The notes under the pieces were generated by a model, which was given only the letters and a program-made list of their open reading frames with translations, made no database searches and had not been told where the DNA came from. From a virus (taxonomy: Duplodnaviria > Caudoviricetes), in the IMG/VR virus record IMGVR_UViG_3300042556_002360, positions 1 through 56,976 of that record: a DNA stretch of 56,976 nt. The stretch is one strand, 5' to 3'. Position numbers and translations under genes: made by a program. Positions 1 to 56,976 of the stretch are shown here, piece after piece (the stretch's first letter is position 1; the number at the start of each line of letters is the position of its first letter).

Positions 1-1720
1 CAAGTGGTTCGTCAGGAAGTTCAGGTACATCAGGTTCAGGTACATCGGGTTCAAGTGGAACTAGCGGTTCATCTGGCAGTTCGGGAACATCAGGTTCGAG
101 TGGAAGTTCAGGTTCAAGCGGTTCTTCAGGAACTAGTGGTTCTTCAGGAACATCTGGTTCAAGTGGTTCTTCAGGGACATCAGGTTCGAGTGGAAGTTCA
201 GGTTCAAGCGGTTCTTCGGGAACAAGCGGTTCATCTGGTTCTTCAGGTACATCAGGTTCGAGTGGTTCTTCGGGAACATCTGGTTCAGGAACCTCAGGTT
301 CAAGTGGAACAAGCGGCTCTTCAGGGACAAACGGTTCATCAGGTAGCTCTGGAACATCGGGTTCAAGTGGTTCATCAGGAAGTTCGGGAACAAGCGGTTC
401 ATCAGGTTCAAGTGGAACATCAGGAACAAGTGGCTCAAGTGGTAGTTCAGGAAGTTCAGGTACAAGTGGTTCATCAGGTTCTTCAGGTAGTTCAGGTTCT
501 TCAGGTAGTTCAGGAACATCAGGTTCAAGCGGTTCTTCAGGTTCAAGTGGAACTAGTGGTTCATCAGGAAGTTCAGGGACAAGCGGTTCAGGAACCTCAG
601 GCTCAAGTGGCACTAGTGGTTCCTCAGGAAGTTCAGGGACAAGCGGTTCAGGTACCTCAGGCTCAAGTGGTACTAGTGGTTCCTCAGGAAGTTCAGGAAC
701 AAGTGGTTCTTCAGGCTCAAGCGGTACTAGCGGTTCATCAGGGTCAAGTGGTTCGTCAGGAAGTTCAGGTACATCGGGCTCAAGTGGTTTGTCAGGAAGT
801 TCAGGTACATCGGGCTCAAGCGGTTCATCAGGAACATCGGGTTCTTCAGGTACAAGTGGTTCTTCAGGTAGTTCAGGGTCAAGTGGAACATCAGGCTCGG
901 GTACATCAGGTTCTTCAGGAACTTCAGGTTCATCTGGTTCTTCAGGTAGTTCAGGGTCAAGTGGAACATCAGGTTCAAGTGGTAGTTCGGGAACAAGTGG
1001 TAGTTCGGGAACAAGTGGTTCGTCAGGAAGTTCAGGAACATCAGGCTCAGGTACATCGGGTTCTTCAGGAACAAGTGGCTCAAGCGGTTCTTCAGGAACT
1101 AGCGGTTCATCTGGTTCTTCAGGAACTAGCGGTTCATCTGGTTCTTCAGGTAGTTCAGGGTCAAGTGGAACATCAGGTTCAAGTGGTAGTTCGGGAACAA
1201 GTGGAACATCAGGTTTAAGTGGTAGTTCGGGAACAAGTGGTTCGTCAGGAAGTTCAGGAACATCAGGCTCAGGTACATCTGGTTCTTCAGGAACTAGCGG
1301 TTCATCTGGTTCTTCAGGAAGTGGCGGTTCATCTGGTTCTTCAGGAAGTTCAGGGACATCAGGCTCAAGCGGAACTAGTGGTTCATCAGGTTCAAGTGGC
1401 TCTAGTGGTTCATCAGGTTCTTCAGGAACATCAGGTTCAGGTAGCTCAGGCTCAAGCGGAACAAGTGGTTCATCTGGAGTGTCGGGAGCTAGTGGAACAT
1501 CAGGTTCTTCAGGTAGTTCAGGAACATCAGGGTCAGGAACATCAGGTTCAAGTGGGTCTTCAGGAACAAGCGGAAGTTCTGGTTCATCAGGTACTTCAGG
1601 TTCAGGAACCTCAGGTTCAAGTGGAACTAGTGGTTCTTCAGGAACTAGCGGTTCATCGGGTTCAAGTGGTTCTTCAGGAACTAGCGGTTCATCGGGTTCA
1701 AGTGGTTCATCAGGAACATT
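1..1720 (+). repeat. Coding low-complexity tandem repeat (9-bp period, e.g. tca ggt tca / agt gga aca) with larger duplicated blocks
   Basis: Directly visible; synonymous codon variation between units. Confidence 0.95.
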
Positions 1721-2240
1721 AAGTGCAGTTGTACAAGTCACATCTGGTACTGTAACTATGGCTACACCGAATACGGGACCTCCAGTTATAACCGATTATT
1801 ATTACGGTGGTGCTACTGCAGGGTGGAATGACGGTACTTGGAATGAACTTGTTGCAGCATCACCAGTACCATTTCCACATTTACATAATTTTGCACCAAT
1901 TTTAATATCTAATGGGGCGAGTAATTTAACTTTTAATCTTTGTGGTAATGGATATTTTTATGGGACAATTTCGACTGGAGTTACACTATATGCCGATGTT
2001 TTAATTGCAGAATGTTCACAATTTGCGGTTGGGTCACCTACAGGTGTAGAATATGTTAGGGTTTTTGATGGTGTTTCTACCGATATATCGGATGTTGGAA
2101 CCGTGTGTTTTGATTTTACAACAACATATTCAATTCCAACGGCATGTGAATATCAAGCAGCGGTTGCGCTTATTGTTGTTTCAGACGAGGTAGGTTCACA
2201 AAAGTTTGATTTTTCTTATCAACTGAGGGTTAGTCAATAA
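3..2240 (+). CDS. Gly/Ser/Thr triplet-repeat (SGS/SGT)n protein with C-terminal globular domain; 5'-partial; probable virion fibre/surface protein
   Basis: The frame of ORF 789..2240 continues to the window edge as SGSSGTSG... with Gly at nearly every third residue until ~1720, followed by ~170 aa of normal-complexity sequence. Confidence 0.85.
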   Translation, partial: SGSSGSSGTSGSGTSGSSGTSGSSGSSGTSGSSGSSGSSGSSGTSGSSGTSGSSGSSGTSGSSGSSGSSGSSGTSGSSGSSGTSGSSGSSGTSGSGTSGSSGTSGSSGTNGSSGSSGTSGSSGSSGSSGTSGSSGSSGTSGTSGSSGSSGSSGTSGSSGSSGSSGSSGSSGTSGSSGSSGSSGTSGSSGSSGTSGSGTSGSSGTSGSSGSSGTSGSGTSGSSGTSGSSGSSGTSGSSGSSGTSGSSGSSGSSGSSGTSGSSGLSGSSGTSGSSGSSGTSGSSGTSGSSGSSGSSGTSGSGTSGSSGTSGSSGSSGSSGSSGTSGSSGSSGTSGSSGTSGSSGSSGTSGSGTSGSSGTSGSSGSSGTSGSSGSSGTSGSSGSSGSSGSSGTSGSSGSSGTSGTSGLSGSSGTSGSSGSSGTSGSGTSGSSGTSGSSGSSGSGGSSGSSGSSGTSGSSGTSGSSGSSGSSGSSGSSGTSGSGSSGSSGTSGSSGVSGASGTSGSSGSSGTSGSGTSGSSGSSGTSGSSGSSGTSGSGTSGSSGTSGSSGTSGSSGSSGSSGTSGSSGSSGSSGTLSAVVQVTSGTVTMATPNTGPPVITDYYYGGATAGWNDGTWNELVAASPVPFPHLHNFAPILISNGASNLTFNLCGNGYFYGTISTGVTLYADVLIAECSQFAVGSPTGVEYVRVFDGVSTDISDVGTVCFDFTTTYSIPTACEYQAAVALIVVSDEVGSQKFDFSYQLRVSQ

Positions 2241-2250
2241 ACTGAGGAAA

Positions 2251-3129
2251 TTAAATCCAGTCTTTAATTTTGTCAAATACCATTTCAGGTGTTATTGACG
2301 TATGACATTCAAATTGTCGGTCAGTATCTCTATGTTTGGGACACCAATACCAATCACCAGCATCAAAAGAATGTTCTTTATTAATCATATTCCAACATCC
2401 GTGACATACTGATTTGTTTGTAATTCTTTTGTAATTCTCACACGATAAATCAAATTCATTCCAATCTTCAGTAAAATTAGAAATCATTACAACTTTTTTA
2501 TTCATTGCATGCGCCAACCAAGATGTACCAGAAGAAAGTCCAATAAAAAACTCTGAATGATTTATGTAATTCATAAGGTCATCAAATGGTAAACCTAATT
2601 TTTTATTTGCCTTGGATGGCATTCCATTTCTCAGAGGAGGAACACCAAACATTTCATCTTTTTCTAATATTATTGGAGTTAAACCACTCTTTCTCAATAA
2701 ACCACAAAGGTCACTCCAATTTGGAGATTGAGGTTGAGATTTTTTTCCCAAAGGATGGTTCCAATATTTCAATTGAGAAGTTGAGTGAATACTAATAGTT
2801 ACATACCTTCCTTTAATTGGTCTTTCACGTTCAGGAACATCAACCTTAGGTTGAATATATTTCCAATCCATAAATCCAAGTTGATTTGCAAAACCTGTTT
2901 GAAGTGGTAGGTTAAAGTTATAATCCAAATCAATTTTTTTATCATAAGGTGTTCCATCGGTATAGAACCTCACCGAAGGATAGGATTTTAAAAACAAAGA
3001 ATTATATTTTGGATTTGATTTTAATAAAACATTATCATTTGTGTTTGAGATAAATTGTTCAACGCAAGGCATTGCACCAATCGTATCACCCAATGAGGTT
3101 GACTTGAGATTAATTAAAATTGTTTTCAT
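2251..3129 (-). CDS. Aah/TibC-like (autotransporter O-heptosyltransferase, GT9-related) glycosyltransferase
   Basis: SLGDTI motif, FIGLSSGTSWLAHA, and C-terminal CHGCWN...WCP...QFEC..SITP Cys cluster typical of this family. Confidence 0.8.
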   Translation of the reverse strand: MKTILINLKSTSLGDTIGAMPCVEQFISNTNDNVLLKSNPKYNSLFLKSYPSVRFYTDGTPYDKKIDLDYNFNLPLQTGFANQLGFMDWKYIQPKVDVPERERPIKGRYVTISIHSTSQLKYWNHPLGKKSQPQSPNWSDLCGLLRKSGLTPIILEKDEMFGVPPLRNGMPSKANKKLGLPFDDLMNYINHSEFFIGLSSGTSWLAHAMNKKVVMISNFTEDWNEFDLSCENYKRITNKSVCHGCWNMINKEHSFDAGDWYWCPKHRDTDRQFECHTSITPEMVFDKIKDWI

Positions 3130-5411
3130 TATATTTTACTTAAAAGATTGTTAAAAACTTGTATAGGAGTAATTGATTTTTGACAAATGTGTTGTTTTTT
3201 GGTTCCCTTATAAACAGGACACCAATCCCAATCACCAGGGTTAAAGACAAATACTTCATCATTCCAACAAAATATACAAGTATTGTCATTATAAATTCTT
3301 GTTATGTTTGATGAGAATTCGTGATTTGGTTTTGCAAAACCATTTATCATAAAGGTATGTTTTCCTAACGACCAATTAAGCCAAGATAACCCCGACCCCA
3401 AGCCAACGAAAGCTTCTGCGTGGTGTAGATAATTGGAAACAACATCTAAAGGTTCTCCCCAAACATTGGTAACTCCTTCAATATTATATGGACGTAGAGT
3501 GACGGTAACAACATCATACCCAAGTTCTTTAATTAGTTTTGATAGAGAAACCCAACTTTCATAAACCCACTCCTTACAACCTGAAGTTGCGTTGGGGGCA
3601 AAAACAACATACTTGTTTTCAATAGGTCTTTCCTTCTTTGGTAAATTAACACCATAGTTCAATTCGGTATATTCAAGACCAAGAATATCAGTTGCGGTTT
3701 GTTGAAGTGGAATTATGTTTGGTTGATTTGGATGTCGGTCAAAATCATCCCATTTATCATCCTTTCTAAACCAACCAATTCTATACACCGCATAACATTC
3801 ACGAGACTCACCTGGTTTTATGAACTCAATATTTTTATATTCGTCCAATCCCTCAAGTAATTCATTTTTAAATGTTGACAATATTACCTTGCAATTATGT
3901 TTTCTTTGGAATTCTGATGCGTATGGTGACCAAGAGATTGTATCACCCAAAGATTTTGATTCTAATGAGATGATTATTGTTTTATCGGTTAAATCAAACA
4001 CATCGTATATCTGACCATTTACCTTAATAATCCAGGGGGTGTAGTATTTTCTCCCTGCAGCAACCCACATATTGTTTGATATGGTTTCAGAGTGAACCAC
4101 CTCATCGTTGGTACTATCAATAAATTCAATATGATATTGTTTTTTTTCATCACCCAACACCTCAACTCTAGGACCATTTAAATAATTAATGATAATTTTA
4201 TTTTCTTTTTTTGGTCTATCTAACCAAGGCTTTATACCCATAAAGTCATTTAGAGTTTCAATCCCAATCTCGGCAACACGTTCCCAATTAAATTCTCTTC
4301 TAATTATTTCAGACTCCTCTAACGCTCTTTGTTTATATGTTTGATAGTTGGTTACCACATCCCACATTTGTTTTCCCAAATCATTAAAATCAGGTTCGTA
4401 GTAGTTTCCAACACTATTGTTGAAGTGATTGTATGAACTTGCACTAACAGGTAGTTCGTGTGATATTTTAACGGGAATACCTTTACCTTCGGCAAACTCT
4501 AATTGACCCGAACAATTTGAATAAATGGATGGGGTGCCACATGCCATTGCCTCGATTAAAGGTAAGTTCCAACCTTCAGCTCTTGCGCAAGATACAAACG
4601 CATCACAAGATTTTAATATCTTAATATAATCTTCTCTCGGTGGGAAATGTAAAATTTTAATTCGGTCATCTGTAAATCCGTAATATTCCAATCTTTCTTC
4701 AGTTGAATTTAACCCATCATTTGAAAACGGATTATCAACCGAAACAATTAAATCAACAGGTTCATCTTTGTCAAATGTATTTAAGAACGTTTCAATAATT
4801 TCTTTGATTGATTTTCTATAATCCCATCTGCCAGCCAAGAAGAATTTAAACCTTCCATCTGAGGTTAATTTGTGAGATGTCTTTTCAGGGAAGAACTTTG
4901 TGATATCAACACCTTCGGGAACAACCTTAATCTTATTTGGGTCATAACCTTGTGCGATTGTCATATCCCTTTGCCATTTGGACGGAACCCACATCTCGTC
5001 AAATTCTTGTAATTTGTTAAAATAATGTTGCGGTTGTAAAGTTGACTCCCAAACATTGTATGCAATTTTAGGGCCATTATATTCATCATAAAACAAATGA
5101 TGGTTTGTTTCACATAAAACAATATTAACATCAGGAACGAATTCTTTTGATGGGGTAGAATACATTTTATGATTATCTCTACCATTATCATTATTCCAAA
5201 GAATTTGTTCGTATAATATTTTTCTATCGGTTTCATTAAAATACGGTTCTTTATTGTGAGGTTCTTTACTCATACCCTCCCAACTTTTTCCAACCGTAAA
5301 ATTTCTAAATTTAATTTGAGAGTGTTTTGACAAGTGTCTGAAAAAATCCCTCGTATGATGGTTATATCCTGTGTGTCCGATGTAAGACCCGTGTCCAAAA
5401 ATTTTTAACAT
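3129..5411 (-). CDS. Fusion of a GT4 glycosyltransferase and an Aah/TibC-like heptosyltransferase domain
   Basis: N-half has GRWDYRK and EGWNLPLIEAMACGTP (GT4 E-X7-E); C-half has SLGDTISW, VGLGSGLSWL, CIFCWND...WCP...IC..SITP. Confidence 0.85.
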   Translation of the reverse strand: MLKIFGHGSYIGHTGYNHHTRDFFRHLSKHSQIKFRNFTVGKSWEGMSKEPHNKEPYFNETDRKILYEQILWNNDNGRDNHKMYSTPSKEFVPDVNIVLCETNHHLFYDEYNGPKIAYNVWESTLQPQHYFNKLQEFDEMWVPSKWQRDMTIAQGYDPNKIKVVPEGVDITKFFPEKTSHKLTSDGRFKFFLAGRWDYRKSIKEIIETFLNTFDKDEPVDLIVSVDNPFSNDGLNSTEERLEYYGFTDDRIKILHFPPREDYIKILKSCDAFVSCARAEGWNLPLIEAMACGTPSIYSNCSGQLEFAEGKGIPVKISHELPVSASSYNHFNNSVGNYYEPDFNDLGKQMWDVVTNYQTYKQRALEESEIIRREFNWERVAEIGIETLNDFMGIKPWLDRPKKENKIIINYLNGPRVEVLGDEKKQYHIEFIDSTNDEVVHSETISNNMWVAAGRKYYTPWIIKVNGQIYDVFDLTDKTIIISLESKSLGDTISWSPYASEFQRKHNCKVILSTFKNELLEGLDEYKNIEFIKPGESRECYAVYRIGWFRKDDKWDDFDRHPNQPNIIPLQQTATDILGLEYTELNYGVNLPKKERPIENKYVVFAPNATSGCKEWVYESWVSLSKLIKELGYDVVTVTLRPYNIEGVTNVWGEPLDVVSNYLHHAEAFVGLGSGLSWLNWSLGKHTFMINGFAKPNHEFSSNITRIYNDNTCIFCWNDEVFVFNPGDWDWCPVYKGTKKQHICQKSITPIQVFNNLLSKI

Positions 5412-5478
5412 AATTACGTATTTTAGTTTAAAAATAAGAATTTTTGTCTATATTATCAATTATAAATTAATATAAAAC

Positions 5479-6936
5479 ATGCACTATTCAGCTTACGTTA
5501 ACGCAGAAAGATTTTACGACAAATATTGTAAAATTAACATTGAAAATAAAAAAATATTGGATGTCGGTTCATATGATGTGAACGGAACAATGAAACCAAT
5601 TTTTGAGAAAGGACAATACATAGGATTGGATATGGAGGCAGGTCCTAATGTGGATGTTGTTGGTGTCTCTCACGATATTCCTTTTGGAAATGCTGAGTTT
5701 GATATTGTGATTTCCTCATCTTGTTTTGAACACGACGATATGTTTTGGATTTCATTCCAAGAGATGTGTAGAGTATTAAAGCCAGGTGGATATATGTATA
5801 TCCAAGCACCATCAAACGGACCATACCACGGATGGCCTGGTGATAATTGGAGGTTTTATATTGATAGTTGGAAGGCTCTTGAAAAGTGGGGTAAAAGATT
5901 GGGTTATGATATTGAATTGGTTGACCATTATATTGATGAAACAACACCAGACCCAACTTACCAACGAATTTGGAATGATTCAATTGGTATTTTTAGAAAA
6001 AAGACTGTCTACACTAAAAAAGTGGCATTAATCAGTAGTTTTTGTGATACTCAAGAAAAGATAGATGTATTAGAAAGAAATATAAAAACAATTAAAGAAA
6101 ATAGGTTGGATGTTATTTTAATCAGTCCAATATCGTTACCTGAGTCACTCACAAAGTTATGCGATTATGTTTTCTTCACTAAGGATAATCCTGTCCTAAA
6201 CTGGCCTATCAGGGCAATGAGGGATTGGGTTATTATTGATATTGAAGGAACTACGCATAGGATATCAAGAACATATCCAGATTATGGATTTGCGGGTCTA
6301 ACACAAATTAAACAATTAAGTGAAATTGCCTTAAATCTCGAATACGACCAATTTTATCATATGATTTATGACATAAAAATTGATGATAATGTTATTGAGG
6401 GTTTCCGTTCAAATAGGGAATATAATGTATACCCTTCAAAACGAGGTGAAGTTATTTGGGACGTTGGACTACATTATATGATTTTCAATAGAGAAAATTT
6501 AAAAGAATTTATTTCACACATATCATTTGATAGTTACATCAGTTTAAAGGATACAGATGCATTTGAATGGTTGGCACATTTACGAAACATGCTCCCAATT
6601 CAAATTGAACAGACACCTGTTGAAGACGAGATATATTTTTATGAAAACATAGATTTTTTCAATTATTCTCCAACTGATAAGTTTAAACTATTCATTGAAA
6701 AAGATGACGAACTGTTAACACCAATTAAACTTTTATTTTATGATTTAACTAAAGAAATAGAAGTTAAAATTAAGATTGGTAACAATGATGAAGGTATTCA
6801 TTTGATTAATGAAAATAAGATTATTCCGTTAGGGTTTAACAAAACAAACTATCAAACAGTTAAGATTGAAGTGGATTCTGTGGAGTATGATTTAACTAAT
6901 ATTATTAAAGAAGTTAAACACAACACCATCAAGTAA
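5479..6936 (+). CDS. Class I SAM-dependent methyltransferase fused to an unknown C-terminal domain
   Basis: ILDVGS, FDIVISSSCFEH, RVLKPGG motifs. Confidence 0.8.
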   Translation: MHYSAYVNAERFYDKYCKINIENKKILDVGSYDVNGTMKPIFEKGQYIGLDMEAGPNVDVVGVSHDIPFGNAEFDIVISSSCFEHDDMFWISFQEMCRVLKPGGYMYIQAPSNGPYHGWPGDNWRFYIDSWKALEKWGKRLGYDIELVDHYIDETTPDPTYQRIWNDSIGIFRKKTVYTKKVALISSFCDTQEKIDVLERNIKTIKENRLDVILISPISLPESLTKLCDYVFFTKDNPVLNWPIRAMRDWVIIDIEGTTHRISRTYPDYGFAGLTQIKQLSEIALNLEYDQFYHMIYDIKIDDNVIEGFRSNREYNVYPSKRGEVIWDVGLHYMIFNRENLKEFISHISFDSYISLKDTDAFEWLAHLRNMLPIQIEQTPVEDEIYFYENIDFFNYSPTDKFKLFIEKDDELLTPIKLLFYDLTKEIEVKIKIGNNDEGIHLINENKIIPLGFNKTNYQTVKIEVDSVEYDLTNIIKEVKHNTIK

Positions 6937-6939
6937 TTT

Positions 6940-7503
6940 ATGATTGAAAATATACATCTGTGGAGGGCGGATAGGGGAAGTTATTTTGACCGAAATGTTA
7001 ATATAATATCTTGGAGCGATGACTATAAAGTTAACGTTGGAAAGTATTGTTCGATAGGTAGAGATTGTACTTTCTTCTTACATGCAAATCACAGACCCGA
7101 TTGGATAACAACCAGTTCCCAATTGTGGGGGCCTGTCACACCTGAAATTGCGGAACTACATATGCAAATGGGGCATCCGTCTTGTAAGGGTGATATTACC
7201 ATTGGTAACGATGTTTGGATTGGAGCGAAGTCAACAATAATGTCGGGTATCAAGATTGGGGATGGCGCAATTGTTGCAGCAGGAGCTTTAGTCACCAAAG
7301 ACGTAGAACCATATTCAGTTGTCGGTGGAAATCCTGCAAAACATTTAAAATATAGATTTGAGGAACAACAAATAAAAGATTTATTGTACATTTCTTGGTG
7401 GAATTGGGAAGAAGGTAAGATTAAGGAAGAAGCGATGATATTATGGAGTCAAGATATAAACTATTTTATACAAAAACATAAAAATGATAAAGGTAACATA
7501 TAA
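6940..7503 (+). CDS. Hexapeptide-repeat O-acetyltransferase (CatB/Vat-like)
   Basis: [51 protein letters not shown]. Confidence 0.9.
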
Positions 7504-8326
7504 TACAGAAGGTATACGAGTTGATATCGGTAATATTAGTAAATACAATAAAAATTTACCATTCAAATTAAAAATTAAAAAACACGTAAGTGGTGAAGAA
7601 CAATGGTCAATTGATATGCACGATTATTGGTATGCAACGTATCCAAACACTGAGATGTTTGATGTTGAAATCACAGATTCAAAGAGTAATGTCGTTTACG
7701 TTAAAAGGTGGGATGTTATGGAACACGGAAATCATTTTTATAAATCGTTGTGGACATATAATAAAGGATTAATCTCTAATGGTAAATTTCCAAAAGGGTT
7801 GGTTATTGGAACTCACGATGGAGAATTCGGAGAATGGGTTCCAATTGTTCAAAGAAGAGAATGTGATGTGGTTTTAGTTGAAGCATCAGACAATCAATAT
7901 CAGAAATTAAAAAATAATTACAAAAATAACTCTTTAGTTAAACCGATTCAAAATTTAATTACACCGAATGGTGGTGAGGTTGAGTTTTTTGAAGGTGGGG
8001 CGGGTTACACAAACACCATCGTTGAAAATGTTATTAGACATTGGGAGAAAGAAGAAATAAAATCAACCAAAAGAGATTCGGTTAGTATTACTGATTTGAT
8101 TTTAACCGAGTGTGGTGGTCAGATTGATTGGTTACACTTAGATGTTGAAGGATTGGATGCGCAATTAATTATGGGTATTGATGAGTCTAAAATAATTTTA
8201 CCAAATTTTATAATCTTTGAGGATTATAATTTATCTCAAGACAAAAAGGATGAAATCTATGGATGGTTACATCACAGAGGATATCAGACATATTCTGATG
8301 GTGGAATATGTGAGGCGGTTAAATAA
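7484..8326 (+). CDS. FkbM-family methyltransferase
   Basis: [24 protein letters not shown]. Confidence 0.75.
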
Positions 8327-8502
8327 TTTTCAATATCTTTTTTTTCCTCTTTTGACTTATAAAGTTTCATTAATTTTAAAGAATCTTTATAATGTTTCTC
8401 AAGTCTATCTAATTCCTCAACAGTAACACAACTCTCACACGCCAAATTATATTGTTCTTCGGCTTCTTGAATTATTTTTTCAATCGTCTTAAGAAGTTTC
8501 AT
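8284..8502 (-). CDS. Hypothetical protein
   Basis: ATG-started ORF with TATTTAT motif just upstream on its own strand. Confidence 0.55.
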   Translation of the reverse strand: MKLLKTIEKIIQEAEEQYNLACESCVTVEELDRLEKHYKDSLKLMKLYKSKEEKKDIENYLTASHIPPSEYV

Positions 8503-8613
8503 ATAATATAAATATACTTGATTAGTGTGTTTATTTATCTTCTAACATTTCTATTTTTAAATTGTATAAAAAACAACTATTAGGTTATTTATATAAAAAC
8601 TATTTAAGAATAA

Positions 8614-10791
8614 ATGAATCCGTTTTATTTACAGTGTTGTAGTAACCCTGCTATTATCGTATATGAACCTTTTCCTACGGTTAACGGGATACCAAACTCA
8701 ATGTTTACATTGGGAACGGTTTATTTTGATGCCAACAATGTTTGTTGGGAGGCTGTAGCAACAGGACCTCAAACACATACTAATACAACTATTGTATATA
8801 CTGCAACGATAAGTGATTGTCTTGAATGTATTGGACTACACCCTGGCGACTGCTCTTTATTACCTGAAATAACACCAACTCCAACACCGACAGTAACACC
8901 AACACCGACAGTAACACCAACAGAGACCTATGACATTTATTTATTTGAAGATTGTTGTAATTCATCAAATAAATTTAGATTTGAGAATGTGCCAGGAACG
9001 TTAAATGTTGGTGACGTTTATGATATATTAAACCCTTTATTTACAGGATGTGCAACAGTTATTGCGTATTCACCAATAGGTCCATTATATAGTGGTAGTG
9101 GCACAACATTTACACAACAAATTAGTTGTGCGAGTTGTGGCGCCTGCCCATCACCAACACCAACACCTACAATCACATCAACGAACACACCCACACCAAC
9201 AATTACGCCAACAATTACACCAACTCCTGGTTTATGTCCTTCGGTGTATTGTTTAAGAACAAGCTTACCTTCTCTTTCAGGTTATAGTGGAAATTACACA
9301 AAAATTTCAACATATAACGGTAAAGATTATTATGAGGGTGACGGTATTGATTTTGGAACAATATATTACACGGGTGATAGATGGTGTTTAAGTAATTCAT
9401 TAGGTGGTTCTTGTTTTCTTGAGGGTTCATATCCTTGTGATGTGGATTGTCCCGATATTTCGGCAAATTTATTTAACATTGGTGTGTGTCCGACTCCAAC
9501 CCCAACACAAACTGTAACATTATCGTTTGACTTTGTTGGGTATTTTGATTGTGACATACCACCAACACCGACACCACCAACATCGACTATTCCTTGTGAT
9601 GTTGTTGATTTTGATGTTACATCAACTTTATTACCACCAACACCAACTCCAACACCTGTGTGCAATGTTGGTGTGTCTTTCAGTATTTGTAGTTATAATA
9701 ACGTAACACCGACACCATCAATTACACCGACATTAACATTAACAAAAACTTGTGACGTTCAAGGTCAAGTTTCATTCGTGATGTTAGACGAAACATTCAG
9801 TTGTACTTCAGTTAAAGTTTTAGTGTCTTGTGCCGATGGAACGGAATACTACGTGGCAGGTAATTTAAATTATGGTGGAATTCCTGTTGTAATTGGTTCA
9901 ACAATGTTGGCGGTAATTAATGGAAATTATGTGTGTGTCACTTATGATAGAGACGATGCAAATATTTCTTCAAATTCATATGTAACAGAAGTTACCAACC
10001 TATACGGTTCTTGTGGAAGTTGTTCACCAACACCTACACCAACTACGACATCAACGGCAACACCGACACCAACAGTTACTCCGACAACGACTCCAACTCC
10101 AACAATAACACCAACAATAACGCCAACTTCAACAGTTACTCCGACCGTGACTCCAACACCAGGATTATCACCAACCCCAACAAGTACTGTAACTCCAACA
10201 CCAACCAAGACACCTACCAAAACTCCGACTCAAACTCCAACTATAACACCAACTATGACTTTAACACCTAATTATGTTTATGTGTATCAAACTTGTCCTG
10301 GACAAGAAATAACACCAACTGAAGTGATTCAAACAGTTCAATCTCCAATAGCTCTTATTGTTGGACAAACATTTAAAGACTCTAATGGAATTTGTTGGAC
10401 TTATGTTGGACAATTCATTAATAACTACATTCCAACTGTTGGTTACCTTGCGGTTAGCTATACAGGAAATTATTTTGCAAGTGCATTCAACACAATTTAT
10501 GAAAACTGTGAAGATTGTATAACCACACCATTATGTTATGAATATTATGTTGAAAACATAACAAGTGAAATTGGTCACGACACCTCAATAATATTTGCGG
10601 TTGGTAGTAACTACCTATGTCCTGAAAGTTCAACTGACTTAACACCTGTTGCGATTGGTAATGGTATATGTATAAGAACAACAGTACCTCTACCTGATAA
10701 TTTAGCATTAACTCCAGTGTGGGGTGATGGATTTATCCCATTACCTGTTTTAGGTGTTGATTACACTTTAACTTTAAACGGATGTCCTTAA
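8614..10791 (+). CDS. Cys-rich protein with Thr-Pro repeat linkers, putative virion surface protein
   Basis: Repeated CC..CW..CxxC modules separated by (PT)n tracts; TATTTAT at 8586. Confidence 0.75.
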   Translation: MNPFYLQCCSNPAIIVYEPFPTVNGIPNSMFTLGTVYFDANNVCWEAVATGPQTHTNTTIVYTATISDCLECIGLHPGDCSLLPEITPTPTPTVTPTPTVTPTETYDIYLFEDCCNSSNKFRFENVPGTLNVGDVYDILNPLFTGCATVIAYSPIGPLYSGSGTTFTQQISCASCGACPSPTPTPTITSTNTPTPTITPTITPTPGLCPSVYCLRTSLPSLSGYSGNYTKISTYNGKDYYEGDGIDFGTIYYTGDRWCLSNSLGGSCFLEGSYPCDVDCPDISANLFNIGVCPTPTPTQTVTLSFDFVGYFDCDIPPTPTPPTSTIPCDVVDFDVTSTLLPPTPTPTPVCNVGVSFSICSYNNVTPTPSITPTLTLTKTCDVQGQVSFVMLDETFSCTSVKVLVSCADGTEYYVAGNLNYGGIPVVIGSTMLAVINGNYVCVTYDRDDANISSNSYVTEVTNLYGSCGSCSPTPTPTTTSTATPTPTVTPTTTPTPTITPTITPTSTVTPTVTPTPGLSPTPTSTVTPTPTKTPTKTPTQTPTITPTMTLTPNYVYVYQTCPGQEITPTEVIQTVQSPIALIVGQTFKDSNGICWTYVGQFINNYIPTVGYLAVSYTGNYFASAFNTIYENCEDCITTPLCYEYYVENITSEIGHDTSIIFAVGSNYLCPESSTDLTPVAIGNGICIRTTVPLPDNLALTPVWGDGFIPLPVLGVDYTLTLNGCP

Positions 10792-10806
10792 AAGATAATA
10801 AAATAA

Positions 10807-11034
10807 ATGGCATTACAAGTAACGATTAATAGTATTACAGGACAATCACCATATGATGTTTATATATGTCAAACGGGTGGTACAGGTTGTTATTATATGA
10901 CAACAATTAGTTCTGCTCCTTATAATTTTGATATACCAGCACCATACGATACGTCAAGTTCATATATGTTAAAATTGATTGATTCAAATGGGTGCATAAT
11001 CTCAGGTAATACGGGGGTAACTGTTTGTCCGTAA
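10807..11034 (+). CDS. Small Cys-containing beta protein, paralog of the N-terminal domain of the next gene
   Basis: VTINSIT..PYDVYIC..C..PYNFDIPAPYD..KLIDSNGC aligns with the N-terminus of 11047..11694. Confidence 0.75.
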   Translation: MALQVTINSITGQSPYDVYICQTGGTGCYYMTTISSAPYNFDIPAPYDTSSSYMLKLIDSNGCIISGNTGVTVCP

Positions 11035-11046
11035 GAAACAAGAAAA

Positions 11047-11694
11047 ATGAGTGAATTAGTAACCATATCGTCAATAACCGCTAACACACCTGTAGAGGTG
11101 TATTATTGTAGTTCTACAAGTGGTAGTTGCGTTTTCGTAACAACAGCAACAACATTCCCATATTCATTTCAGGTTCCTGACCCATATGATAATGGAAATT
11201 TTGTCATTAAAATTATTGATGATGAAGGATGTGAAATTGGTTATACCATTAATATAACACCAACACCAACGAAAAGTCCAACGCCAACAATTACACCAAC
11301 CAATACACAAACACCAACAATTACTCCGACTCAAACAGTAACACCAAGTCAAACAGTAACACCAACAATAACTCCAACCAAAACACCGACAACAACTCCA
11401 ACACCAACTGTAACCCCTGTGGTTGCTTCTCACGCGATTGGTGATACCTTGTCTGTTAGTTCTGCAAGCACTTGTACCGATACCGTTACAATTGTTAATT
11501 ATTATACCTATATAAGCCAAGCGAATTTAACCCCTGTTATTGGAGCTACGGTTTATCAAACAGTGGTTGGTGGTGTATTATATAATCCGTTTAATGGAGG
11601 AAACAAATACCTTAAAATGGGGTTTGGTGTTAATTACTACGTGGTTCAGATAGATTCAAGTGGTAATATAATGAGTTTTCAAATTTGTCCTTAA
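11047..11694 (+). CDS. Two-domain protein with Thr-Pro linker, putative virion protein
   Basis: ORF with central (TP)n tract. Confidence 0.75.
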   Translation: MSELVTISSITANTPVEVYYCSSTSGSCVFVTTATTFPYSFQVPDPYDNGNFVIKIIDDEGCEIGYTINITPTPTKSPTPTITPTNTQTPTITPTQTVTPSQTVTPTITPTKTPTTTPTPTVTPVVASHAIGDTLSVSSASTCTDTVTIVNYYTYISQANLTPVIGATVYQTVVGGVLYNPFNGGNKYLKMGFGVNYYVVQIDSSGNIMSFQICP

Positions 11695-11769
11695 CAATAG
11701 TAAAAACCATAAAATATCATACTTATACAATAAGATGAACAAGATAAAATTAAAAATTGATAATAAATA

Positions 11770-14004
11770 ATGGCATTAGTTAATAGAGTTTTTTCTAGTT
11801 GTGCTTTTGGTTTTTCTGTTAGTAAAATATTTGAAATAGATACGGCAGGGACTTGGGTTGCAAATAGTAGTACTGTTGTATTTTCAGGTGATAATTCTTG
11901 TTATGTGTATTTAGGTGTTCCAGGTTTAGGAACTCCTGAACAATCATTCGCAACGCCAGATTATAACTCTTGTAGTACGTGTCGAGCTGATTATCCAAGT
12001 ATATATTATTCTTTTTCATCTTGTTGTGATAGTAGTACTTTTAGTTTAAGAAGAGGTGATTTTGAATTAGAACCCATTTTTGTTGACGGAGACGTATTTT
12101 ATTGGACAATAACAAACGGCTCAACAGTTCTATTTCAAGGATGTGCAACTGCAATTGAGAATTATACCGCAAGTACCGTATATTACGGAACAGGTGTAAA
12201 TGGAAGTTATACGTATTTTGGTGCGGATTTGTGCGAAGAATGTTTAGACACATATAATATATGTGTTACTCCGACAGTCACCCCAACACCATCAACAACA
12301 CCAATTCTTTGTGGTAGTGGTGTTACAACATCTACAACTTATAGTTATTATGATTGTTGTGGTAATTTTATTCAAGGTAATACAAATACCGAGTTGATAG
12401 TTTCAATGGACTATACGAAACCGTTTATTGGTATTACCAAATTAAATTCACCATCAACAACAACTTGTCCATCACCAACTCCGACCAAAACACCAACCGC
12501 AACTCCAACACTAACACCAACACCATCGATTACCGCAACAAAAACACCAACTCCAACACCAACCGCAACTCCAACTCAAACACCATCAAATAGTCCAGTA
12601 CTTGCACCTCAAAATGATTGCACCGTTTTCACGTTATTTGATATGGGTATTCAATGTAATTCAATTACAATACCAACATCATCAACATCAAGTGATGGTG
12701 TCTTATCAATTATAGTAACGGGTGGAACTGCACCATATTCCTTTTATTGGGGTGGAGGACAAAGAAGCCAAACATTATACAATGTACCTCAAGGGTCATA
12801 TGAAGTAACTGTAGTAGATTATTATGGTGATTATACCGCAACAACAATTTGTGATTTATTCCCATTAACACCTACTCCAACTCCAACAACAACCACAACT
12901 CCAACACCGACAGTGACACCAACATACCCTAATCTATGTTTAATTTATGTTGGAACTAATGTAAGTTATGGACCAATTCAATTTACATTAAATGGAACAG
13001 TTAATGGTAAACCTACTTGGACATCAGTGTATGAACAAACTCAATTGGATGTTGAATGGTCAGAACAAAATTCAAGGTGGGAAATACAGGGATGGTCATT
13101 TACTTCAGGTATTCCTGTTAGTACGAACACATCAAATGTTCCTGACAGTTCTTGGTCAATGGCTGGGGGTCAACAAGCACAATTGTCAATGACTCAAGGA
13201 ACTTGTCCTGATTACATACCATTAATGTCTATTCCTACGGTTCAAAATCAAACCTGTCCTGCAAACAATAATGGTTCAATTACATTAAGAACTAATTATG
13301 GGGTTCCGCCATACACATATTCAATAGACAATGGTGTGACATATCAGTCAAGTAATGTATTCCAAGGATTAGGTTCAGGAACTTATACGGTTATTACGAA
13401 AGATTCGGCAACACCTACAAATAATACTCTAAGTAATATTGTTACAATTTCTTCTAATCAGAGCGGTACTATAAATTATGTGATTGGTGTTGAGTTAATT
13501 AATACAACTAATACCTCACCTGAAACTCAAATTGCAACTTGGAAGGTTAATGTAACACCACCATTATCTGCAGGGACAACAATATCGTTCGTATTGTTTG
13601 CTGGTGATTATAAAAATTACTATGGTCCTGGTAGTGGAATAATTAATGGAACTACAGTTGTAAAGAAAAACGGTTCAACAGTCACACCAACAAGTACACA
13701 ATCACCATCAGCATTGGTTACAGGACCTAGAGCTGGTTGCTCACCATATGTATCAGGAGTAACAACTTCAAGTGAAACATATAGTATGACGATAGGATAT
13801 AACGATATTATATCAGGAACTTCAACATCAATCTTGTCTATAGATAATGGTGTTATTGCAAGTAACGGTTGTGTAACTAAAGTAGAACAAAGCTTAACTA
13901 TCAACACATTCTCACCAACAATTAATGGTGGTGTATGTAATAGTGTGACAAACGACCCAACAACACGAGGAATTTTCTACCACAGTATAGATTATAACCA
14001 ATAA
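11770..14004 (+). CDS. Cys-rich, Thr-Pro-repeat protein with SprB-like repeats; putative adhesin/fibre
   Basis: DGVLSIIVTGGTAPYSFYW..NVPQGSYEVTVVD and NGSITL..GVPPYTYSID..GLGSGTYTVITKD resemble SprB repeats. Confidence 0.7.
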   Translation: MALVNRVFSSCAFGFSVSKIFEIDTAGTWVANSSTVVFSGDNSCYVYLGVPGLGTPEQSFATPDYNSCSTCRADYPSIYYSFSSCCDSSTFSLRRGDFELEPIFVDGDVFYWTITNGSTVLFQGCATAIENYTASTVYYGTGVNGSYTYFGADLCEECLDTYNICVTPTVTPTPSTTPILCGSGVTTSTTYSYYDCCGNFIQGNTNTELIVSMDYTKPFIGITKLNSPSTTTCPSPTPTKTPTATPTLTPTPSITATKTPTPTPTATPTQTPSNSPVLAPQNDCTVFTLFDMGIQCNSITIPTSSTSSDGVLSIIVTGGTAPYSFYWGGGQRSQTLYNVPQGSYEVTVVDYYGDYTATTICDLFPLTPTPTPTTTTTPTPTVTPTYPNLCLIYVGTNVSYGPIQFTLNGTVNGKPTWTSVYEQTQLDVEWSEQNSRWEIQGWSFTSGIPVSTNTSNVPDSSWSMAGGQQAQLSMTQGTCPDYIPLMSIPTVQNQTCPANNNGSITLRTNYGVPPYTYSIDNGVTYQSSNVFQGLGSGTYTVITKDSATPTNNTLSNIVTISSNQSGTINYVIGVELINTTNTSPETQIATWKVNVTPPLSAGTTISFVLFAGDYKNYYGPGSGIINGTTVVKKNGSTVTPTSTQSPSALVTGPRAGCSPYVSGVTTSSETYSMTIGYNDIISGTSTSILSIDNGVIASNGCVTKVEQSLTINTFSPTINGGVCNSVTNDPTTRGIFYHSIDYNQ

Positions 14005-14032
14005 TAAAATACAAAAACAATATTTATAAAAA

Positions 14033-16270
14033 ATGGCATACGTTATAAAAAATACATCGGGATTAATTAACACTAGACTTACTGATGTTGGAAGAAGATA
14101 TATTTCACAAGGAAATTTCAATATCGCTTATTTCCAAATTGGAGATAGTGAGGTTAATTATGATGTGGCATCTTCATCAACAAGTTATAAGATAACAGAT
14201 AATAATATTTTGATGCCAGCATTCAATGCTCAAAACGACACTGGTACACCACGTTCAAACAAACAAAACATTAAATATCCTTATTACGTTCAAGGAAATG
14301 CGGGAAATACTTATGGACTTCCATTCTTAGATAGTCAATTTCAATCGGTTTACAATTCCGCAGGAGTTAAAGGGTTTTTTACAACAGGAGGAACCCAAGG
14401 AGGTTGGACAGCGCAAACAAGTTCAGCATATACAATAACTTCAAATTATGTGACAGATATGACAACTTTATCAGGACAAACTGATATTGAAATAACATTA
14501 GACACACCAATTTGTGCAACGACAACAGGTACTCCATCAATTAATGATTTTGTTACAATTATATTAGACCCGAATGGAGGTTGTGGAGACTTTGGAACCT
14601 ATCCAATTTTAACATACAAAATCCAAAATATGGTTCCAGCAACAGGTACAACTGGAACTACAAGTTATACTTTAACTTTGGACAGGGCAGTTCCTGATTA
14701 TAGTACTGTTGCCCCTGGTGGAAGTACTGCAAGAGTTTTAATTTATCCTTCAGGGATGACCGAACTTTATGATACAATAACACCAGCACCTTATTGGCAA
14801 ACAGATACACTTAACTTTGAATCACCTTGTGATGTGACAAATCGAGAAAATACTGTAATTTGGAATATGAACATTCCTTGGTCAGTTAGTCCTGCGGGGG
14901 TATTCAGTAGTACTTATGAAGACTACACCCAATACGGTTCAATATCATATATTGGAACAAAAGAATATTTGGGATATCAGGAAACAAGTGGACAAACTGA
15001 TAATAGTATTGTTTATTATTATAATTCATTTGACGAACAAATAATATTACCACCAGACCAACAAAAAGCGATTGCAATAATTCATTACACTAATCAAGAT
15101 ATTGACAATGTATATGGTGAAAAATTTGCAACAACACCATTTGACCCACAAAATCCAACAAATAATACAGGTTTGGCGAGACACTTTAAATTGACAATGC
15201 CAACATTGATGTGGCATAAATCAACAGGTGCTACTATTGGTCAAACATTCTTTATTGACCCTCCAGGGTATGATAATTTATGTAGACCATTTTACATAAA
15301 ATCAACCAAAAATATTGATATGAATGACCCTGGTATTAGATACTATCATTTATGGGATACAAACCCTGACAGTAATGGTAATCTAAACCGAGTTGGTAAA
15401 GTATTCCCTGACCAAGAAATTGTTGTAATTGACGATGAAGAAATTATTGCGGCAATGTCTTATAAGGCAAATAGAAACTGGACAATGTCAGCACCAAAAC
15501 TTTCATTATTAACTCCAAATACTTGTTTTACTAATAGTCAAGATGCTATAGGTATTATGACCAATAGTGACCAAAGAATGTGGGTGACTTATAGATTAGA
15601 TTCTACAGGATTTACAAATTCATTACATTGCAATTATTATTCGGTAATCACAGGACCTGATACGGGTTGTACGATTGATTCACAAAACGTTGCGGTTAGA
15701 TTTGGAAACGAATTTCCATTCCTATCTGATGGAAGTTTTTCAGATGCAACACTTACAGGGTATTCGGCAAACTCATTGAAATTGATTTGTCAGTTTGTTT
15801 CTGGTAACACACTACCAATTCCAACAAATTGGGTTGAAATTGATGTTACAAATCAACTTACAGGTTCAACTGTTAATGGATATCTAACCGTTAGCGGTTT
15901 AACAGGAACAACATTCCAAATTACAAACGATTTATATTATAATAGTGGAGTTACCTATAACTTAGCTAACTATATAGACATTCCTGAGAATGGATACCCT
16001 GAAATACTGAACTTTGGTGATGAATTTTATTTCTACGGAAACTTAGAAACCGATATTACCGCAACCATTTATGAAATGAGATATTTGATAAATTTAGGAA
16101 GAAATCAGTTTACAAATACATCAAATCCTACTTGGACTTCAGGAACAACATCGTATGTTACCGAAATTGGGCTTTATAATTCTAATAAAGACCTTATAGT
16201 TATATCTAAGTTACAATCACCTGAATTGAGGCAAGGTATTCAACAATATGTGGTTAAACTTGATTTTTAA
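14033..16270 (+). CDS. Putative baseplate/tail-fibre attachment structural protein
   Basis: N-terminal LTDVGRRYI..FQIGDSE and C-terminal YVTEIGLYN..LIVISKL resemble tail-collar/baseplate domains. Confidence 0.55.
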   Translation: MAYVIKNTSGLINTRLTDVGRRYISQGNFNIAYFQIGDSEVNYDVASSSTSYKITDNNILMPAFNAQNDTGTPRSNKQNIKYPYYVQGNAGNTYGLPFLDSQFQSVYNSAGVKGFFTTGGTQGGWTAQTSSAYTITSNYVTDMTTLSGQTDIEITLDTPICATTTGTPSINDFVTIILDPNGGCGDFGTYPILTYKIQNMVPATGTTGTTSYTLTLDRAVPDYSTVAPGGSTARVLIYPSGMTELYDTITPAPYWQTDTLNFESPCDVTNRENTVIWNMNIPWSVSPAGVFSSTYEDYTQYGSISYIGTKEYLGYQETSGQTDNSIVYYYNSFDEQIILPPDQQKAIAIIHYTNQDIDNVYGEKFATTPFDPQNPTNNTGLARHFKLTMPTLMWHKSTGATIGQTFFIDPPGYDNLCRPFYIKSTKNIDMNDPGIRYYHLWDTNPDSNGNLNRVGKVFPDQEIVVIDDEEIIAAMSYKANRNWTMSAPKLSLLTPNTCFTNSQDAIGIMTNSDQRMWVTYRLDSTGFTNSLHCNYYSVITGPDTGCTIDSQNVAVRFGNEFPFLSDGSFSDATLTGYSANSLKLICQFVSGNTLPIPTNWVEIDVTNQLTGSTVNGYLTVSGLTGTTFQITNDLYYNSGVTYNLANYIDIPENGYPEILNFGDEFYFYGNLETDITATIYEMRYLINLGRNQFTNTSNPTWTSGTTSYVTEIGLYNSNKDLIVISKLQSPELRQGIQQYVVKLDF

Positions 16271-16273
16271 TAT

Positions 16274-16876
16274 ATGGTAAAAACTATTAATAAAACATCA
16301 CCAAAAGTCCTTGGACTTGACGTGTCAACTAAAACTATTGGATGGTCGTTATTTGACATCCAAACTCAGCAATTACTTGAATTAACGCACGTTTCCCCAG
16401 TACCCAAACCAAAAGTTGAAAATAAGATTGAAGAACTCATTCTTAAGAGTCGTATTTTCAGAGAAAAATTAGAATTATATGTGGGTATGGGAATAACTAA
16501 TGTGGTTATTGAAGAACCATTATTAAATTCAAATAACGTATATACGGTTGGAACTTTAATGAGATTTAATACGTTAGTATGTAAAGAGGTTTACGATATT
16601 CTTGGTGTCGCACCTGAATTTATTTCAACATACAATTCAAGAAAATTTGCATTCCCCCACCTTGTTCAACAAAACGATAAAGGAAAATTCGTTTTATTTG
16701 GTGGACTTCCAAAAGATACTGATAAAAAGGTAATTATTTGGGAATTGGTTGCAAAGAGAGAACCTCAGATTGTTTGGGGATACACAAAAAACAATACACT
16801 CAAGAAAGAAAATTATGATATGACCGATGCTTATACCTGTGCTTTGGGGTATATGAAATCAATATCTGTTTGGTAA
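16274..16876 (+). CDS. ruvC: RuvC-like Holliday junction resolvase
   Basis: VLGLD..TIGW, VVIEE, DMTDA catalytic pattern. Confidence 0.75.
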   Translation: MVKTINKTSPKVLGLDVSTKTIGWSLFDIQTQQLLELTHVSPVPKPKVENKIEELILKSRIFREKLELYVGMGITNVVIEEPLLNSNNVYTVGTLMRFNTLVCKEVYDILGVAPEFISTYNSRKFAFPHLVQQNDKGKFVLFGGLPKDTDKKVIIWELVAKREPQIVWGYTKNNTLKKENYDMTDAYTCALGYMKSISVW

Positions 16877-16900
16877 TGTAAGATATTTCATTTACCTTTG
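16869..16900 (+). promoter_or_regulatory. Bacteroidota-type sigmaA promoter
   Basis: TTTG at 16869 and TACCTTTG at 16893 (24-nt offset, as in other copies). Confidence 0.65.
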
Positions 16901-16939
16901 TTGGGTAAAATTATTATTAATAATCCAACCAACAAACTT

Positions 16940-17152
16940 ATGTTAAATACCAAAAAAAGAAAGAACATAGTTAGAGAAGCCAAATCTCTTATTAAATTAG
17001 AGATAGATGGATTTGACGACCTTCATGTCGGGGAAAGAGAATCAATCTTAGACAAATACATTCAGAGAGTTTGTGAAGAAAAAGGAACAACTCTAAATCA
17101 TTTCTATTTTGAAGAAGGGAAAAAATTAGAAAAAATATTAGGGGTAATTTAA
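16940..17152 (+). CDS. Hypothetical protein
   Basis: ORF; start moved to ATG 16940 downstream of the promoter. Confidence 0.65.
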   Translation: MLNTKKRKNIVREAKSLIKLEIDGFDDLHVGERESILDKYIQRVCEEKGTTLNHFYFEEGKKLEKILGVI

Positions 17153-17200
17153 TTTTTTTATTAAAATGATACTTTTATAAAAAGTAAGATATTTATTATT

Positions 17201-17359
17201 ATGGGAAGAAAAAAAATAAAAGAAGATGAAAAAAAAATTAGAATGTCTATTACTGTTGACCCAGATATTGAATACATTATTAGAAATAGTCATATTAACC
17301 TTTCTTCATTAACAAATAAATTATTAAAAGAATATTTTAATGGAAAGAAAAATTTGTAG
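17201..17359 (+). CDS. Small ribbon-helix-helix-like protein (52 aa; not in ORF track)
   Basis: Hand translation MGRKKIKEDEKKIRMSITVDPDIEYIIRNSHINLSSLTNKLLKEYFNGKKNL; overlaps the HNH start. Confidence 0.7.
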   Translation: MGRKKIKEDEKKIRMSITVDPDIEYIIRNSHINLSSLTNKLLKEYFNGKKNL

Positions 17360-18041
17360 TAAATGTTTAATTGAAAGGGATGTTTGTGAATTCCACAAAC
17401 ATAAAAAGACAATTGATGGGTACTTTTCTCAATGTAAAGTATGTCGTAAAATTAAATCTAAAAATAATTATTTTAAAAATAAAGAAAATGGTAAATTAGT
17501 TATTACTATTAAAACGTGTTGTTCTTGTTGTGTTGAAAAAAATATTAGCTATTTTCATAAACAATGTGGTTCAAAAGATGGGTATAGGTCAATGTGTAAA
17601 GAATGTCGAGCTATTAAGTTTAAGGATGATTATCAAAATTCGTCCGAGTTTTCAAGGGAACATAAAAAAAGAACTAAAAATTATAGATTAAATAATCGTG
17701 AAAAAGTCAATCAATACTTTAAAGATAGGTATATTGATAAACCTCATGAATATGCTTGGAGGGGAATGTTAAGTTCGGTTATTAGACGATTTGGGGGTAA
17801 AAAAGAGTTATCAACATATGAAACATTAGGGTATTCGGCGGAACAATTAAAAAAACATTTAGAAAATTTATTTACTGAGGGAATGTCTTGGGAAAATTGG
17901 GGAGAATGGCATATTGACCACAAAATACCTATTAGTTGTTTTAATAAAAATGAAGACCCCAAAGTAGTCAATTCTTTAGATAATTTACAACCATTGTGGG
18001 CGGTAGAAAATATAAAAAAGAGTAATAAAATAAATGACTGA
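17340..18041 (+). CDS. HNH homing endonuclease with two N-terminal Cys4 zinc modules
   Basis: CSKC..CKVC repeats; WHIDHKIP..NLQPLWAVENIKKSN. Confidence 0.85.
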   Translation: MERKICSKCLIERDVCEFHKHKKTIDGYFSQCKVCRKIKSKNNYFKNKENGKLVITIKTCCSCCVEKNISYFHKQCGSKDGYRSMCKECRAIKFKDDYQNSSEFSREHKKRTKNYRLNNREKVNQYFKDRYIDKPHEYAWRGMLSSVIRRFGGKKELSTYETLGYSAEQLKKHLENLFTEGMSWENWGEWHIDHKIPISCFNKNEDPKVVNSLDNLQPLWAVENIKKSNKIND

Positions 18042-18936
18042 AGAAATTAATGTATTATTAGAGTTAATTGAAAATGTCTTGAACAAACCAAAAAAGGTTT
18101 ATGAGTCAAAACATCAATATGGTTATGACTGCCCTAATTGTATGGATATAAAGGGTCTTGATAAAGGAGACAATAAGGGTAATTTAGAAATTAATCTTAA
18201 TAAATTTGTTTTCCATTGTTGGGGATGTGGAGTTAGTGGACCATTAGGGCGTTTATTTGACGACTATGGAACTAAAAAACAAAAAAAAGTTTACAATCTA
18301 ATTAAACCTGATGAGTTAAAACAAGAAGAAGCAAAGAAACCAAAATTAAAACTACCTCAAGGATATACAACTTTTGAGGATTCCAATCCAAGATTTATTC
18401 CACACATTGAGGCGTATAGATACCTACAATCAAGAGGTATTGGTGATGAGTTAATTAAAAAACACAAAATTGGTTATACCGTAACTGGTGATTTCGCATA
18501 TAGAATTATAGTTCCGTCTTACAATAAAGAAGGTGCTTTGAATTATTTCATAGCAAGGTCTTGGGTTCCAAAAAAGATGAAATACAAGAATCCAACCGCA
18601 GCTAAAGATGAAATTATATTTAACGAGGGTTTGATTGATTGGGATAAGGATATACATATATGTGAAGGAGCATTTGATGCTTTTTTCTTGGATAATTCAA
18701 TTGTTATGTTGGGAAAAAAGATGAGTGATTTATTGTTCTCAACAATATATGAGAAGGCAAATGGGAATATTATTATATGTCTCGACGAAGATGCTTGGAC
18801 GGACGCATTAAAATTATATCACACCTTGAACGGTGGAAGATTATACAACAAAATTAAAATAATCAAACCACCAAAAGATATGGATGTTGCTGACTTAAAG
18901 GGTAACATTGATGAATATTTTGTAGAAATTAAATAA
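18034..18936 (+). CDS. DNA primase (zinc finger + TOPRIM)
   Basis: CPNC..HCWGC, YLQSRGI, ICEGAFD, CLDED. Confidence 0.85.
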   Translation: MTEEINVLLELIENVLNKPKKVYESKHQYGYDCPNCMDIKGLDKGDNKGNLEINLNKFVFHCWGCGVSGPLGRLFDDYGTKKQKKVYNLIKPDELKQEEAKKPKLKLPQGYTTFEDSNPRFIPHIEAYRYLQSRGIGDELIKKHKIGYTVTGDFAYRIIVPSYNKEGALNYFIARSWVPKKMKYKNPTAAKDEIIFNEGLIDWDKDIHICEGAFDAFFLDNSIVMLGKKMSDLLFSTIYEKANGNIIICLDEDAWTDALKLYHTLNGGRLYNKIKIIKPPKDMDVADLKGNIDEYFVEIK

Positions 18937-18940
18937 AAAG

Positions 18941-18972
18941 TTTGGTGATTTATAAAAAATGTTGTATTTTTG
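18941..18972 (+). promoter_or_regulatory. Bacteroidota-type sigmaA promoter
   Basis: TTTG at 18941, TATTTTTG at 18965. Confidence 0.55.
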
Positions 18973-18999
18973 CTAACCATTTATTTAAATACAACCGAT

Positions 19000-19155
19000 A
19001 TGACATTCACCATTGACACCTACAACCGATTGAAAACAGAATACAACAACGCTCGTCAGAACAATTTAGAGATATTCACATTTGATGGTCACGAGTTATT
19101 AACGGATTATGCAAAATATATGATTGAATATCTAAAGACAAAATTTGAAAAATAA
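19000..19155 (+). CDS. Small hypothetical phage protein
   Basis: ORF from ATG 19000; FTFDGHELLTDYAKYMIEYL. Confidence 0.65.
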   Translation: MTFTIDTYNRLKTEYNNARQNNLEIFTFDGHELLTDYAKYMIEYLKTKFEK

Positions 19156-19159
19156 CAAT

Positions 19160-19582
19160 ATGGTATTTACATTAGAAGAAATAAAAAAGTATTTGCAAAG
19201 TCAAAAAAGTATTGATGACGCTATTGACAATTTGAACGAACAAAACATAGTTTGTTTAATAGATGATTTCAATAGTTTAAATTTTCAAAAGAACGATGAG
19301 AATTTAGCAAAGTATGAAATGTCAATAGGACTTTACAAACTAAAAGAAGAACAACAAACTATTTACAGAAATAGCAATGGAAAAAAAGGTAAATATTGGA
19401 TGGCACTTTCTCCAAAATGGATTGATAATGATGAAATAAAAAAGAAAGTAAATACAGAGTTTGAAATACGTTATTGGGTAAACTATGGCGATGATGATGT
19501 TTATGGATGGTTTACTGTCGAACAAATAAAACAATGGCTTACTACTCCTGATTTGAAACTTCGTTCATTAGGTGGTTCGTAG
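19160..19582 (+). CDS. Hypothetical protein, possible cassette-derived gene
   Basis: ORF ends directly at an attC-like inverted repeat. Confidence 0.7.
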   Translation: MVFTLEEIKKYLQSQKSIDDAIDNLNEQNIVCLIDDFNSLNFQKNDENLAKYEMSIGLYKLKEEQQTIYRNSNGKKGKYWMALSPKWIDNDEIKKKVNTEFEIRYWVNYGDDDVYGWFTVEQIKQWLTTPDLKLRSLGGS

Positions 19583-19729
19583 CAGTTGCAGATAACGTTT
19601 TGCAGATTGCCGAAGGTGGAGCTTTGTACCACTAATGTTTAATTTAAAAACTGAATTTAATATGACCACAAATGTTGATTTGAAAAACGAAACCCCCACT
19701 TTTGGCAAACCCTTGTTATCTGCATCTGC
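19582..19729 (+). repeat. attC-like imperfect long inverted repeat (148 bp)
   Basis: GCAGTTGCAGATAAC ... GTTATCTGCATCTGC outer arms; TTGCCGAAGGTGG ... CCACTTTTGGCAA inner arms. Confidence 0.65.
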
Positions 19730-19779
19730 GGTTTTCAAGGCAGGAAGTTTCAAATTTTAAACAATTAAAAAATAACAAT

Positions 19780-20622
19780 ATGGAGTTAACCAATATCGCA
19801 AAAGAAATACGAGACATTATTTCAGAAAAACAAAAAACACTTGGTCTGTCCTTTAAAGAGGAAGACCACATATATACGATGAACGGAAGGACAGATTATC
19901 CATCCGTATCAAAAGTATTAAAGAAATTCTATACAGAGTTTCCAACCGAAGAAGCTGCGTATAATAAAGCAGGTGGAGACCCACAAAGACAACAAGAACT
20001 TATTGAAGAATGGGCTGCGGCTGGTGATTACTCAACTAATATGGGAAGTCGTGTTCACTTTGTTTTGGAGAGTGAAGTGATTAAAAAACACGGAAACTAT
20101 AAGGAAGTAAGACAACCTGAATTTAAATGTGATTTAACACAGATAATGAAGGGTGACAATATGATTGTTGCGGGGAAAAAATACCTAAACCTAATGGAAG
20201 AAAGGGGTGCGGTGTTACTTGATACGGAGATGGTCTTAGGTCATCCTGAGTTGGGATATACTGGACAACCCGATAAAGTTTGGTTGATGATGAACCGAGA
20301 AAAAACTGACTTTGGTATTGTAATCACCGATTGGAAAACAAACAAACCAAAGAACTTTGAATCCACCAAGTTTACCAAAAAAATGTTAAAACCTTTTGAG
20401 AAGTATGATGATACAGCTCTCGGTCACTACTATGTTCAATTACCACTTTATGGTAAATTATTACTTAAAATGTTGGAGGGTACCAAATACAACGATATTA
20501 AATTATATGGTTGTGTAATATCTCATCTTAAAGAAGATTCATTGTATGATGAATACAGAGTACCTCAAGATGTTGTTAATATTGTTCTTGGTATGAATGT
20601 CAAAGAATATTTGACTAAGTAA
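19780..20622 (+). CDS. PD-(D/E)XK exonuclease (Cas4/RecB-like)
   Basis: GSRVH, TE, GQPD, ITDWKT, YYVQLPLY; start taken at ATG 19780. Confidence 0.8.
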   Translation: MELTNIAKEIRDIISEKQKTLGLSFKEEDHIYTMNGRTDYPSVSKVLKKFYTEFPTEEAAYNKAGGDPQRQQELIEEWAAAGDYSTNMGSRVHFVLESEVIKKHGNYKEVRQPEFKCDLTQIMKGDNMIVAGKKYLNLMEERGAVLLDTEMVLGHPELGYTGQPDKVWLMMNREKTDFGIVITDWKTNKPKNFESTKFTKKMLKPFEKYDDTALGHYYVQLPLYGKLLLKMLEGTKYNDIKLYGCVISHLKEDSLYDEYRVPQDVVNIVLGMNVKEYLTK

Positions 20623-20654
20623 TCCAAATGACTTAAGTTTATAAAAAATATATT

Positions 20655-20855
20655 ATGGGAACTTCAAACAAAATTATTTATTCAGCTATGTTGGGGATAT
20701 CGTTATTTTCAATAACGTTTAACATTATCACACATAACTATCATTACGCGATGGCGTCCTTCACCACATTGTGTTGGGTTGGGGTGGCTTGGACTAATGA
20801 GAAAAGATGTATAAACCTTAAAAAACAAATAGACGATTTAAATGGAACAAATTAA
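20655..20855 (+). CDS. Small membrane protein
   Basis: Two hydrophobic segments. Confidence 0.65.
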   Translation: MGTSNKIIYSAMLGISLFSITFNIITHNYHYAMASFTTLCWVGVAWTNEKRCINLKKQIDDLNGTN

Positions 20856-21084
20856 ACCAAAAGTTAACTTGAGAGATAGTGAAACAATCAAGTGCGAAAA
20901 ATGTGAAAGTGTTTACTTCAGAGAAGTGATTTACATAAAAAAAGTATCAAAACTATTAACAGGTTCTGCAGAAGATACAATCGTACCTTTTCCAATTTAC
21001 AAATGTGATTCTTGCGGACACGTGAATAAAGGATTTAATCCTTTTGACGAGGAAGAACAACCAAAGATTACGTTAAATGATTAA
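20842..21084 (+). CDS. Zinc-ribbon protein
   Basis: CEKC ... CDSCGH. Confidence 0.75.
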   Translation: MEQIKPKVNLRDSETIKCEKCESVYFREVIYIKKVSKLLTGSAEDTIVPFPIYKCDSCGHVNKGFNPFDEEEQPKITLND

Positions 21085-21856
21085 TAGATTAGTACACTTT
21101 TCTGATTTACATATCAGGTTATTCAAGGACCACGATTTATATCGTGGGATACTTGAGACCGCATTAAAGGAATGGGCAACACTCCAACCTGACCGTATTG
21201 TGTTTACAGGGGATTTGGTTCACTCAAAAAATCAAATGACACCAGAATTAGTTGAATTCGTTGCTTGGGTGTTATCTGAATGTGCTAAAATTGCCAAAAC
21301 CGTTGTTATAATTGGGAATCACGATTTCCTTGAAAATAACAATACCAGGTTGGACGCCCTCACTCCGATTATTGATTCATTAAAGAATGACAACATTGTT
21401 TATTTGAAAAATCGTGGAGTATATGAGGATGAGAACGTAAATTGGTGTGTATATTCTTTAATGGAACACAATCTTCCACCCGACATTCAAAAGTCGGATA
21501 AAAAGAACATTGGATTATTTCACGGACCAATTCAAGGGTTGTATACCGATATCGGATACAAATTTGAAGATGGTTTTGATACAGATAAATTCAGTGGATG
21601 TGATTTGGTTTTGTGTGGTGATATTCACAAAAGACAAGTGTTTGATATCCCTGGCGGGAAGAAAGCATATATGATTGGTTCAACCATTCAACAGAACTTT
21701 GGTGAAAAGATTACCAAACACGGGTATGGTGTATATGATATTCAGAAAGACGAGTATGATTTCATAGACCTACCAAACCCAAAACCATTCCTTTCATTCT
21801 ACATCAATTCAATTGATAACCTGGTTAATGGAACCGAAAAATTAGTTAATTACTAA
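21077..21856 (+). CDS. sbcD: SbcD/Mre11 (T4 gp47-like) nuclease
   Basis: SDLH, GDLVH, GNHD, FHG, GDIH metallophosphoesterase motifs. Confidence 0.85.
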   Translation: MINRLVHFSDLHIRLFKDHDLYRGILETALKEWATLQPDRIVFTGDLVHSKNQMTPELVEFVAWVLSECAKIAKTVVIIGNHDFLENNNTRLDALTPIIDSLKNDNIVYLKNRGVYEDENVNWCVYSLMEHNLPPDIQKSDKKNIGLFHGPIQGLYTDIGYKFEDGFDTDKFSGCDLVLCGDIHKRQVFDIPGGKKAYMIGSTIQQNFGEKITKHGYGVYDIQKDEYDFIDLPNPKPFLSFYINSIDNLVNGTEKLVNY

Positions 21857-22419
21857 TGGAAATCAAACTTGAACTTAACTCAAAAGAACATCAAGATTTA
21901 ATACGATATTGCGAATTAAATAAATTTAACCCTGAGGAGATAGTTAAGAAATCTTACTTGGGTGGGTTTATGATTGAAAAATATGGTCTATTAAGTGGTT
22001 CTGAAGAGACTAAAGAGGTTGAAGTAATAAAAGAGGTTATTAAGTATGTTGAGATTCCTGTAGTTGAGGAAAAGGAGGTTATTAAGATTGAATACGTTGA
22101 GGTTGAAAAACCAGTTGAAAAGATTGTTGAGGTAATTAAGGAAGTCCCAACTCCGCCTACGGAAGTGGAAGTTATCAAATACGTTGACAGAGAGGTTATT
22201 AAGGAGGTTATAGTTGAAAAAGATGGTGGAGATAGTCAATTGAAACCAAAATTAGATGCGCTCCAAAACACTCTTATGAAGATTAGACAAGAAACAATTG
22301 AGAAAGATAAAAAAATTAAAGAATTGGAAGAGACAATTCAAAACATTCAAAGATATCAAGAAAATAAACAAGCGGTTTATTTAAATGGGTCCAATTTGGG
22401 TAATAAATTAAACAATTAA
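21856..22419 (+). CDS. Hypothetical protein with EVIKEV-type repeats and a coiled coil
   Basis: Translation. Confidence 0.75.
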   Translation: MEIKLELNSKEHQDLIRYCELNKFNPEEIVKKSYLGGFMIEKYGLLSGSEETKEVEVIKEVIKYVEIPVVEEKEVIKIEYVEVEKPVEKIVEVIKEVPTPPTEVEVIKYVDREVIKEVIVEKDGGDSQLKPKLDALQNTLMKIRQETIEKDKKIKELEETIQNIQRYQENKQAVYLNGSNLGNKLNN

Positions 22420-22432
22420 AAAAAATAAAAAA

Positions 22433-22603
22433 ATGGTAGAACAAGTAATTTTAGACACATTCATCTCTGAAACATCATTAGGAGAATTTGCGGTAACCAA
22501 CCCAATTGAACAGGATTCAATTATTGGGTATTATGGGACTAAAGAAGAAGCCGAACAAGCTTTTAATAACCACGTCACTAACGAGAACATTATTTTTGAA
22601 TAA
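22433..22603 (+). CDS. Small hypothetical protein (56 aa; not in ORF track)
   Basis: ATG after an A-rich leader; stop overlaps the next start (TAATG). Confidence 0.65.
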   Translation: MVEQVILDTFISETSLGEFAVTNPIEQDSIIGYYGTKEEAEQAFNNHVTNENIIFE

Positions 22604-22815
22604 TGAGTGGAAGTTGTGAATGGGGAGACTGCAATTATTGCGGTAATAATGGACCCGTTGAAAGGACATATTTCCGTTATGACATTAAATGTGAATGTTG
22701 TAATAATAAACATTTTGAAATCGTTTGGCATTGTAGTAAATGCCAACCTAAAGACCCAGGAATTCGCAAAATAAAGTTAAATAACGAAGAAAGACACAAA
22801 ACAGAAAATATATGA
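22603..22815 (+). CDS. Small Cys-rich zinc-binding protein
   Basis: CNYC, CECC, HCSKC. Confidence 0.65.
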   Translation: MSGSCEWGDCNYCGNNGPVERTYFRYDIKCECCNNKHFEIVWHCSKCQPKDPGIRKIKLNNEERHKTENI

Positions 22816-23162
22816 CACAATTAATCTTATGGATGGTAATGGCTTATGGTATAAGTAACATCTTAGTTTATGGTTCAATCTTTAACGGACCGAGAAATTT
22901 CATAAACAAATGGGGTTCTAACCCACACGCACCGCTCCAAGGGTTCGGAGCATTTTTATCAAAAATGTTGGGGTGTATTATGTGTAGTAGTACTTGGGTT
23001 GGATTTTTCTACGGAATTTTCTTATATTCACCTGTACACGAATTACTCGGAGCAACTGAAATAGTTTCTTGGTTCTTTGATGGTATGTTGGCTTCAGGGT
23101 CAGTATGGGCAATCAATGCAATCGTTGAGTGGTTTGAAGAAAATAGACCAAAACAAAATTAA
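22812..23162 (+). CDS. Membrane protein with CxxC motif (DUF1360-like)
   Basis: Hydrophobic helices, CIMCSSTWVG. Confidence 0.6.
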   Translation: MTQLILWMVMAYGISNILVYGSIFNGPRNFINKWGSNPHAPLQGFGAFLSKMLGCIMCSSTWVGFFYGIFLYSPVHELLGATEIVSWFFDGMLASGSVWAINAIVEWFEENRPKQN

Positions 23163-23169
23163 AAAAAAA

Positions 23170-23343
23170 ATGAGTAAAAGAAAAAAAGAACACAGAAGAA
23201 AGGTTGCCGCGAGAAATCAAAGGATTAAATCGGAACAAAGTGCGATACAGAGATTGTTTAACGACGCAATGAAACAACAACTTGAAAAGTTGAAGGAACA
23301 AAAAGAGGCAGAAATGTCGGGAGAGACACAAACAACACTATAA
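23170..23343 (+). CDS. Small basic protein
   Basis: MSKRKKEHRRKVAARNQRIK from ATG 23170. Confidence 0.6.
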   Translation: MSKRKKEHRRKVAARNQRIKSEQSAIQRLFNDAMKQQLEKLKEQKEAEMSGETQTTL

Positions 23344-25721
23344 TGAAATGGGATTTATTCAATCCGATACCAACATACAACTATAAAAAAATGTCAACAA
23401 AGTTAGATACAACAACTTTGGAGAATCCATATATCCAAGTTATTTGGGAAGATTCTCCTGAGAATTTCACACAAGAACGAATCAAATCGGTTAAACAATA
23501 TTTCCAAAAGAAATATAACTCAACCAATATCAACGTCATAACAAAGGTTAAGACAACCGAAGATACTCAACAAACGATTGATGTATCGGTAAACATTATG
23601 GATAAGAACTATCAAAAAGAACTTATCAAGACATTGTTGGAGACCAAAGGTCAAGACCAATATTACGACCAAGTGATGAGCATTGATTCTGCGGTTGAAA
23701 ACAGAATGTTGGCTAACGAGGTTGAGGTAACTCCATTTAAGAGATGGTACATTAAAAAAATTGAATTCAATAACTTCTTATCTTATGGTGAGAACCAAGT
23801 TATTGATTTTGATAAATGTAATGGTATTACGGTTGTTGAATCAGACCCACCAAACTTTGGGGGTAAGACGGTATTAACAGTTGACTTACTTTTATTCTTA
23901 TTCTTTAACACAACAACGAAAACACAGAAGGCAGAAGAAATCTTCAATAGATTTACCGATAGTAATAAGGTTAGTGTTAGAGGGGATATTGTAATTGATG
24001 GTGAGGAATACATCATTGCTCGTCAGATTGAGAGAAAGAAATCTAAATCTGGAGAATGGAATGTTAAGACCGAATTGGAGTTCTTCAAGAAACTTGCGGA
24101 TGGTCAGCTTCAAAACTTCACAGGAGAACAACGTAGGGAGACCGAGAACTTTATGAAAACCGCCATAGGTAGTATGGATGACTTCTTAATGACTATCGTT
24201 ACCACTGCGTCAAATCTTGAGGATTTATTGGAAGCTAAACCAACCGCTCGTGGTCAGGTGTTAAGTAGATTTTTGGGTCTTGAATTCTTAAAGAAGAAGG
24301 AAGAAACGGGTAAAGAGATTTATTCAGAGTTCTCAAAGGGAATGTTATCAAATGTGTATAACACAGAATCTTTGAAACAAGATAATGAAACCTCAACCGA
24401 AGAAATCCAACGACTTAAGAATGAAATTGACGACTCTAACACAAAGATTAAGGATGTTGATTTGAGGTTACAAAAGGGACAGGAATATAAAGACAATTTG
24501 TTGAAGTCAAAGTATACAGACATTGACCAAGAATTAATTGTCTTAAACCCTGTTAAATTACAATCAGACATCACTGACCTTGAGAATGGAAGTGAAAGGA
24601 TTAAAACCCAAATAAAAGAAGTTAAGATTGTTGAACCAAAAGAGTTTTATCACGAAGACAAGCACGACGAGATTAAAGATGGGATGAAAACAACCAATGG
24701 TGACCTCGTCCTTGCTCAGAATAAGGTTGAAGAAATTGAACAATTGGTTAAGAAGTTTGGGGATGGTATTCAATGTGAACATTGCGGAATCAAATTGATG
24801 GAAGCGGAGTTGACAAAGAAAAAGATTGACGAGTTGGGTGATTGGGAAAAAAAGGTGGACACCCTTTCAAAGAAATGGAAAGACCTTGACTCCAAAGAAA
24901 AATCATACACTCAACTTAAAAAAGATTTTGATGAATACGAGAGAAACAAACTAATCAAGGAAAAGTATGAGATATCTTTAGAATCTAATGAGTTAAAACT
25001 TGGTCAGGCTAAAGAGAAACTTAAACGATACGAAGAAGTTCAAGATAAGATTAAAAAGAACAATGAGATTGATGCTCAGTTGGTGAAAGCAGGATTGAGA
25101 ATTGATGAGTTAATTGGTGAGAAACGTGGATACGAAAGAATTCAAGCAACCAATCAAAATCAAATTGAAAATCTCCAATCACGTATTGAGAAGAATAATG
25201 GTTTCATCTTGAAGATTGCCGAGGAATTTGAGAAAGAAAAAGTTTATAAAATCTACACTGAGATTTATGGTAAGAATGGAATAAGTAAGATGATTATGAA
25301 AACTATGATGCCATTAATCAACTCAGAACTTCAAAGATTACTTCAGGACTCTTGTTATTTCAACTTGGAGATTCGTATCAATGACAAGAATGAAGTTGAA
25401 TTTGTAATGATTGATAACTCAACAGGAATCGAGAAATTAATGGTATCAGGTTCGGGATATGAGAGAACAATTGCGGCAATGGCATTGAGGGCGGTTTTAT
25501 CAAAAGTTTGTTCACTTCCAAAACCAAATATTATTGTTTGGGATGAGGTTTTCGGAAAGATTTCTAACGACAATTTAGAAATGGTTGGCGAATTCTTTAC
25601 CAAAATGAAAGAGTATTTTGAAAAAATATTTGTCATCACTCATAACCCACTTGTCAACAACTGGGCAAACAATGTGGTCAAGATTAATAAGACCGATAAC
25701 ATCTCAAAAGTCTCACAATAA
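23343..25721 (+). CDS. sbcC: SbcC/Rad50 (T4 gp46-like) ATPase
   Basis: NFLSYG, NFGGKT Walker A, coiled coils with CEHC hook, SGYE signature, VWDE Walker B, VITH. Confidence 0.9.
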   Translation: MKWDLFNPIPTYNYKKMSTKLDTTTLENPYIQVIWEDSPENFTQERIKSVKQYFQKKYNSTNINVITKVKTTEDTQQTIDVSVNIMDKNYQKELIKTLLETKGQDQYYDQVMSIDSAVENRMLANEVEVTPFKRWYIKKIEFNNFLSYGENQVIDFDKCNGITVVESDPPNFGGKTVLTVDLLLFLFFNTTTKTQKAEEIFNRFTDSNKVSVRGDIVIDGEEYIIARQIERKKSKSGEWNVKTELEFFKKLADGQLQNFTGEQRRETENFMKTAIGSMDDFLMTIVTTASNLEDLLEAKPTARGQVLSRFLGLEFLKKKEETGKEIYSEFSKGMLSNVYNTESLKQDNETSTEEIQRLKNEIDDSNTKIKDVDLRLQKGQEYKDNLLKSKYTDIDQELIVLNPVKLQSDITDLENGSERIKTQIKEVKIVEPKEFYHEDKHDEIKDGMKTTNGDLVLAQNKVEEIEQLVKKFGDGIQCEHCGIKLMEAELTKKKIDELGDWEKKVDTLSKKWKDLDSKEKSYTQLKKDFDEYERNKLIKEKYEISLESNELKLGQAKEKLKRYEEVQDKIKKNNEIDAQLVKAGLRIDELIGEKRGYERIQATNQNQIENLQSRIEKNNGFILKIAEEFEKEKVYKIYTEIYGKNGISKMIMKTMMPLINSELQRLLQDSCYFNLEIRINDKNEVEFVMIDNSTGIEKLMVSGSGYERTIAAMALRAVLSKVCSLPKPNIIVWDEVFGKISNDNLEMVGEFFTKMKEYFEKIFVITHNPLVNNWANNVVKINKTDNISKVSQ

Positions 25722-25738
25722 TGTGGGACTTTTTTATT
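25706..25738 (+). terminator. Intrinsic terminator
   Basis: AGTCTCACA-ATAA-TGTGGGACT followed by a T run. Confidence 0.7.
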
Positions 25739-25770
25739 CAAAATAAATTTACTATTATTATAGTATTGTA

Positions 25771-26298
25771 ATGAAACATTTAGAATTTAATAAGATGGGG
25801 GTTAACCACAAACCAATTAAATATTGGAAAACGGATAACATAACTGAGGTTGCCATTTATCAAGGAAGTCGTGGTGAGAGACCAGACCTTGATTTTATTG
25901 TTAAGTATAAGGAAGAAGGTAAGAGACTACGTACACCAAGTCATACCCATTGGATTGTTGATTTGTTGGTTAAGGCTGAATCCAACAAGACAGTCTTATC
26001 ACAGTATGTTGATGATATGATTAAATTGTATGATGATGCAACACCATTCACAACAGTTGAAGAAAGAATAACGTATGATTTAAAAAAACCAAATTTAATG
26101 GTATCGAAATATACTACGTTACAAGGTCACGGATATTATAGCATTCAAACCTTAACAACCTTTATTGAGTTGTTTAGTAAATGTGAAAAACAATCAACAG
26201 GAGCGTTTATGTTTAGGGGATTATTAACTCTTATTAAAGAATATTGTGACGGAAAAAAAGATTTTTATCAAATTGTCGGATATTCTAAAAGAGTTTGA
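25771..26298 (+). CDS. Hypothetical protein
   Basis: 175-aa ORF. Confidence 0.75.
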   Translation: MKHLEFNKMGVNHKPIKYWKTDNITEVAIYQGSRGERPDLDFIVKYKEEGKRLRTPSHTHWIVDLLVKAESNKTVLSQYVDDMIKLYDDATPFTTVEERITYDLKKPNLMVSKYTTLQGHGYYSIQTLTTFIELFSKCEKQSTGAFMFRGLLTLIKEYCDGKKDFYQIVGYSKRV

Positions 26299-26328
26299 TT
26301 TTTTTATTGTATCTTTGTAGAAATATTT

Positions 26329-26844
26329 ATGATGAAAAAATATATAGTAACAATTTTCGGAGATTTTAAAACTAATGAAGTTTGTAATGAAATCGCAATC
26401 AATTTAACCACAATAGTAGATTCACCAAATCTTAAATTTCAATTCACAAAGGGAACATTAATATTCCATTTTGCGTCTGAGTTAGATATTGAAGAAGTTC
26501 ACGAATTTTTAGAACTATCAAGACACAATTTGTTTGATTCATTTATCTTGTCAGAATACACTGACAAAGTGTCAGTTTTTATGTCAGAAGAAAATAAGAA
26601 ACACTTATTTGATTTGGATAATAATACTGATAGTAACGGAATGGATATGGTATTTGTTCCAAAAGACGCAAATCAATGTGAAGAAGAATATGATGATGAG
26701 TTCGTGGCACTTATTTTGAATGAAGTGAAGAAAAATTTAAAAACACCAACTTTAGACCTGTTATTGGAAAAAATCAAATCCGATGGAGTTGATTCGTTGA
26801 CGACGTATGAGATTGGAATATTGGAAAATTATAGTAAAAATTAA
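26329..26844 (+). CDS. Hypothetical protein
   Basis: 171-aa ORF; TATCTTTG -7 element at 26310. Confidence 0.75.
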   Translation: MMKKYIVTIFGDFKTNEVCNEIAINLTTIVDSPNLKFQFTKGTLIFHFASELDIEEVHEFLELSRHNLFDSFILSEYTDKVSVFMSEENKKHLFDLDNNTDSNGMDMVFVPKDANQCEEEYDDEFVALILNEVKKNLKTPTLDLLLEKIKSDGVDSLTTYEIGILENYSKN

Positions 26845-26847
26845 TAT

Positions 26848-27645
26848 ATGAAAGAAAAATCGACAATACCTATTAATCAAGAAGAAATCGCGGGATACCT
26901 TAAAGACATTAGAAAACTAAAAGTAATGACTCCTGAAAGGGAGAAAGAATTGGCAGAAAGAATGCTTTCTGAGACAATCACCGAAGAAGAAAAAAAAGAA
27001 ATACAAAAAGAATTATTGGAGGGTAATCTTCGTTTTGTGATTACCGTTAGTAAGCAATATCAGAATCAAGGGTTGGATTTGCCTGACTTGATTGCTGAAG
27101 GTAATTATGGTTTAATGAAAGCCATTGAGAACTTTGATTGGTCTAAACGATTGAGATTTATATCATATGCCGTATGGTGGGTCAGACAATCAATCCTTCA
27201 ATCACTGAATGAAAACGCAAGAACCATTCGACTTCCCGTTAATGTTGTTCAAGAATTACACAGAGCAAAAAAAGATATGGATACTACAGGGTCTGAACTT
27301 CCCGACAAATTCGCATCTTTACCATATACAATTAAGATTGATGAACCATTAAATGAAGATGGAGACACTTTATTGGATGTTTTAAGTAATCCAAATGCAG
27401 AATCTGCAGATGCTAACTTATCAAGTGAGGAAACACTTAAGGGTAAGTTGTTGGATATGTTAAATATATTAGATAATCGTGAACGAGTGATTATTGAAGA
27501 TTATTTTGGTCTTTCAGGTAATACAAGGACATTGGAAGATATCGGTGGGGACTTCTCATTAACAAAAGAAAGGGTCCGTCAAATTAAAGAAAAAGCGTTA
27601 CGGAAACTTAGAAACGAAACAGGTACTTTGTTTGATTACCAATAA
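26848..27645 (+). CDS. rpoD: RNA polymerase sigma70 factor (RpoD/SigA-like, no region 1.1)
   Basis: NLRFVI, DLIAEGNYGLMKA, RFISYAVWWVRQSI, RTIRLP, LTKERVRQIKEKALRKLR. Confidence 0.92.
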   Translation: MKEKSTIPINQEEIAGYLKDIRKLKVMTPEREKELAERMLSETITEEEKKEIQKELLEGNLRFVITVSKQYQNQGLDLPDLIAEGNYGLMKAIENFDWSKRLRFISYAVWWVRQSILQSLNENARTIRLPVNVVQELHRAKKDMDTTGSELPDKFASLPYTIKIDEPLNEDGDTLLDVLSNPNAESADANLSSEETLKGKLLDMLNILDNRERVIIEDYFGLSGNTRTLEDIGGDFSLTKERVRQIKEKALRKLRNETGTLFDYQ

Positions 27646-27652
27646 AACGAAT

Positions 27653-27683
27653 TAAAGGGTGTATTTATTAAGTACACCCTTTA
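27653..27683. terminator. Hairpin after the sigma gene that also contains the TATTTAT motif
   Basis: TAAAGGGTGTA / TACACCCTTTA perfect 11-bp arms. Confidence 0.55.
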
Positions 27684-27710
27684 TATTTAGGATAAATTTA
27701 AAAAAAGAAT

Positions 27711-27992
27711 ATGAAAAATTTTATACAAAAAAACTTCACAATTATTGTAATGGTGATTGCATTACTTGGATTATTTAAAAGTTGTGGGGATTCAAGAGAA
27801 CTCTCCAAAATGAGAAAGGAAATTCAATCAATCAAAGATTCAACCTACACTAAAACAGAGCTAAATAAAGAGTTGAAGATTATGGGACTGGAATCTGAAA
27901 AAAGAATGATTCAGGCAACCGACAGAAAATTACTGGATGTTCAAAGACAGACACAAATTGAAGAGGAAATTAAATTACTAAAATCTAAATAA
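27711..27992 (+). CDS. Membrane-anchored or lipoprotein-like coiled-coil protein
   Basis: N-terminal hydrophobic stretch followed by KSC. Confidence 0.65.
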   Translation: MKNFIQKNFTIIVMVIALLGLFKSCGDSRELSKMRKEIQSIKDSTYTKTELNKELKIMGLESEKRMIQATDRKLLDVQRQTQIEEEIKLLKSK

Positions 27993-27993
27993 C

Positions 27994-28719
27994 ATGAATT
28001 GGATACAGAAAAATTTTAAAAAGATACTTTATATTGCTTTCTTGGTTCCAATTTTAACTGTTGCTGGTGTATCAATATCTCACGTAACTACTTGGTATGG
28101 GTTGTCAAACCCATTAAGTTGGGCAATTTATTTATCAGTTGGTATTGAAATTGCAGCACTATCAGCTCTTGCTGCGATATCAGCTAAGATGGGTAAAAAA
28201 GTATACTTCCCATTTGGGATTGTGACCTTGATTCAGTTTATTGGTAATATTTTCTTCGCATACCAATATATTAATGTAAATTCACCTCAATTTAAAGATT
28301 GGGTTGATTTGGTTGACCCTATTGTTAGTTATCTTGGTGTTGAGTCAGGTGACCCGATAGGACATAAAAGGTTTTTATCGTTATTTGCAGGAGGAATGCT
28401 CCCACTAATATCATTATCATTCCTTCATATGTTAGTTAAATTTGAGGAAGAAGAAAAGAAAAACACTAATACAGAACCTCAACCCATTAATACAGAACCT
28501 CAACAACCTGACATTGACATTGAAGAGATTAGTAAAATTGTTGGAAAGAAAGAGGCTGAGATTGAAGAAGAGAAATACACACCAACCCAAGAAGATTTAG
28601 ATAGGATTGAGGCAGAACTAAGAAGAGTTAACGAATCAAAGTTCGGTATTCTTGTTGAAAATTCAAAATCTGAAGATTCCGAAATTAAAAGATTAAGTTA
28701 CACCAAAAGAGATGATTAA
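27994..28719 (+). CDS. Multi-pass membrane protein
   Basis: About four hydrophobic helices and an acidic tail. Confidence 0.75.
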   Translation: MNWIQKNFKKILYIAFLVPILTVAGVSISHVTTWYGLSNPLSWAIYLSVGIEIAALSALAAISAKMGKKVYFPFGIVTLIQFIGNIFFAYQYINVNSPQFKDWVDLVDPIVSYLGVESGDPIGHKRFLSLFAGGMLPLISLSFLHMLVKFEEEEKKNTNTEPQPINTEPQQPDIDIEEISKIVGKKEAEIEEEKYTPTQEDLDRIEAELRRVNESKFGILVENSKSEDSEIKRLSYTKRDD

Positions 28720-29308
28720 CATTGAAAAATACGGAAAATTTAAAACTTTAGGTAAACAAAAGAAAAAGAAACAAATTATTTTGTGTCATACTTCAAGGGA
28801 GGTCGAGGAATACTTGGTCTCCCTTAAATATAGATATAATTCAAAGTTTGACCGAATTCCAAACTACATTGTAACTAAAAATGGTGTAATTTTACAGCTA
28901 CTTCCAAACGACGGTCATACTAATATCTTCACTGAAGACAGGGTAAATCAAAATTCGATTGTAATTTGTTTAGAAAATTTGGGATGGTTAGAAAAGAAAC
29001 CTTTAACAAATCATTATATTAACTGGAAAGGAAGTATTTATAGTGAACAAGTTTACGAGAAAAAATGGAGAGATTTCTTCTTTTGGGAACCGTACACGAC
29101 CAGTCAGATTAATTCTACAGCTGAATTGTGTAATTACCTAATAGATGAACTTCGAATAAAAAGACAATGTGTTGGTCACAATACTAAAATTGATGGTATT
29201 GTTAATTTTGAAGGAGTTGTTTCAAGAAGCAATTTTAATTCAAAATACACAGATTTAAATCCATCTTTTAACTTTCAAAACTTAGTAAATTTAATAGAAA
29301 ATGGGTAA
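28712..29308 (+). CDS. N-acetylmuramoyl-L-alanine amidase-like protein (endolysin candidate)
   Basis: IILCHT, YIVTKNGVILQL, NSIVICLE, YTTSQ, VGHN pattern. Confidence 0.65.
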   Translation: MINIEKYGKFKTLGKQKKKKQIILCHTSREVEEYLVSLKYRYNSKFDRIPNYIVTKNGVILQLLPNDGHTNIFTEDRVNQNSIVICLENLGWLEKKPLTNHYINWKGSIYSEQVYEKKWRDFFFWEPYTTSQINSTAELCNYLIDELRIKRQCVGHNTKIDGIVNFEGVVSRSNFNSKYTDLNPSFNFQNLVNLIENG

Positions 29309-29873
29309 TATACACAATGACAGGTATGACGAAATTAAGTCGTTATTAAAAAAATCAAAAATGTTACTTGAGCAAGACACTCAAGATAATGTGGCAGCAA
29401 GTATTCAGTCAAGAATTAATCAAGATATTGATTATGAGACAGCTTTAGATGATGAGGAAGAGGATAAGACACCGACACCTAAAGACAAGCAACAAAAATA
29501 CAGAGTCTCAGGGGGTATTTTGGCATTACACGGAAAAGACAGAAGTGATTTGGACATTACAACCGATGAAAAAATCGCATTCCAAGAAACTATGGATGAG
29601 TTCGTGGATGAAGTTTCCGATTTGGTTGATTTTAACACATTAAATGTGTATGAAAATAACGTTGATTGGTCAGGAAAAATCATTGATGAGGATATTGATT
29701 TCACATTCACCATTGGAGAAAATAGTGGAATATATATCAATGGAGAAATGATTAAAGTTGACGATGATTTCTTAAACGTGATTAATAAATTACAACAATT
29801 TTACCAAAAATTCAAATCTAAATGGGGTAAAGTTTTAGCGAGCAGAAAGAAAACTAAAGAATCACCTGAATAA
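29301..29873 (+). CDS. Hypothetical protein
   Basis: 190-aa ORF in operon. Confidence 0.75.
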   Translation: MGNIHNDRYDEIKSLLKKSKMLLEQDTQDNVAASIQSRINQDIDYETALDDEEEDKTPTPKDKQQKYRVSGGILALHGKDRSDLDITTDEKIAFQETMDEFVDEVSDLVDFNTLNVYENNVDWSGKIIDEDIDFTFTIGENSGIYINGEMIKVDDDFLNVINKLQQFYQKFKSKWGKVLASRKKTKESPE

Positions 29874-29874
29874 T

Positions 29875-30234
29875 ATGGAAAGAACTAAAAAATTCTTAGG
29901 TAAGAATTATATGAATATTATATTTTTAATTGTAATATCCATATTGGTTTATCGGGTATATTTAACCCCAAATACTGTTAGTACGATGAATGATGTAGAT
30001 AAATCAAAAATCGATTCATTAACTAATTTAGTTGTTGAAATTAAAAAACAACAAGATACAATTGAAAGTAACATTCAGAATGTTAATAATGAAATTGAAA
30101 CTATTGATGAAAATATTTCAAAGATAAAAAAAGACAGAAATAAAATAAGAAAAAAATACAATGAAGAAATTACTCGTATTGATAGCTATACTGAGCCTGA
30201 GCTTGACAGCTTTTTCTCAAACAGATACCACTAA
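29875..30234 (+). CDS. Single-TM coiled-coil protein (spanin-like)
   Basis: N-terminal TM plus heptad repeats; near the amidase. Confidence 0.55.
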   Translation: MERTKKFLGKNYMNIIFLIVISILVYRVYLTPNTVSTMNDVDKSKIDSLTNLVVEIKKQQDTIESNIQNVNNEIETIDENISKIKKDRNKIRKKYNEEITRIDSYTEPELDSFFSNRYH

Positions 30235-30574
30235 ACAACCTACAAAGTGTTTCCCAATCCCTGTTGTTAAGTTAATAGCGAAGGATTTGTTGAGTGGAGA
30301 CTCTGCGAAGGCTCAATTGGTTTTAGTTGAACAACAATTAACTGAAACCGAAAACAAAGTGGTTATGAAAGATAGTGTTATTACTTTATTAAGAGAGAAA
30401 GAAGTAAACTATCAAACTATCATTAAAACACAAGAGGAAAAATATTCAACGTTAGAAAGTCATACAACTAAAGTTGAGTCCGATTTAAAGAAAGAAAAGG
30501 TTAAGAATAAGACCACAAAAATTTTATCAGGTGGTGTTATTACTACATTAACAATATTATTAATTCTCCTATAA
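30161..30574 (+). CDS. Signal-peptide coiled-coil protein with C-terminal TM (spanin-like partner)
   Basis: MKKLLVLIAILSLSLTAFSQ; overlaps the previous gene by 74 nt. Confidence 0.55.
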   Translation: MKKLLVLIAILSLSLTAFSQTDTTKQPTKCFPIPVVKLIAKDLLSGDSAKAQLVLVEQQLTETENKVVMKDSVITLLREKEVNYQTIIKTQEEKYSTLESHTTKVESDLKKEKVKNKTTKILSGGVITTLTILLILL

Positions 30575-30819
30575 TGGCACTCACTAATAGCGAAACTAAA
30601 GAGATTGAAGTTATAATCCGTAAAGAAATTAAAAAATTTATGGAGAATAGCACTGTTAAACAATTTGAAGACAAATTGATGGATAAAATTTCAAAAGAAA
30701 TTAAAAGAGGTAAATTAGAAGGTGATATAAAAGACATAACCCTAAGAATGTTTCGAGAATTCTATCAATTTATGTGGATGAATCGAAGTTATTGGGAACC
30801 AAGATTAAAAAACGCATAA
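30574..30819 (+). CDS. Hypothetical protein
   Basis: Translationally coupled ORF. Confidence 0.7.
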   Translation: MALTNSETKEIEVIIRKEIKKFMENSTVKQFEDKLMDKISKEIKRGKLEGDIKDITLRMFREFYQFMWMNRSYWEPRLKNA

Positions 30820-30820
30820 T

Positions 30821-31846
30821 ATGAAAAGTTCTGCAAATCAATTTAAAAATGCAATTTCAAAAGCATATACAACTCAACCAAACGTCAAATTAAATAGTGA
30901 CACTATGTCTGATGCGAATAAATATATGTCTTCCTTTATGGAAAGTATGGACGATGACGAGTTCGAGATTAAGAAAAAACATATTTCAAATAAATTGGCT
31001 AAAAATAAATTTAGTGATGATTTAAAAGATGATATAGATTTTATTGATTTCAAGACCCGTAATAAATTTAAAGACGGTCCTGTTGAATATACTTTTGGAA
31101 CTCCACATGCGGTTCATAACGACCCATTTGTTAATAAGAAATTACAGAAAGAAGAAACTAAAGAGGAAAAATTAAAGGGCGGAGTATCCGATAAAAAAAC
31201 CCTTGAAGATATTGCTAAAAAACACGATAAAAAAGGTTATTATCATACGGATGATATGATTTCGTCGTTAAAAAAAGAGTTAGAAATGGGGATGAAGGTT
31301 GAAATGGAACACACCAAAGATAAAGCAAAGGCAAAAGAAATTGCAATGGACCATCTTTGGGAAAACCCAAGTTATTATACTAAATTAAAAAAAGTTGAGA
31401 CTAAAGAGGCCACTAGTTCTGGTTCTTCAGGAGCATTTGTAGGTCCAGTTGGATTTAAAAATAGTGAATTTGTTAGAAAAAGTTTTGCTGAAACTCCAAA
31501 ATTAAAAGAAAGTGAAAGTGAAAAGGTTGAAGCAACAGAAGCGACAGGTTCAGGTTCTGTTGGAGGATATTCAACACCAGCAATGTGGGCAAAATCAACA
31601 AATAAGAAAGATTGGGGGCCGAGTAGAAAAACTCAATATCCTGGTGGTGGGTTTGTTAAGATTAAGAAGAGATGTACTAAGTTCCCATATTGTAATCAAG
31701 GTGACATTAATAACTTGAAAATTAGTAAAAACGAATCGGTTAAAGAAGCGATTGAGAATGTTGCAAAGAAATATGGGTTAAGTGAAGATGTAATTATGAC
31801 TATTTTGGAACACGAATATGAAATAACAAGTAAAAGAATAAAATAA
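30821..31846 (+). CDS. Hypothetical phage protein with a DUF5661-like segment
   Basis: ELEMGMKVEMEHT..AKEIAMDHL.ENPSYYTKL. Confidence 0.65.
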   Translation: MKSSANQFKNAISKAYTTQPNVKLNSDTMSDANKYMSSFMESMDDDEFEIKKKHISNKLAKNKFSDDLKDDIDFIDFKTRNKFKDGPVEYTFGTPHAVHNDPFVNKKLQKEETKEEKLKGGVSDKKTLEDIAKKHDKKGYYHTDDMISSLKKELEMGMKVEMEHTKDKAKAKEIAMDHLWENPSYYTKLKKVETKEATSSGSSGAFVGPVGFKNSEFVRKSFAETPKLKESESEKVEATEATGSGSVGGYSTPAMWAKSTNKKDWGPSRKTQYPGGGFVKIKKRCTKFPYCNQGDINNLKISKNESVKEAIENVAKKYGLSEDVIMTILEHEYEITSKRIK

Positions 31847-31872
31847 AGATATTTATATTAAAAAAAGACAAG

Positions 31873-33561
31873 ATGAAAGATTTTCAAAAAAATATTGATA
31901 AATTAGTTTCAAGAATTCTAAATGAAGAAATTGAGACAAAAGTTAAACGAATTGTTGAAACCAAAGGTGAATGGGAAGAAATTGTTATGGATGAAGAACT
32001 ATCAGGTAATCAATCCAAAATTGATGTTGCAGAACCTAAAGGTAAAATCACCGCAGCTGATTTTAAAAAATTGAGAGATGCCAAGGCTCACAAGAAAGAA
32101 GTTGAAGAATACTACAACTATTCTGATGAGGATATTGAAGATGCTGAAGAATTATCTCAAGACGAGCCAACATATGTTGGAAAAGGTTTAGCAGATAACA
32201 AGATTAAAAACAAAATTAGAAACAAAATGTTTGGTTCGTTTGATGATGAACATGGTTGGTTTGACCAATCTGATAGAGAACATTCAGGTGATTTTGATTT
32301 TGATTATGATGAGGAAGAATTTGAAGATTTTCCATCATTGATGGCAAAACATGGTAAAAATCAAAGATGGTTTGGACCAAATGACGGTGAAACTTTTTTT
32401 AATAAATACAAAGAAATGTTTGGTGGTAAACCATTCAGAGTTAGAATTGCTAAAGGTTTAGAAGAAGCGGAAACAGAAGAAGGTAACGCATTTACAGGTG
32501 CTTTAGCTAAAGCTAAGAAATCTGGTAAAGATAGTTTTGAAGTTGACGGTGAGAAATATAATGTCACCGAATCTGAGGACAAGTGGATTCAAAAAACTCA
32601 TATGAAGAAAGGTGGATTACACAAAGCACTAGGAATCCCTGAAGGTGAAAAAATCCCAAAATCTAAATTGAATAAGATTAAAAAAGAACTAACAACTAAA
32701 GCCGCGGGGGATAAAAAATTATCAGCGGCGGATTCTAAGTTATTAAAACAAGTTAATATGGCTTTAACTTTAGGTGGACTTAAAGAAAGTAAGAATACAC
32801 TATCTTTAACCGAAGATGAGTTGATTGATATGATTGAAAACATTGTTAAAGAACAAATTGTTAAAGACATTGCGGAGAAAAATAATTTTAGTGTTAATAA
32901 ACCACAAGGTTTAAAGAAAACTGAAAAGGCTCAAGGTGAAAGTAAGAAAGAAAATGATGATTATGCGGGTGAAGTTGTAAAAAAGATGAAAGATTATATG
33001 AAGGATATGTATATGGGTGGTAAAGAATACGATGCTAACCCAGATGATTTCCCTCAAAGTAATTATGATATGGAGAAAGAACATAACGAAATGAAATACC
33101 ATCCATCGGACGCGGTAGAAGAATATATTGAGGCTTTCGCATATCCTGGTATGACTAATTTGGTTTATGATGAAATCAAACCAGATGATGAAATGATTGG
33201 AAAACAAATCAAGGGAGACGCCAAAAATGGTAATGCTGTTACAGGTAAAGATGGTAAAGCTTTAGGTAATGTTTCAAAAAGAAGTGAGAAAACTGGAGAA
33301 AGATTTAAGAAAAATTTTGACGACAATTTATATGGTGCTGAGCAAATGGAGGTATCTTATAAGAGACAATCACAACCTGTTGACGTTGCGGGTAGTAAGA
33401 AAGAAGCTGGTTCTTTAAAGAGCATTAAATCAAGTTCAAAAGGAAAGGCGGAGAAAATAATGTCTCAGTTAGAATCGGTTGAATCAAAAACAACAAAGAT
33501 TATTAACGAAGATTTACAAAAAATGAAGGATTTAATTTCTTATAATAGAAAAACACAATAA
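31873..33561 (+). CDS. Charged modular protein, possible internal head protein
   Basis: TATTTAT upstream; internal LTEDELIDMIENIVKEQ motif. Confidence 0.7.
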   Translation: MKDFQKNIDKLVSRILNEEIETKVKRIVETKGEWEEIVMDEELSGNQSKIDVAEPKGKITAADFKKLRDAKAHKKEVEEYYNYSDEDIEDAEELSQDEPTYVGKGLADNKIKNKIRNKMFGSFDDEHGWFDQSDREHSGDFDFDYDEEEFEDFPSLMAKHGKNQRWFGPNDGETFFNKYKEMFGGKPFRVRIAKGLEEAETEEGNAFTGALAKAKKSGKDSFEVDGEKYNVTESEDKWIQKTHMKKGGLHKALGIPEGEKIPKSKLNKIKKELTTKAAGDKKLSAADSKLLKQVNMALTLGGLKESKNTLSLTEDELIDMIENIVKEQIVKDIAEKNNFSVNKPQGLKKTEKAQGESKKENDDYAGEVVKKMKDYMKDMYMGGKEYDANPDDFPQSNYDMEKEHNEMKYHPSDAVEEYIEAFAYPGMTNLVYDEIKPDDEMIGKQIKGDAKNGNAVTGKDGKALGNVSKRSEKTGERFKKNFDDNLYGAEQMEVSYKRQSQPVDVAGSKKEAGSLKSIKSSSKGKAEKIMSQLESVESKTTKIINEDLQKMKDLISYNRKTQ

Positions 33562-33611
33562 AATTCACATTTACTAAATTTAAACTATATTCTCCATAGA
33601 ACTAAAACTCT

Positions 33612-34070
33612 ATGGAGAATTTTTTTAATTGGATGACCCAACCCGTGCCTAAAGATGAAATCATAACGTGGTTTAATATTCATAATATGACGTATGAAAA
33701 GATTGAGTTATATGGTGATATTTCTAAATCACTAACTAATATTATAATGGATACATATCTTGGTGATAACGTATCAGAGACTAAAATATCACTAACACAG
33801 GACGATAATAAACTACATTTTGATTGGTGTTGGAAAAAAGTCGTAGAAGATTTCAAAAAAGAAAACGTTATAATAAATCTTAATGGAGACCACAGAGATT
33901 ATTTTGAATATTTCTTTATGGATACATTCTATAATCAAGAAAAGGATAGTATTAGACAATCAATACCCAAATTTTTATTAGAAATATTTGATACTGAAGT
34001 AACGCACTCCAAATCAGATTTAGATTTATTGACGGAGTTATATAAATTAATGGAAAAAAATATGGAATAA
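33612..34070 (+). CDS. Hypothetical protein
   Basis: 152-aa ORF. Confidence 0.75.
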   Translation: MENFFNWMTQPVPKDEIITWFNIHNMTYEKIELYGDISKSLTNIIMDTYLGDNVSETKISLTQDDNKLHFDWCWKKVVEDFKKENVIINLNGDHRDYFEYFFMDTFYNQEKDSIRQSIPKFLLEIFDTEVTHSKSDLDLLTELYKLMEKNME

Positions 34071-34148
34071 AATGTTGATTCTATTTACACCAGAAGGAAA
34101 AAACTTAATATTTCAGATATTAAAATAAACTATTACAAATTTTAAAAA

Positions 34149-34331
34149 ATGGAAACATTAGAACAAATCAAAGTTGCAACTGAGTTACTTTCAGTAGACA
34201 CAACAAAGTTTTTCGGCGGTAACAAAAGTGCAGGAACCAGAGCTAGAAAAACTGCTCAAGAATTAAAAGCATTACTTCAAAAATTAAGAGGTGAGATTTT
34301 AGAGCACAACAAGACAGAGAAGAATGCATAA
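34149..34331 (+). CDS. Histone H1-like (Hc1-family) small DNA-binding protein
   Basis: GNKSAGTRARK..QELK motif. Confidence 0.75.
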   Translation: METLEQIKVATELLSVDTTKFFGGNKSAGTRARKTAQELKALLQKLRGEILEHNKTEKNA

Positions 34332-34512
34332 TATTGATACAATATATCTTTTTATATTTGTTTTCACAATATTGGTGTCGTTAAAAAATGTCACAAAATT
34401 TATAAGCGCCCTGTTACAGAAAGAACCAAAACCATTGGTTTACAATAACAGGGAGCTTATTCTCTTAGGAGTATCAATTAGTTATATCGTAACATATCTA
34501 TTACAAAAATGA
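34324..34512 (+). CDS. Small membrane protein
   Basis: Two hydrophobic segments. Confidence 0.65.
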   Translation: MHNIDTIYLFIFVFTILVSLKNVTKFISALLQKEPKPLVYNNRELILLGVSISYIVTYLLQK

Positions 34513-34973
34513 GTTTTTATAAAGAAATAGCACCATTCGTTGAATATATACATTCAATTAGAAAATTGGAAACATATCTAAGTTTTGATATGACATTTCC
34601 AGCCAAATGGTCAATACCCAAAAATATTGTCGATGAGGGTCAAATCATCGGATTTGAGGTTGAAGACCGAAACTCTAAAGGAGTGACGTTTGTATGTCCA
34701 ATTGGCGAAAAAGAAGTTTCTTCAATCTTAGTTAAGATTGGAAAAACCATAAAACTAAACAAAGAAAGAGAATTAAAAGAAAGATTATTCAAACAAACAG
34801 TGGAACAATTAAAACAAACTTTTGAGAAAACTGATTTAGAGAAATTACAAAATCTATATTTTGATTTTGATGAGGGTGACTTAGATACAGATTTAGATGG
34901 TGAAATTGAAGATAACTTAGAAGATGAGCAAAACAGACAGGAGTCAACAGCTACTGAATTGGTTCAACAGTGA
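34509..34973 (+). CDS. Hypothetical protein
   Basis: Coupled ORF. Confidence 0.7.
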   Translation: MSFYKEIAPFVEYIHSIRKLETYLSFDMTFPAKWSIPKNIVDEGQIIGFEVEDRNSKGVTFVCPIGEKEVSSILVKIGKTIKLNKERELKERLFKQTVEQLKQTFEKTDLEKLQNLYFDFDEGDLDTDLDGEIEDNLEDEQNRQESTATELVQQ

Positions 34974-35118
34974 GAAACTAAAAGACCAAAAAGAGCTTGA
35001 TAAAAATAAAGAAAAATTAGTTAGGGAAATAAAAGGTTTAAAAAAGAAAGACCTTTTCCCTGAACCAGTTAAAGTAAGTTTATGGAACAAAATAAAGATA
35101 ATACTCTTGGGACGATAG
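34924..35118 (+). CDS. Hypothetical protein
   Basis: Overlapping ORF in operon. Confidence 0.6.
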   Translation: MSKTDRSQQLLNWFNSEKLKDQKELDKNKEKLVREIKGLKKKDLFPEPVKVSLWNKIKIILLGR

Positions 35119-35330
35119 CAAAATTGGCGTTAATTGCTGAGTCAGTACAAGACCTTTTTAGTGGTAAAGGAACCATTATTTTTGAATTACCTAAGGGTGA
35201 GTACAAAAGTGTAATTAATCACTTCAGAGAGATTGATAGACACCACAAACAGTTCTCAATAGATATATCAGGAACTGAATTTCACTTCATTCTGATGGAG
35301 GAACCTGCTGAGACCGAGGATAAGTCGTAA
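35082..35330 (+). CDS. Hypothetical protein
   Basis: Overlapping ORF in operon. Confidence 0.6.
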   Translation: MEQNKDNTLGTIAKLALIAESVQDLFSGKGTIIFELPKGEYKSVINHFREIDRHHKQFSIDISGTEFHFILMEEPAETEDKS

Positions 35331-35949
35331 ATTTACGATATAACACTTTCTTATCAAATCCGTTAGATTCTAAAAGACTATACAAATATTTTCGCTGAGG
35401 AGATGAGCAATCTTGAATAAAGAGGCAATCTCCTCTTTTTATTTTAAAAAAGTATTTTGATAAAGATTCAACAAATCTGGTACATTCTTCTTCGTTTTTC
35501 AACGAAAATAAATCAATTTCTTCATCTCTTTGTAAGATAACCTTATTATTAAGGACTGATACCATCTTCAACCCATCCCCCTTCAAATAACGTTTAATAA
35601 ACTCTTGGGAGGTAATCTTTGTTTTTTTCTTAACATCATATATTAGTTCCTCTTCTTTATATGTCACAAGTTCTAATATTGACATCCCACCCTCTTCTAA
35701 CTTAACCTTAACACTTCTACCAAATTCATCGGTCATATATACAGGCGAAGACTGATTAGTTGACATTTCAATCAGACCCAATTCAAATTTACAATCTTTA
35801 CCATTTTCAACCAAAACCTCAAAGATAACATCATTAGACTCAGATGATAGTTGTTTAAAATAGTTTTTGGCACGAGATAAGGTAACGAATTTCTTTATTA
35901 TTCGTTTCTTTTTCTTATTTTTGAATAAAACTATAATATAGTTGCCCAT
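35287..35949 (-). CDS. Hypothetical protein
   Basis: Long ORF; start taken at ATG 35949 ([12 protein letters not shown]). Confidence 0.7.
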
Positions 35950-35951
35950 AT

Positions 35952-36890
35952 ATGAATAATTATTACGAAATTTTAGGAGTAAGTAAAGACGCGACACAAG
36001 AAGACATTAAACGAGCATATAGAAAATTAGCCGTACAATATCATCCCGATAAGAATCCTGAAGGTGCAGAGAAGTTTAAAGAAATTGCAACCGCTTATGA
36101 AACGATTGGGGATGAAACAAAAAGACAAGAATACAACAATCGTCTAAACAACCCATTTGGTGGTAGTGGTGGTGTATCGTATGAGGATTTAATCAATCAG
36201 ATGTTTGGAAACCAAAGAGGTAATCCATTTGAAAACGGACGAAGAAGAAAATCCGCACCTGATAAAGTTGTTAGAGTTCAAATTACTCCGATTGAGTCAT
36301 ATAAAGGTTCTGAAAAATCCATCAAGTATATGAAGGATAATAAATGTGAACATTGCAGTGGGACTGGAGGGGAACAACAAAATTGTAATACCTGTGGAGG
36401 GGCGGGGTTTCAAATTAAGACATATGGGACTGGATTTATGGTTCAACAAATTAGAACTGCTTGTCCTACTTGTGCAGGTAGAGGATATACTTTAGTCCAC
36501 AGATGTTATCACTGTAATGGTAATGGTGTTAAATCCATTGCAAATGAAGTGAACATCAAACTTCCCGTTGGAGTTGATAGTGGTCAATATTTGAAATTAG
36601 TTGATTTAGGGGATTTTAAAAACGGAGAGTATGGTGATTTAGTAGTTCAGATTGAAGTGGTTCCTAACGATGGTTTTGAGAAAATGAATAATGATTTAAT
36701 TTATAATCTATTTTTGAATTTAGAAGAAGCTCAACAAGATAAATTTAACATACCACATCCTGATGGAGAATTAATAATGAGTGCATCAAAAACATTTGAT
36801 ACGTCAAAACCCCTAAGATTAAGGGGTAAAGGTTATCCAGGCGGGGATATGTATGTTAAATTAAATGTTAGGTTTGATAGACCTATTTAA
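35952..36890 (+). CDS. dnaJ: DnaJ co-chaperone with zinc-finger domain
   Basis: YYEILGV..HPDKNP J-domain; four CxxCxGxG repeats. Confidence 0.95.
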
Positions 36891-37044
36891 ACCAAGAGAT
36901 TAAATCCTTAACTAATTCAATTGTTCCGTAGATAGAAGAGAAAAGAATGTAAAATCCCAAAATTATTGTACCGATTTGAAAAGCACCTGGTCCTTTTTGT
37001 TTACATTTTTTACATCCTGCAGTTTGTTGTTCGTTGTTTTCCAT
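36883..37044 (-). CDS. Small membrane protein with CxxC (53 aa; not in ORF track)
   Basis: Hand translation [53 protein letters not shown]. Confidence 0.6.
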
Positions 37045-37141
37045 ATTATTATTATAGGAGATTAAAATCTTTATGTAAATATTTTTCTAAACATTTGACT
37101 TTTTAACGCACTTTTACTATACTTTCTAATATTTATTATAT

Positions 37142-37294
37142 ATGGGACGACCAAATAAAGAAGATAGATATAAAAAAGTTAAATACGGAATTAGTATTGA
37201 CCGACATCTGTTTGATAAAATGAAAAATGAGGAAATCAGTGTCTCCAAGTTTATTCAAAATTTAGTTAAAAAACATTATGAAGAAAAAAAATAA
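37142..37294 (+). CDS. Small ribbon-helix-helix-like protein (50 aa; not in ORF track)
   Basis: MGRPNKEDRYKKVKYGISIDRHLFDKMKNEEISVSKFIQNLVKKHYEEKK; similar to 17201..17359. Confidence 0.7.
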   Translation: MGRPNKEDRYKKVKYGISIDRHLFDKMKNEEISVSKFIQNLVKKHYEEKK

Positions 37295-37719
37295 TCAAGG
37301 ACTTAGAGAATTTGGGTGTAGTACAAAATAAAACATTTTCAGTAAAATACCCTAAAATTGATGAAAAATTGGAAAAACATTTTTTAAGGGGTTATTTTGA
37401 TGGTGATGGTTGTATAAGAACAAGTGTTGATAAAAGAGACGGTAGTCGGCGAGGCGATTTAAGAATAGTTGGGGGTTCGTTAAATATGTTAAATAAAATA
37501 AATGAAAGAATGAGCAAAATATTTGGTACCAAAATTAATAAGTTATATGGTCCTAAAGATAAAGAATTTAAATATGTTGGTTGGGCTGGAATGACAGATA
37601 TAGAAAAAATATATGAAGGGTTTTATTCTGGTAGCAATTTGTTTCTTACAAGAAAAAAAATTATATTTGATGAGGTGATTAAAATAATCAAGAATAAAAA
37701 AAAATATAGAAAAAAATAA
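37278..37719 (+). pseudogene. LAGLIDADG homing endonuclease, N-terminally truncated or frameshifted
   Basis: FLRGYFDGDGCI motif; the coupled ATG at 37278 is out of frame with the nuclease across an A8 run. Confidence 0.6.
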
Positions 37720-37722
37720 ATT

Positions 37723-38565
37723 ATGGCCTTAAGTTATATTGGCGGCAAAAGCCGTATTGGAAAGTGGATTGTCCCATTCTACCCTAAAGATATGGAAACA
37801 TATGTTGAAACATTCGGGGGAATGTTTTGGTGTTTCTTTAATATGGATTTATCGAAATATCCAAATCTTAAACAAATCGTTTATAACGATTTCAACCCCC
37901 TAAACTACAATCTATTTCAATGTGTTAGACAACCATATTTGTTATTAGAGGCGATTGAGTCAATACCTTGTCAACAACGAGGCGAGGAAAACACACCATC
38001 AATATACAAAGAACAATTCAATGAATTTCAAAAAGAATTATTTGCAAGTGGGTTTACAATAAACTATCCAGACCATCAAGTTGCTGCCAAGTACGCTTAT
38101 ATTCTAACTCAAGTGTTTAGTGGTAGTAAACCTGAAACAAGTTCATTCATTGACTTGAAAGGTAAGTATAAATCAAAATATCTTACTTTTAGGGATAAAC
38201 TATCTAAACCTGAATGGGTGGAACATTTCATAAAGATAAGTAATGTTGAGAATATGGACTTTGAGGATGTTATTAAAAAATACGACTCACCAACAACCTA
38301 TATCTATTTAGACCCGCCTTATTGGAAAACTGAAAATTACTATTCTAATCACGATTTTGACCGAAATGACCACGAAAGATTAGCAAAAGTTTTACACGAA
38401 GTTAAAAGTAAGTTTAGTTTGTCTTATTATGATTTTGACTTATTACACGAGTGGTTTCCTGAAGACAAATACCGTTGGGAGAGGAAGGAATTTGCTAAAG
38501 CCGCTTCCGCAAAGAAAAATATAAAACAAAATATGGGTGAAGAGTTGTTAATCTTAAATTATTAA
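37723..38565 (+). CDS. DNA adenine methyltransferase (D12/Dam family)
   Basis: YIGGKS, YVETFGG, YND, YLDPPY, ELLILNY. Confidence 0.9.
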   Translation: MALSYIGGKSRIGKWIVPFYPKDMETYVETFGGMFWCFFNMDLSKYPNLKQIVYNDFNPLNYNLFQCVRQPYLLLEAIESIPCQQRGEENTPSIYKEQFNEFQKELFASGFTINYPDHQVAAKYAYILTQVFSGSKPETSSFIDLKGKYKSKYLTFRDKLSKPEWVEHFIKISNVENMDFEDVIKKYDSPTTYIYLDPPYWKTENYYSNHDFDRNDHERLAKVLHEVKSKFSLSYYDFDLLHEWFPEDKYRWERKEFAKAASAKKNIKQNMGEELLILNY

Positions 38566-38610
38566 GTTATTTTTGTACCCTCAATATATTTATAATATAA
38601 AATAACGAAG

Positions 38611-39960
38611 ATGAAATTCACCTCAATATTAAAAACAGTAATTTTAGAACAATCAAGATTTGAATTGTTGTTCGACGCATTAACAAAGCCTGGTAAAAAC
38701 AAAGAAGGTAAGAAAGTGAAACCCAAGTTAACCAAAGAAGAGTTCATTCAGTTGGTTAGTGCAGACCCAACAACAAGATTAAATAATGTTGATATTGACA
38801 CTGCAAATACTGAAGAATTAGGTAAAGTTAAGGCGGGTAAATATGTTCAATGGCTAATTAAAAGTTATTTAGGGGTGGCTACTGAGAGAGAACCTGGTAC
38901 TTCAGGATATGAACAAGAACTTAGAAATGCGAAGGACTTATTTATTGAAGACATATATAAAGTAACAAACAGCCTTCAAAAATATGAGAAGTTCAAAGGA
39001 AGACTTCCTGAGGACATGAGAGATATTAATAAACTAACACCTGACACATTATATAATGCGGTTAAGGACTTTAGTTTAGAAAAAACCAAAGCATCCAAAG
39101 AAGAAAAAATAGAGGCTTCTCAAACATTCCAGCATCCTGGTGCTAAGATTGTATTCAAAGGACCAAATTGGACAGTTGCAGAGATTAGTGATACAGGTCA
39201 ATTAGGTAAAGACGCGGCTTGTTTCTATGGTGGTCATCACTTAGAGCCGTCAAAAGGTGAAACAAGATGGTGTACATCAAGCCCTGGATTAAATTATTTT
39301 GATAGATACATTAAAGATGGACCGTTGTATGTTGTGATACCTAACAACTATACTGGTAAAATGGGTGAAAAATCTGGATTACCATCGGAAAGATATCAAT
39401 TCCACTTCCCAAGTAATCAATTTATGGATGTGCATGACCATTCTGTTAGTTTGGTTGAATTGTTAAATGGTCCTATGTCAGAATTAAAAAATTACTTCAA
39501 ACCTGAATTTGCTAAAGGATTAACGGTTGGAGGTGAAAAATTAATCATTGATGATTTCAAAAATGGCGCTATAGGTAAATTTATTGCTTTGTATGGGGTG
39601 GAAGATTTAATAGATAATTTACCTGCGACTCTAAAACAATTCCAAATTATGAATAGAAATCAAAGTGGACTATTAATTAATATCCCTGACTCTATCGGTA
39701 GATTTAAAGATTTAGAGACTATATTACTTGAAAATTGTATTAATAGTTTACCTCAATCAATTTGTGAATGTACCAAATTGAGATTCATTTCTTTAACAAA
39801 TAATTCAGACCTCAGAAATATTCCCGAATGTATTGGTGATTTACCAAATCTTTTATTCTTGAATATGAAAGGATGTCCAAATGTTAAGGTACCTGAATCT
39901 ATTGTTACAAAAGGTGGTTCTGATTTGGGAGGAGGAATGTGGGATTTAACTAATGACTAA
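38611..39960 (+). CDS. Phage protein with 'WCT' conserved-Cys domain and C-terminal leucine-rich repeats
   Basis: DPTT..KYVQWL, AACFYG..TRWCTS, RYQFH; LxxLxLxxN-like repeats (LPQSICECTKLRFISL). Confidence 0.7.
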   Translation: MKFTSILKTVILEQSRFELLFDALTKPGKNKEGKKVKPKLTKEEFIQLVSADPTTRLNNVDIDTANTEELGKVKAGKYVQWLIKSYLGVATEREPGTSGYEQELRNAKDLFIEDIYKVTNSLQKYEKFKGRLPEDMRDINKLTPDTLYNAVKDFSLEKTKASKEEKIEASQTFQHPGAKIVFKGPNWTVAEISDTGQLGKDAACFYGGHHLEPSKGETRWCTSSPGLNYFDRYIKDGPLYVVIPNNYTGKMGEKSGLPSERYQFHFPSNQFMDVHDHSVSLVELLNGPMSELKNYFKPEFAKGLTVGGEKLIIDDFKNGAIGKFIALYGVEDLIDNLPATLKQFQIMNRNQSGLLINIPDSIGRFKDLETILLENCINSLPQSICECTKLRFISLTNNSDLRNIPECIGDLPNLLFLNMKGCPNVKVPESIVTKGGSDLGGGMWDLTND

Positions 39961-39977
39961 TTTTTAATTATTTTATT

Positions 39978-40271
39978 ATGAACGTTGATGTTGAAATATA
40001 CATGAATAATATGGTGAAATTTTTCAAATCTAATCCTAATGATTTGATTAATTTAATACCGAAAGATAAAGAAGAGGAGTTTTATAAAAAAATTAGGGAG
40101 GCAGCAACTGAAAACATTAATAAAGGTGAGGATGCTCCATTAACACAAAAACAAATAATTGATATTTGTGTAATTCTAAACGGAAAAACCCCAAAAAGTA
40201 AAATAGTTGAGGAGGAAAAATTGGAGAGTTATATGAGAATGACTAATTTTGGTATAATTTTTTTAAATTAA
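39978..40271 (+). CDS. Hypothetical protein
   Basis: 97-aa ORF. Confidence 0.7.
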   Translation: MNVDVEIYMNNMVKFFKSNPNDLINLIPKDKEEEFYKKIREAATENINKGEDAPLTQKQIIDICVILNGKTPKSKIVEEEKLESYMRMTNFGIIFLN

Positions 40272-40276
40272 TAGAG

Positions 40277-40304
40277 ATGGGAAACAATAGTTTCCCATTT
40301 TTTT
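40277..40304 (+). terminator. Intrinsic terminator
   Basis: ATGGGAAAC-AATA-GTTTCCCAT followed by a T run. Confidence 0.75.
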
Positions 40305-40318
40305 ATTATATTTGAAAC

Positions 40319-41989
40319 GTGAAAGAGGTATTGTATAAAAATGAACATACTTGGTACGAAAGTATTAAATATAAAGATTGCAGTCCCATAGATTATTGTA
40401 CAAAAAGCATTAACCGAGATGTTGAGGATTTCGGGCTTATCGTGGATAAATTAACTCCAACCAAAAAATATCCATTATACTTATATGATAAAACAGAACG
40501 AACCAAAGAGGATTTTTCTGAAAACTTCTTTAATCCATTATATTCGTTAACGAGACAGTATTATTTGGTTGTTGTTGAAAAATATGATGACAAAGTTTCA
40601 ATTAAAACATTCAGAACAACCCAACACCGTAAAGTCGGGGTTAAATGGTATAAGACCTCTAAGAGAATGGATTATATAACAGTCAACACCAAAACAGGTG
40701 ATGTATACGTTGGGACTTTAACCAATTATCACTTAAAGAAAAAATGTAAAAAAACTGTTAGAAGGAATTACTTTATTAATAATCCGTTAAGTGGTATGTT
40801 GGCTTTGATTAAACATAATCTTAGTAGTGATAAAATTGGAATTGAAGCGTTAGAGGTGGCTTCAATTTTTATGAATGAAATTGACCAATTAATTAATTCT
40901 GATATGTCTTTAACTTATGGTGAAAAATTATTTAAATACTACCTCACTAAAAGAGGCGTAAAATTCCCTAATAATTTTTCAGTCTTTACTAATGAGTGGT
41001 TTGGTCCTGACATAAGGAAATGTCTTAAGAAGAAAGATAATAGAATGGTTGACGCAATAATGATGCATTACGACATTTCGGGTAAACAAGTTAAAAAGGC
41101 GTTACATAACTGTAAGAATTTCAATGTTGAACTATATAAAGCAGCACAAAAGATATTTGGTGATGATTGGATAACTCAGGAACCTGGTTTAATATTAGGT
41201 TGTTTTAATTTTGAATTGGGCACACCAGGACTACACCAAGAATTTTTAAATTATGTTTCAAATGAAGAATTAAAGAGAGTTTTTAAAGTTTTCAAAAAAG
41301 TGGTGTTAGATAAAATTTTGAATTTATATACATTCTATGACCACATCAGGATGTATACCGAATTAAAAATACTTGGTGAAACTAATTTAAAATGGATGTC
41401 CTCAAATGATGATGGACATAATTTTAGACAAGAACATTTGGATTGGACTGAGATGTTAGCACAATATCGTAATGGTGTTTATGAACGCACATATCCCGAC
41501 TATAGTTACAATTTAATAGAGAATCCAATACAATCGGGTAATGATACTTATTATCCCCTCCTATTGAAAAATAGTAATGAATATAATGAAGAAAGTAGCA
41601 CGCAATCTAATTGTGTTAAAGGTTATATTGACAGATGCGCTTCAATTATAGTATCTCTCCGTAAAGATGATAAATTGTCAGGAGAAAGAGCAACAATTGA
41701 ATACACAATAAGTAAACCATCAGATGAGATTATAATTAAAAGAGTTCAAAGTTTGGGGAGATTTAACAACAAATTATCCGAAGAATGGAATGATGTTCTA
41801 TTTAAATTGGACGAAGTAATGTTATCTTATGTTAAAGATGAAAAATTTGAAACGGTGAAGTTGGATAAAGTGTGTAAAAATGGACAAAATTTTCATTCTA
41901 ATTCTAAATGGGGTGACCGAGGACATCTTATTTGGGAAAATAATGAAGTAACTAAAAACATAGGTAGACAATTAATAGATTTATTTTAA
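40319..41989 (+). CDS. PcfJ-like domain protein
   Basis: C-terminal EESSTQSNCVKGY..RATIEY..VQSLGRFN; TATATTTG -7 element at 40307. Confidence 0.65.
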   Translation: MKEVLYKNEHTWYESIKYKDCSPIDYCTKSINRDVEDFGLIVDKLTPTKKYPLYLYDKTERTKEDFSENFFNPLYSLTRQYYLVVVEKYDDKVSIKTFRTTQHRKVGVKWYKTSKRMDYITVNTKTGDVYVGTLTNYHLKKKCKKTVRRNYFINNPLSGMLALIKHNLSSDKIGIEALEVASIFMNEIDQLINSDMSLTYGEKLFKYYLTKRGVKFPNNFSVFTNEWFGPDIRKCLKKKDNRMVDAIMMHYDISGKQVKKALHNCKNFNVELYKAAQKIFGDDWITQEPGLILGCFNFELGTPGLHQEFLNYVSNEELKRVFKVFKKVVLDKILNLYTFYDHIRMYTELKILGETNLKWMSSNDDGHNFRQEHLDWTEMLAQYRNGVYERTYPDYSYNLIENPIQSGNDTYYPLLLKNSNEYNEESSTQSNCVKGYIDRCASIIVSLRKDDKLSGERATIEYTISKPSDEIIIKRVQSLGRFNNKLSEEWNDVLFKLDEVMLSYVKDEKFETVKLDKVCKNGQNFHSNSKWGDRGHLIWENNEVTKNIGRQLIDLF

Positions 41990-41996
41990 AAAGTTT

Positions 41997-42320
41997 ATGG
42001 AAACTCCTTATTACATTGAAAACTATGAACAAAAGGAAGGAATCCTGTCAAGGAGTAAAGTTGTTATGCCAAAAGATTTTGACAACTACCTTAAAGACAA
42101 AAAGATGGAACTTGTCTATAGTGAATCCAGTACCGATTTTGACACAGGTAAAACAACTTTTAGTTCAAAAATTTATAAAACCAAACAAGAGTTTTATTTA
42201 TATTTATTATTTTGTGATACTAAAACAGATATAACTATTTATTATAAACAAAAACAACAAGATGAGTTAACCATCTTTATGGGACAACTAATTAAACAAT
42301 TTAAATTATCTAAAAAATAG
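41997..42320 (+). CDS. Hypothetical protein
   Basis: 107-aa ORF. Confidence 0.7.
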   Translation: METPYYIENYEQKEGILSRSKVVMPKDFDNYLKDKKMELVYSESSTDFDTGKTTFSSKIYKTKQEFYLYLLFCDTKTDITIYYKQKQQDELTIFMGQLIKQFKLSKK

Positions 42321-42360
42321 GAATATTACGCTACTTGGTGATATTTATTATAAAACACCT

Positions 42361-43026
42361 ATGAGCATAAAAAAAGGTAAGATTTATAAAATAACTAATA
42401 AAGAAAATGGTTTAATTTATATTGGATGTACAATTAATTCATTGGAGAAGAGGTTTTATGAACATTTATATAGGTGTTTTAAAACTGATTATAAATCCAA
42501 ACTATATAACTCTATTAAAAAATATGGTGTAGATAATTTCATAATAGAGTTAATTGAAGAATGTGATTTAAACGTAATTTATGAAACTGAAAAAAAATAC
42601 ATAAAAGAATTAGATAGTTATCATAATGGATTAAATTCTACATTTGGGGGTGAAGGATGTTTAGGGTATGTTCATTCTTCGGAAATGAAGATTAAAATAT
42701 CTGAAGCAATTAAAAATGGTAACTCTCATAAAGGTAAAACGTATGAAGAGTTATATACTGATAATGCGGAATATGAAAAAGAAAAACGAAGACTATCGGT
42801 TAAAAAAAGTTGGAACGAGATTAGTGATGATAAAAAAAATAAAAGAGTTATTAATATGCGAAATGCCGTTCGTAAAAACTCAAAATATAGTGAAGATTTA
42901 ATTAAAGAAATTAAAGAAAAATTAAAAAGTGGAATAAAAATTAAAGAACTTTCAAAAGATTACCCACAGATGAGTTATAACTATTTATATTCAATAAGGA
43001 ATGGAGATAGATGGGGTGATTTATAA
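42361..43026 (+). CDS. GIY-YIG homing endonuclease
   Basis: KIYKITN..IYIGCT..RFYEH..E..GLN. Confidence 0.85.
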   Translation: MSIKKGKIYKITNKENGLIYIGCTINSLEKRFYEHLYRCFKTDYKSKLYNSIKKYGVDNFIIELIEECDLNVIYETEKKYIKELDSYHNGLNSTFGGEGCLGYVHSSEMKIKISEAIKNGNSHKGKTYEELYTDNAEYEKEKRRLSVKKSWNEISDDKKNKRVINMRNAVRKNSKYSEDLIKEIKEKLKSGIKIKELSKDYPQMSYNYLYSIRNGDRWGDL

Positions 43027-43043
43027 AATAAAATAAAAAAAAT

Positions 43044-43367
43044 ATGGAAATTACAACAAAAGAATTAAAAGAAAAAATTAAAAATGGTAATAAAGTTATT
43101 ATTGATTTCTATGGTACATTTTGCGGACCTTGTAAGGTTATGAAACCTATGTTTGAAGAAGCAAGTCAAATAACTATAGAAAATGAGTTACCTGTGGAGT
43201 TATTTACGTTTAACATAGATAATGACAGAGAATATATTACCGAAATAGGGTTAAGAAGTGTTCCAACAATTAAAGGATTTTCCAATGGAAAAGAGATTTT
43301 TTCAGAAGTCGGACTTAAACAAACAAACACCATTTTAGACATGGTTAATAATTTAAACGAAATATGA
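43044..43367 (+). CDS. trxA: Thioredoxin
   Basis: DFYGTFCGPCK..SVPT. Confidence 0.9.
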   Translation: MEITTKELKEKIKNGNKVIIDFYGTFCGPCKVMKPMFEEASQITIENELPVELFTFNIDNDREYITEIGLRSVPTIKGFSNGKEIFSEVGLKQTNTILDMVNNLNEI

Positions 43368-43663
43368 AAGACTTAAACGTGGTTGTTTACACTATGAAAG
43401 GTTGTCCTTTCTGTACCGATTTTAAAGAGATGTTAGTTAACGAAGGTATTGAATTCTTTGATAGAGATATTGATGAATATAAAAGTGAATATGATTTGTT
43501 TGTTGAAATTACAGACAATGATATGATACCAGCATTATTAATTATTGAAGGTGATGGTGAAAACCACGAATCATTTTTATATGCACCTGAAAGAAATTAT
43601 AATGAGTTGACAGAGGCTCTTGATATCATTCAGAAACACAGAAAAAATGTTGGTGTGATTTAA
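43364..43663 (+). CDS. Glutaredoxin-like protein
   Basis: YTMKGCPFC..IP. Confidence 0.85.
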   Translation: MKDLNVVVYTMKGCPFCTDFKEMLVNEGIEFFDRDIDEYKSEYDLFVEITDNDMIPALLIIEGDGENHESFLYAPERNYNELTEALDIIQKHRKNVGVI

Positions 43664-44415
43664 AAAATCACAAAATCATTGATTTTCCTTTTAAGGAAAT
43701 CATAATCCTCAAGTGGGTTGGTTATTTCTACAGACCAATCCACTTTTTTTATTTCCGTTTCTAACCAACTCATATCAAAGTCAAAGACATCCAAAATCGC
43801 CGAGGTCAATACCTTTTCGGTTTGTAAGTTCTTTTTAACGGAAAAAATCTGCTCACCTGATGCATCTTTTTCGGTTGACAATTCAAACACCAAGGTGGTT
43901 AGGGGATATGTTGTCGGAATGTTATAGAAAATATGTTTACCATAATAATATAATAATCTTCCTTGATTCAAGGAGTACCCGTGAGGGAACTCCGAGTATA
44001 AAAATAAGGTACTATCTTCGGTTATTGGTTTTACGTGAAAATCATAATCATATGATTTTGTGTTATCCTCCTCAAATGAAATGATTTGATTATTCAAATA
44101 GGAACAATTCTGACTTTTATGGTAAGGGAAGGTCAATGTATTGGTCGGGAACAGTTTTGAATCGTATTCAATTAAATCAATCGTATGTGTTATTTTGGTC
44201 TCACCAATTAACTCTTCAAATTTACTTGTGAATTCATCTCTAAGTTCTCCAATGTTTAAGGGTTCATTATATGTTGTTTTCCCTTTAATGACGTAGAAAT
44301 TAAAACAATCAACAACTTGAATTATGGTTTCTTCTTCTTTAGGTAATTTATTTAAAATGAAGTCGGCAAATAAATTTACAAGTGCCAATCTACTAACAGG
44401 TGATTTTAATATCAT
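43660..44415 (-). CDS. Hypothetical protein, weak resemblance to a degenerate MetK fold
   Basis: 251-aa ORF; see findings. Confidence 0.6.
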   Translation of the reverse strand: MILKSPVSRLALVNLFADFILNKLPKEEETIIQVVDCFNFYVIKGKTTYNEPLNIGELRDEFTSKFEELIGETKITHTIDLIEYDSKLFPTNTLTFPYHKSQNCSYLNNQIISFEEDNTKSYDYDFHVKPITEDSTLFLYSEFPHGYSLNQGRLLYYYGKHIFYNIPTTYPLTTLVFELSTEKDASGEQIFSVKKNLQTEKVLTSAILDVFDFDMSWLETEIKKVDWSVEITNPLEDYDFLKRKINDFVIF

Positions 44416-44454
44416 TGTGTGGTTCTTAATACTTTAGTTTGACCAATTATAATA

Positions 44455-44482
44455 AAAAAAAGGGGTTAATTAAACCCCTTTA
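44455..44482 (-). terminator. Intrinsic terminator (minus strand)
   Basis: AGGGGTT..AACCCCT with an A run on the + strand side. Confidence 0.6.
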
Positions 44483-45312
44483 TTTATAATATTTCTAATT
44501 TCTTCTGTCGTGTCGTATAACATTTTAAGGAATCTTGGCCACATCTCTGGGTTGTATTTCTTAATGGTATTAATGTAAGTTAAAAAATATGGTTCCGATT
44601 TTTTATTGAATTCACTTGTTTCGGGATAGTTGGTTGGAATATCTGCAAGTAATTTAGAAATCCTATCATCATTTAAGTTTTCGTCATTTAATCTCTTAAA
44701 CACATCTAAAGATAATCTAGATAATGGTTCATGCTTTGCAAAATGATTTAAAATATTATTCAGAGAAGACAATAGAAGTTGTCTATTTTCAAAACTTGTA
44801 ATTCTATTATTTCTCCTTTTATATTCATTGACCAATGATTGTAAGAACTCATTTGTTACTGCTCTAAACTCAATCGGATGACCCCAATAACTCTCTTCAA
44901 CCTCAGGGTCAAAATCTTCAAAGTATTTCTCATTAAACTTGGTTGTGAATTGAGGGTCAGTTGCGTGCATCAATTCGTGATACAAAGTTAGGAACAAATT
45001 CTTTTTGGAACCAAATAACTTAGGGTTAAGTTGCATTACAAATTTCTGAGGATTTCTTGTTGACCTTGGTTTTAAATCCATTTGACCGTAGTTCTTATAT
45101 TTTGGATTTAAAAACACCTTAACTTTTCCATCACTACCATCTGCTGTTTTGAATTCCATTTGGTCTACCTCAACCTTTTTCGGAAAATTTTTACTACGTA
45201 ATGCCCATAATCTATTTGTTAACTCCTGTAGTCTGGTGTAATCTTCAGGAGATAGTTTATATCTTTTTTGTTCGGATATAACGTTAGATAATATGTTCAA
45301 AAATTTAATCAT
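44470..45312 (-). CDS. Putative zincin-like metallopeptidase
   Basis: LYHELMHATD (HExxH) plus downstream PIEFRA. Confidence 0.6.
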   Translation of the reverse strand: MIKFLNILSNVISEQKRYKLSPEDYTRLQELTNRLWALRSKNFPKKVEVDQMEFKTADGSDGKVKVFLNPKYKNYGQMDLKPRSTRNPQKFVMQLNPKLFGSKKNLFLTLYHELMHATDPQFTTKFNEKYFEDFDPEVEESYWGHPIEFRAVTNEFLQSLVNEYKRRNNRITSFENRQLLLSSLNNILNHFAKHEPLSRLSLDVFKRLNDENLNDDRISKLLADIPTNYPETSEFNKKSEPYFLTYINTIKKYNPEMWPRFLKMLYDTTEEIRNIINKGV

Positions 45313-45318
45313 ATAGAA

Positions 45319-46314
45319 TTAAAGGTAGTCACCAAAATATTCATTAATGTTTTTATCAACTTCTCTTGAGTCAGGGTAATCTGGAACTCTAAATGATAAA
45401 CAACTAACACTATCCTTTAACATTGATAAATAAGAACCCCAATATTCTAAAGTCCCATTCATATAACCCTTGTTATGGTGTAAGAAATCTAAAATGTGAG
45501 TTTCAAAATCTTTAATTGGTATTACGTATCTTTGGACTTCCACTCCTTGTCTATATGAGTGAGGTCTTGATAACCATTGACCTTTACCAATAAAGTAATC
45601 ATTAATTTCACCCCATATATCTCCATACAATTCACTTTCATACGCCCAGCTATAAGCATTTCCATATATGTTGTATAAATCACTTTTCAAATCATCCAAA
45701 TCGTGTGTCAGTATGTATCTCATAGTTTCTTCATCATCCACTATTTCATCAATATTGGATTGGTCAACCACAACATATTCAGGATGACCCTGTCTTTCTG
45801 CAATAGATTCAAGTAATTCGGTATAAAGTTCAATTTGTTTACCTTCTAATTCTTTTACAATATAATCCTTCAGATATCTTAAGTTTTCTTTTGTTAATTC
45901 TTCAATTACGTCGCGATAAATATTATCGGTTAAGTCATATGATGACCAATAATCCACTTCATATTCGCCATCCAATATTTCCTCAATAGTTTTTCTTGAT
46001 ATATCTCTGTCGTCACAAAATAATTGTGCAAATTCACCAAGAGAATCAATTACCAAATATGCAACACCAACTACCATTTCAACATCACCCAAAAACTTTA
46101 AAACATATTTCCAAAACTTTTCTTTATCATTTTCATGATAAAATAATAATAACTCATTTTGGTAATTTTCGGCACGTCTACCCTCTGGGTCTAATTCATT
46201 TAATAAACCTCTTCTATCAAGAAACTTAAAAAAGACAACAACATCGTTACTGAAGTGTATAAGAAAATCGTCATCACCTTCATTAAACGAGTCTATTAAA
46301 TCTTGAACATCCAT
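45319..46314 (-). CDS. Acidic hypothetical protein
   Basis: Long ORF; start at ATG 46314 just after TATTTAT. Confidence 0.75.
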   Translation of the reverse strand: MDVQDLIDSFNEGDDDFLIHFSNDVVVFFKFLDRRGLLNELDPEGRRAENYQNELLLFYHENDKEKFWKYVLKFLGDVEMVVGVAYLVIDSLGEFAQLFCDDRDISRKTIEEILDGEYEVDYWSSYDLTDNIYRDVIEELTKENLRYLKDYIVKELEGKQIELYTELLESIAERQGHPEYVVVDQSNIDEIVDDEETMRYILTHDLDDLKSDLYNIYGNAYSWAYESELYGDIWGEINDYFIGKGQWLSRPHSYRQGVEVQRYVIPIKDFETHILDFLHHNKGYMNGTLEYWGSYLSMLKDSVSCLSFRVPDYPDSREVDKNINEYFGDYL

Positions 46315-46327
46315 AACATATAAATAC

Positions 46328-46356
46328 AAAAAAAGGGGTAAATTTCTTACCCCTTT
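46328..46356 (-). terminator. Intrinsic terminator (minus strand)
   Basis: AAGGGGTAA..TTACCCCTT with an A run. Confidence 0.65.
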
Positions 46357-46381
46357 AATAATTTTCTTTAAAGTACAACGA

Positions 46382-46546
46382 TTAGATAGTTGTTTTGTTC
46401 ACACTATAATACTTTTCAATAGTTTTTTTGATGGCACTTTTAACACTCTCAGTTGTTTGAGCTTGTTGAGATTGTGCTTGTTGAACTTGTTGAACAGTAG
46501 GTTGTTGTGATTCATTTCCTTTGTTTTTACAGCCGCATCCTGACAT
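46382..46546 (-). CDS. Small GCGCK-motif protein (54 aa; not in ORF track)
   Basis: Hand translation MSGCGCKNKGNESQQPTVQQ...KTIEKYYSVNKTTI. Confidence 0.65.
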   Translation of the reverse strand: MSGCGCKNKGNESQQPTVQQVQQAQSQQAQTTESVKSAIKKTIEKYYSVNKTTI

Positions 46547-46561
46547 AGTTTTTATTTTTAA

Positions 46562-47149
46562 TTAGTTTATTAGTTTAAATTCGTGTTTATAGCAAGTTTT
46601 TCTTATGGTACCCTTGTAACCATTATTTACTTTTTTACCTCTTAATGATAATGATAATTTTTGCCTAACGTTTCTTGGGTTTCCATTTGAATACCCATTT
46701 TCAATTAAGTAATTTGCACCATCAACTAAAGTGTTAAAAATGAATTCTTCACCAGTTTCAATATTAATCAACATAAAATTATTAATATTTCCATTTTTGG
46801 TTAAATTGTATTTGGATAGTTTGGTTTTAACTACATCATTGAATGTGTTTCTTCTGAATTCGTTAACGATTGCTAAATTATATCCCTTGTCTAACTTATT
46901 TGATTCATATTTTAAGATTAATTCATTCTCTTTATTAATTAACTCATTTATCTCACAGTATTCAATAACCTCAAATATAAAATTATCTTTACCGTATTTG
47001 TTATATGATTTTTGTAAATATTGGTTATCGTGTATTCCTTTATCTAACATCCAAAAATGTTTATATTCTCTACTGATAATATTTACACTACTACCAATAT
47101 AAAGTTTATTATTCTTAGTGTTAGTTATTTTATAGATACCACAATTCAT
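46562..47149 (-). CDS. GIY-YIG homing endonuclease
   Basis: GIYKITN..LYIGSS..REYKH..E..GYN. Confidence 0.85.
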   Translation of the reverse strand: MNCGIYKITNTKNNKLYIGSSVNIISREYKHFWMLDKGIHDNQYLQKSYNKYGKDNFIFEVIEYCEINELINKENELILKYESNKLDKGYNLAIVNEFRRNTFNDVVKTKLSKYNLTKNGNINNFMLINIETGEEFIFNTLVDGANYLIENGYSNGNPRNVRQKLSLSLRGKKVNNGYKGTIRKTCYKHEFKLIN

Positions 47150-47227
47150 TTTAAATTATATGTTAATAATAAATATTATCTTTGTGGAAATATAGGGTTA
47201 AAAGTATATTTATCAAATAAAAATAGA

Positions 47228-48985
47228 ATGGATTTTTTAAAATTGATACAAGAAGGTAGAATTGATGACTTCAAATCAAAATACTCACAGAAATTTGGTA
47301 AGGACAATGCCGATAAGATAACTAAATTAGTTCCGCTAAAATATTTGGAATGGGCTGGTAAGAATTTAGATGTAATAAACTTTGAAGATAACCTATCAAA
47401 ATTGTTGGAAGCATTAACAGCCTTTGATAAGGTATCAACCAATTTACCTATCACAGATTTAAATCAATATAAGAATGTTGGACAATTATTTAGTGCATTA
47501 GCTGAATACAAGAACCGACAAAGAAGAGAAGTTAAAAAGGTTGAAGGTGGTAATGTTGTTTATGAAGACGATAGGTTTTTTGTTGTTAATCCATTAACTC
47601 ACGAATCATCTTGTTATTATGGTAGGGGAACCAAGTGGTGTAGTGCGGCGGAAAGTGATACACACTTTAAAAGATATAATGAGGATGGTAAATTGTTTTA
47701 CATTTTGGATAAAACCCTCCCAACGAACGACCCATTTTATAAAGTGGCGTTACTTAAAAAATTTGATGGTGATAAAACATATTATGATGCCAAAGACGAT
47801 AGTTTTAATTCTGGTTGGATTATTAATACTAATAAATTAAAAACTATCTTGGATTCAATTGATGATTACCTTAACTCAGAATATGCCGAGCAAATTAAAA
47901 TTTTCTCTGATAAAGAATCGGCTAAGAAAGAAAAAGAAAGACTTGAAAGATTAAGGATTCAAAGAATTCTGTCGGATAGAAGAGATGAAGCGCAGGAAAG
48001 AAGATTAGAAGGTGAATGGGAGTTAGGTCCCGATTGTCCTGAAGAAGGTTTAAAAGCTCACGCTTTACTTGATTGGTTGTTTGATACCAGTGATATTGAG
48101 GTTATTACAAATCAAGACAGAGCTGAGATTACAAGAATTGAGAATGAAATAGAAAGGTTGCAAACCGAGTATGATAATGATGAGGAGGTCAGACAAGACC
48201 TATTGGATGAGATTAGTGATTTGGAAGATGAACTGTCGGAATTACAAGATAAGATTGATGTTTATAACATTATACCAACAGGTACATATTATGATACCAC
48301 AGAGTTTGAGGTGATTGACAGTCCTGAGCTTGAAGGTAGAAGATATGCAGTCGGAACCGAAGATGAAATGGAAACAAGTGCTTACGAATATGTTGAACAA
48401 TTAATTGATGATATAGGATATGAAGGATTCAGTGAATCTTTTGCTAAAGATTATATTGATGAAAGAGCGGTTATTGAAGTTGCTGAGGAAATATTTGAAC
48501 AAGATGTTAGAGAATCTCCTGAATCATATTTTGATGAAGATGACAGAATGTTATCTGATGACCAAGAAGAACAAATAAGTCAGTTAAGATATAGAATTTC
48601 TCAAGATGAAACATTGATTGAAAACTTTGAAAGTGAAATGGATGGTGAGAATGATGATGACTTACAGGAAAGAATTGATGAATTGAGAGAACGAATTGAT
48701 GAGATGAATGATGAAATAAGTGACATTGAGTCATCACCTGAAGGTGACTTTCCTGAGGACTTAATTGAACAAGCTATTGAAAATAGACTTTATGATGTTA
48801 AAAATAATGTTAGAGGGTTTATGGAGGACTTTGGATTGGAATGGTCAAACTATGTTGATAAAGATGACTTTATTAAAGGGGTTATTGATGTGGATGGATA
48901 TGGTCCTACTTTAAATGGTTATGATGGACTTGCGGATGATGTTAGAATTCTTGATGAGTTGTATTATGTTATGAGATTAGATTGA
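47228..48985 (+). CDS. Phage protein with 'WCS' conserved-Cys domain and a long acidic coiled-coil region
   Basis: KYLEW, SSCYYGRGTKWCSA; start at ATG 47228 after TATTTAT. Confidence 0.75.
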   Translation: MDFLKLIQEGRIDDFKSKYSQKFGKDNADKITKLVPLKYLEWAGKNLDVINFEDNLSKLLEALTAFDKVSTNLPITDLNQYKNVGQLFSALAEYKNRQRREVKKVEGGNVVYEDDRFFVVNPLTHESSCYYGRGTKWCSAAESDTHFKRYNEDGKLFYILDKTLPTNDPFYKVALLKKFDGDKTYYDAKDDSFNSGWIINTNKLKTILDSIDDYLNSEYAEQIKIFSDKESAKKEKERLERLRIQRILSDRRDEAQERRLEGEWELGPDCPEEGLKAHALLDWLFDTSDIEVITNQDRAEITRIENEIERLQTEYDNDEEVRQDLLDEISDLEDELSELQDKIDVYNIIPTGTYYDTTEFEVIDSPELEGRRYAVGTEDEMETSAYEYVEQLIDDIGYEGFSESFAKDYIDERAVIEVAEEIFEQDVRESPESYFDEDDRMLSDDQEEQISQLRYRISQDETLIENFESEMDGENDDDLQERIDELRERIDEMNDEISDIESSPEGDFPEDLIEQAIENRLYDVKNNVRGFMEDFGLEWSNYVDKDDFIKGVIDVDGYGPTLNGYDGLADDVRILDELYYVMRLD

Positions 48986-49015
48986 TTACAATTAAATTTT
49001 AGTTATTATTTCCGT

Positions 49016-49795
49016 ATGGGTAGAAAAAAGAAAATAGTATTCAAATTAAGCCCCGAATGGATGTTAAAAGAACCATTGGACTTTGAATATAACAAATACA
49101 CTTTGTTGGACTACATACAGAAGTGCGAAAAAAATCTCGATAATTTTGAAATATATCCTGACTTCGTTGAGTTATCATTACACTTGGCGAACATGCAATC
49201 CTTGTATAAGGAGAACACATTACTTTTAACGAATAAGAAGTTCGAATCTTGCGATGACGAGATTATGATAAAGGATTTGTATCCAAAAAAACCTCGTGAA
49301 ATGTCTAAAGACGAGGAAGAAGAGCTCCAAAAAACATTGAAGTTTTCAAATACCAAACTATTCGACACCTTTAACTTTGCAAAATCAATATGGGATATTG
49401 CATTTAATAGTGTGGAGCTCTCAATCAAAAAAAATAAAGGGGCGATAATATCTGGAATGGGATATGTTTTCTATTATAGAAAATCGGAGAATAAAGTTTA
49501 TGTGTGGGAATACCAGATAAAGAAAAACAGGAAAAATCCCACAACCAACAAAACACAAATTAATAAAATATTTGAAGATGCTCCTGATGACGTAACATTA
49601 ACATCAATCATAGAAAACAATTCATCCTTTAAGAAACACGACTATTATAAGGGTTTACCAATATTTGAAATGAATTGCACCCAAGACCTTCCAATGGAAC
49701 AAACCACTATTCCAATAATGAAAAGGAAGATTACTTCATATATTTTTCAAACAATTAACTTGGTAAAGACAAAAAATTTTGATTCTAATTTATAA
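49016..49795 (+). CDS. Hypothetical protein
   Basis: 259-aa ORF. Confidence 0.75.
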   Translation: MGRKKKIVFKLSPEWMLKEPLDFEYNKYTLLDYIQKCEKNLDNFEIYPDFVELSLHLANMQSLYKENTLLLTNKKFESCDDEIMIKDLYPKKPREMSKDEEEELQKTLKFSNTKLFDTFNFAKSIWDIAFNSVELSIKKNKGAIISGMGYVFYYRKSENKVYVWEYQIKKNRKNPTTNKTQINKIFEDAPDDVTLTSIIENNSSFKKHDYYKGLPIFEMNCTQDLPMEQTTIPIMKRKITSYIFQTINLVKTKNFDSNL

Positions 49796-49809
49796 TTTGA
49801 TTATCTTTG
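49778..49809 (+). promoter_or_regulatory. Bacteroidota-type sigmaA promoter
   Basis: TTTG at 49778, TATCTTTG at 49802. Confidence 0.6.
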
Positions 49810-49815
49810 CCTCAA

Positions 49816-50016
49816 ATGAGTTTCAACAAAAGATATATAAACTACTCTAACACTTTATCGGCACTACAATCCGATACCCTCAGTAGTTATTATGGCAAGG
49901 CAGACGCTTTCATCTTTCAAGATACAAAAAGTGTTGAAGTGTATGAGTTATACACCAAAGGTAAAACACCTAAGGAGATTTTAAACATATTAGAAAATCA
50001 AAAAATTGAAGAATAA
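49816..50016 (+). CDS. Hypothetical protein
   Basis: ORF from ATG 49816. Confidence 0.6.
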   Translation: MSFNKRYINYSNTLSALQSDTLSSYYGKADAFIFQDTKSVEVYELYTKGKTPKEILNILENQKIEE

Positions 50017-50021
50017 ATATT

Positions 50022-50216
50022 ATGGACAGTAAGACCAATAAAACACTATTAGGTAAACTCAGACAACCTATTCACATTGATTACATCTCTTCATATATCC
50101 TTCGTGATACAATGGAAAACACATTAAAAGTAATTAATACTCTTGTTGAAGAGGGAGTTGTTGAAGAATCAAAATACGCAAAAAATTATTACGTAGTTAA
50201 AACCCCCCAAAAATAA
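50022..50216 (+). CDS. Small hypothetical protein, possibly winged-helix
   Basis: INTLVEEGVVEE..NYYVV pattern. Confidence 0.6.
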   Translation: MDSKTNKTLLGKLRQPIHIDYISSYILRDTMENTLKVINTLVEEGVVEESKYAKNYYVVKTPQK

Positions 50217-50218
50217 AT

Positions 50219-51418
50219 ATGAAATATAAATTAGAATATGTATGGTTAGATGGTTATAAACCTGAGCCAAATTTAAGAAGCAAAGTCAGAATTACTGGCA
50301 AAGAAATTAATGGATTACAAGATATACCTGAATGGGGATTTGACGGTAGTTCAACAAAACAGGCGGAAGGTTATTCTTCAGATTGTTATTTGAAACCTGT
50401 GAGAATTTATCGTAAAGATGGTAAACAAAATAGTGATACCATTTATGTTCTCTGTGAGGTGATGGATAGTGAAGGTAATCCACACAATACAAATGACAGA
50501 GCCAAATTAGATGAAGATTTTAATTTTTGGGTTGGATTTGAACAAGAGTATTTCATACGTCACGGACACAATAAACCTATTTTAGGTTTTCAAAATGGAG
50601 GAGTTATTGACCCTCAAGGAGTATATTATTGTGGTGTTGGTGGTCAGATGTATGGTAGAAACTTGAGTGAAGAACATTTGGATATGTGTTTGAATTATAA
50701 CATTGGGATTGAAGGAACCAATGCTGAAGTGGCAATCGGACAATGGGAATACCAGGTATTTGCCAAAGGTAAATTAAAATCCGCAGATGATTTATGGATG
50801 TCTCGTTATTTCCTTTACAAAATTGCTGAGAAATACGGATATGAAATTGAATTACATCCAAAACCTTTAACAAGTGGTGATTGGAATGGTTCAGGGTTAC
50901 ATACAAACTTCTCAAACGAAAGAATGAGAGAGCAGGGAGGAGAAGAATATTTCAAATCAATTTTCCAAGTATTTGAGTCAAGAGCGGATATTCATATTCA
51001 AAACTATGGTTCAGATAATCATTTGAGATTAACAGGTAAACACGAAACACAATCAATCAATAAGTTCAGTTGGGGTGTATCAGACAGAGGGGCATCAATC
51101 AGGGCACCAAAAGTTGTTGGTGAAATATGGAAAGGATATCTTGAAGATAGACGACCAGCATCCAACGGAAACCCATATAGTATTCTTAGAGTTATTTCTG
51201 ATTCATTAGATTTGGCGGAAGATTTGGATGAGACATTACATGTGATGTATGATGATATTGATACAAGTAAGTTAAGTAAAAAGTTTGGTACACTATCAAA
51301 CAAAGAATTACTTAATGAATATCAAAACGATGAAGAGTTTGAATTAGAATCTGAGATGATGGAGTCAAAGGCAAATGTCCCATTGGAAGAAATTAAATTT
51401 AATTTAAATGAAAAATAA
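50219..51418 (+). CDS. glnII: Glutamine synthetase type II
   Basis: EYVWLDG, WGFDGSSTKQA, NAEVAIGQWEYQ, DWNGSGLHTNFS, RLTGKHET, DRGASIR, YLEDRRPASN. Confidence 0.95.
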   Translation: MKYKLEYVWLDGYKPEPNLRSKVRITGKEINGLQDIPEWGFDGSSTKQAEGYSSDCYLKPVRIYRKDGKQNSDTIYVLCEVMDSEGNPHNTNDRAKLDEDFNFWVGFEQEYFIRHGHNKPILGFQNGGVIDPQGVYYCGVGGQMYGRNLSEEHLDMCLNYNIGIEGTNAEVAIGQWEYQVFAKGKLKSADDLWMSRYFLYKIAEKYGYEIELHPKPLTSGDWNGSGLHTNFSNERMREQGGEEYFKSIFQVFESRADIHIQNYGSDNHLRLTGKHETQSINKFSWGVSDRGASIRAPKVVGEIWKGYLEDRRPASNGNPYSILRVISDSLDLAEDLDETLHVMYDDIDTSKLSKKFGTLSNKELLNEYQNDEEFELESEMMESKANVPLEEIKFNLNEK

Positions 51419-51815
51419 TATGGAAAATCAATTTAAAAATTTTATACCGTTTGAACCCTTAATGGAGAATAGATTCTTAGTAAGATTTAACAAAGAAGTA
51501 TTGGTTCCTGGATATTTGTTTAGGAAATTCAAAATAAAAAATGAAGGTGAGAAATTAATCTTCACTACCGAAATTTATGAGACAATAGAATACTCGTTTA
51601 ATCCATCAGATTTGTTTAAAATAACAGATATTGAGATTGATTATCTTGACCCAACAGGAGTTGTGGTTAATGGATTAAGATTTCAGATTGTTGGAGCAAA
51701 TATGGAACAAAAATGTGATTACACTAAAGATGGTTTAATGATAATTAAATTTAGATTTGTTGTGAACATAAACGAAGTTAAATTATTACATACAAACAAT
51801 GACAGAACAAGTTAA
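51408..51815 (+). CDS. Tail-tube (gp19-like) paralog, tentative
   Basis: FEPLMENRFLVRF..IDYLDPTGVVV resembles myophage tube-protein motifs. Confidence 0.45.
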   Translation: MKNNMENQFKNFIPFEPLMENRFLVRFNKEVLVPGYLFRKFKIKNEGEKLIFTTEIYETIEYSFNPSDLFKITDIEIDYLDPTGVVVNGLRFQIVGANMEQKCDYTKDGLMIIKFRFVVNINEVKLLHTNNDRTS

Positions 51816-52017
51816 CCACCCTAGTCATTACGGTGGAGAAAATAATCCATACGAGGCGATTAAAGTTATTGAAGCTTGGGATTTAGATTTCCACCTCGGT
51901 AATACCGTGAAGTATATTTCAAGGGCGGGAAAAAAAGGGACCGATAAAGAACTTCAAGACCTAAAGAAAGCCTTATGGTATCTTGAAAGAAGAATACAGA
52001 ACTTGGAGAGTTTGTAA
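51799..52017 (+). CDS. DUF3310-family protein
   Basis: VNHPSHY..GNTVKYISRAGKK..DLKKALWYL. Confidence 0.85.
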   Translation: MTEQVNHPSHYGGENNPYEAIKVIEAWDLDFHLGNTVKYISRAGKKGTDKELQDLKKALWYLERRIQNLESL

Positions 52018-52053
52018 TTCAAATAAAAATACCTATACTTTTAAAAAAAAAAT

Positions 52054-52917
52054 ATGAAGAATTTAGAAAACATTATCAATACAATAATTAATGGAGATTC
52101 AGTTGAAGTAATGAAAGAAATGCCAAATTCTTTTGTTGATTTGGTTGTAACTAGTCCAAAATATAATGTGGGTATTGATTATGATAGTTGTGATGATAGA
52201 ATGTCCATGGAGGATTATTGGTGTTGGACTAAAGAATGGTTAACAGAGGCTTTTAATGTTTTAAAAGATGATGGTAGAATCGCAGTTAACATTCCTTATG
52301 AGGTGAATGTACAAGACAGAGGTGGTAGAGTTTTATTTATGTCTGAGTTTTGGTCAGTTATGAAATCTGTTGGGTTCCAATTCTACGGGTTGGTTGACCT
52401 TGATGAAAACTCACCACACAGAAGTAAGACCACGGCTTGGGGTTCTTGGATGAGTCCATCAAGTCCTTACATTTACAACCCAAAAGAATGTGTCATCTTG
52501 GCTTACAAGAAAGACAGAATCAAAAAGGTTAAAGGTCAACCACAATGGAAGGCTGAGATTGTAGATGTGGAACAGGAAGATGGAACGATAAAGACCAAAG
52601 CTGTTTATCAAGAAGAAGATAAGAAAGAATTTATGTCTTTGGTTTACGGACAATGGGAATATTTTGCGGACACCAAACAACAAACCAAAGCAACATTCTC
52701 GATGGATATTCCAAGTAAAGCAATTAAGATTCTTACATACAAGAATGATATTATTCTTGACCCATTCGCTGGTAGTGGAACTAGTTTGGTTGCTGCAGAA
52801 ACGTTAGGACGCAGATGGATTGGTGTTGAGTTAAGTGAAAACTATAGTAAAGTTGCAAAAGAACGAGTCCAACATTTTGTCGATTTAAATAAACAAACAA
52901 AAATAGATTTTAAGTAA
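52054..52917 (+). CDS. DNA N4-cytosine/N6-adenine methyltransferase (beta class)
   Basis: DLVVTSPKYN followed by ILDPFAGSGT. Confidence 0.88.
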   Translation: MKNLENIINTIINGDSVEVMKEMPNSFVDLVVTSPKYNVGIDYDSCDDRMSMEDYWCWTKEWLTEAFNVLKDDGRIAVNIPYEVNVQDRGGRVLFMSEFWSVMKSVGFQFYGLVDLDENSPHRSKTTAWGSWMSPSSPYIYNPKECVILAYKKDRIKKVKGQPQWKAEIVDVEQEDGTIKTKAVYQEEDKKEFMSLVYGQWEYFADTKQQTKATFSMDIPSKAIKILTYKNDIILDPFAGSGTSLVAAETLGRRWIGVELSENYSKVAKERVQHFVDLNKQTKIDFK

Positions 52918-52945
52918 AAGGGTTTCACAACCCTTTTTTTGTTTT
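52917..52945 (+). terminator. Intrinsic terminator
   Basis: AAAAGGGTT..AACCCTTTT followed by a T run. Confidence 0.7.
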
Positions 52946-52968
52946 ATGGATATTTATATTAAAAAACA

Positions 52969-53337
52969 ATGGCAAAGAAAATTGTAAAATTAACGGAAAC
53001 AGATTTAATAAACATAGTTAAAAGAGTTATTTCGGAGGGCGGAAAACCAACAGGTAAATTATATTTTGCTCACGATGATAGTATCACACAATTACAGGCT
53101 ATTATTGGAACCGATGGTTATTTATATCCCTATGGTGAATCACTTGATACTTGGAAAGTAGGACCGATTGCAAAAGTTCCGTATACAGGTGACGTTATTG
53201 TTAAAATAGATAAAAGGGGAGGTAAAGAAGAGATTTGGGTTGGAAAGAATTTTAATAATCTCGGTAAGTTAGAGATGGCTCCAAACTATACAGTAAAAAC
53301 TGTAAACCACAATACTATTCCTAGACCTAAGAAATAA
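52969..53337 (+). CDS. Hypothetical protein with N-terminal KLTETDLINIVKRVISE motif
   Basis: TATTTAT at 52951. Confidence 0.75.
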   Translation: MAKKIVKLTETDLINIVKRVISEGGKPTGKLYFAHDDSITQLQAIIGTDGYLYPYGESLDTWKVGPIAKVPYTGDVIVKIDKRGGKEEIWVGKNFNNLGKLEMAPNYTVKTVNHNTIPRPKK

Positions 53338-53347
53338 ATTATTTAAT

Positions 53348-53695
53348 TTAGAATAGGTACTCAACGGTATCACCAGCCTCAATGCCTAAATTTTCACAGG
53401 AATTACCTGCCAACTCTAATACAATATTCCCGTTACCGCAGTAACTACCACAATTATCTCCTTGACACGGAGGACAATTATGGTGAATATTAACGATTAC
53501 ATTATTTTTGATTATTATAATATCCAAATTTTGAATACAATTTTTCATCCAAAAACACTGCTTATTTCCACCCATTAAAAACAATAAACCATTGAAAGTT
53601 TCATCAAACTTTTTACCCATCATACCAATATATTTTGATTTTTCATCAACGAGAGTTTTGACATTAAAGACATTTTGATTGATTTTAACTTTCAT
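53348..53695 (-). CDS. DUF192-family protein
   Basis: GMM..GLLF..FWMKN..LDIII..VLEL..GIEAGD. Confidence 0.8.
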   Translation of the reverse strand: MKVKINQNVFNVKTLVDEKSKYIGMMGKKFDETFNGLLFLMGGNKQCFWMKNCIQNLDIIIIKNNVIVNIHHNCPPCQGDNCGSYCGNGNIVLELAGNSCENLGIEAGDTVEYLF

Positions 53696-53824
53696 TATCT
53701 ATAAATATAATGATATTATGAACTTTTTTATAAAAAAATAATAAAAAAGTTTGACTTTTGGTAATTTGTGTTATATTTATAGTTTCTTGTCCTTAAAAGA
53801 CAAAAAAACACACCCCACCATAAA

Positions 53825-54376
53825 GTTTTACAAAATAAATTTGACTAAATGAGAATTTGGTTGTACCTTTGTAAAACAATTGAGATGAACGTCTCAAAAA
53901 ACCTAAGACGAGAGTCTTAAAAAAAATGTCCCACAGATTTGACTATTTGAAAAAATATGATTAAGTTTGTGGGACTTAATCTGAAAGTTCTTAAAAATAT
54001 TAATACATCGCAAGTTAGAGTAGAGGACAAACTCATTGGGCTCATAACCCAAGGTTCCGCAAGGGACACGTCAGGTTCGAATCCTGCACTTGCAACAAAT
54101 CGGAGCACGATAAGATGATATATAAGGAGTGCTTAACCCATACACTGATAACTTCAGCTATAAGGTTTCCAGCGAGTCATCTTAAAAAAAAAACTTCACA
54201 AAAAGTTTGACAAATCAAAAAGTTTGTATTACCTTTGTGAAACAATTAAGGAGAACAGTAAAAATGTACCTGAAGTAAGACGAAGTAATTCGTAATAACC
54301 AAAAGGTTTGTAATCCTGAAAAAAAAGTTTACAAAAAAGTTTGACAAATTGAAAAGTTTATCTTACCTTTGTAGAC
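53825..54376 (+). promoter_or_regulatory. Four tandem sigmaA-type promoters (TTTGAC-N18-TAnnTTTG), each enclosed by an inverted repeat
   Basis: TTTGAC at 53840, 53938, 54206, 54340 and TAnnTTTG at 53864, 53962, 54230, 54364. Confidence 0.8.
54009..54095 (+). tRNA. tRNA-Met(CAT), initiator type, with long variable arm
   Basis: Acceptor CGCAAGT/ACTTGCA (C1:A72), D stem GAGT/ACTC, anticodon arm TTGGG-CTCATAA-CCCAA, T loop TTCGAAT; CCA not encoded. Confidence 0.88.
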
Positions 54377-54437
54377 CAATCAAGAAAAGGTTAACGTTGT
54401 TGTAAAACTATGGTTCCCTTTTCTCAAATTGAAAATT

Positions 54438-54448
54438 CGTTCTTTGAA
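54438..54448 (+). promoter_or_regulatory. boxA-like antitermination element
   Basis: CGTTCTTTGAA following a hairpin, directly before the large RNA; similar AGTTCTTAAAAA at ~53986 before the tRNA. Confidence 0.5.
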
Positions 54449-54449
54449 T

Positions 54450-55352
54450 ATAAGATATTTATCCATTCAACGGATAGTAACCCCACAAAACTCTTAGGAG
54501 TCTCCAAGGTTAACTTGATGTTGATAAAGTAAATCGGCCGTATATGGTCGTTAAATAAACCACGAAAGTGGGATAAAGTGAATCTGTTGTGTTAACAGGT
54601 TTGCGGTTTGTAAAGTCTTAGGACCTTATGAACTCAAGTATACAAGCGAGATATCATCTTTGCTTTAGTAACCGAGGGTAACACTGTAGGAGAAGAGTTG
54701 AGGTGACCAAGCGATGTGGGTCGTTTGGTTGAGGTGGGAACACCAATAAGAATAACTCGTAGGAACTCTGTAAGAACTGTAACTTCCAATTACACAATTG
54801 CGGCTTCCAATACGATAGTGGACTTAAAACCGAAAGGTATGATTTTGTACAGGTGGTGCTGTTATTATCCCTACTTTGAATCTACCAAGGTTCATCGTTT
54901 GAAGTAAACTTGGCATATGGAGATGGGGACATTTCAAGGAGTAGTTTAGTATTCTGTTGTTCAAAAGATAACGGAGCTTAAGGTGGACCACTACTTCTAA
55001 CATCCACGACACAAAACTTAATATTACACTGTTAATGTAAAAATTAATTAAAAAATAATAAGCAAAAGTGTCCATCAGGTTTTGATGAAAGTTGCCTACA
55101 CAGTCACGGGTTGTCCGTGGCACGAGAGAACCGCAAGTTTAATCGTATTTTTACCAAAGACCTCTAAGGAGTCGAATCCTGAGTCAGTTCGCAAGATTGA
55201 AGAGAGTTGAGTAATAAAAGAGTAGTTGAAACCTCAAGGAGTGATTGGTCTAACCAATCGGCAATGAGTGGTATTCCTCAAAAGGGAATGGATACGAGGG
55301 GAACCCATAATACCTCAAAAGTCACTTACAAAAACTTGTAATCTCAGAGTTT
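54450..55352 (+). ncRNA. Large (~900 nt) structured non-coding RNA, possibly GOLLD-like; ends approximate
   Basis: No credible ORF, raised GC, many stems with G-U pairs and GNRA loops; bounded by promoters and a terminator; adjacent to a tRNA. Confidence 0.7.
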
Positions 55353-55373
55353 TTTAGCCAACTATGAAAAACT

Positions 55374-55410
55374 AAATTCCCCGCCCCTAAAAAGGTGGGG
55401 TTTTTTATTT
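55374..55410 (+). terminator. Intrinsic terminator closing the RNA locus
   Basis: TCCCGCC..GGTGGGG stem followed by TTTTTTATTT. Confidence 0.7.
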
Positions 55411-55428
55411 TATAGTATATTTATAACT

Positions 55429-55701
55429 ATGAGACGAACCTTACTTGAAGATATTGAAAGAATGAATCAAATATCAAGATACATAATCCCAAAAACAATT
55501 GAACGTGATTATGATGATATGGATGATATGAGAAATCATCCTCCGAAGAAATTAAAGTATAGGGGAGTTACCTTTGAAAAAGATTGGTTGGGATTGTATT
55601 CATTTGATGGGTATATGACAAATAAACTAGGAAATATGTATGACTTTATTGATAAGAAAATAGAGGAAAATCCTGACCTTGTAGATTCGGACGAAGATTA
55701 A
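55429..55701 (+). CDS. Hypothetical protein
   Basis: TATTTAT at 55418; LLEDIERMNQISRY N-terminal motif. Confidence 0.7.
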   Translation: MRRTLLEDIERMNQISRYIIPKTIERDYDDMDDMRNHPPKKLKYRGVTFEKDWLGLYSFDGYMTNKLGNMYDFIDKKIEENPDLVDSDED

Positions 55702-55732
55702 TAGTTATTTTAATATATTTATAAATAATACT

Positions 55733-56737
55733 ATGAAACAAACAATATATGAGGAAATTTTAAGATTCAATCTCCTTTCAAAATATGATAATTCAAAAAC
55801 CTTAACTGAACAAGCAGGTCAACCATTTGTAAAATTCCCGTGTGTTTCAAAACACCCTGGTGCTAAGGAAACTAAACTTGCTGATGGTACATCGGCATAT
55901 CTAATTAATGGTGTCTATTATTATGGTGGTGGTAGAAAAAAATTGGCTGACGGGACTATGGCGAACTATACTTGTAACGACCCTGAATTTGGTCTTCCTA
56001 ATTTTCCGTGTGTTTCAAAACACCCTGGAGCTAAACCATCTTTACGTTCTGATGGGACTTTAGAGTTTATTATAAATGGTGTTACTTATTATGGTAATGG
56101 TAGAAAAATGTTGGCTGATGGAACGATGACTAACTATACTTGTAAAAGTGCAGAATTTAAAACATGGACTGATTTTCCATGTGTTGCAAAACACCCTAAA
56201 GCGAAAGAAACTAAACTTGCTGATGGTACATCTGCATATGAAATCAATGGCGTTTTTTATTATGGGGGAGGTAGAAAAAAATTGGCTGACGGGACTATGG
56301 CGAACTATACTTGTAACGACCCTGAATTTAAAACAAAGGTGGCAGTAAAACCAGTTGCAACCCCAACTGAATTGAAAGATATTACGGGAATTAAAAAATT
56401 CCAAGATTGGTTAGACACCAATGCTGTGGGATGGGCAACAGGGTATAAGGACGGTATTATTAATAAAGGTCAAAATGGTGGAGGATACGGTTCTTTTGGA
56501 AAAAGAACTCAAAAAGCTTGGGCAACGTATAAAACCAAATATCTTGAAACTCCTGCGGCCACAACATCAGGCACTACAACATCAGGTGTTACAACACCTG
56601 CAACTACAACACCTGCAGCTACAACACCTGATACTACATCACAACAAGGTAACATACCAAAATATGGTCAAACCTATATGGGGAATGACCAAGTAGTTTA
56701 TAATTGGAATGGGACTGAATATGTTGCAGAAAGGTAA
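55733..56737 (+). CDS. Protein with three ~55-aa Cys-flanked repeats, a peptidoglycan-binding-like domain and a Thr-rich linker
   Basis: FPCV.KHP..YYG.GRK.LADGTM.NYTC x3; FQDWLD..GSFGKRTQKAW. Confidence 0.75.
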   Translation: MKQTIYEEILRFNLLSKYDNSKTLTEQAGQPFVKFPCVSKHPGAKETKLADGTSAYLINGVYYYGGGRKKLADGTMANYTCNDPEFGLPNFPCVSKHPGAKPSLRSDGTLEFIINGVTYYGNGRKMLADGTMTNYTCKSAEFKTWTDFPCVAKHPKAKETKLADGTSAYEINGVFYYGGGRKKLADGTMANYTCNDPEFKTKVAVKPVATPTELKDITGIKKFQDWLDTNAVGWATGYKDGIINKGQNGGGYGSFGKRTQKAWATYKTKYLETPAATTSGTTTSGVTTPATTTPAATTPDTTSQQGNIPKYGQTYMGNDQVVYNWNGTEYVAER

Positions 56738-56761
56738 TTAAATTTAATTCGGTAAATTTTT

Positions 56762-56796
56762 AAACCCCATCTATAAAAAAGGTGGGGTTTTATTTT
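56762..56796 (+). terminator. Intrinsic terminator
   Basis: AAACCCCATCT..AGGTGGGGTTT plus T-rich tail; similar to the terminator at 55374. Confidence 0.75.
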
Positions 56797-56845
56797 GCAC
56801 TTTGAAATTTATTATTTATCTTTGCATATTAAAAAAAGAAAAGAT

Positions 56846-56976
56846 ATGGCAAAAGTAGACGAATTAAGGGATAAATACCCAAGAGTTACCAAGGCAACCT
56901 TTGAAAAACTTGTTAAGGCTGATACCACACCAACAAAGAAATACTTGGAATATATGTTAAAGATGTGGACTACTAA
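56846..56976 (+). CDS. 3'-partial protein resembling the N-terminus of the 38611/47228 family
   Basis: MAKVDELRDKYP..LVKADTTPTKKYLEYMLKMW; TATCTTTG -7 element at 56817. Confidence 0.7.
   Translation, partial: MAKVDELRDKYPRVTKATFEKLVKADTTPTKKYLEYMLKMWTT

Follow-up and report, generated by a model that had tools for sequence, protein, structure and literature searches.

To our knowledge, GOLLD RNA (Rfam family RF02032), for which cage structures have been available since 2024-25, still has no known function. In published descriptions it consists of a conserved 3' domain and a less conserved 5' domain. The solved members are reported to assemble without protein into cages of 10 to 14 subunits; the cryo-EM structures include the env-38 tetradecamer and the Streptococcus agalactiae dodecamer, and a Met-tRNA is described upstream of env-38 GOLLD. 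ROOL resembles it as a large cage-forming RNA of phages and prophages near tRNA islands, but differs from the RNA described here in sequence and fold. Some published rows of the ROOL alignment open with an apparent boxA tail (UCUUUGAAAA...).

The rrn antitermination complex contains NusA, NusB, NusE, NusG, SuhB and S4, and we know of no characterisation of this ribosomal complex in Bacteroidota. Bacterial initiator tRNA is recognised by the CAU anticodon, a mismatch at 1:72, three G:C pairs at 29-31:39-41 and the A11:U24 pair, and its variable loop is short. In rrn operons, boxB, boxA and boxC are described as following P2 in that order and as being repeated before the 23S gene, and boxA is stated to be necessary and sufficient for the rrn antitermination complex (PMC10250234); a gamma-proteobacterial boxA consensus is given as GYTCTTTAANA (PMC5725501). 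For Bacteroidetes promoters, the consensus is reported as TTTG at -33 and TAnnTTTG at -7 (PMC7366714).

Here we analysed a locus at 53740-55410 of an uncultured phage fragment. An earlier note, made from the letters of the sequence, had read this 1.7 kb as a phage RNA locus built like an rRNA operon. On reading the sequence, all of the elements that it listed were found, at or near the places where it had put them (Table 1).

Results

Source of the locus

The window, i.e., the whole stretch of DNA that was analysed, is the 56,976-nt IMG/VR record IMGVR_UViG_3300042556_002360 (57 kb; completeness 19% by CheckV). This GOLLD-bearing phage fragment comes from lake water, and its phage genes, as assigned by PHROGs, include a primase, an SbcCD-like nuclease, an exonuclease, a sigma factor and homing endonucleases. 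When the whole locus was compared to phage records by blastn, four uncultured huge-phage records were matched and none besides; a large (jumbo) phage is the best reading of the carrier. The Infernal search against Rfam that the earlier note had proposed was carried out over 53600-55500 and returned GOLLD and tRNA and nothing else at E<=1; introns, RNase P, tmRNA, ROOL and OLE had no match in that interval at that threshold.

Table 1. Features of the tRNA and GOLLD locus, numbered by position in the window
Feature	Position	Strand	Basis or remark
P1, weak promoter-like site	53750..53779	+	TTTGAC, 18-nt gap, TATATTTA; A tract 5' of site
P2, Bacteroidota-type promoter motif	53840..53871	+	TTTGAC...TACCTTTG; pattern match
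P3, Bacteroidota-type promoter motif	53938..53969	+	TTTGAC...TAAGTTTG; 5' of tRNA; kept in L012
Degenerate boxA-like site GTTCTTAAAA	53987..53996	+	Loose pattern only; function doubtful
Initiator-like tRNA(CAU), 88 nt	54009..54096	+	ARAGORN; Rfam tRNA, 43.3 bits
tRNA trailer with H-type pseudoknot	54104..54184	+	AGCAC/GTGCT and TAAGATGA/TCATCTTA; read from sequence
P4, Bacteroidota-type promoter motif	54206..54237	+	TTTGAC...TACCTTTG; near-identical in L012 and L245
P5, Bacteroidota-type promoter motif, start of GOLLD leader	54340..54371	+	Kept in L012 and L245
Leader hairpin AGAAAAGG...CCTTTTCT, boxB-like in position	54383..54424	+	RNAfold
boxA-like motif CGTTCTTTGAA	54438..54448	+	GTTCTTTGAA occurs once in window
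GOLLD 5' domain, ~20 covarying helices	54522..54936	+	nhmmer, RNAalifold
GOLLD 3' domain	54937..55350	+	Rfam RF02032
Intrinsic terminator, CCCCGCC-loop-GGTGGGG then T run	55379..55410 (hairpin 55379-55400)	+	Kept in L012

GOLLD RNA and coding potential

The 3' domain was matched by RF02032 over the whole model (1-416 of 416; 321 bits, the cut-off being 150; E of 1e-92), in line with the proposal that the RNA is a GOLLD relative, and eight homologous loci scored 275-314 bits. The Rfam model spans just the 3' 414 nt of the locus RNA, which amounts to about 830 nt in total (about 54522-55350). Inside the 3' domain, an A/T-rich variable linker at ~55000-55065 aligns to the unpaired stretch of the model. 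The 5' domain is common to 16 other unique phage loci as detected by nhmmer, which was the sole filter: 85 of 117 viral loci fetched by one GOLLD 14-mer went unmatched by nhmmer and were excluded as probable chance hits. Of 101 pairs predicted by RNAalifold in the 5' domain, 58 show compensatory changes; paired cells reached 96.4%, as opposed to 38-41% with the partners slid, and none of 500 shuffles attained the observed values. The covariation expected among homologs was thus found, the individual stems named in the earlier note are all real (those in the 5' half covary), and its ~900 nt of dense stems correspond to about 830 nt of covarying helices. A blastn search of the 3' domain against plasmids matched nothing. 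The predicted terminator is present, with its T run (Table 1).

In 53740-55410, ORFs reach at most 63 aa on the + strand and 99 aa on the - strand. Each of 16 homologues has 2-11 in-frame stops in the 99-aa frame, and the 63-aa frame is interrupted by in-frame stops in 9 of 16 and shifted by a length change in another 5; owing to these stops and shifts in other homologues, one locus alone (L012) keeps the 63-aa frame intact. Neither frame has a third-codon-position bias, the substitution rates by codon position being flat (0.258/0.319/0.274). A conserved protein in 54716-54907 (+) or 54824-55123 (-) was considered and rejected, because the frames are broken among homologues and the codon-position rates are flat. 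The absence of a credible ORF, as claimed earlier, holds in the sense that no ORF in 53740-55410 is conserved.

The earlier note had also allowed that the RNA is not a GOLLD relative but a new giant RNA class. This option, or a small-protein-coding role for the ~900 nt, could appeal to the restriction of the Rfam model to the 3' part and to the two frames that are open in the window, but the coding frames decay as described above, and the published division of GOLLD into a conserved 3' and a less conserved 5' domain accommodates the remainder. Since the Rfam match is full length, we rejected the new class, and we give the alternative as a whole a negligible chance. We concluded that the locus encodes a GOLLD RNA: the full-model 3' domain, the structured 5' domain with its A/T-rich linker, the phage location, the adjoining tRNA(CAU) and the lake-water habitat all agree with the family, and nothing in the locus RNA itself falls outside it.

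Metatranscriptome contigs

In four of four metatranscriptome runs (four studies), the GOLLD body is covered by contigs with a likeness of 85-100%. Transcription, for which the earlier note had suggested this check, is thereby weakly supported over the GOLLD body, as the records are contigs, relatives are pooled and DNA carry-over is possible. In the same four runs no contig was found over 52900-53355 or 55408-56300 and cover was very low over 54382-54495, gaps that we do not read as silence. In one contig an adapter was joined at ~54533, a hint of an RNA end from a single record.

Promoter motifs

Bacteroidota-type promoter motifs, four of them strong and one weak, lie on the + strand of 53740-55410, arranged, in accordance with the earlier description of stacked promoters followed by two more, as P1-P3 before the tRNA and P4-P5 before GOLLD. 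The window was scanned with the pattern TTTG-N19-21-TAnnTTTG and 100 shuffles served as background; 12 matches were obtained, compared to 2.6 +/- 1.5 in the shuffles. P2 to P5 are the + strand matches at 53840, 53938, 54206 and 54340, and these putative promoters have the -33 TTTG and -7 TAnnTTTG elements of the Bacteroidota primary-sigma promoter at the usual spacing. P1 lies outside the pattern; its position is kept in L012, which conserves all five sites. A hairpin (TTGAGA-TGAACG-TCTCAA, 53880-53897) is located 3' of P2, and L012 retains both P2 and this hairpin. An equivalent of P5 is present in most rows of the GOLLD alignment (A1). The sigma-70 scan was uninformative since its site count was at chance level (10 sites, 10.1 in shuffles).

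The TTTGAC...TAnnTTTG units might instead be inactive, either as duplicated spacer modules or as sites for a phage regulator, with a single distant promoter reading the locus. The P4 and P5 units are ~83% identical, as duplicates would be, and the phage has a sigma factor of its own. We nevertheless regard this as very unlikely: four matches to the strict 12-base split consensus are packed into 530 bp on one strand and are the only ones in all 57 kb, an A tract precedes each unit, the positions are stable in L012 and L245 while the intervening sequence drifts, and the rRNA leaders of the sampled Bacteroidota likewise have a TAnnTTTG element 5' of the boxA-like motif. P2 to P5 are best taken as putative Bacteroidota-type promoters; with a phage-encoded sigma factor, part of their use may be host-independent.

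Initiator-like tRNA and its trailer

The tRNA(CAU), 425 nt upstream of the GOLLD 5' domain, shares with bacterial initiator tRNA(fMet) the C1xA72 mismatch, A73, A11:U24 and the three G:C pairs adjoining the anticodon loop (GGG/CCC), as seen in the sequence and in its alignment to the Rfam model, and the initiator assignment of the earlier note is borne out by these marks. Unlike a bacterial initiator with its short (class I) variable loop, it bears an extra arm. This 14-nt insertion at 54054-54067 (GTTCC-GCAA-GGGAC) would form a hairpin capped by a GNRA tetraloop; the arm is kept in L245 and L004 and missing in L012. By its identity marks the phage tRNA is an initiator, judged on sequence, yet of atypical form. 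A tRNA(CAU) lies within the fetched DNA at 13 of 28 unique GOLLD loci.

The pseudoknotted trailer is also present, with stems at 54104-54108/54129-54133 and 54111-54118/54177-54184. Both stems are preserved in L245 via three compensatory pairs, and the element is missing from L012. No Rfam family matched the trailer at E<=1.

The leader motif in GOLLD loci

Two boxA-like sites had been proposed, and they fared differently. The first, GTTCTTAAAA, begins 49 nt past the P3 start and 13 nt 5' of the tRNA and is a degenerate copy; its GTTCTT core is kept in L012, and its placement resembles that of boxA copies ~20 nt 5' of tRNAs in the 735-kb phage LR756501. The second is exact and conserved: GTTCTTTGAA was found without mismatch in 15 of 17 GOLLD loci and with one mismatch in L040, and it is missing from one of the 17, L002 (LR756502). 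It usually stands just 3' of a promoter and a hairpin, and by RNAfold and alignment a hairpin directly precedes it in 15 of 16 GOLLD leaders, with differing stem sequences.

The motif could function within the GOLLD transcript itself and not as a Nus loading site; it might be a processing signal, a tertiary or inter-subunit contact, or a mimic of the rRNA leader that is aimed at the ribosome. It is invariant and lies near the conserved core, a ribosome pull-down with GOLLD is mentioned by Kretsch et al., and given the adapter junction at ~54533 the leader may or may not belong to the stable RNA. Because the motif is invariant, covariation cannot separate a protein-binding leader element from a part of the mature RNA. 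Its spacing is nevertheless fixed to the promoter (58-59 nt from the promoter start in 6 other cassettes; 99 nt from the P5 start in the window) and variable to the 5'-domain core (59-117 nt across GOLLD loci), and in L031, L057 and L003 the same promoter-hairpin-motif cassette precedes segments other than GOLLD. It also occurs at the tRNA array of LR756501, where an Rfam search found no GOLLD match, the controls of that search being equally blank, and it coincides with the rRNA leader element of sampled Bacteroidota, both in its sequence and in the occurrence of a second copy in the spacer (see below). We consider a role within the transcript rather unlikely and favour the leader motif as a putative Nus loading site.

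The motif in Bacteroidota rRNA operons and other phages

In a 16S sample drawn by a Bacteroidota-specific probe, which places phylum specificity outside its reach, GTTCTTTGAA was detected upstream of 16S in exact form at 16, and with at most one mismatch at 35, of the 59 Bacteroidota loci whose upstream sequence extended over 400 nt or more. At the 49 loci with 1 kb upstream, there were 29 sense matches and 0 antisense matches within 200 nt before 16S; the 16S starts were verified by Rfam at 5 of 5 loci. The motif precedes 16S rRNA by about 80-200 nt in the sampled genomes. Several Bacteroidia-type rRNA leaders read AACGTTCTTTGAAAATA, which is identical to the GOLLD-leader consensus, and a variant, GTTCTTTGACATATTG, precedes 23S at 12 of 55 loci. 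The phage motif thus corresponds to the leader and spacer boxA of the sampled Bacteroidota, which stand in here for the host of the phage. The suggestion in the earlier note that the locus is built like an rRNA operon and uses host antitermination had rested on a single sequence and gains real comparative support from these sequence matches, in GOLLD leaders, in 16S leaders and before 23S.

Bacteroidota is the most likely host phylum on sequence grounds. As the 16S sample was Bacteroidota-probed and the boxA of Firmicutes is nearly the same as the Bacteroidota motif, this assignment leans mainly on the promoter type.

Among huge phages, LR756501 has an array of 11 tRNAs with four same-strand copies of the motif no more than 3.5 kb away. 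Exact matches in three whole huge-phage genomes numbered 5, 6 and 12, compared to 4, 8 and 8 for the reversed-pattern control, so that only local clusters are informative. The clusters at the LR756501 tRNA array suggest that a host-type boxA may be a general trait of huge-phage stable-RNA units.

Discussion

Membership in the GOLLD family, covariation, conservation of the leader motif and its identity with rRNA leaders are established by the comparisons above. As to the activity of the promoters, the binding of Nus factors, antitermination, processing and the phylum of the host, we infer the following scheme, to which we assign a probability of about 70%: a jumbo phage that infects Bacteroidota would produce both its tRNA and its GOLLD RNA from a unit of the rRNA type, which would recruit Nus factors of the host. 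The locus would be a stable-RNA transcription unit with GOLLD RNA as its main product, starting with tandem host-type promoters, P1-P3 for the initiator-like tRNA and P4-P5 for GOLLD. Since no terminator was found within the locus 5' of 55379, upstream transcripts probably continue into GOLLD. By analogy with rrn operons, nascent GTTCTTTGAA would bind host NusB-S10, and RNA polymerase would thereby adopt the antitermination form of ribosomal operons, which would be Rho-resistant and might serve as a folding aid as well. The predicted outcome is a long untranslated, heavily structured RNA that is finished and folded in high yield, and the leader may be trimmed away afterwards.

Compared to a bacterial rRNA operon, the locus has tandem promoter motifs behind A tracts, a hairpin with a boxA 3' of it that equals the one in sampled Bacteroidota leaders, a tRNA within the unit and a large, untranslated, structured product; it differs in being phage-encoded and in its product, which is not rRNA. 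Nothing obvious was seen by inspection of the locus for boxC or a leader-trailer helix. Lambda nut sites offer a phage parallel, in that a phage boxA recruits host Nus factors, as predicted for the GOLLD phage. In contrast to lambda, the hairpin here stands 5' of boxA, which is the arrangement of rrn operons; an N-like protein was not identified, and the target is a noncoding RNA and not the delayed-early genes.

In the GOLLD literature that we searched, there was no link to a promoter-hairpin-boxA leader, to Bacteroidota-type signals or to an initiator identity of the neighbouring tRNA. The GOLLD family is known, and the link to an rRNA-style leader is what is added. Because the RNA is ordinary for its family, the value of the locus lies in the leader and the comparison, and not in a new RNA class.

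A bolder extension, which we regard as a long shot, is that Bacteroidota jumbo phages treat GOLLD and tRNA arrays as extra "ribosomal" RNAs. BoxA would then load an antitermination/chaperone complex for co-transcriptional making and folding, and the cage, together with a GNRA-armed initiator tRNA whose arm could dock onto GOLLD, would redirect translation initiation.

On the preferred scheme of an rRNA-style unit, a whole GOLLD subfamily would be wired in an rRNA-operon-like manner, with tandem strong promoters, a hairpin, an rRNA-leader boxA and an adjoining initiator tRNA. This would provide a likely host phylum for lake-derived GOLLDs, a testable prediction that GOLLD production may depend on Nus factors and Rho, and a recurring tie of these RNAs to translation initiation.

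The locus encodes a GOLLD RNA

The Rfam GOLLD model RF02032 matches the RNA locus over 416/416 model positions at 321 bits (cut-off 150), and Rfam families other than GOLLD and tRNA gave no match there even at E<=1. GOLLD is described as having a 3' region conserved in all members and a 5' region that is less conserved; because the Rfam-length part is the 3' domain only, the 5' side was tested on its own. Viral contigs were scanned with one conserved 14-mer, yielding 117 loci; nhmmer placed the GOLLD 3' domain in 32 of them, and 20 of those 32 also match window 54520-54936. After removal of duplicates, alignment A1 comprised the window, 14 viral-contig loci and two GenBank huge-phage loci, and an Rfam check of eight A1 loci returned GOLLD at 275-314 bits. 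For the 5' domain alone (alignment A2, 17 sequences), RNAalifold gave 101 pairs in 20 helices. The covariation that the earlier note had proposed to look for among homologues is present: compensatory changes occur in 58 pairs, versus 14-19 pairs with double changes when partners were slid by 1-3 columns, paired cells make up 96.4% versus 38-41%, and 0/500 shuffles equalled any observed measure. The 5'-half stems named in that note (CCAC-GAAA-GTGG, GTGAATCTG/CAGGTTTGC and GACCAAGCGAT/GTCGTTTGGTT) are among the covarying helices, and the Rfam model pairs GTCACGG with CCGTGGC and GATTGG with CCAATC.

The locus occupies 1.7 kb between a 115-aa ORF (ends 53695, - strand) and a 90-aa ORF (starts 55429, + strand). 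It had been said to hold no credible ORF, and the longest inside it are indeed 63 and 99 aa. The 99-aa frame (- strand) contains 2-11 in-frame stops in 16/16 homologues; the 63-aa frame is interrupted by stops in 9/16, has a frame-shifting length change in five further, and is intact only in L012, the closest relative. Differences from the window are evenly spread over codon positions in the two frames (0.258/0.319/0.274 and 0.313/0.310/0.284). With no conserved frame among the 16 homologues, protein coding at the locus is excluded so far as these data reach. Because of the Rfam match, the covarying 5' domain and the exclusion of coding, we concluded that the RNA is a GOLLD of ~830 nt rather than the new giant RNA class of ~900 nt entertained as an alternative, which is rejected; its family membership is practically certain, and the kind of RNA is not new. 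On a 304-kb viral contig, a tmRNA gene (L081 2561-2963, - strand; Rfam, 118 bits) lies ~400 nt from the GOLLD gene.

Stacked promoter motifs and a boxA-like leader

A sigma-70 promoter scan was at chance. The Bacteroidetes primary-sigma consensus has -33 TTTG and -7 TAnnTTTG (PMC7366714), and the window holds 12 matches to TTTG-N19-21-TAnnTTTG versus 2.6 +/- 1.5 in 100 dinucleotide shuffles; the TTTGAC form is confined, across 57 kb, to the + strand sites P2-P5. An A tract precedes each of the five promoter-like sites, whose positions are all kept in L012 (82% identity to the window across GOLLD); another relative, L245, also keeps P4 and P5 while the intervening DNA drifts. The promoter motifs are stacked as claimed, four matching the consensus and one weaker, and fit the Bacteroidetes rather than the sigma-70 type. 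Since the locus has a single terminator-like site, beyond GOLLD, transcripts from the upstream promoters could continue via the tRNA into GOLLD.

Features of the RNA locus and selected genes of the window
Feature	Position	Strand	Remark
Sigma factor (RNA polymerase), phage-encoded	26848-27642	+	phrog_351, E 6e-51
GIY-YIG-type homing endonuclease gene	42361-43023	+	<5 kb from the next
GIY-YIG-type homing endonuclease gene	46562-47146	-	
Promoter-like site P1	53750		weaker match to consensus
Promoter matches P2, P3, P4, P5	53840, 53938, 54206, 54340	+	Bacteroidetes type, TTTG-N19-21-TAnnTTTG
Degenerate boxA-like GTTCTTAAAA	53987		
tRNA, anticodon CAU	54009-54096		
Extra arm of tRNA	54054-54067		GTTCC-GCAA-GGGAC
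tRNA trailer	54104-54184		~80 nt
boxA-like leader motif	54438-54448		
GOLLD 5' domain	54522-54936		
GOLLD 3' domain	54937-55350		RF02032
Terminator-like site	55379-55400		
334-aa ORF	55733-56737	+	three ~55-aa tandem repeats (FPCVSKHPGAK...DGT...NYTC), Thr/Pro-rich tail

Alignment A1 revealed a recurrent order 5' of the GOLLD core, namely promoter, short hairpin and CGTTCTTTGAAAA. An exact GTTCTTTGAA motif is carried by 15/17 GOLLD loci, and L040 carries it with one mismatch; the window has a single copy. The distance from motif to core varies (59-117 nt); from promoter start to motif it is 58-59 nt in six cassettes and 99 nt in the window, where the hairpin is longer. A hairpin stands directly 5' of the motif in 15/16 leaders, with differing stem sequences.

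The same motif is found in Bacteroidota rRNA operons. Among 121 Bacteroidota 16S loci fetched with a group-specific probe, 59 have at least 400 nt of leader, and the motif is exact in 16/59 and within one mismatch in 35/59. For 49 loci having 1 kb of upstream sequence, the 200 nt before 16S held 21 + 8 sense hits and 0 antisense; further upstream, sense-strand hits were 0-6 per 100 nt. Rfam confirmed the estimated 16S starts in 5/5 loci, which puts the motif between -118 and -170. In several Bacteroidia-type leaders the sequence is AACGTTCTTTGAAAATA, letter-identical to the GOLLD-leader consensus, Flavobacteriaceae leaders are mostly GTTCATTGAA, and a variant, GTTCTTTGACATATTG, occurs in the 16S-23S spacer of 12/55 loci (~70 nt before 23S in L143, a checked locus). 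Textbook rrn antitermination signals have a leader copy and a spacer copy, with a hairpin followed by boxA. Because the motif has both copies and this order, the boxA call at 54438-54448 is well supported, and we put the probability that it is a functional boxA at roughly 0.6-0.7. The other boxA call, upstream of the tRNA, fared less well: GTTCTTAAAA is suitably spaced from both P3 and the tRNA, and as a putative boxA it is too degenerate to be relied on. The published gamma-proteobacterial boxA consensus, GYTCTTTAANA, is one position off the motif (PMC5725501), and boxA is reported to be necessary and sufficient for complex formation (PMC10250234).

The leader cassette outside GOLLD

Alternatively, the leader motif could be part of the mature GOLLD RNA. 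The main argument against this is that the cassette recurs elsewhere. In LR756501, four exact GTTCTTTGAA lie within 3.5 kb (L247, 185500-191500, - strand) on the same strand as an 11-tRNA array, and one of the four, reading GTTCTTTGAAGTATTGAAAT, stands 20 nt upstream of the first tRNA in a run; an Rfam search found no GOLLD in LR756501, although such a blank is no proof of absence. In L031, L057 and L003, extra promoter-hairpin-boxA cassettes precede the GOLLD cassette by 200-480 nt; one in L003 is followed by a tRNA-like gene of 88 nt whose anticodon loop is odd, and the L031 and L057 segments between cassettes had no Rfam match. Since copies occur at a tRNA array and at non-GOLLD segments, we infer that in these phages the cassette goes with the transcription of stable RNAs and not with the GOLLD fold. 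In three whole huge-phage genomes, exact-motif counts were near the reversed-pattern control, though the copies were clustered; the LR745206 GOLLD locus has two, one of them placed like a spacer boxA, with a tRNA(CAU) on one side and GOLLD on the other. One LR756501 copy has a tRNA-like sequence, uncalled by ARAGORN, 5 nt downstream. About 10 rows of the ROOL alignment in PMC12286853 supplementary file 2 open with an apparent boxA 3' part (UCUUUGAAAA, UUCUUUGACAA, CUUUGAAAU); to judge from these letters, ROOL genes may have the same kind of leader.

An initiator-like tRNA and its trailer

The tRNA was called an initiator, and besides its CAU anticodon it has C1xA72, A73, A11:U24 and three G:C pairs adjoining the anticodon loop, which are bacterial initiator marks. 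Its variable region holds an extra 14-nt hairpin insertion; in L012 this tRNA lacks the arm and is of normal length. By pattern scan, the long form is present in four viral contigs, of which one is a 76% relative and the other three belong to one phage. The arm is GTCCT-GTGA-AGGGC in that relative and ATGGCTT-GTGA-AAGTCAT in LR756501, so three different stems are each capped by a GNRA tetraloop (window, L245 and L004 2508-2598). The trailer forms an H-type pseudoknot without an Rfam match. The pseudoknotted trailer claimed for the window recurs in L245, where three compensatory pairs keep both stems, and the element is absent from L012. A tRNA(CAU) is present in the fetched DNA of 13/28 unique GOLLD loci, lying upstream in three and 12-20 nt beyond the 3' end of GOLLD in ten, 10/28 loci having only ~165 nt of downstream flank; at least 8/13 show a 1:72 mismatch (sequences read by eye). 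A Met-tRNA association is published for env-38, a GOLLD with a solved cryo-EM cage; no mention of initiator identity was found in that account. In L002, from the 642-kb phage LR756502 and the only one of 17 loci without the leader motif, Glu-like tRNA copies flank GOLLD on both sides (1268-1384 and 2330-2403), the upstream one with a ~45-nt insertion.

The phage and its surroundings

The window has 32.7% GC and encodes a primase, an SbcCD-like nuclease, an exonuclease, a sigma factor, homing endonucleases and methyltransferases; given these genes and a virus record (IMG/VR) with CheckV completeness of 19% at 56,976 bp, it is part of the genome of a large phage. A comparison with 50,697 phage genomes gave just four similar records, all 'uncultured phage' assemblies, 634-735 kb long. 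The host of the phage probably belongs to Bacteroidota. Lake-water metagenome runs hold near-identical DNA (18 rows with half or more of the sampled words, possibly including the source sample, and many perhaps from a single campaign). The 334-aa ORF had no match in a PHROG comparison. Between the upstream gene and P1, L012 has an extra ~400-nt ORF with a Nudix-box-like motif, absent from the window.

Expression and proposed mechanism

Metatranscriptome coverage, another suggested check, was found for the GOLLD body: contigs of four runs (four studies: freshwater, wetland, sediment) cover 54496-55300 at 85-100% likeness, some pieces being almost identical, for example one of 150 nt in X20 with 2 differences. 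As these are contigs, with relatives summed and DNA possibly in the libraries, they show just that GOLLDs of this subfamily occur in RNA libraries. One X21 contig has adapter letters and GGG joined at ~54533, near the conserved 5'-domain start; this single record makes an RNA end there possible.

In the limited library searched, GOLLD with boxA matched plant papers only and no link of GOLLD to antitermination, NusB or Rho was found; the words leader, upstream, Nus and initiator are absent from the Nature cryo-EM paper on GOLLD. We propose that the stacked promoters would be start points for host RNA polymerase and that the nascent boxA would load NusB-S10 and other Nus factors. Neither Rho nor hairpins would then terminate the modified polymerase, which would finish an untranslated, heavily structured transcript of ~1 kb and might aid its folding; the GOLLD RNA would, by analogy with solved relatives, go on to assemble a cage.

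Follow-up and report, generated by a model that had tools for sequence, protein, structure and literature searches.

We found that each of the four exact host-type promoters in a non-coding array of a giant freshwater phage is itself an imperfect hairpin of 47–53 nt spanning the whole promoter, with an outer stem, an inner stem and a GAAA or GAGA cap, and that related phages keep both stems through compensatory changes. A sequence-only reading of this DNA had described four promoters wrapped in complementary arms; the observation is real and larger than first described. The window (the whole stretch of DNA analysed, 56,976 nt) is a jumbo phage fragment, 19% complete according to CheckV, and the phage that carries the array infects Bacteroidota. 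The array at 53,751–55,400 is a single stable-RNA transcription unit, in which five tandem host-type promoters, short structured RNAs, a tRNA-Met and a GOLLD RNA are followed by one terminator at the end. Its features and the neighbouring gene are as follows.

53348..53695, minus strand: DUF192 gene (Pfam PF02643, E 6e-18), divergent from the array
53751..53782, plus strand: U0, first and weaker promoter-like site, TTTGAC followed by TATTTATA, with repeats I3 and I5 and without the hairpin architecture of the later units
53825..53877, plus strand: U1 promoter-hairpin, outer stem 53825-53834/53868-53877, inner stem 53842-53850/53855-53863, GAGA loop; dG -13.7, z -2.9; model R1 51.8 bits
53880..53919, plus strand: module 1, two small hairpins (53880-53897 and 53904-53919) in the global fold, followed by A8
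53928..53975, plus strand: U2 promoter-hairpin upstream of the tRNA, nearly continuous, GAAA loop; dG -22.7, z -6.6; R1 53.9 bits
54009..54096, plus strand: tRNA-Met (CAT), 88 nt, by ARAGORN; Rfam RF00005, 43.3 bits
54100..54183, plus strand: module 2, structured RNA with closing stem 54112-54119/54176-54183 (repeat I11), from the repeat and the global fold, followed by A10
54195..54241, plus strand: U3 promoter-hairpin, repeat I12; dG -11.5, z -2.7; R1 49.3 bits
54249..54317, plus strand: module 3, 69-nt structured RNA in the global fold, followed by A8
54327..54376, plus strand: U4 promoter-hairpin immediately before GOLLD; dG -11.6, z -2.1; R1 49.6 bits
54377..55350, plus strand: GOLLD RNA, 5' variable domain 54377-54936 by homology, 3' domain 54937-55350 by Rfam
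55379..55410, plus strand: the sole intrinsic-terminator-like site on this strand of the array, a 7-bp stem with 6 G-C pairs and a T-rich tail

The GOLLD RNA matched RF02032 over the full model (1–416) with 321 bits (E 3.4e-91; gathering score 150), and in relatives the nhmmer homology of its 5' part started just past U4. This agrees, as indirect support, with the transcription start expected for this promoter class, a few nucleotides beyond the -7 box. A terminator scan of the plus strand of the array reported none before 55379. With five promoters and one terminator, transcripts started upstream are expected to run through every downstream promoter.

The window contained four copies of the motif TTTGAC-N18-TAnnTTTG (53840, 53938, 54206 and 54340), each on the plus strand with its boxes 20 nt apart; 0.13 occurrences were expected from shuffles, and none of 100 shuffles reached four. 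The sigmaA-type consensus of Bacteroidota, known from Bacteroides and Flavobacterium, consists of a -33 TTTG and a -7 TAnnTTTG separated by ∼19–21 nt. By sequence pattern the four exact sites meet these promoter criteria, and the same pattern also preceded ORFs in the window and in relatives. The shared motif and the arm pairs were found at the positions first reported for all four units (repeats I7, 10/10; I6 and I12, 8/8; and in U4 9 bp including one T·G). A helix of at least 8 bp between the upstream flank and the -7/+1 region was present at 66 of the 162 distinct promoter-pattern sites in the window and 80 related loci, compared with 134 of 3240 shuffles (4.1%), so that such arms are not equally common around shuffled promoters.

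The proposed weaker fifth unit exists, with TTTGAC at 53751 and TATTTATA at 53775-53782, but its repeats are different ones (I3, 53699-53710/53771-53782, 12/12; I5, 53721-53731/53741-53751, 11/11), it lacks the hairpin architecture, and model R1 gave no match to it at E ≤ 10. It had also been stated that the isolated promoters at 16869, 18941 and 49778 are armless. Nothing comparable to the array hairpins was found at the first two, and likewise at 56794, but the promoter at 49778 is not bare: its minimum free energy (MFE) structure contains the 8-bp helix GGTAAAGA/TCTTTGCC.

The picture of two arms around a 33-nt loop has to be revised, because that stretch itself pairs and each unit forms one long imperfect hairpin. 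In the outer stem the flank upstream of the -33 box pairs with the -7 TTTG through about +2; the inner stem is built from the -33 box GAC together with the spacer and ends in a GAAA or GAGA loop. The fold z-scores of U1–U4 were -2.9, -6.6, -2.7 and -2.1, as against -1.3, -0.7, -1.75 and +0.1 for four other promoters in the window. When a read-through RNA of 656 nt was folded as a whole (z -7.1, 20 shuffles), the four hairpins persisted as separate domains in both the MFE and the centroid structure. Promoter function may impose the GAAA loop, since TGAAAA recurs in the spacers of ORF promoters.

Relatives were found with DUF192 as a syntenic anchor, which yielded 117 related IMG/VR stretches, 80 of them retained for analysis; with another neighbouring protein of 90 aa as anchor, one related locus only was obtained. 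In these relatives the arms were conserved and covaried. In an ungapped alignment (A3, 19 distinct rows), for which the outer stem but not the inner stem had been pre-selected, 83.9% of cells could pair, compared with 75.2 ± 1.1% after shuffling (reached by none of 500 shuffles) and 41–54% when the partner was slid. A CM-fitted alignment (A4, 78 distinct rows) gave 84.6% versus 75.5%; both sides changed in 15 of 20 pairs, a number reached by 1 of 500 shuffles, and double-changed pairs occupied 159 cells compared with 64.5 in shuffles. The unfitted MAFFT alignment (111 distinct rows) showed the same direction with 63.8% versus 59.6% (0/500 shuffles). For the inner stem in a fixed register and an unfitted alignment, 455 Watson-Crick cells were counted where shuffling expects 343 and slid registers gave 212–278. 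The outer arms of relatives appeared in many states, including GTCCCA/TGGGAC, GTCTCA/TGAGAC, GTCCTA/TAGGAC and CCCCA/TGGGG, as well as GTTTCA/TGAAAC, GTTTTA/TAAAAC, CTTA/TAAG and CGC/GCG. One clade kept the hairpin though its -33 box had drifted to ACGGAC, and in another there was no more than a short, displaced stem (ACAAAGG/TCTTTGT). Phages of 630–640 kb likewise have promoter-like units with inner stems ahead of GOLLD.

The architecture was restricted to promoters of stable RNAs. Among IMG/VR promoters chosen by sequence pattern only and scored in a fixed arm geometry, at least 9 of 10 arm pairs were found in 19 of the 41 that neighbour GOLLD or tRNA genes and in none of the 29 that precede ORFs (null 4.3%, Fisher p 4.5e-6, the units not being independent); the remaining 22 of the 41 scored below 9/10. 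In a complete relative of 321 kb, strong model matches (E below 0.001) were confined to the GOLLD array and a second non-coding-RNA array. A single ORF-context promoter matched the model weakly (L098:7270-7327, 27.5 bits, E 0.004). The fixed geometry was used because a generic helix length k did not discriminate: in the complete relative, 7 of 34 non-array hits reached k ≥ 8 with wider windows and other geometries. A comparison of first promoters, predicted to need no hairpin, with later ones was set aside. Of 28 first promoters 13, and of 63 later promoters 38, had at least 9/10 pairs, but this was confounded: in most arrays whose first site reached at least 9, the site counted as first lay at the U1-type position, since the real first promoter does not match the exact pattern. 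The 16 leftmost sites upstream of a U1-type unit, which are mutually related, scored 6–8, with one at 9, and the architecture was absent from U0 of the window and from the promoter that opens the second array of the complete relative.

Whether the pairing acts in RNA or in DNA was addressed by several tests. The sequence-only reading had held that mismatches compatible with G-U pairing on the plus strand favour RNA. This argument fails. Raw counts of G·U versus A·C were 42 versus 12 at internal outer-stem positions, 79 versus 34 in the inner stem and 112 versus 51 in A4, but the excess sits opposite fixed promoter bases: shuffling alone predicts 96 versus 48 for the inner stem, the spacer pairs gave 42 versus 26, and the six outer, unconstrained pairs 10 versus 11. 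Similarly, the mismatch in U2 pairs with a promoter-fixed T of the -7 box and therefore says little on RNA versus DNA. The plus strand folded more stably than the minus strand in 84 of 114 units and 35 of 47 clusters, also without tetraloop bonuses. This asymmetry was likewise rejected as evidence for RNA, because control promoters share it (34/39 and 29/30), indicating a composition effect. In metatranscriptomes the GOLLD core was deeply covered by contigs, and RNA contigs crossed promoter units in three of four data sets at a depth below that of the GOLLD core; DNA carry-over is possible there, and the contigs do not show transcript ends. Contigs at ≥88% likeness gave no depth over 53650-54062 and 54417-54475, from which no conclusion was drawn.

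The explanation we favour, with somewhat less than even confidence, is that a stem-loop in read-through transcripts insulates, protects or marks processing between the RNA modules. A transcript from an upstream promoter would read through all promoters below it, and in this RNA each internal promoter would fold on itself into its 47–53-nt imperfect hairpin. We infer that the hairpin would tuck away ∼50 nt of AU-rich sequence that would otherwise be single-stranded, whereby the neighbouring modules (small RNAs, tRNA-Met and GOLLD) could fold independently. It might also act as a 3' stem-loop that does not terminate transcription, as an endonuclease signal by which the modules are cut apart, or as both. 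The idea that read-through folds downstream promoters into stem-loops acting as a processing signal or insulator had been put forward from the sequence-only reading. The anatomy fits it, given the single terminator, the hairpins retained in the 656-nt fold and the contigs crossing the units, whereas pairing in RNA itself is the inferred part.

The endonuclease signal is suggested by the size of the units and by their lower stem, internal loop and upper stem, which resemble RNase III sites. Substrates of RNase III are mostly paired over roughly two turns of helix, and the cut often falls at an internal loop. The predicted stems total ∼18–22 pairs interrupted by small loops, which is compatible with such a site but not specific to one. 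No RNase III gene was encoded in the window or in the complete relative, so that cleavage of this kind would have to rely on the RNase III of the host. The closest parallel is provided by the R sites of phage T7, RNase III processing hairpins in polycistronic transcripts, several of which adjoin phage promoters; their cleavage leaves a protective 3' stem-loop. Both are intergenic hairpins of ∼50–60 nt in phage read-through RNA in which an internal loop divides a lower from an upper stem, and the T7 sites separate neighbouring RNAs, as is proposed for the present units. However, the T7 hairpin lies beside or downstream of the promoter, whereas here the promoter sequence itself is the hairpin, so that only read-through RNA carries it whole. 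Moreover, the products here are stable RNAs rather than mRNAs, and cleavage is a proposal for a phage without its own RNase III. Bacterial rRNA and tRNA operons likewise have stacked strong promoters, and covarying stems beside or between the mature RNAs that direct their maturation, but those stems enclose the mature RNA and not a promoter, and the tandem promoters stand at the operon head only. Engineered RNA insulators such as hairpins and the RiboJ ribozyme share the proposed function of making a downstream RNA independent of the sequence upstream; they are artificial and are placed after the start site, in contrast to the present natural element, which overlaps the promoter.

An unlikely alternative, although the one that survives best, is a structure at the DNA level, in which the near-palindromic promoter extrudes as a cruciform or the non-template strand folds, and promoter activity depends on supercoiling or on traffic from upstream promoters. 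The pairing spans the whole promoter with a loop of just 4 nt, and the earlier objection from a 33-nt loop therefore falls. The wobble and strand tests favour neither RNA nor DNA, and compensatory changes are equally expected from pairing in DNA. Self-complementary promoter DNA with structure conserved over stem sequence is also known from the virion RNA polymerase of phage N4 and from supercoil-extruded switches. But the N4 promoter hairpins have stems of 5–7 bp and 3-nt loops on the template strand and are read by a phage polymerase, whereas the present units have complete -33/-7 boxes of host type and a stem that is long and imperfect. These AT-rich stems are broken by T·T 2x2 loops and asymmetric bulges, features that disfavour cruciform extrusion. 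In addition, confinement to stable-RNA arrays, with 0 of 29 ORF promoters, has no obvious reason at the DNA level, and the hairpin was retained where the -33 box had drifted.

It is quite unlikely that the pairing is a functionless by-product of duplication of a quasi-palindromic promoter cassette or of template-switch correction between the arms. The units within one array are clearly paralogous (repeats D1–D3, D6 and D7), and one RNA contig appears without the U3–U4 stretch, as if both units had recombined. Nevertheless, orthologous units in diverged phages, whose anchor protein is 69–88% identical, pair through different arm sequences, and sequence-matched ORF promoters do not pair; wobbles and mismatches also persist, which repeated arm correction would tend to erase.

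A two-way element, acting as a promoter on the plus strand and as an intrinsic terminator on the minus strand that shields the array and DUF192 from antisense transcription, would account for the A8, A10 and A8 runs directly 5' of U2, U3 and U4. On the minus strand these become T-runs (T8–T10) after the hairpin. We consider this reading very unlikely. An A-run of at least 6 within 12 nt of the 5' arm occurred in 46 of 93 related units, that is, about half of them, but also in 10 of 30 ORF-context promoters, which makes it a weak hallmark. An intrinsic terminator consists of a G+C-rich stem, a short loop and a U-run directly after; the terminator scan reported no site on the minus strand, with rules that exclude AT-rich stems. 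Furthermore, all ORFs of at least 60 aa from the right of the array to the window end lie on the plus strand, leaving no antisense source visible, and there would be little need for four successive terminators within one array.

Functions of released hairpins in trans are less probable still. The unit could be coded twice, as a strong host promoter in DNA and as an excised RNA of ∼50 nt that displays -33/-7 and acts as a holoenzyme decoy or as an adaptor tying tRNA-Met and the small modules to the GOLLD nanocage, which we regard as highly improbable. Exceedingly improbable is the related proposal that the released ∼50-nt RNAs bind host RNA polymerase-sigmaA as 6S-like mimics or dock onto the GOLLD cage. 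The -33/-7 sequences do lie in or beside internal loops, the hairpin that holds them is stable and is made four times next to GOLLD, and the 14-mer cage has a cargo given as unknown in the part available of the source on its assembly (10.1101/2024.12.08.627333). On the other side, their role in the promoter suffices to explain why the boxes are conserved, and no evidence of released RNAs of that size was found. No Rfam family matched the units even at a permissive threshold (E ≤ 5). 6S RNA is ∼180 nt long and has a large central bubble between long helices, but the present units are ∼50 nt with small internal loops. The 6S-like sigma-titration decoy suggested from the sequence alone, having neither an Rfam match nor a central bubble, finds no support.

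That the arms are protein sites, either operators of a dimeric regulator or the inverted repeats of a Bacteroides-type invertible promoter, is barely credible: inverted repeats do flank the promoter, and the literature on TAnnTTTG with inverted repeats, in the part available, mostly concerns invertible promoters and DNA inversions in Bacteroides, but the arms vary between units and covary, which suits pairing and not recognition by one protein, they are only ∼33 bp apart, and the units of the relatives searched share one orientation relative to GOLLD instead of occurring in both, bar two adjacent opposite-strand matches (L065/L066; a third such match is the antisense of a sense match, with a far lower score).

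GOLLD is among the largest bacterial non-coding RNAs; it assembles into a 14-mer cage whose function is given as unknown in the part available of 10.1101/2024.12.08.627333. In the literature searched, which lay mostly outside the subscription journals and was available in part, no description of such promoter-hairpins was found. The present locus and many relatives show how lake phages express GOLLD: it comes last behind a series of stacked host-type promoters, shares its transcript with tRNA-Met and several small structured RNAs, and is followed by a single terminator. The promoter-hairpins predict the true 5' end of GOLLD and its precursors, and point to candidate RNAs made together with it. 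They are also a clear example from nature of a sequence that has to satisfy two demands at once, DNA promoter boxes and base pairing over the same stretch, with this dual constraint limited to promoters that are transcribed through into structural RNA. The hairpins may keep neighbouring RNAs separate or mark cut points, and if the pairing acts in RNA, they would be naturally occurring parts that insulate or process the products of tandem non-coding RNA genes.

The window, an entire IMG/VR record of 56,976 nt, had a G+C content of 32.7% and a completeness of 19% (CheckV), which makes it part of a phage genome of about 300 kb; its locus is shared with a complete genome of 321,139 nt with terminal repeats. 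No convincing ORF was found at 53,696-55,428. The features of this non-coding stretch and its left neighbour were as follows:

53348-53695, - strand: DUF192 protein gene, left neighbour of the non-coding stretch
53825-53877, + strand: promoter-hairpin U1 (-13.7 kcal/mol, z -2.9)
53928-53975, + strand: promoter-hairpin U2 (-22.7 kcal/mol, z -6.6)
54009-54096: tRNA-Met
54195-54241, + strand: promoter-hairpin U3 (-11.5 kcal/mol, z -2.7)
54327-54376, + strand: promoter-hairpin U4 (-11.6 kcal/mol, z -2.1)
54937-55350: conserved 3' domain of GOLLD RNA (RF02032, 321 bits; gathering score 150)
55379-55400, + strand: terminator-like site, the only one on the + strand of the region

The GOLLD RNA (54377-55400) is full-length and has a terminator of its own. 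Positions 54535-55300 were covered at depths of tens to thousands by freshwater, wetland and sediment metatranscriptome contigs from four studies, and the many variant letters in the GOLLD-covering contigs show that several related phages were present. The tRNA-Met was 88 nt long, compared with 73-75 nt in most relatives, and its predicted fold showed additional pairing in the D and variable regions; some relatives had no ARAGORN tRNA, yet a tRNA-like stretch with the anticodon CAT was visible (L014, a related locus). Module 3, one of the small structured RNAs between the units, opens with AAGGAG, and 10 nt on there is a four-codon mini-ORF, ATG-TAC-CTG-AAG-TAA (window 54247-54277); such a mini-ORF with a Shine-Dalgarno-like box, unusual for Bacteroidota, may be due to chance.

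The pattern TTTGAC-N18-TAnnTTTG was found four times in the window, always on the + strand and in the non-coding stretch, whereas shuffles expect 0.13 occurrences. The four-unit promoter motif of the sequence-only reading was thus borne out, and its complementary arms were recovered where it had placed them. The weaker fifth unit it described was also present (U0, TTTGAC at 53751 and TATTTATA at 53775), with different inverted repeats (I3 and I5). Around this first promoter-like site, in the divergent region that separates the array from the DUF192 gene (53699-53782), two perfect AT-only inverted repeats were observed: in one the arms are 12 bp long with 60 nt between them, in the other 11 bp long with 9 nt between them.

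When each unit was folded, the arms held, but the supposed loop between them was also paired. The outer stem of 8-13 bp joins the flank upstream of the -33 box to the -7 TTTG and about six more bases, and encloses one or two extra pairs. Next comes a T.T 2x2 internal loop, in which the -33 box contributes its TT opposite the TT preceding the A of the -7 box, and then an inner stem of 5-9 bp, formed by the -33 box GAC together with the spacer. The loop at the spacer centre is GAGA in U1, GAAA in U2 and U4, 6 nt long in U3, and CCCA in some relatives. The folding z-scores of four other promoters of the window were -1.3, -0.7, -1.75 and +0.1. Because TGAAAA-like spacers recur in ORF promoters, the promoter and not the RNA may determine the GAAA/GAGA loop. 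Many unrelated IMG/VR contigs had the TGAAAA-like motif ∼10 nt past the -33 TTTG at promoter-like sites, ORF-preceding ones included, and it may represent an additional promoter element of these phages or hosts; one locus (L167:60-583) held three copies in tandem, the spacer forming a perfect 8-bp hairpin.

Among 162 distinct promoter-pattern sites, drawn from 80 related loci as well as the window, 66 had a helix of at least 8 bp between the -7/+1 region and the flank upstream, compared with 4.1% for shuffled flanks, so that the arms exceed chance. The earlier statement that isolated promoters lack arms had to be narrowed, as it did not quite hold for the promoter at 49778 (window 49762-49811), which sits where one ORF ends, ahead of a second ORF. 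Here, an 8-bp helix of similar geometry (GGTAAAGA/TCTTTGCC) connects the upstream flank to the -7 box; it could be a weak form of the promoter-hairpin arrangement, or chance.

Using the DUF192 protein as IMG/VR query, 117 related stretches were obtained, of which 80 were kept. The gene order DUF192 - promoters - tRNA-Met - GOLLD recurred in many relatives, and GOLLD 5' homology began immediately after the last promoter. Across these loci the arms changed yet stayed complementary, as the compensatory reading expects: outer-arm states included GTCCCA/TGGGAC, GTCTCA/TGAGAC, GTCCTA/TAGGAC, CCCCA/TGGGG, GTTTCA/TGAAAC, GTTTTA/TAAAAC, CTTA/TAAG and CGC/GCG, and the spacer stems varied likewise (AAAAT/ATTTT, TATTT/AAATA, TGTTT/AAACA, ATAGT/ACTAT, ACAGT/ACTGT).

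Three alignments of related units and the inner stem were scored; the resulting figures are not probabilities, since the sequences are related. In the ungapped A3 (19 distinct rows), with the outer stem pre-selected at at least 8/10 and the inner stem unselected, 83.9% of cells were paired, compared with 75.2 ± 1.1% after shuffling (0/500) and 41-54% with a slid partner. The covariance-model-fitted A4 (78 distinct rows), biased towards the structure used for its fitting, gave 84.6% against 75.5% shuffled (0/500) and 38-51% slid. For A2, a plain MAFFT alignment of 111 distinct rows with the outer arm often off register, the values were 63.8%, 59.6% (0/500) and 40-56%. Both-side changes occurred at 9/20 pairs of A3, a count unremarkable by itself because 68/500 shuffles matched it; the changed cells numbered 39 versus 13.7, and cell number and covariation score were reached by 0 shuffles. 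In A4, such changes were found at 15/20 pairs (1/500 shuffles) and in 159 cells versus 64.5. The inner stem, in fixed register and unfitted, had 455 Watson-Crick cells versus 343 shuffled and 212-278 in slid registers. In one clade, the hairpin was kept despite a drifted -33 box.

The complete relative contained the exact promoter pattern 37 times, versus 10 for a reversed control pattern. Its strong model matches (E <0.001) lay in the GOLLD array and in a second array at ∼181.8-182.1 kb; a weak match was found at one ORF-context promoter (L098:7270-7327, 27.5 bits, E 0.004). In order, the elements of this second array (L095:1500-2140, - strand; ∼181.5-182.1 kb in the complete relative) are a promoter, a short RNA, a hairpin-promoter whose arms are 9 bp long, an element resembling a tRNA (24.6 bits with Rfam tRNA, below threshold), a promoter, ∼300 nt of non-coding sequence and a terminator. 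The 300-nt RNA, ending in the G+C-rich terminator, had no Rfam match at E ≤1.

As an independent sample, IMG/VR was scanned for the promoter with a TGARAA spacer motif, ignoring the arms, and 80 loci among the matches listed were analysed. Among these, at least 9/10 arm pairs in the defined geometry were found in 19/41 distinct units that adjoin GOLLD homology or are followed by a tRNA, in 0/29 ORF-preceding units, and in 2/16 units with neither stable RNA nor ORF (null 4.3%); about half of the stable-RNA-context units were below this threshold. By a looser measure, any helix of at least 8 bp, the contrast in the listed matches was weaker (21/41 versus 5/29, two of the five having similar geometry). 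The comparison of first with later promoters was confounded. In two GOLLD-carrying phage genomes of 630-640 kb, promoter-like units with paired spacers preceded tRNAs and GOLLD, with poorer outer stems. The complete relative carries a block of 23 tRNA genes on one strand at 134,989-140,972, well away from the GOLLD array, which makes the tRNA-Met next to GOLLD an additional copy at a site of its own.

Positions 53785-54440 were also folded as a single RNA (z -7.1 from 20 shuffles). The four promoter-hairpins formed separate local domains in both MFE and centroid structures, with small hairpins, the tRNA cloverleaf and two structured modules between them. Of the four internal units, three (U2, U3 and U4) have an A-run immediately 5' of them. 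The 5' arm of U4 could also pair within the GOLLD 5' leader (54328-54341/54393-54406; inverted repeat I4, 12/14 complementary), so that in read-through RNA it could choose between two partners. A promoter unit was crossed by RNA contigs in three of four metatranscriptome runs (X1, X2 and X7, from three studies), although these contigs show no ends and DNA carry-over is possible. One 413-nt RNA contig of depth 29 extended from module 2 through a promoter unit to the GOLLD 5' end, and GOLLD core depth was tens to thousands in the runs with unit-crossing contigs. An X2 contig joined 54251 to 54320 and lacked module 3, as might result from recombination between U3 and U4 in a relative, and an X7 contig "goes back 135" at 54251/54320.

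G-U-compatible mismatches had been taken to favour pairing in RNA. The raw G.U versus A.C counts (42 vs 12, 79 vs 34, 112 vs 51) were rejected as evidence because the excess lay opposite fixed promoter-box bases, where no change other than a wobble-forming one is tolerated; the counts were 10 versus 11 for the six outer pairs, which are unconstrained, and this removes that argument; for the spacer pairs they were 42 versus 26. The + strand folding advantage (84/114 units) was likewise discarded, being a composition effect also seen in control promoters (34/39 and 29/30). It is the context that favours an RNA-level role: the hairpins occur where read-through of the promoters into structural, untranslated RNA is certain, and are missing ahead of ORFs. 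A DNA-level switch is unlikely; the bulges and T.T loops of these stems are tolerated better by RNA than by an extruding cruciform. That the pairing arose as a by-product of cassette duplication or inter-arm correction seems improbable, and a terminator on the - strand slightly more so: on that strand, three units of the window have a T8-T10 run after them, but the run occurs in just 46/93 related units versus 10/30 controls. We give little credence to a trans-acting decoy or adaptor, and least to protein sites or an invertible promoter, as the units share one orientation in the searched relatives except for two adjacent opposite-strand matches at L065/L066 and one low-scoring antisense match.

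Rfam contained no family for the promoter units. No description of promoter-hairpins at GOLLD loci was found in the literature searched, which included few subscription journals. TAnnTTTG promoters with such inverted repeats were not described there either; the work on inverted repeats among the titles listed dealt mostly with invertible promoters and DNA inversions. According to a GOLLD cryo-EM preprint (10.1101/2024.12.08.627333), GOLLD genes lie near tRNAs, and env-38 GOLLD lies downstream of a Met-tRNA, an order matching that of the window.

We tentatively infer that the units are dual-coded, serving as host-type promoters in DNA and as insulating or processing hairpins in read-through RNA. 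Five stacked host-type promoters with one terminator would increase the amounts made of the RNAs downstream. On read-through, each ∼50 nt of AU-rich promoter sequence would fold on itself, neither mispairing with its neighbours nor offering a single-stranded target, and would provide a stem-loop at or near the 3' end of the upstream module without stopping the polymerase. The hairpin might also be a cut signal that parts the modules: T7 RNase III sites are similar in size and in their layout of lower stem, internal loop and upper stem. No RNase III gene was found in the window or the complete relative, and such cleavage would therefore need the host enzyme. The units would thus be of the same kind as the intergenic processing or insulating stem-loops of phage and stable-RNA operons; unusually, the promoter itself is here the stem-loop.
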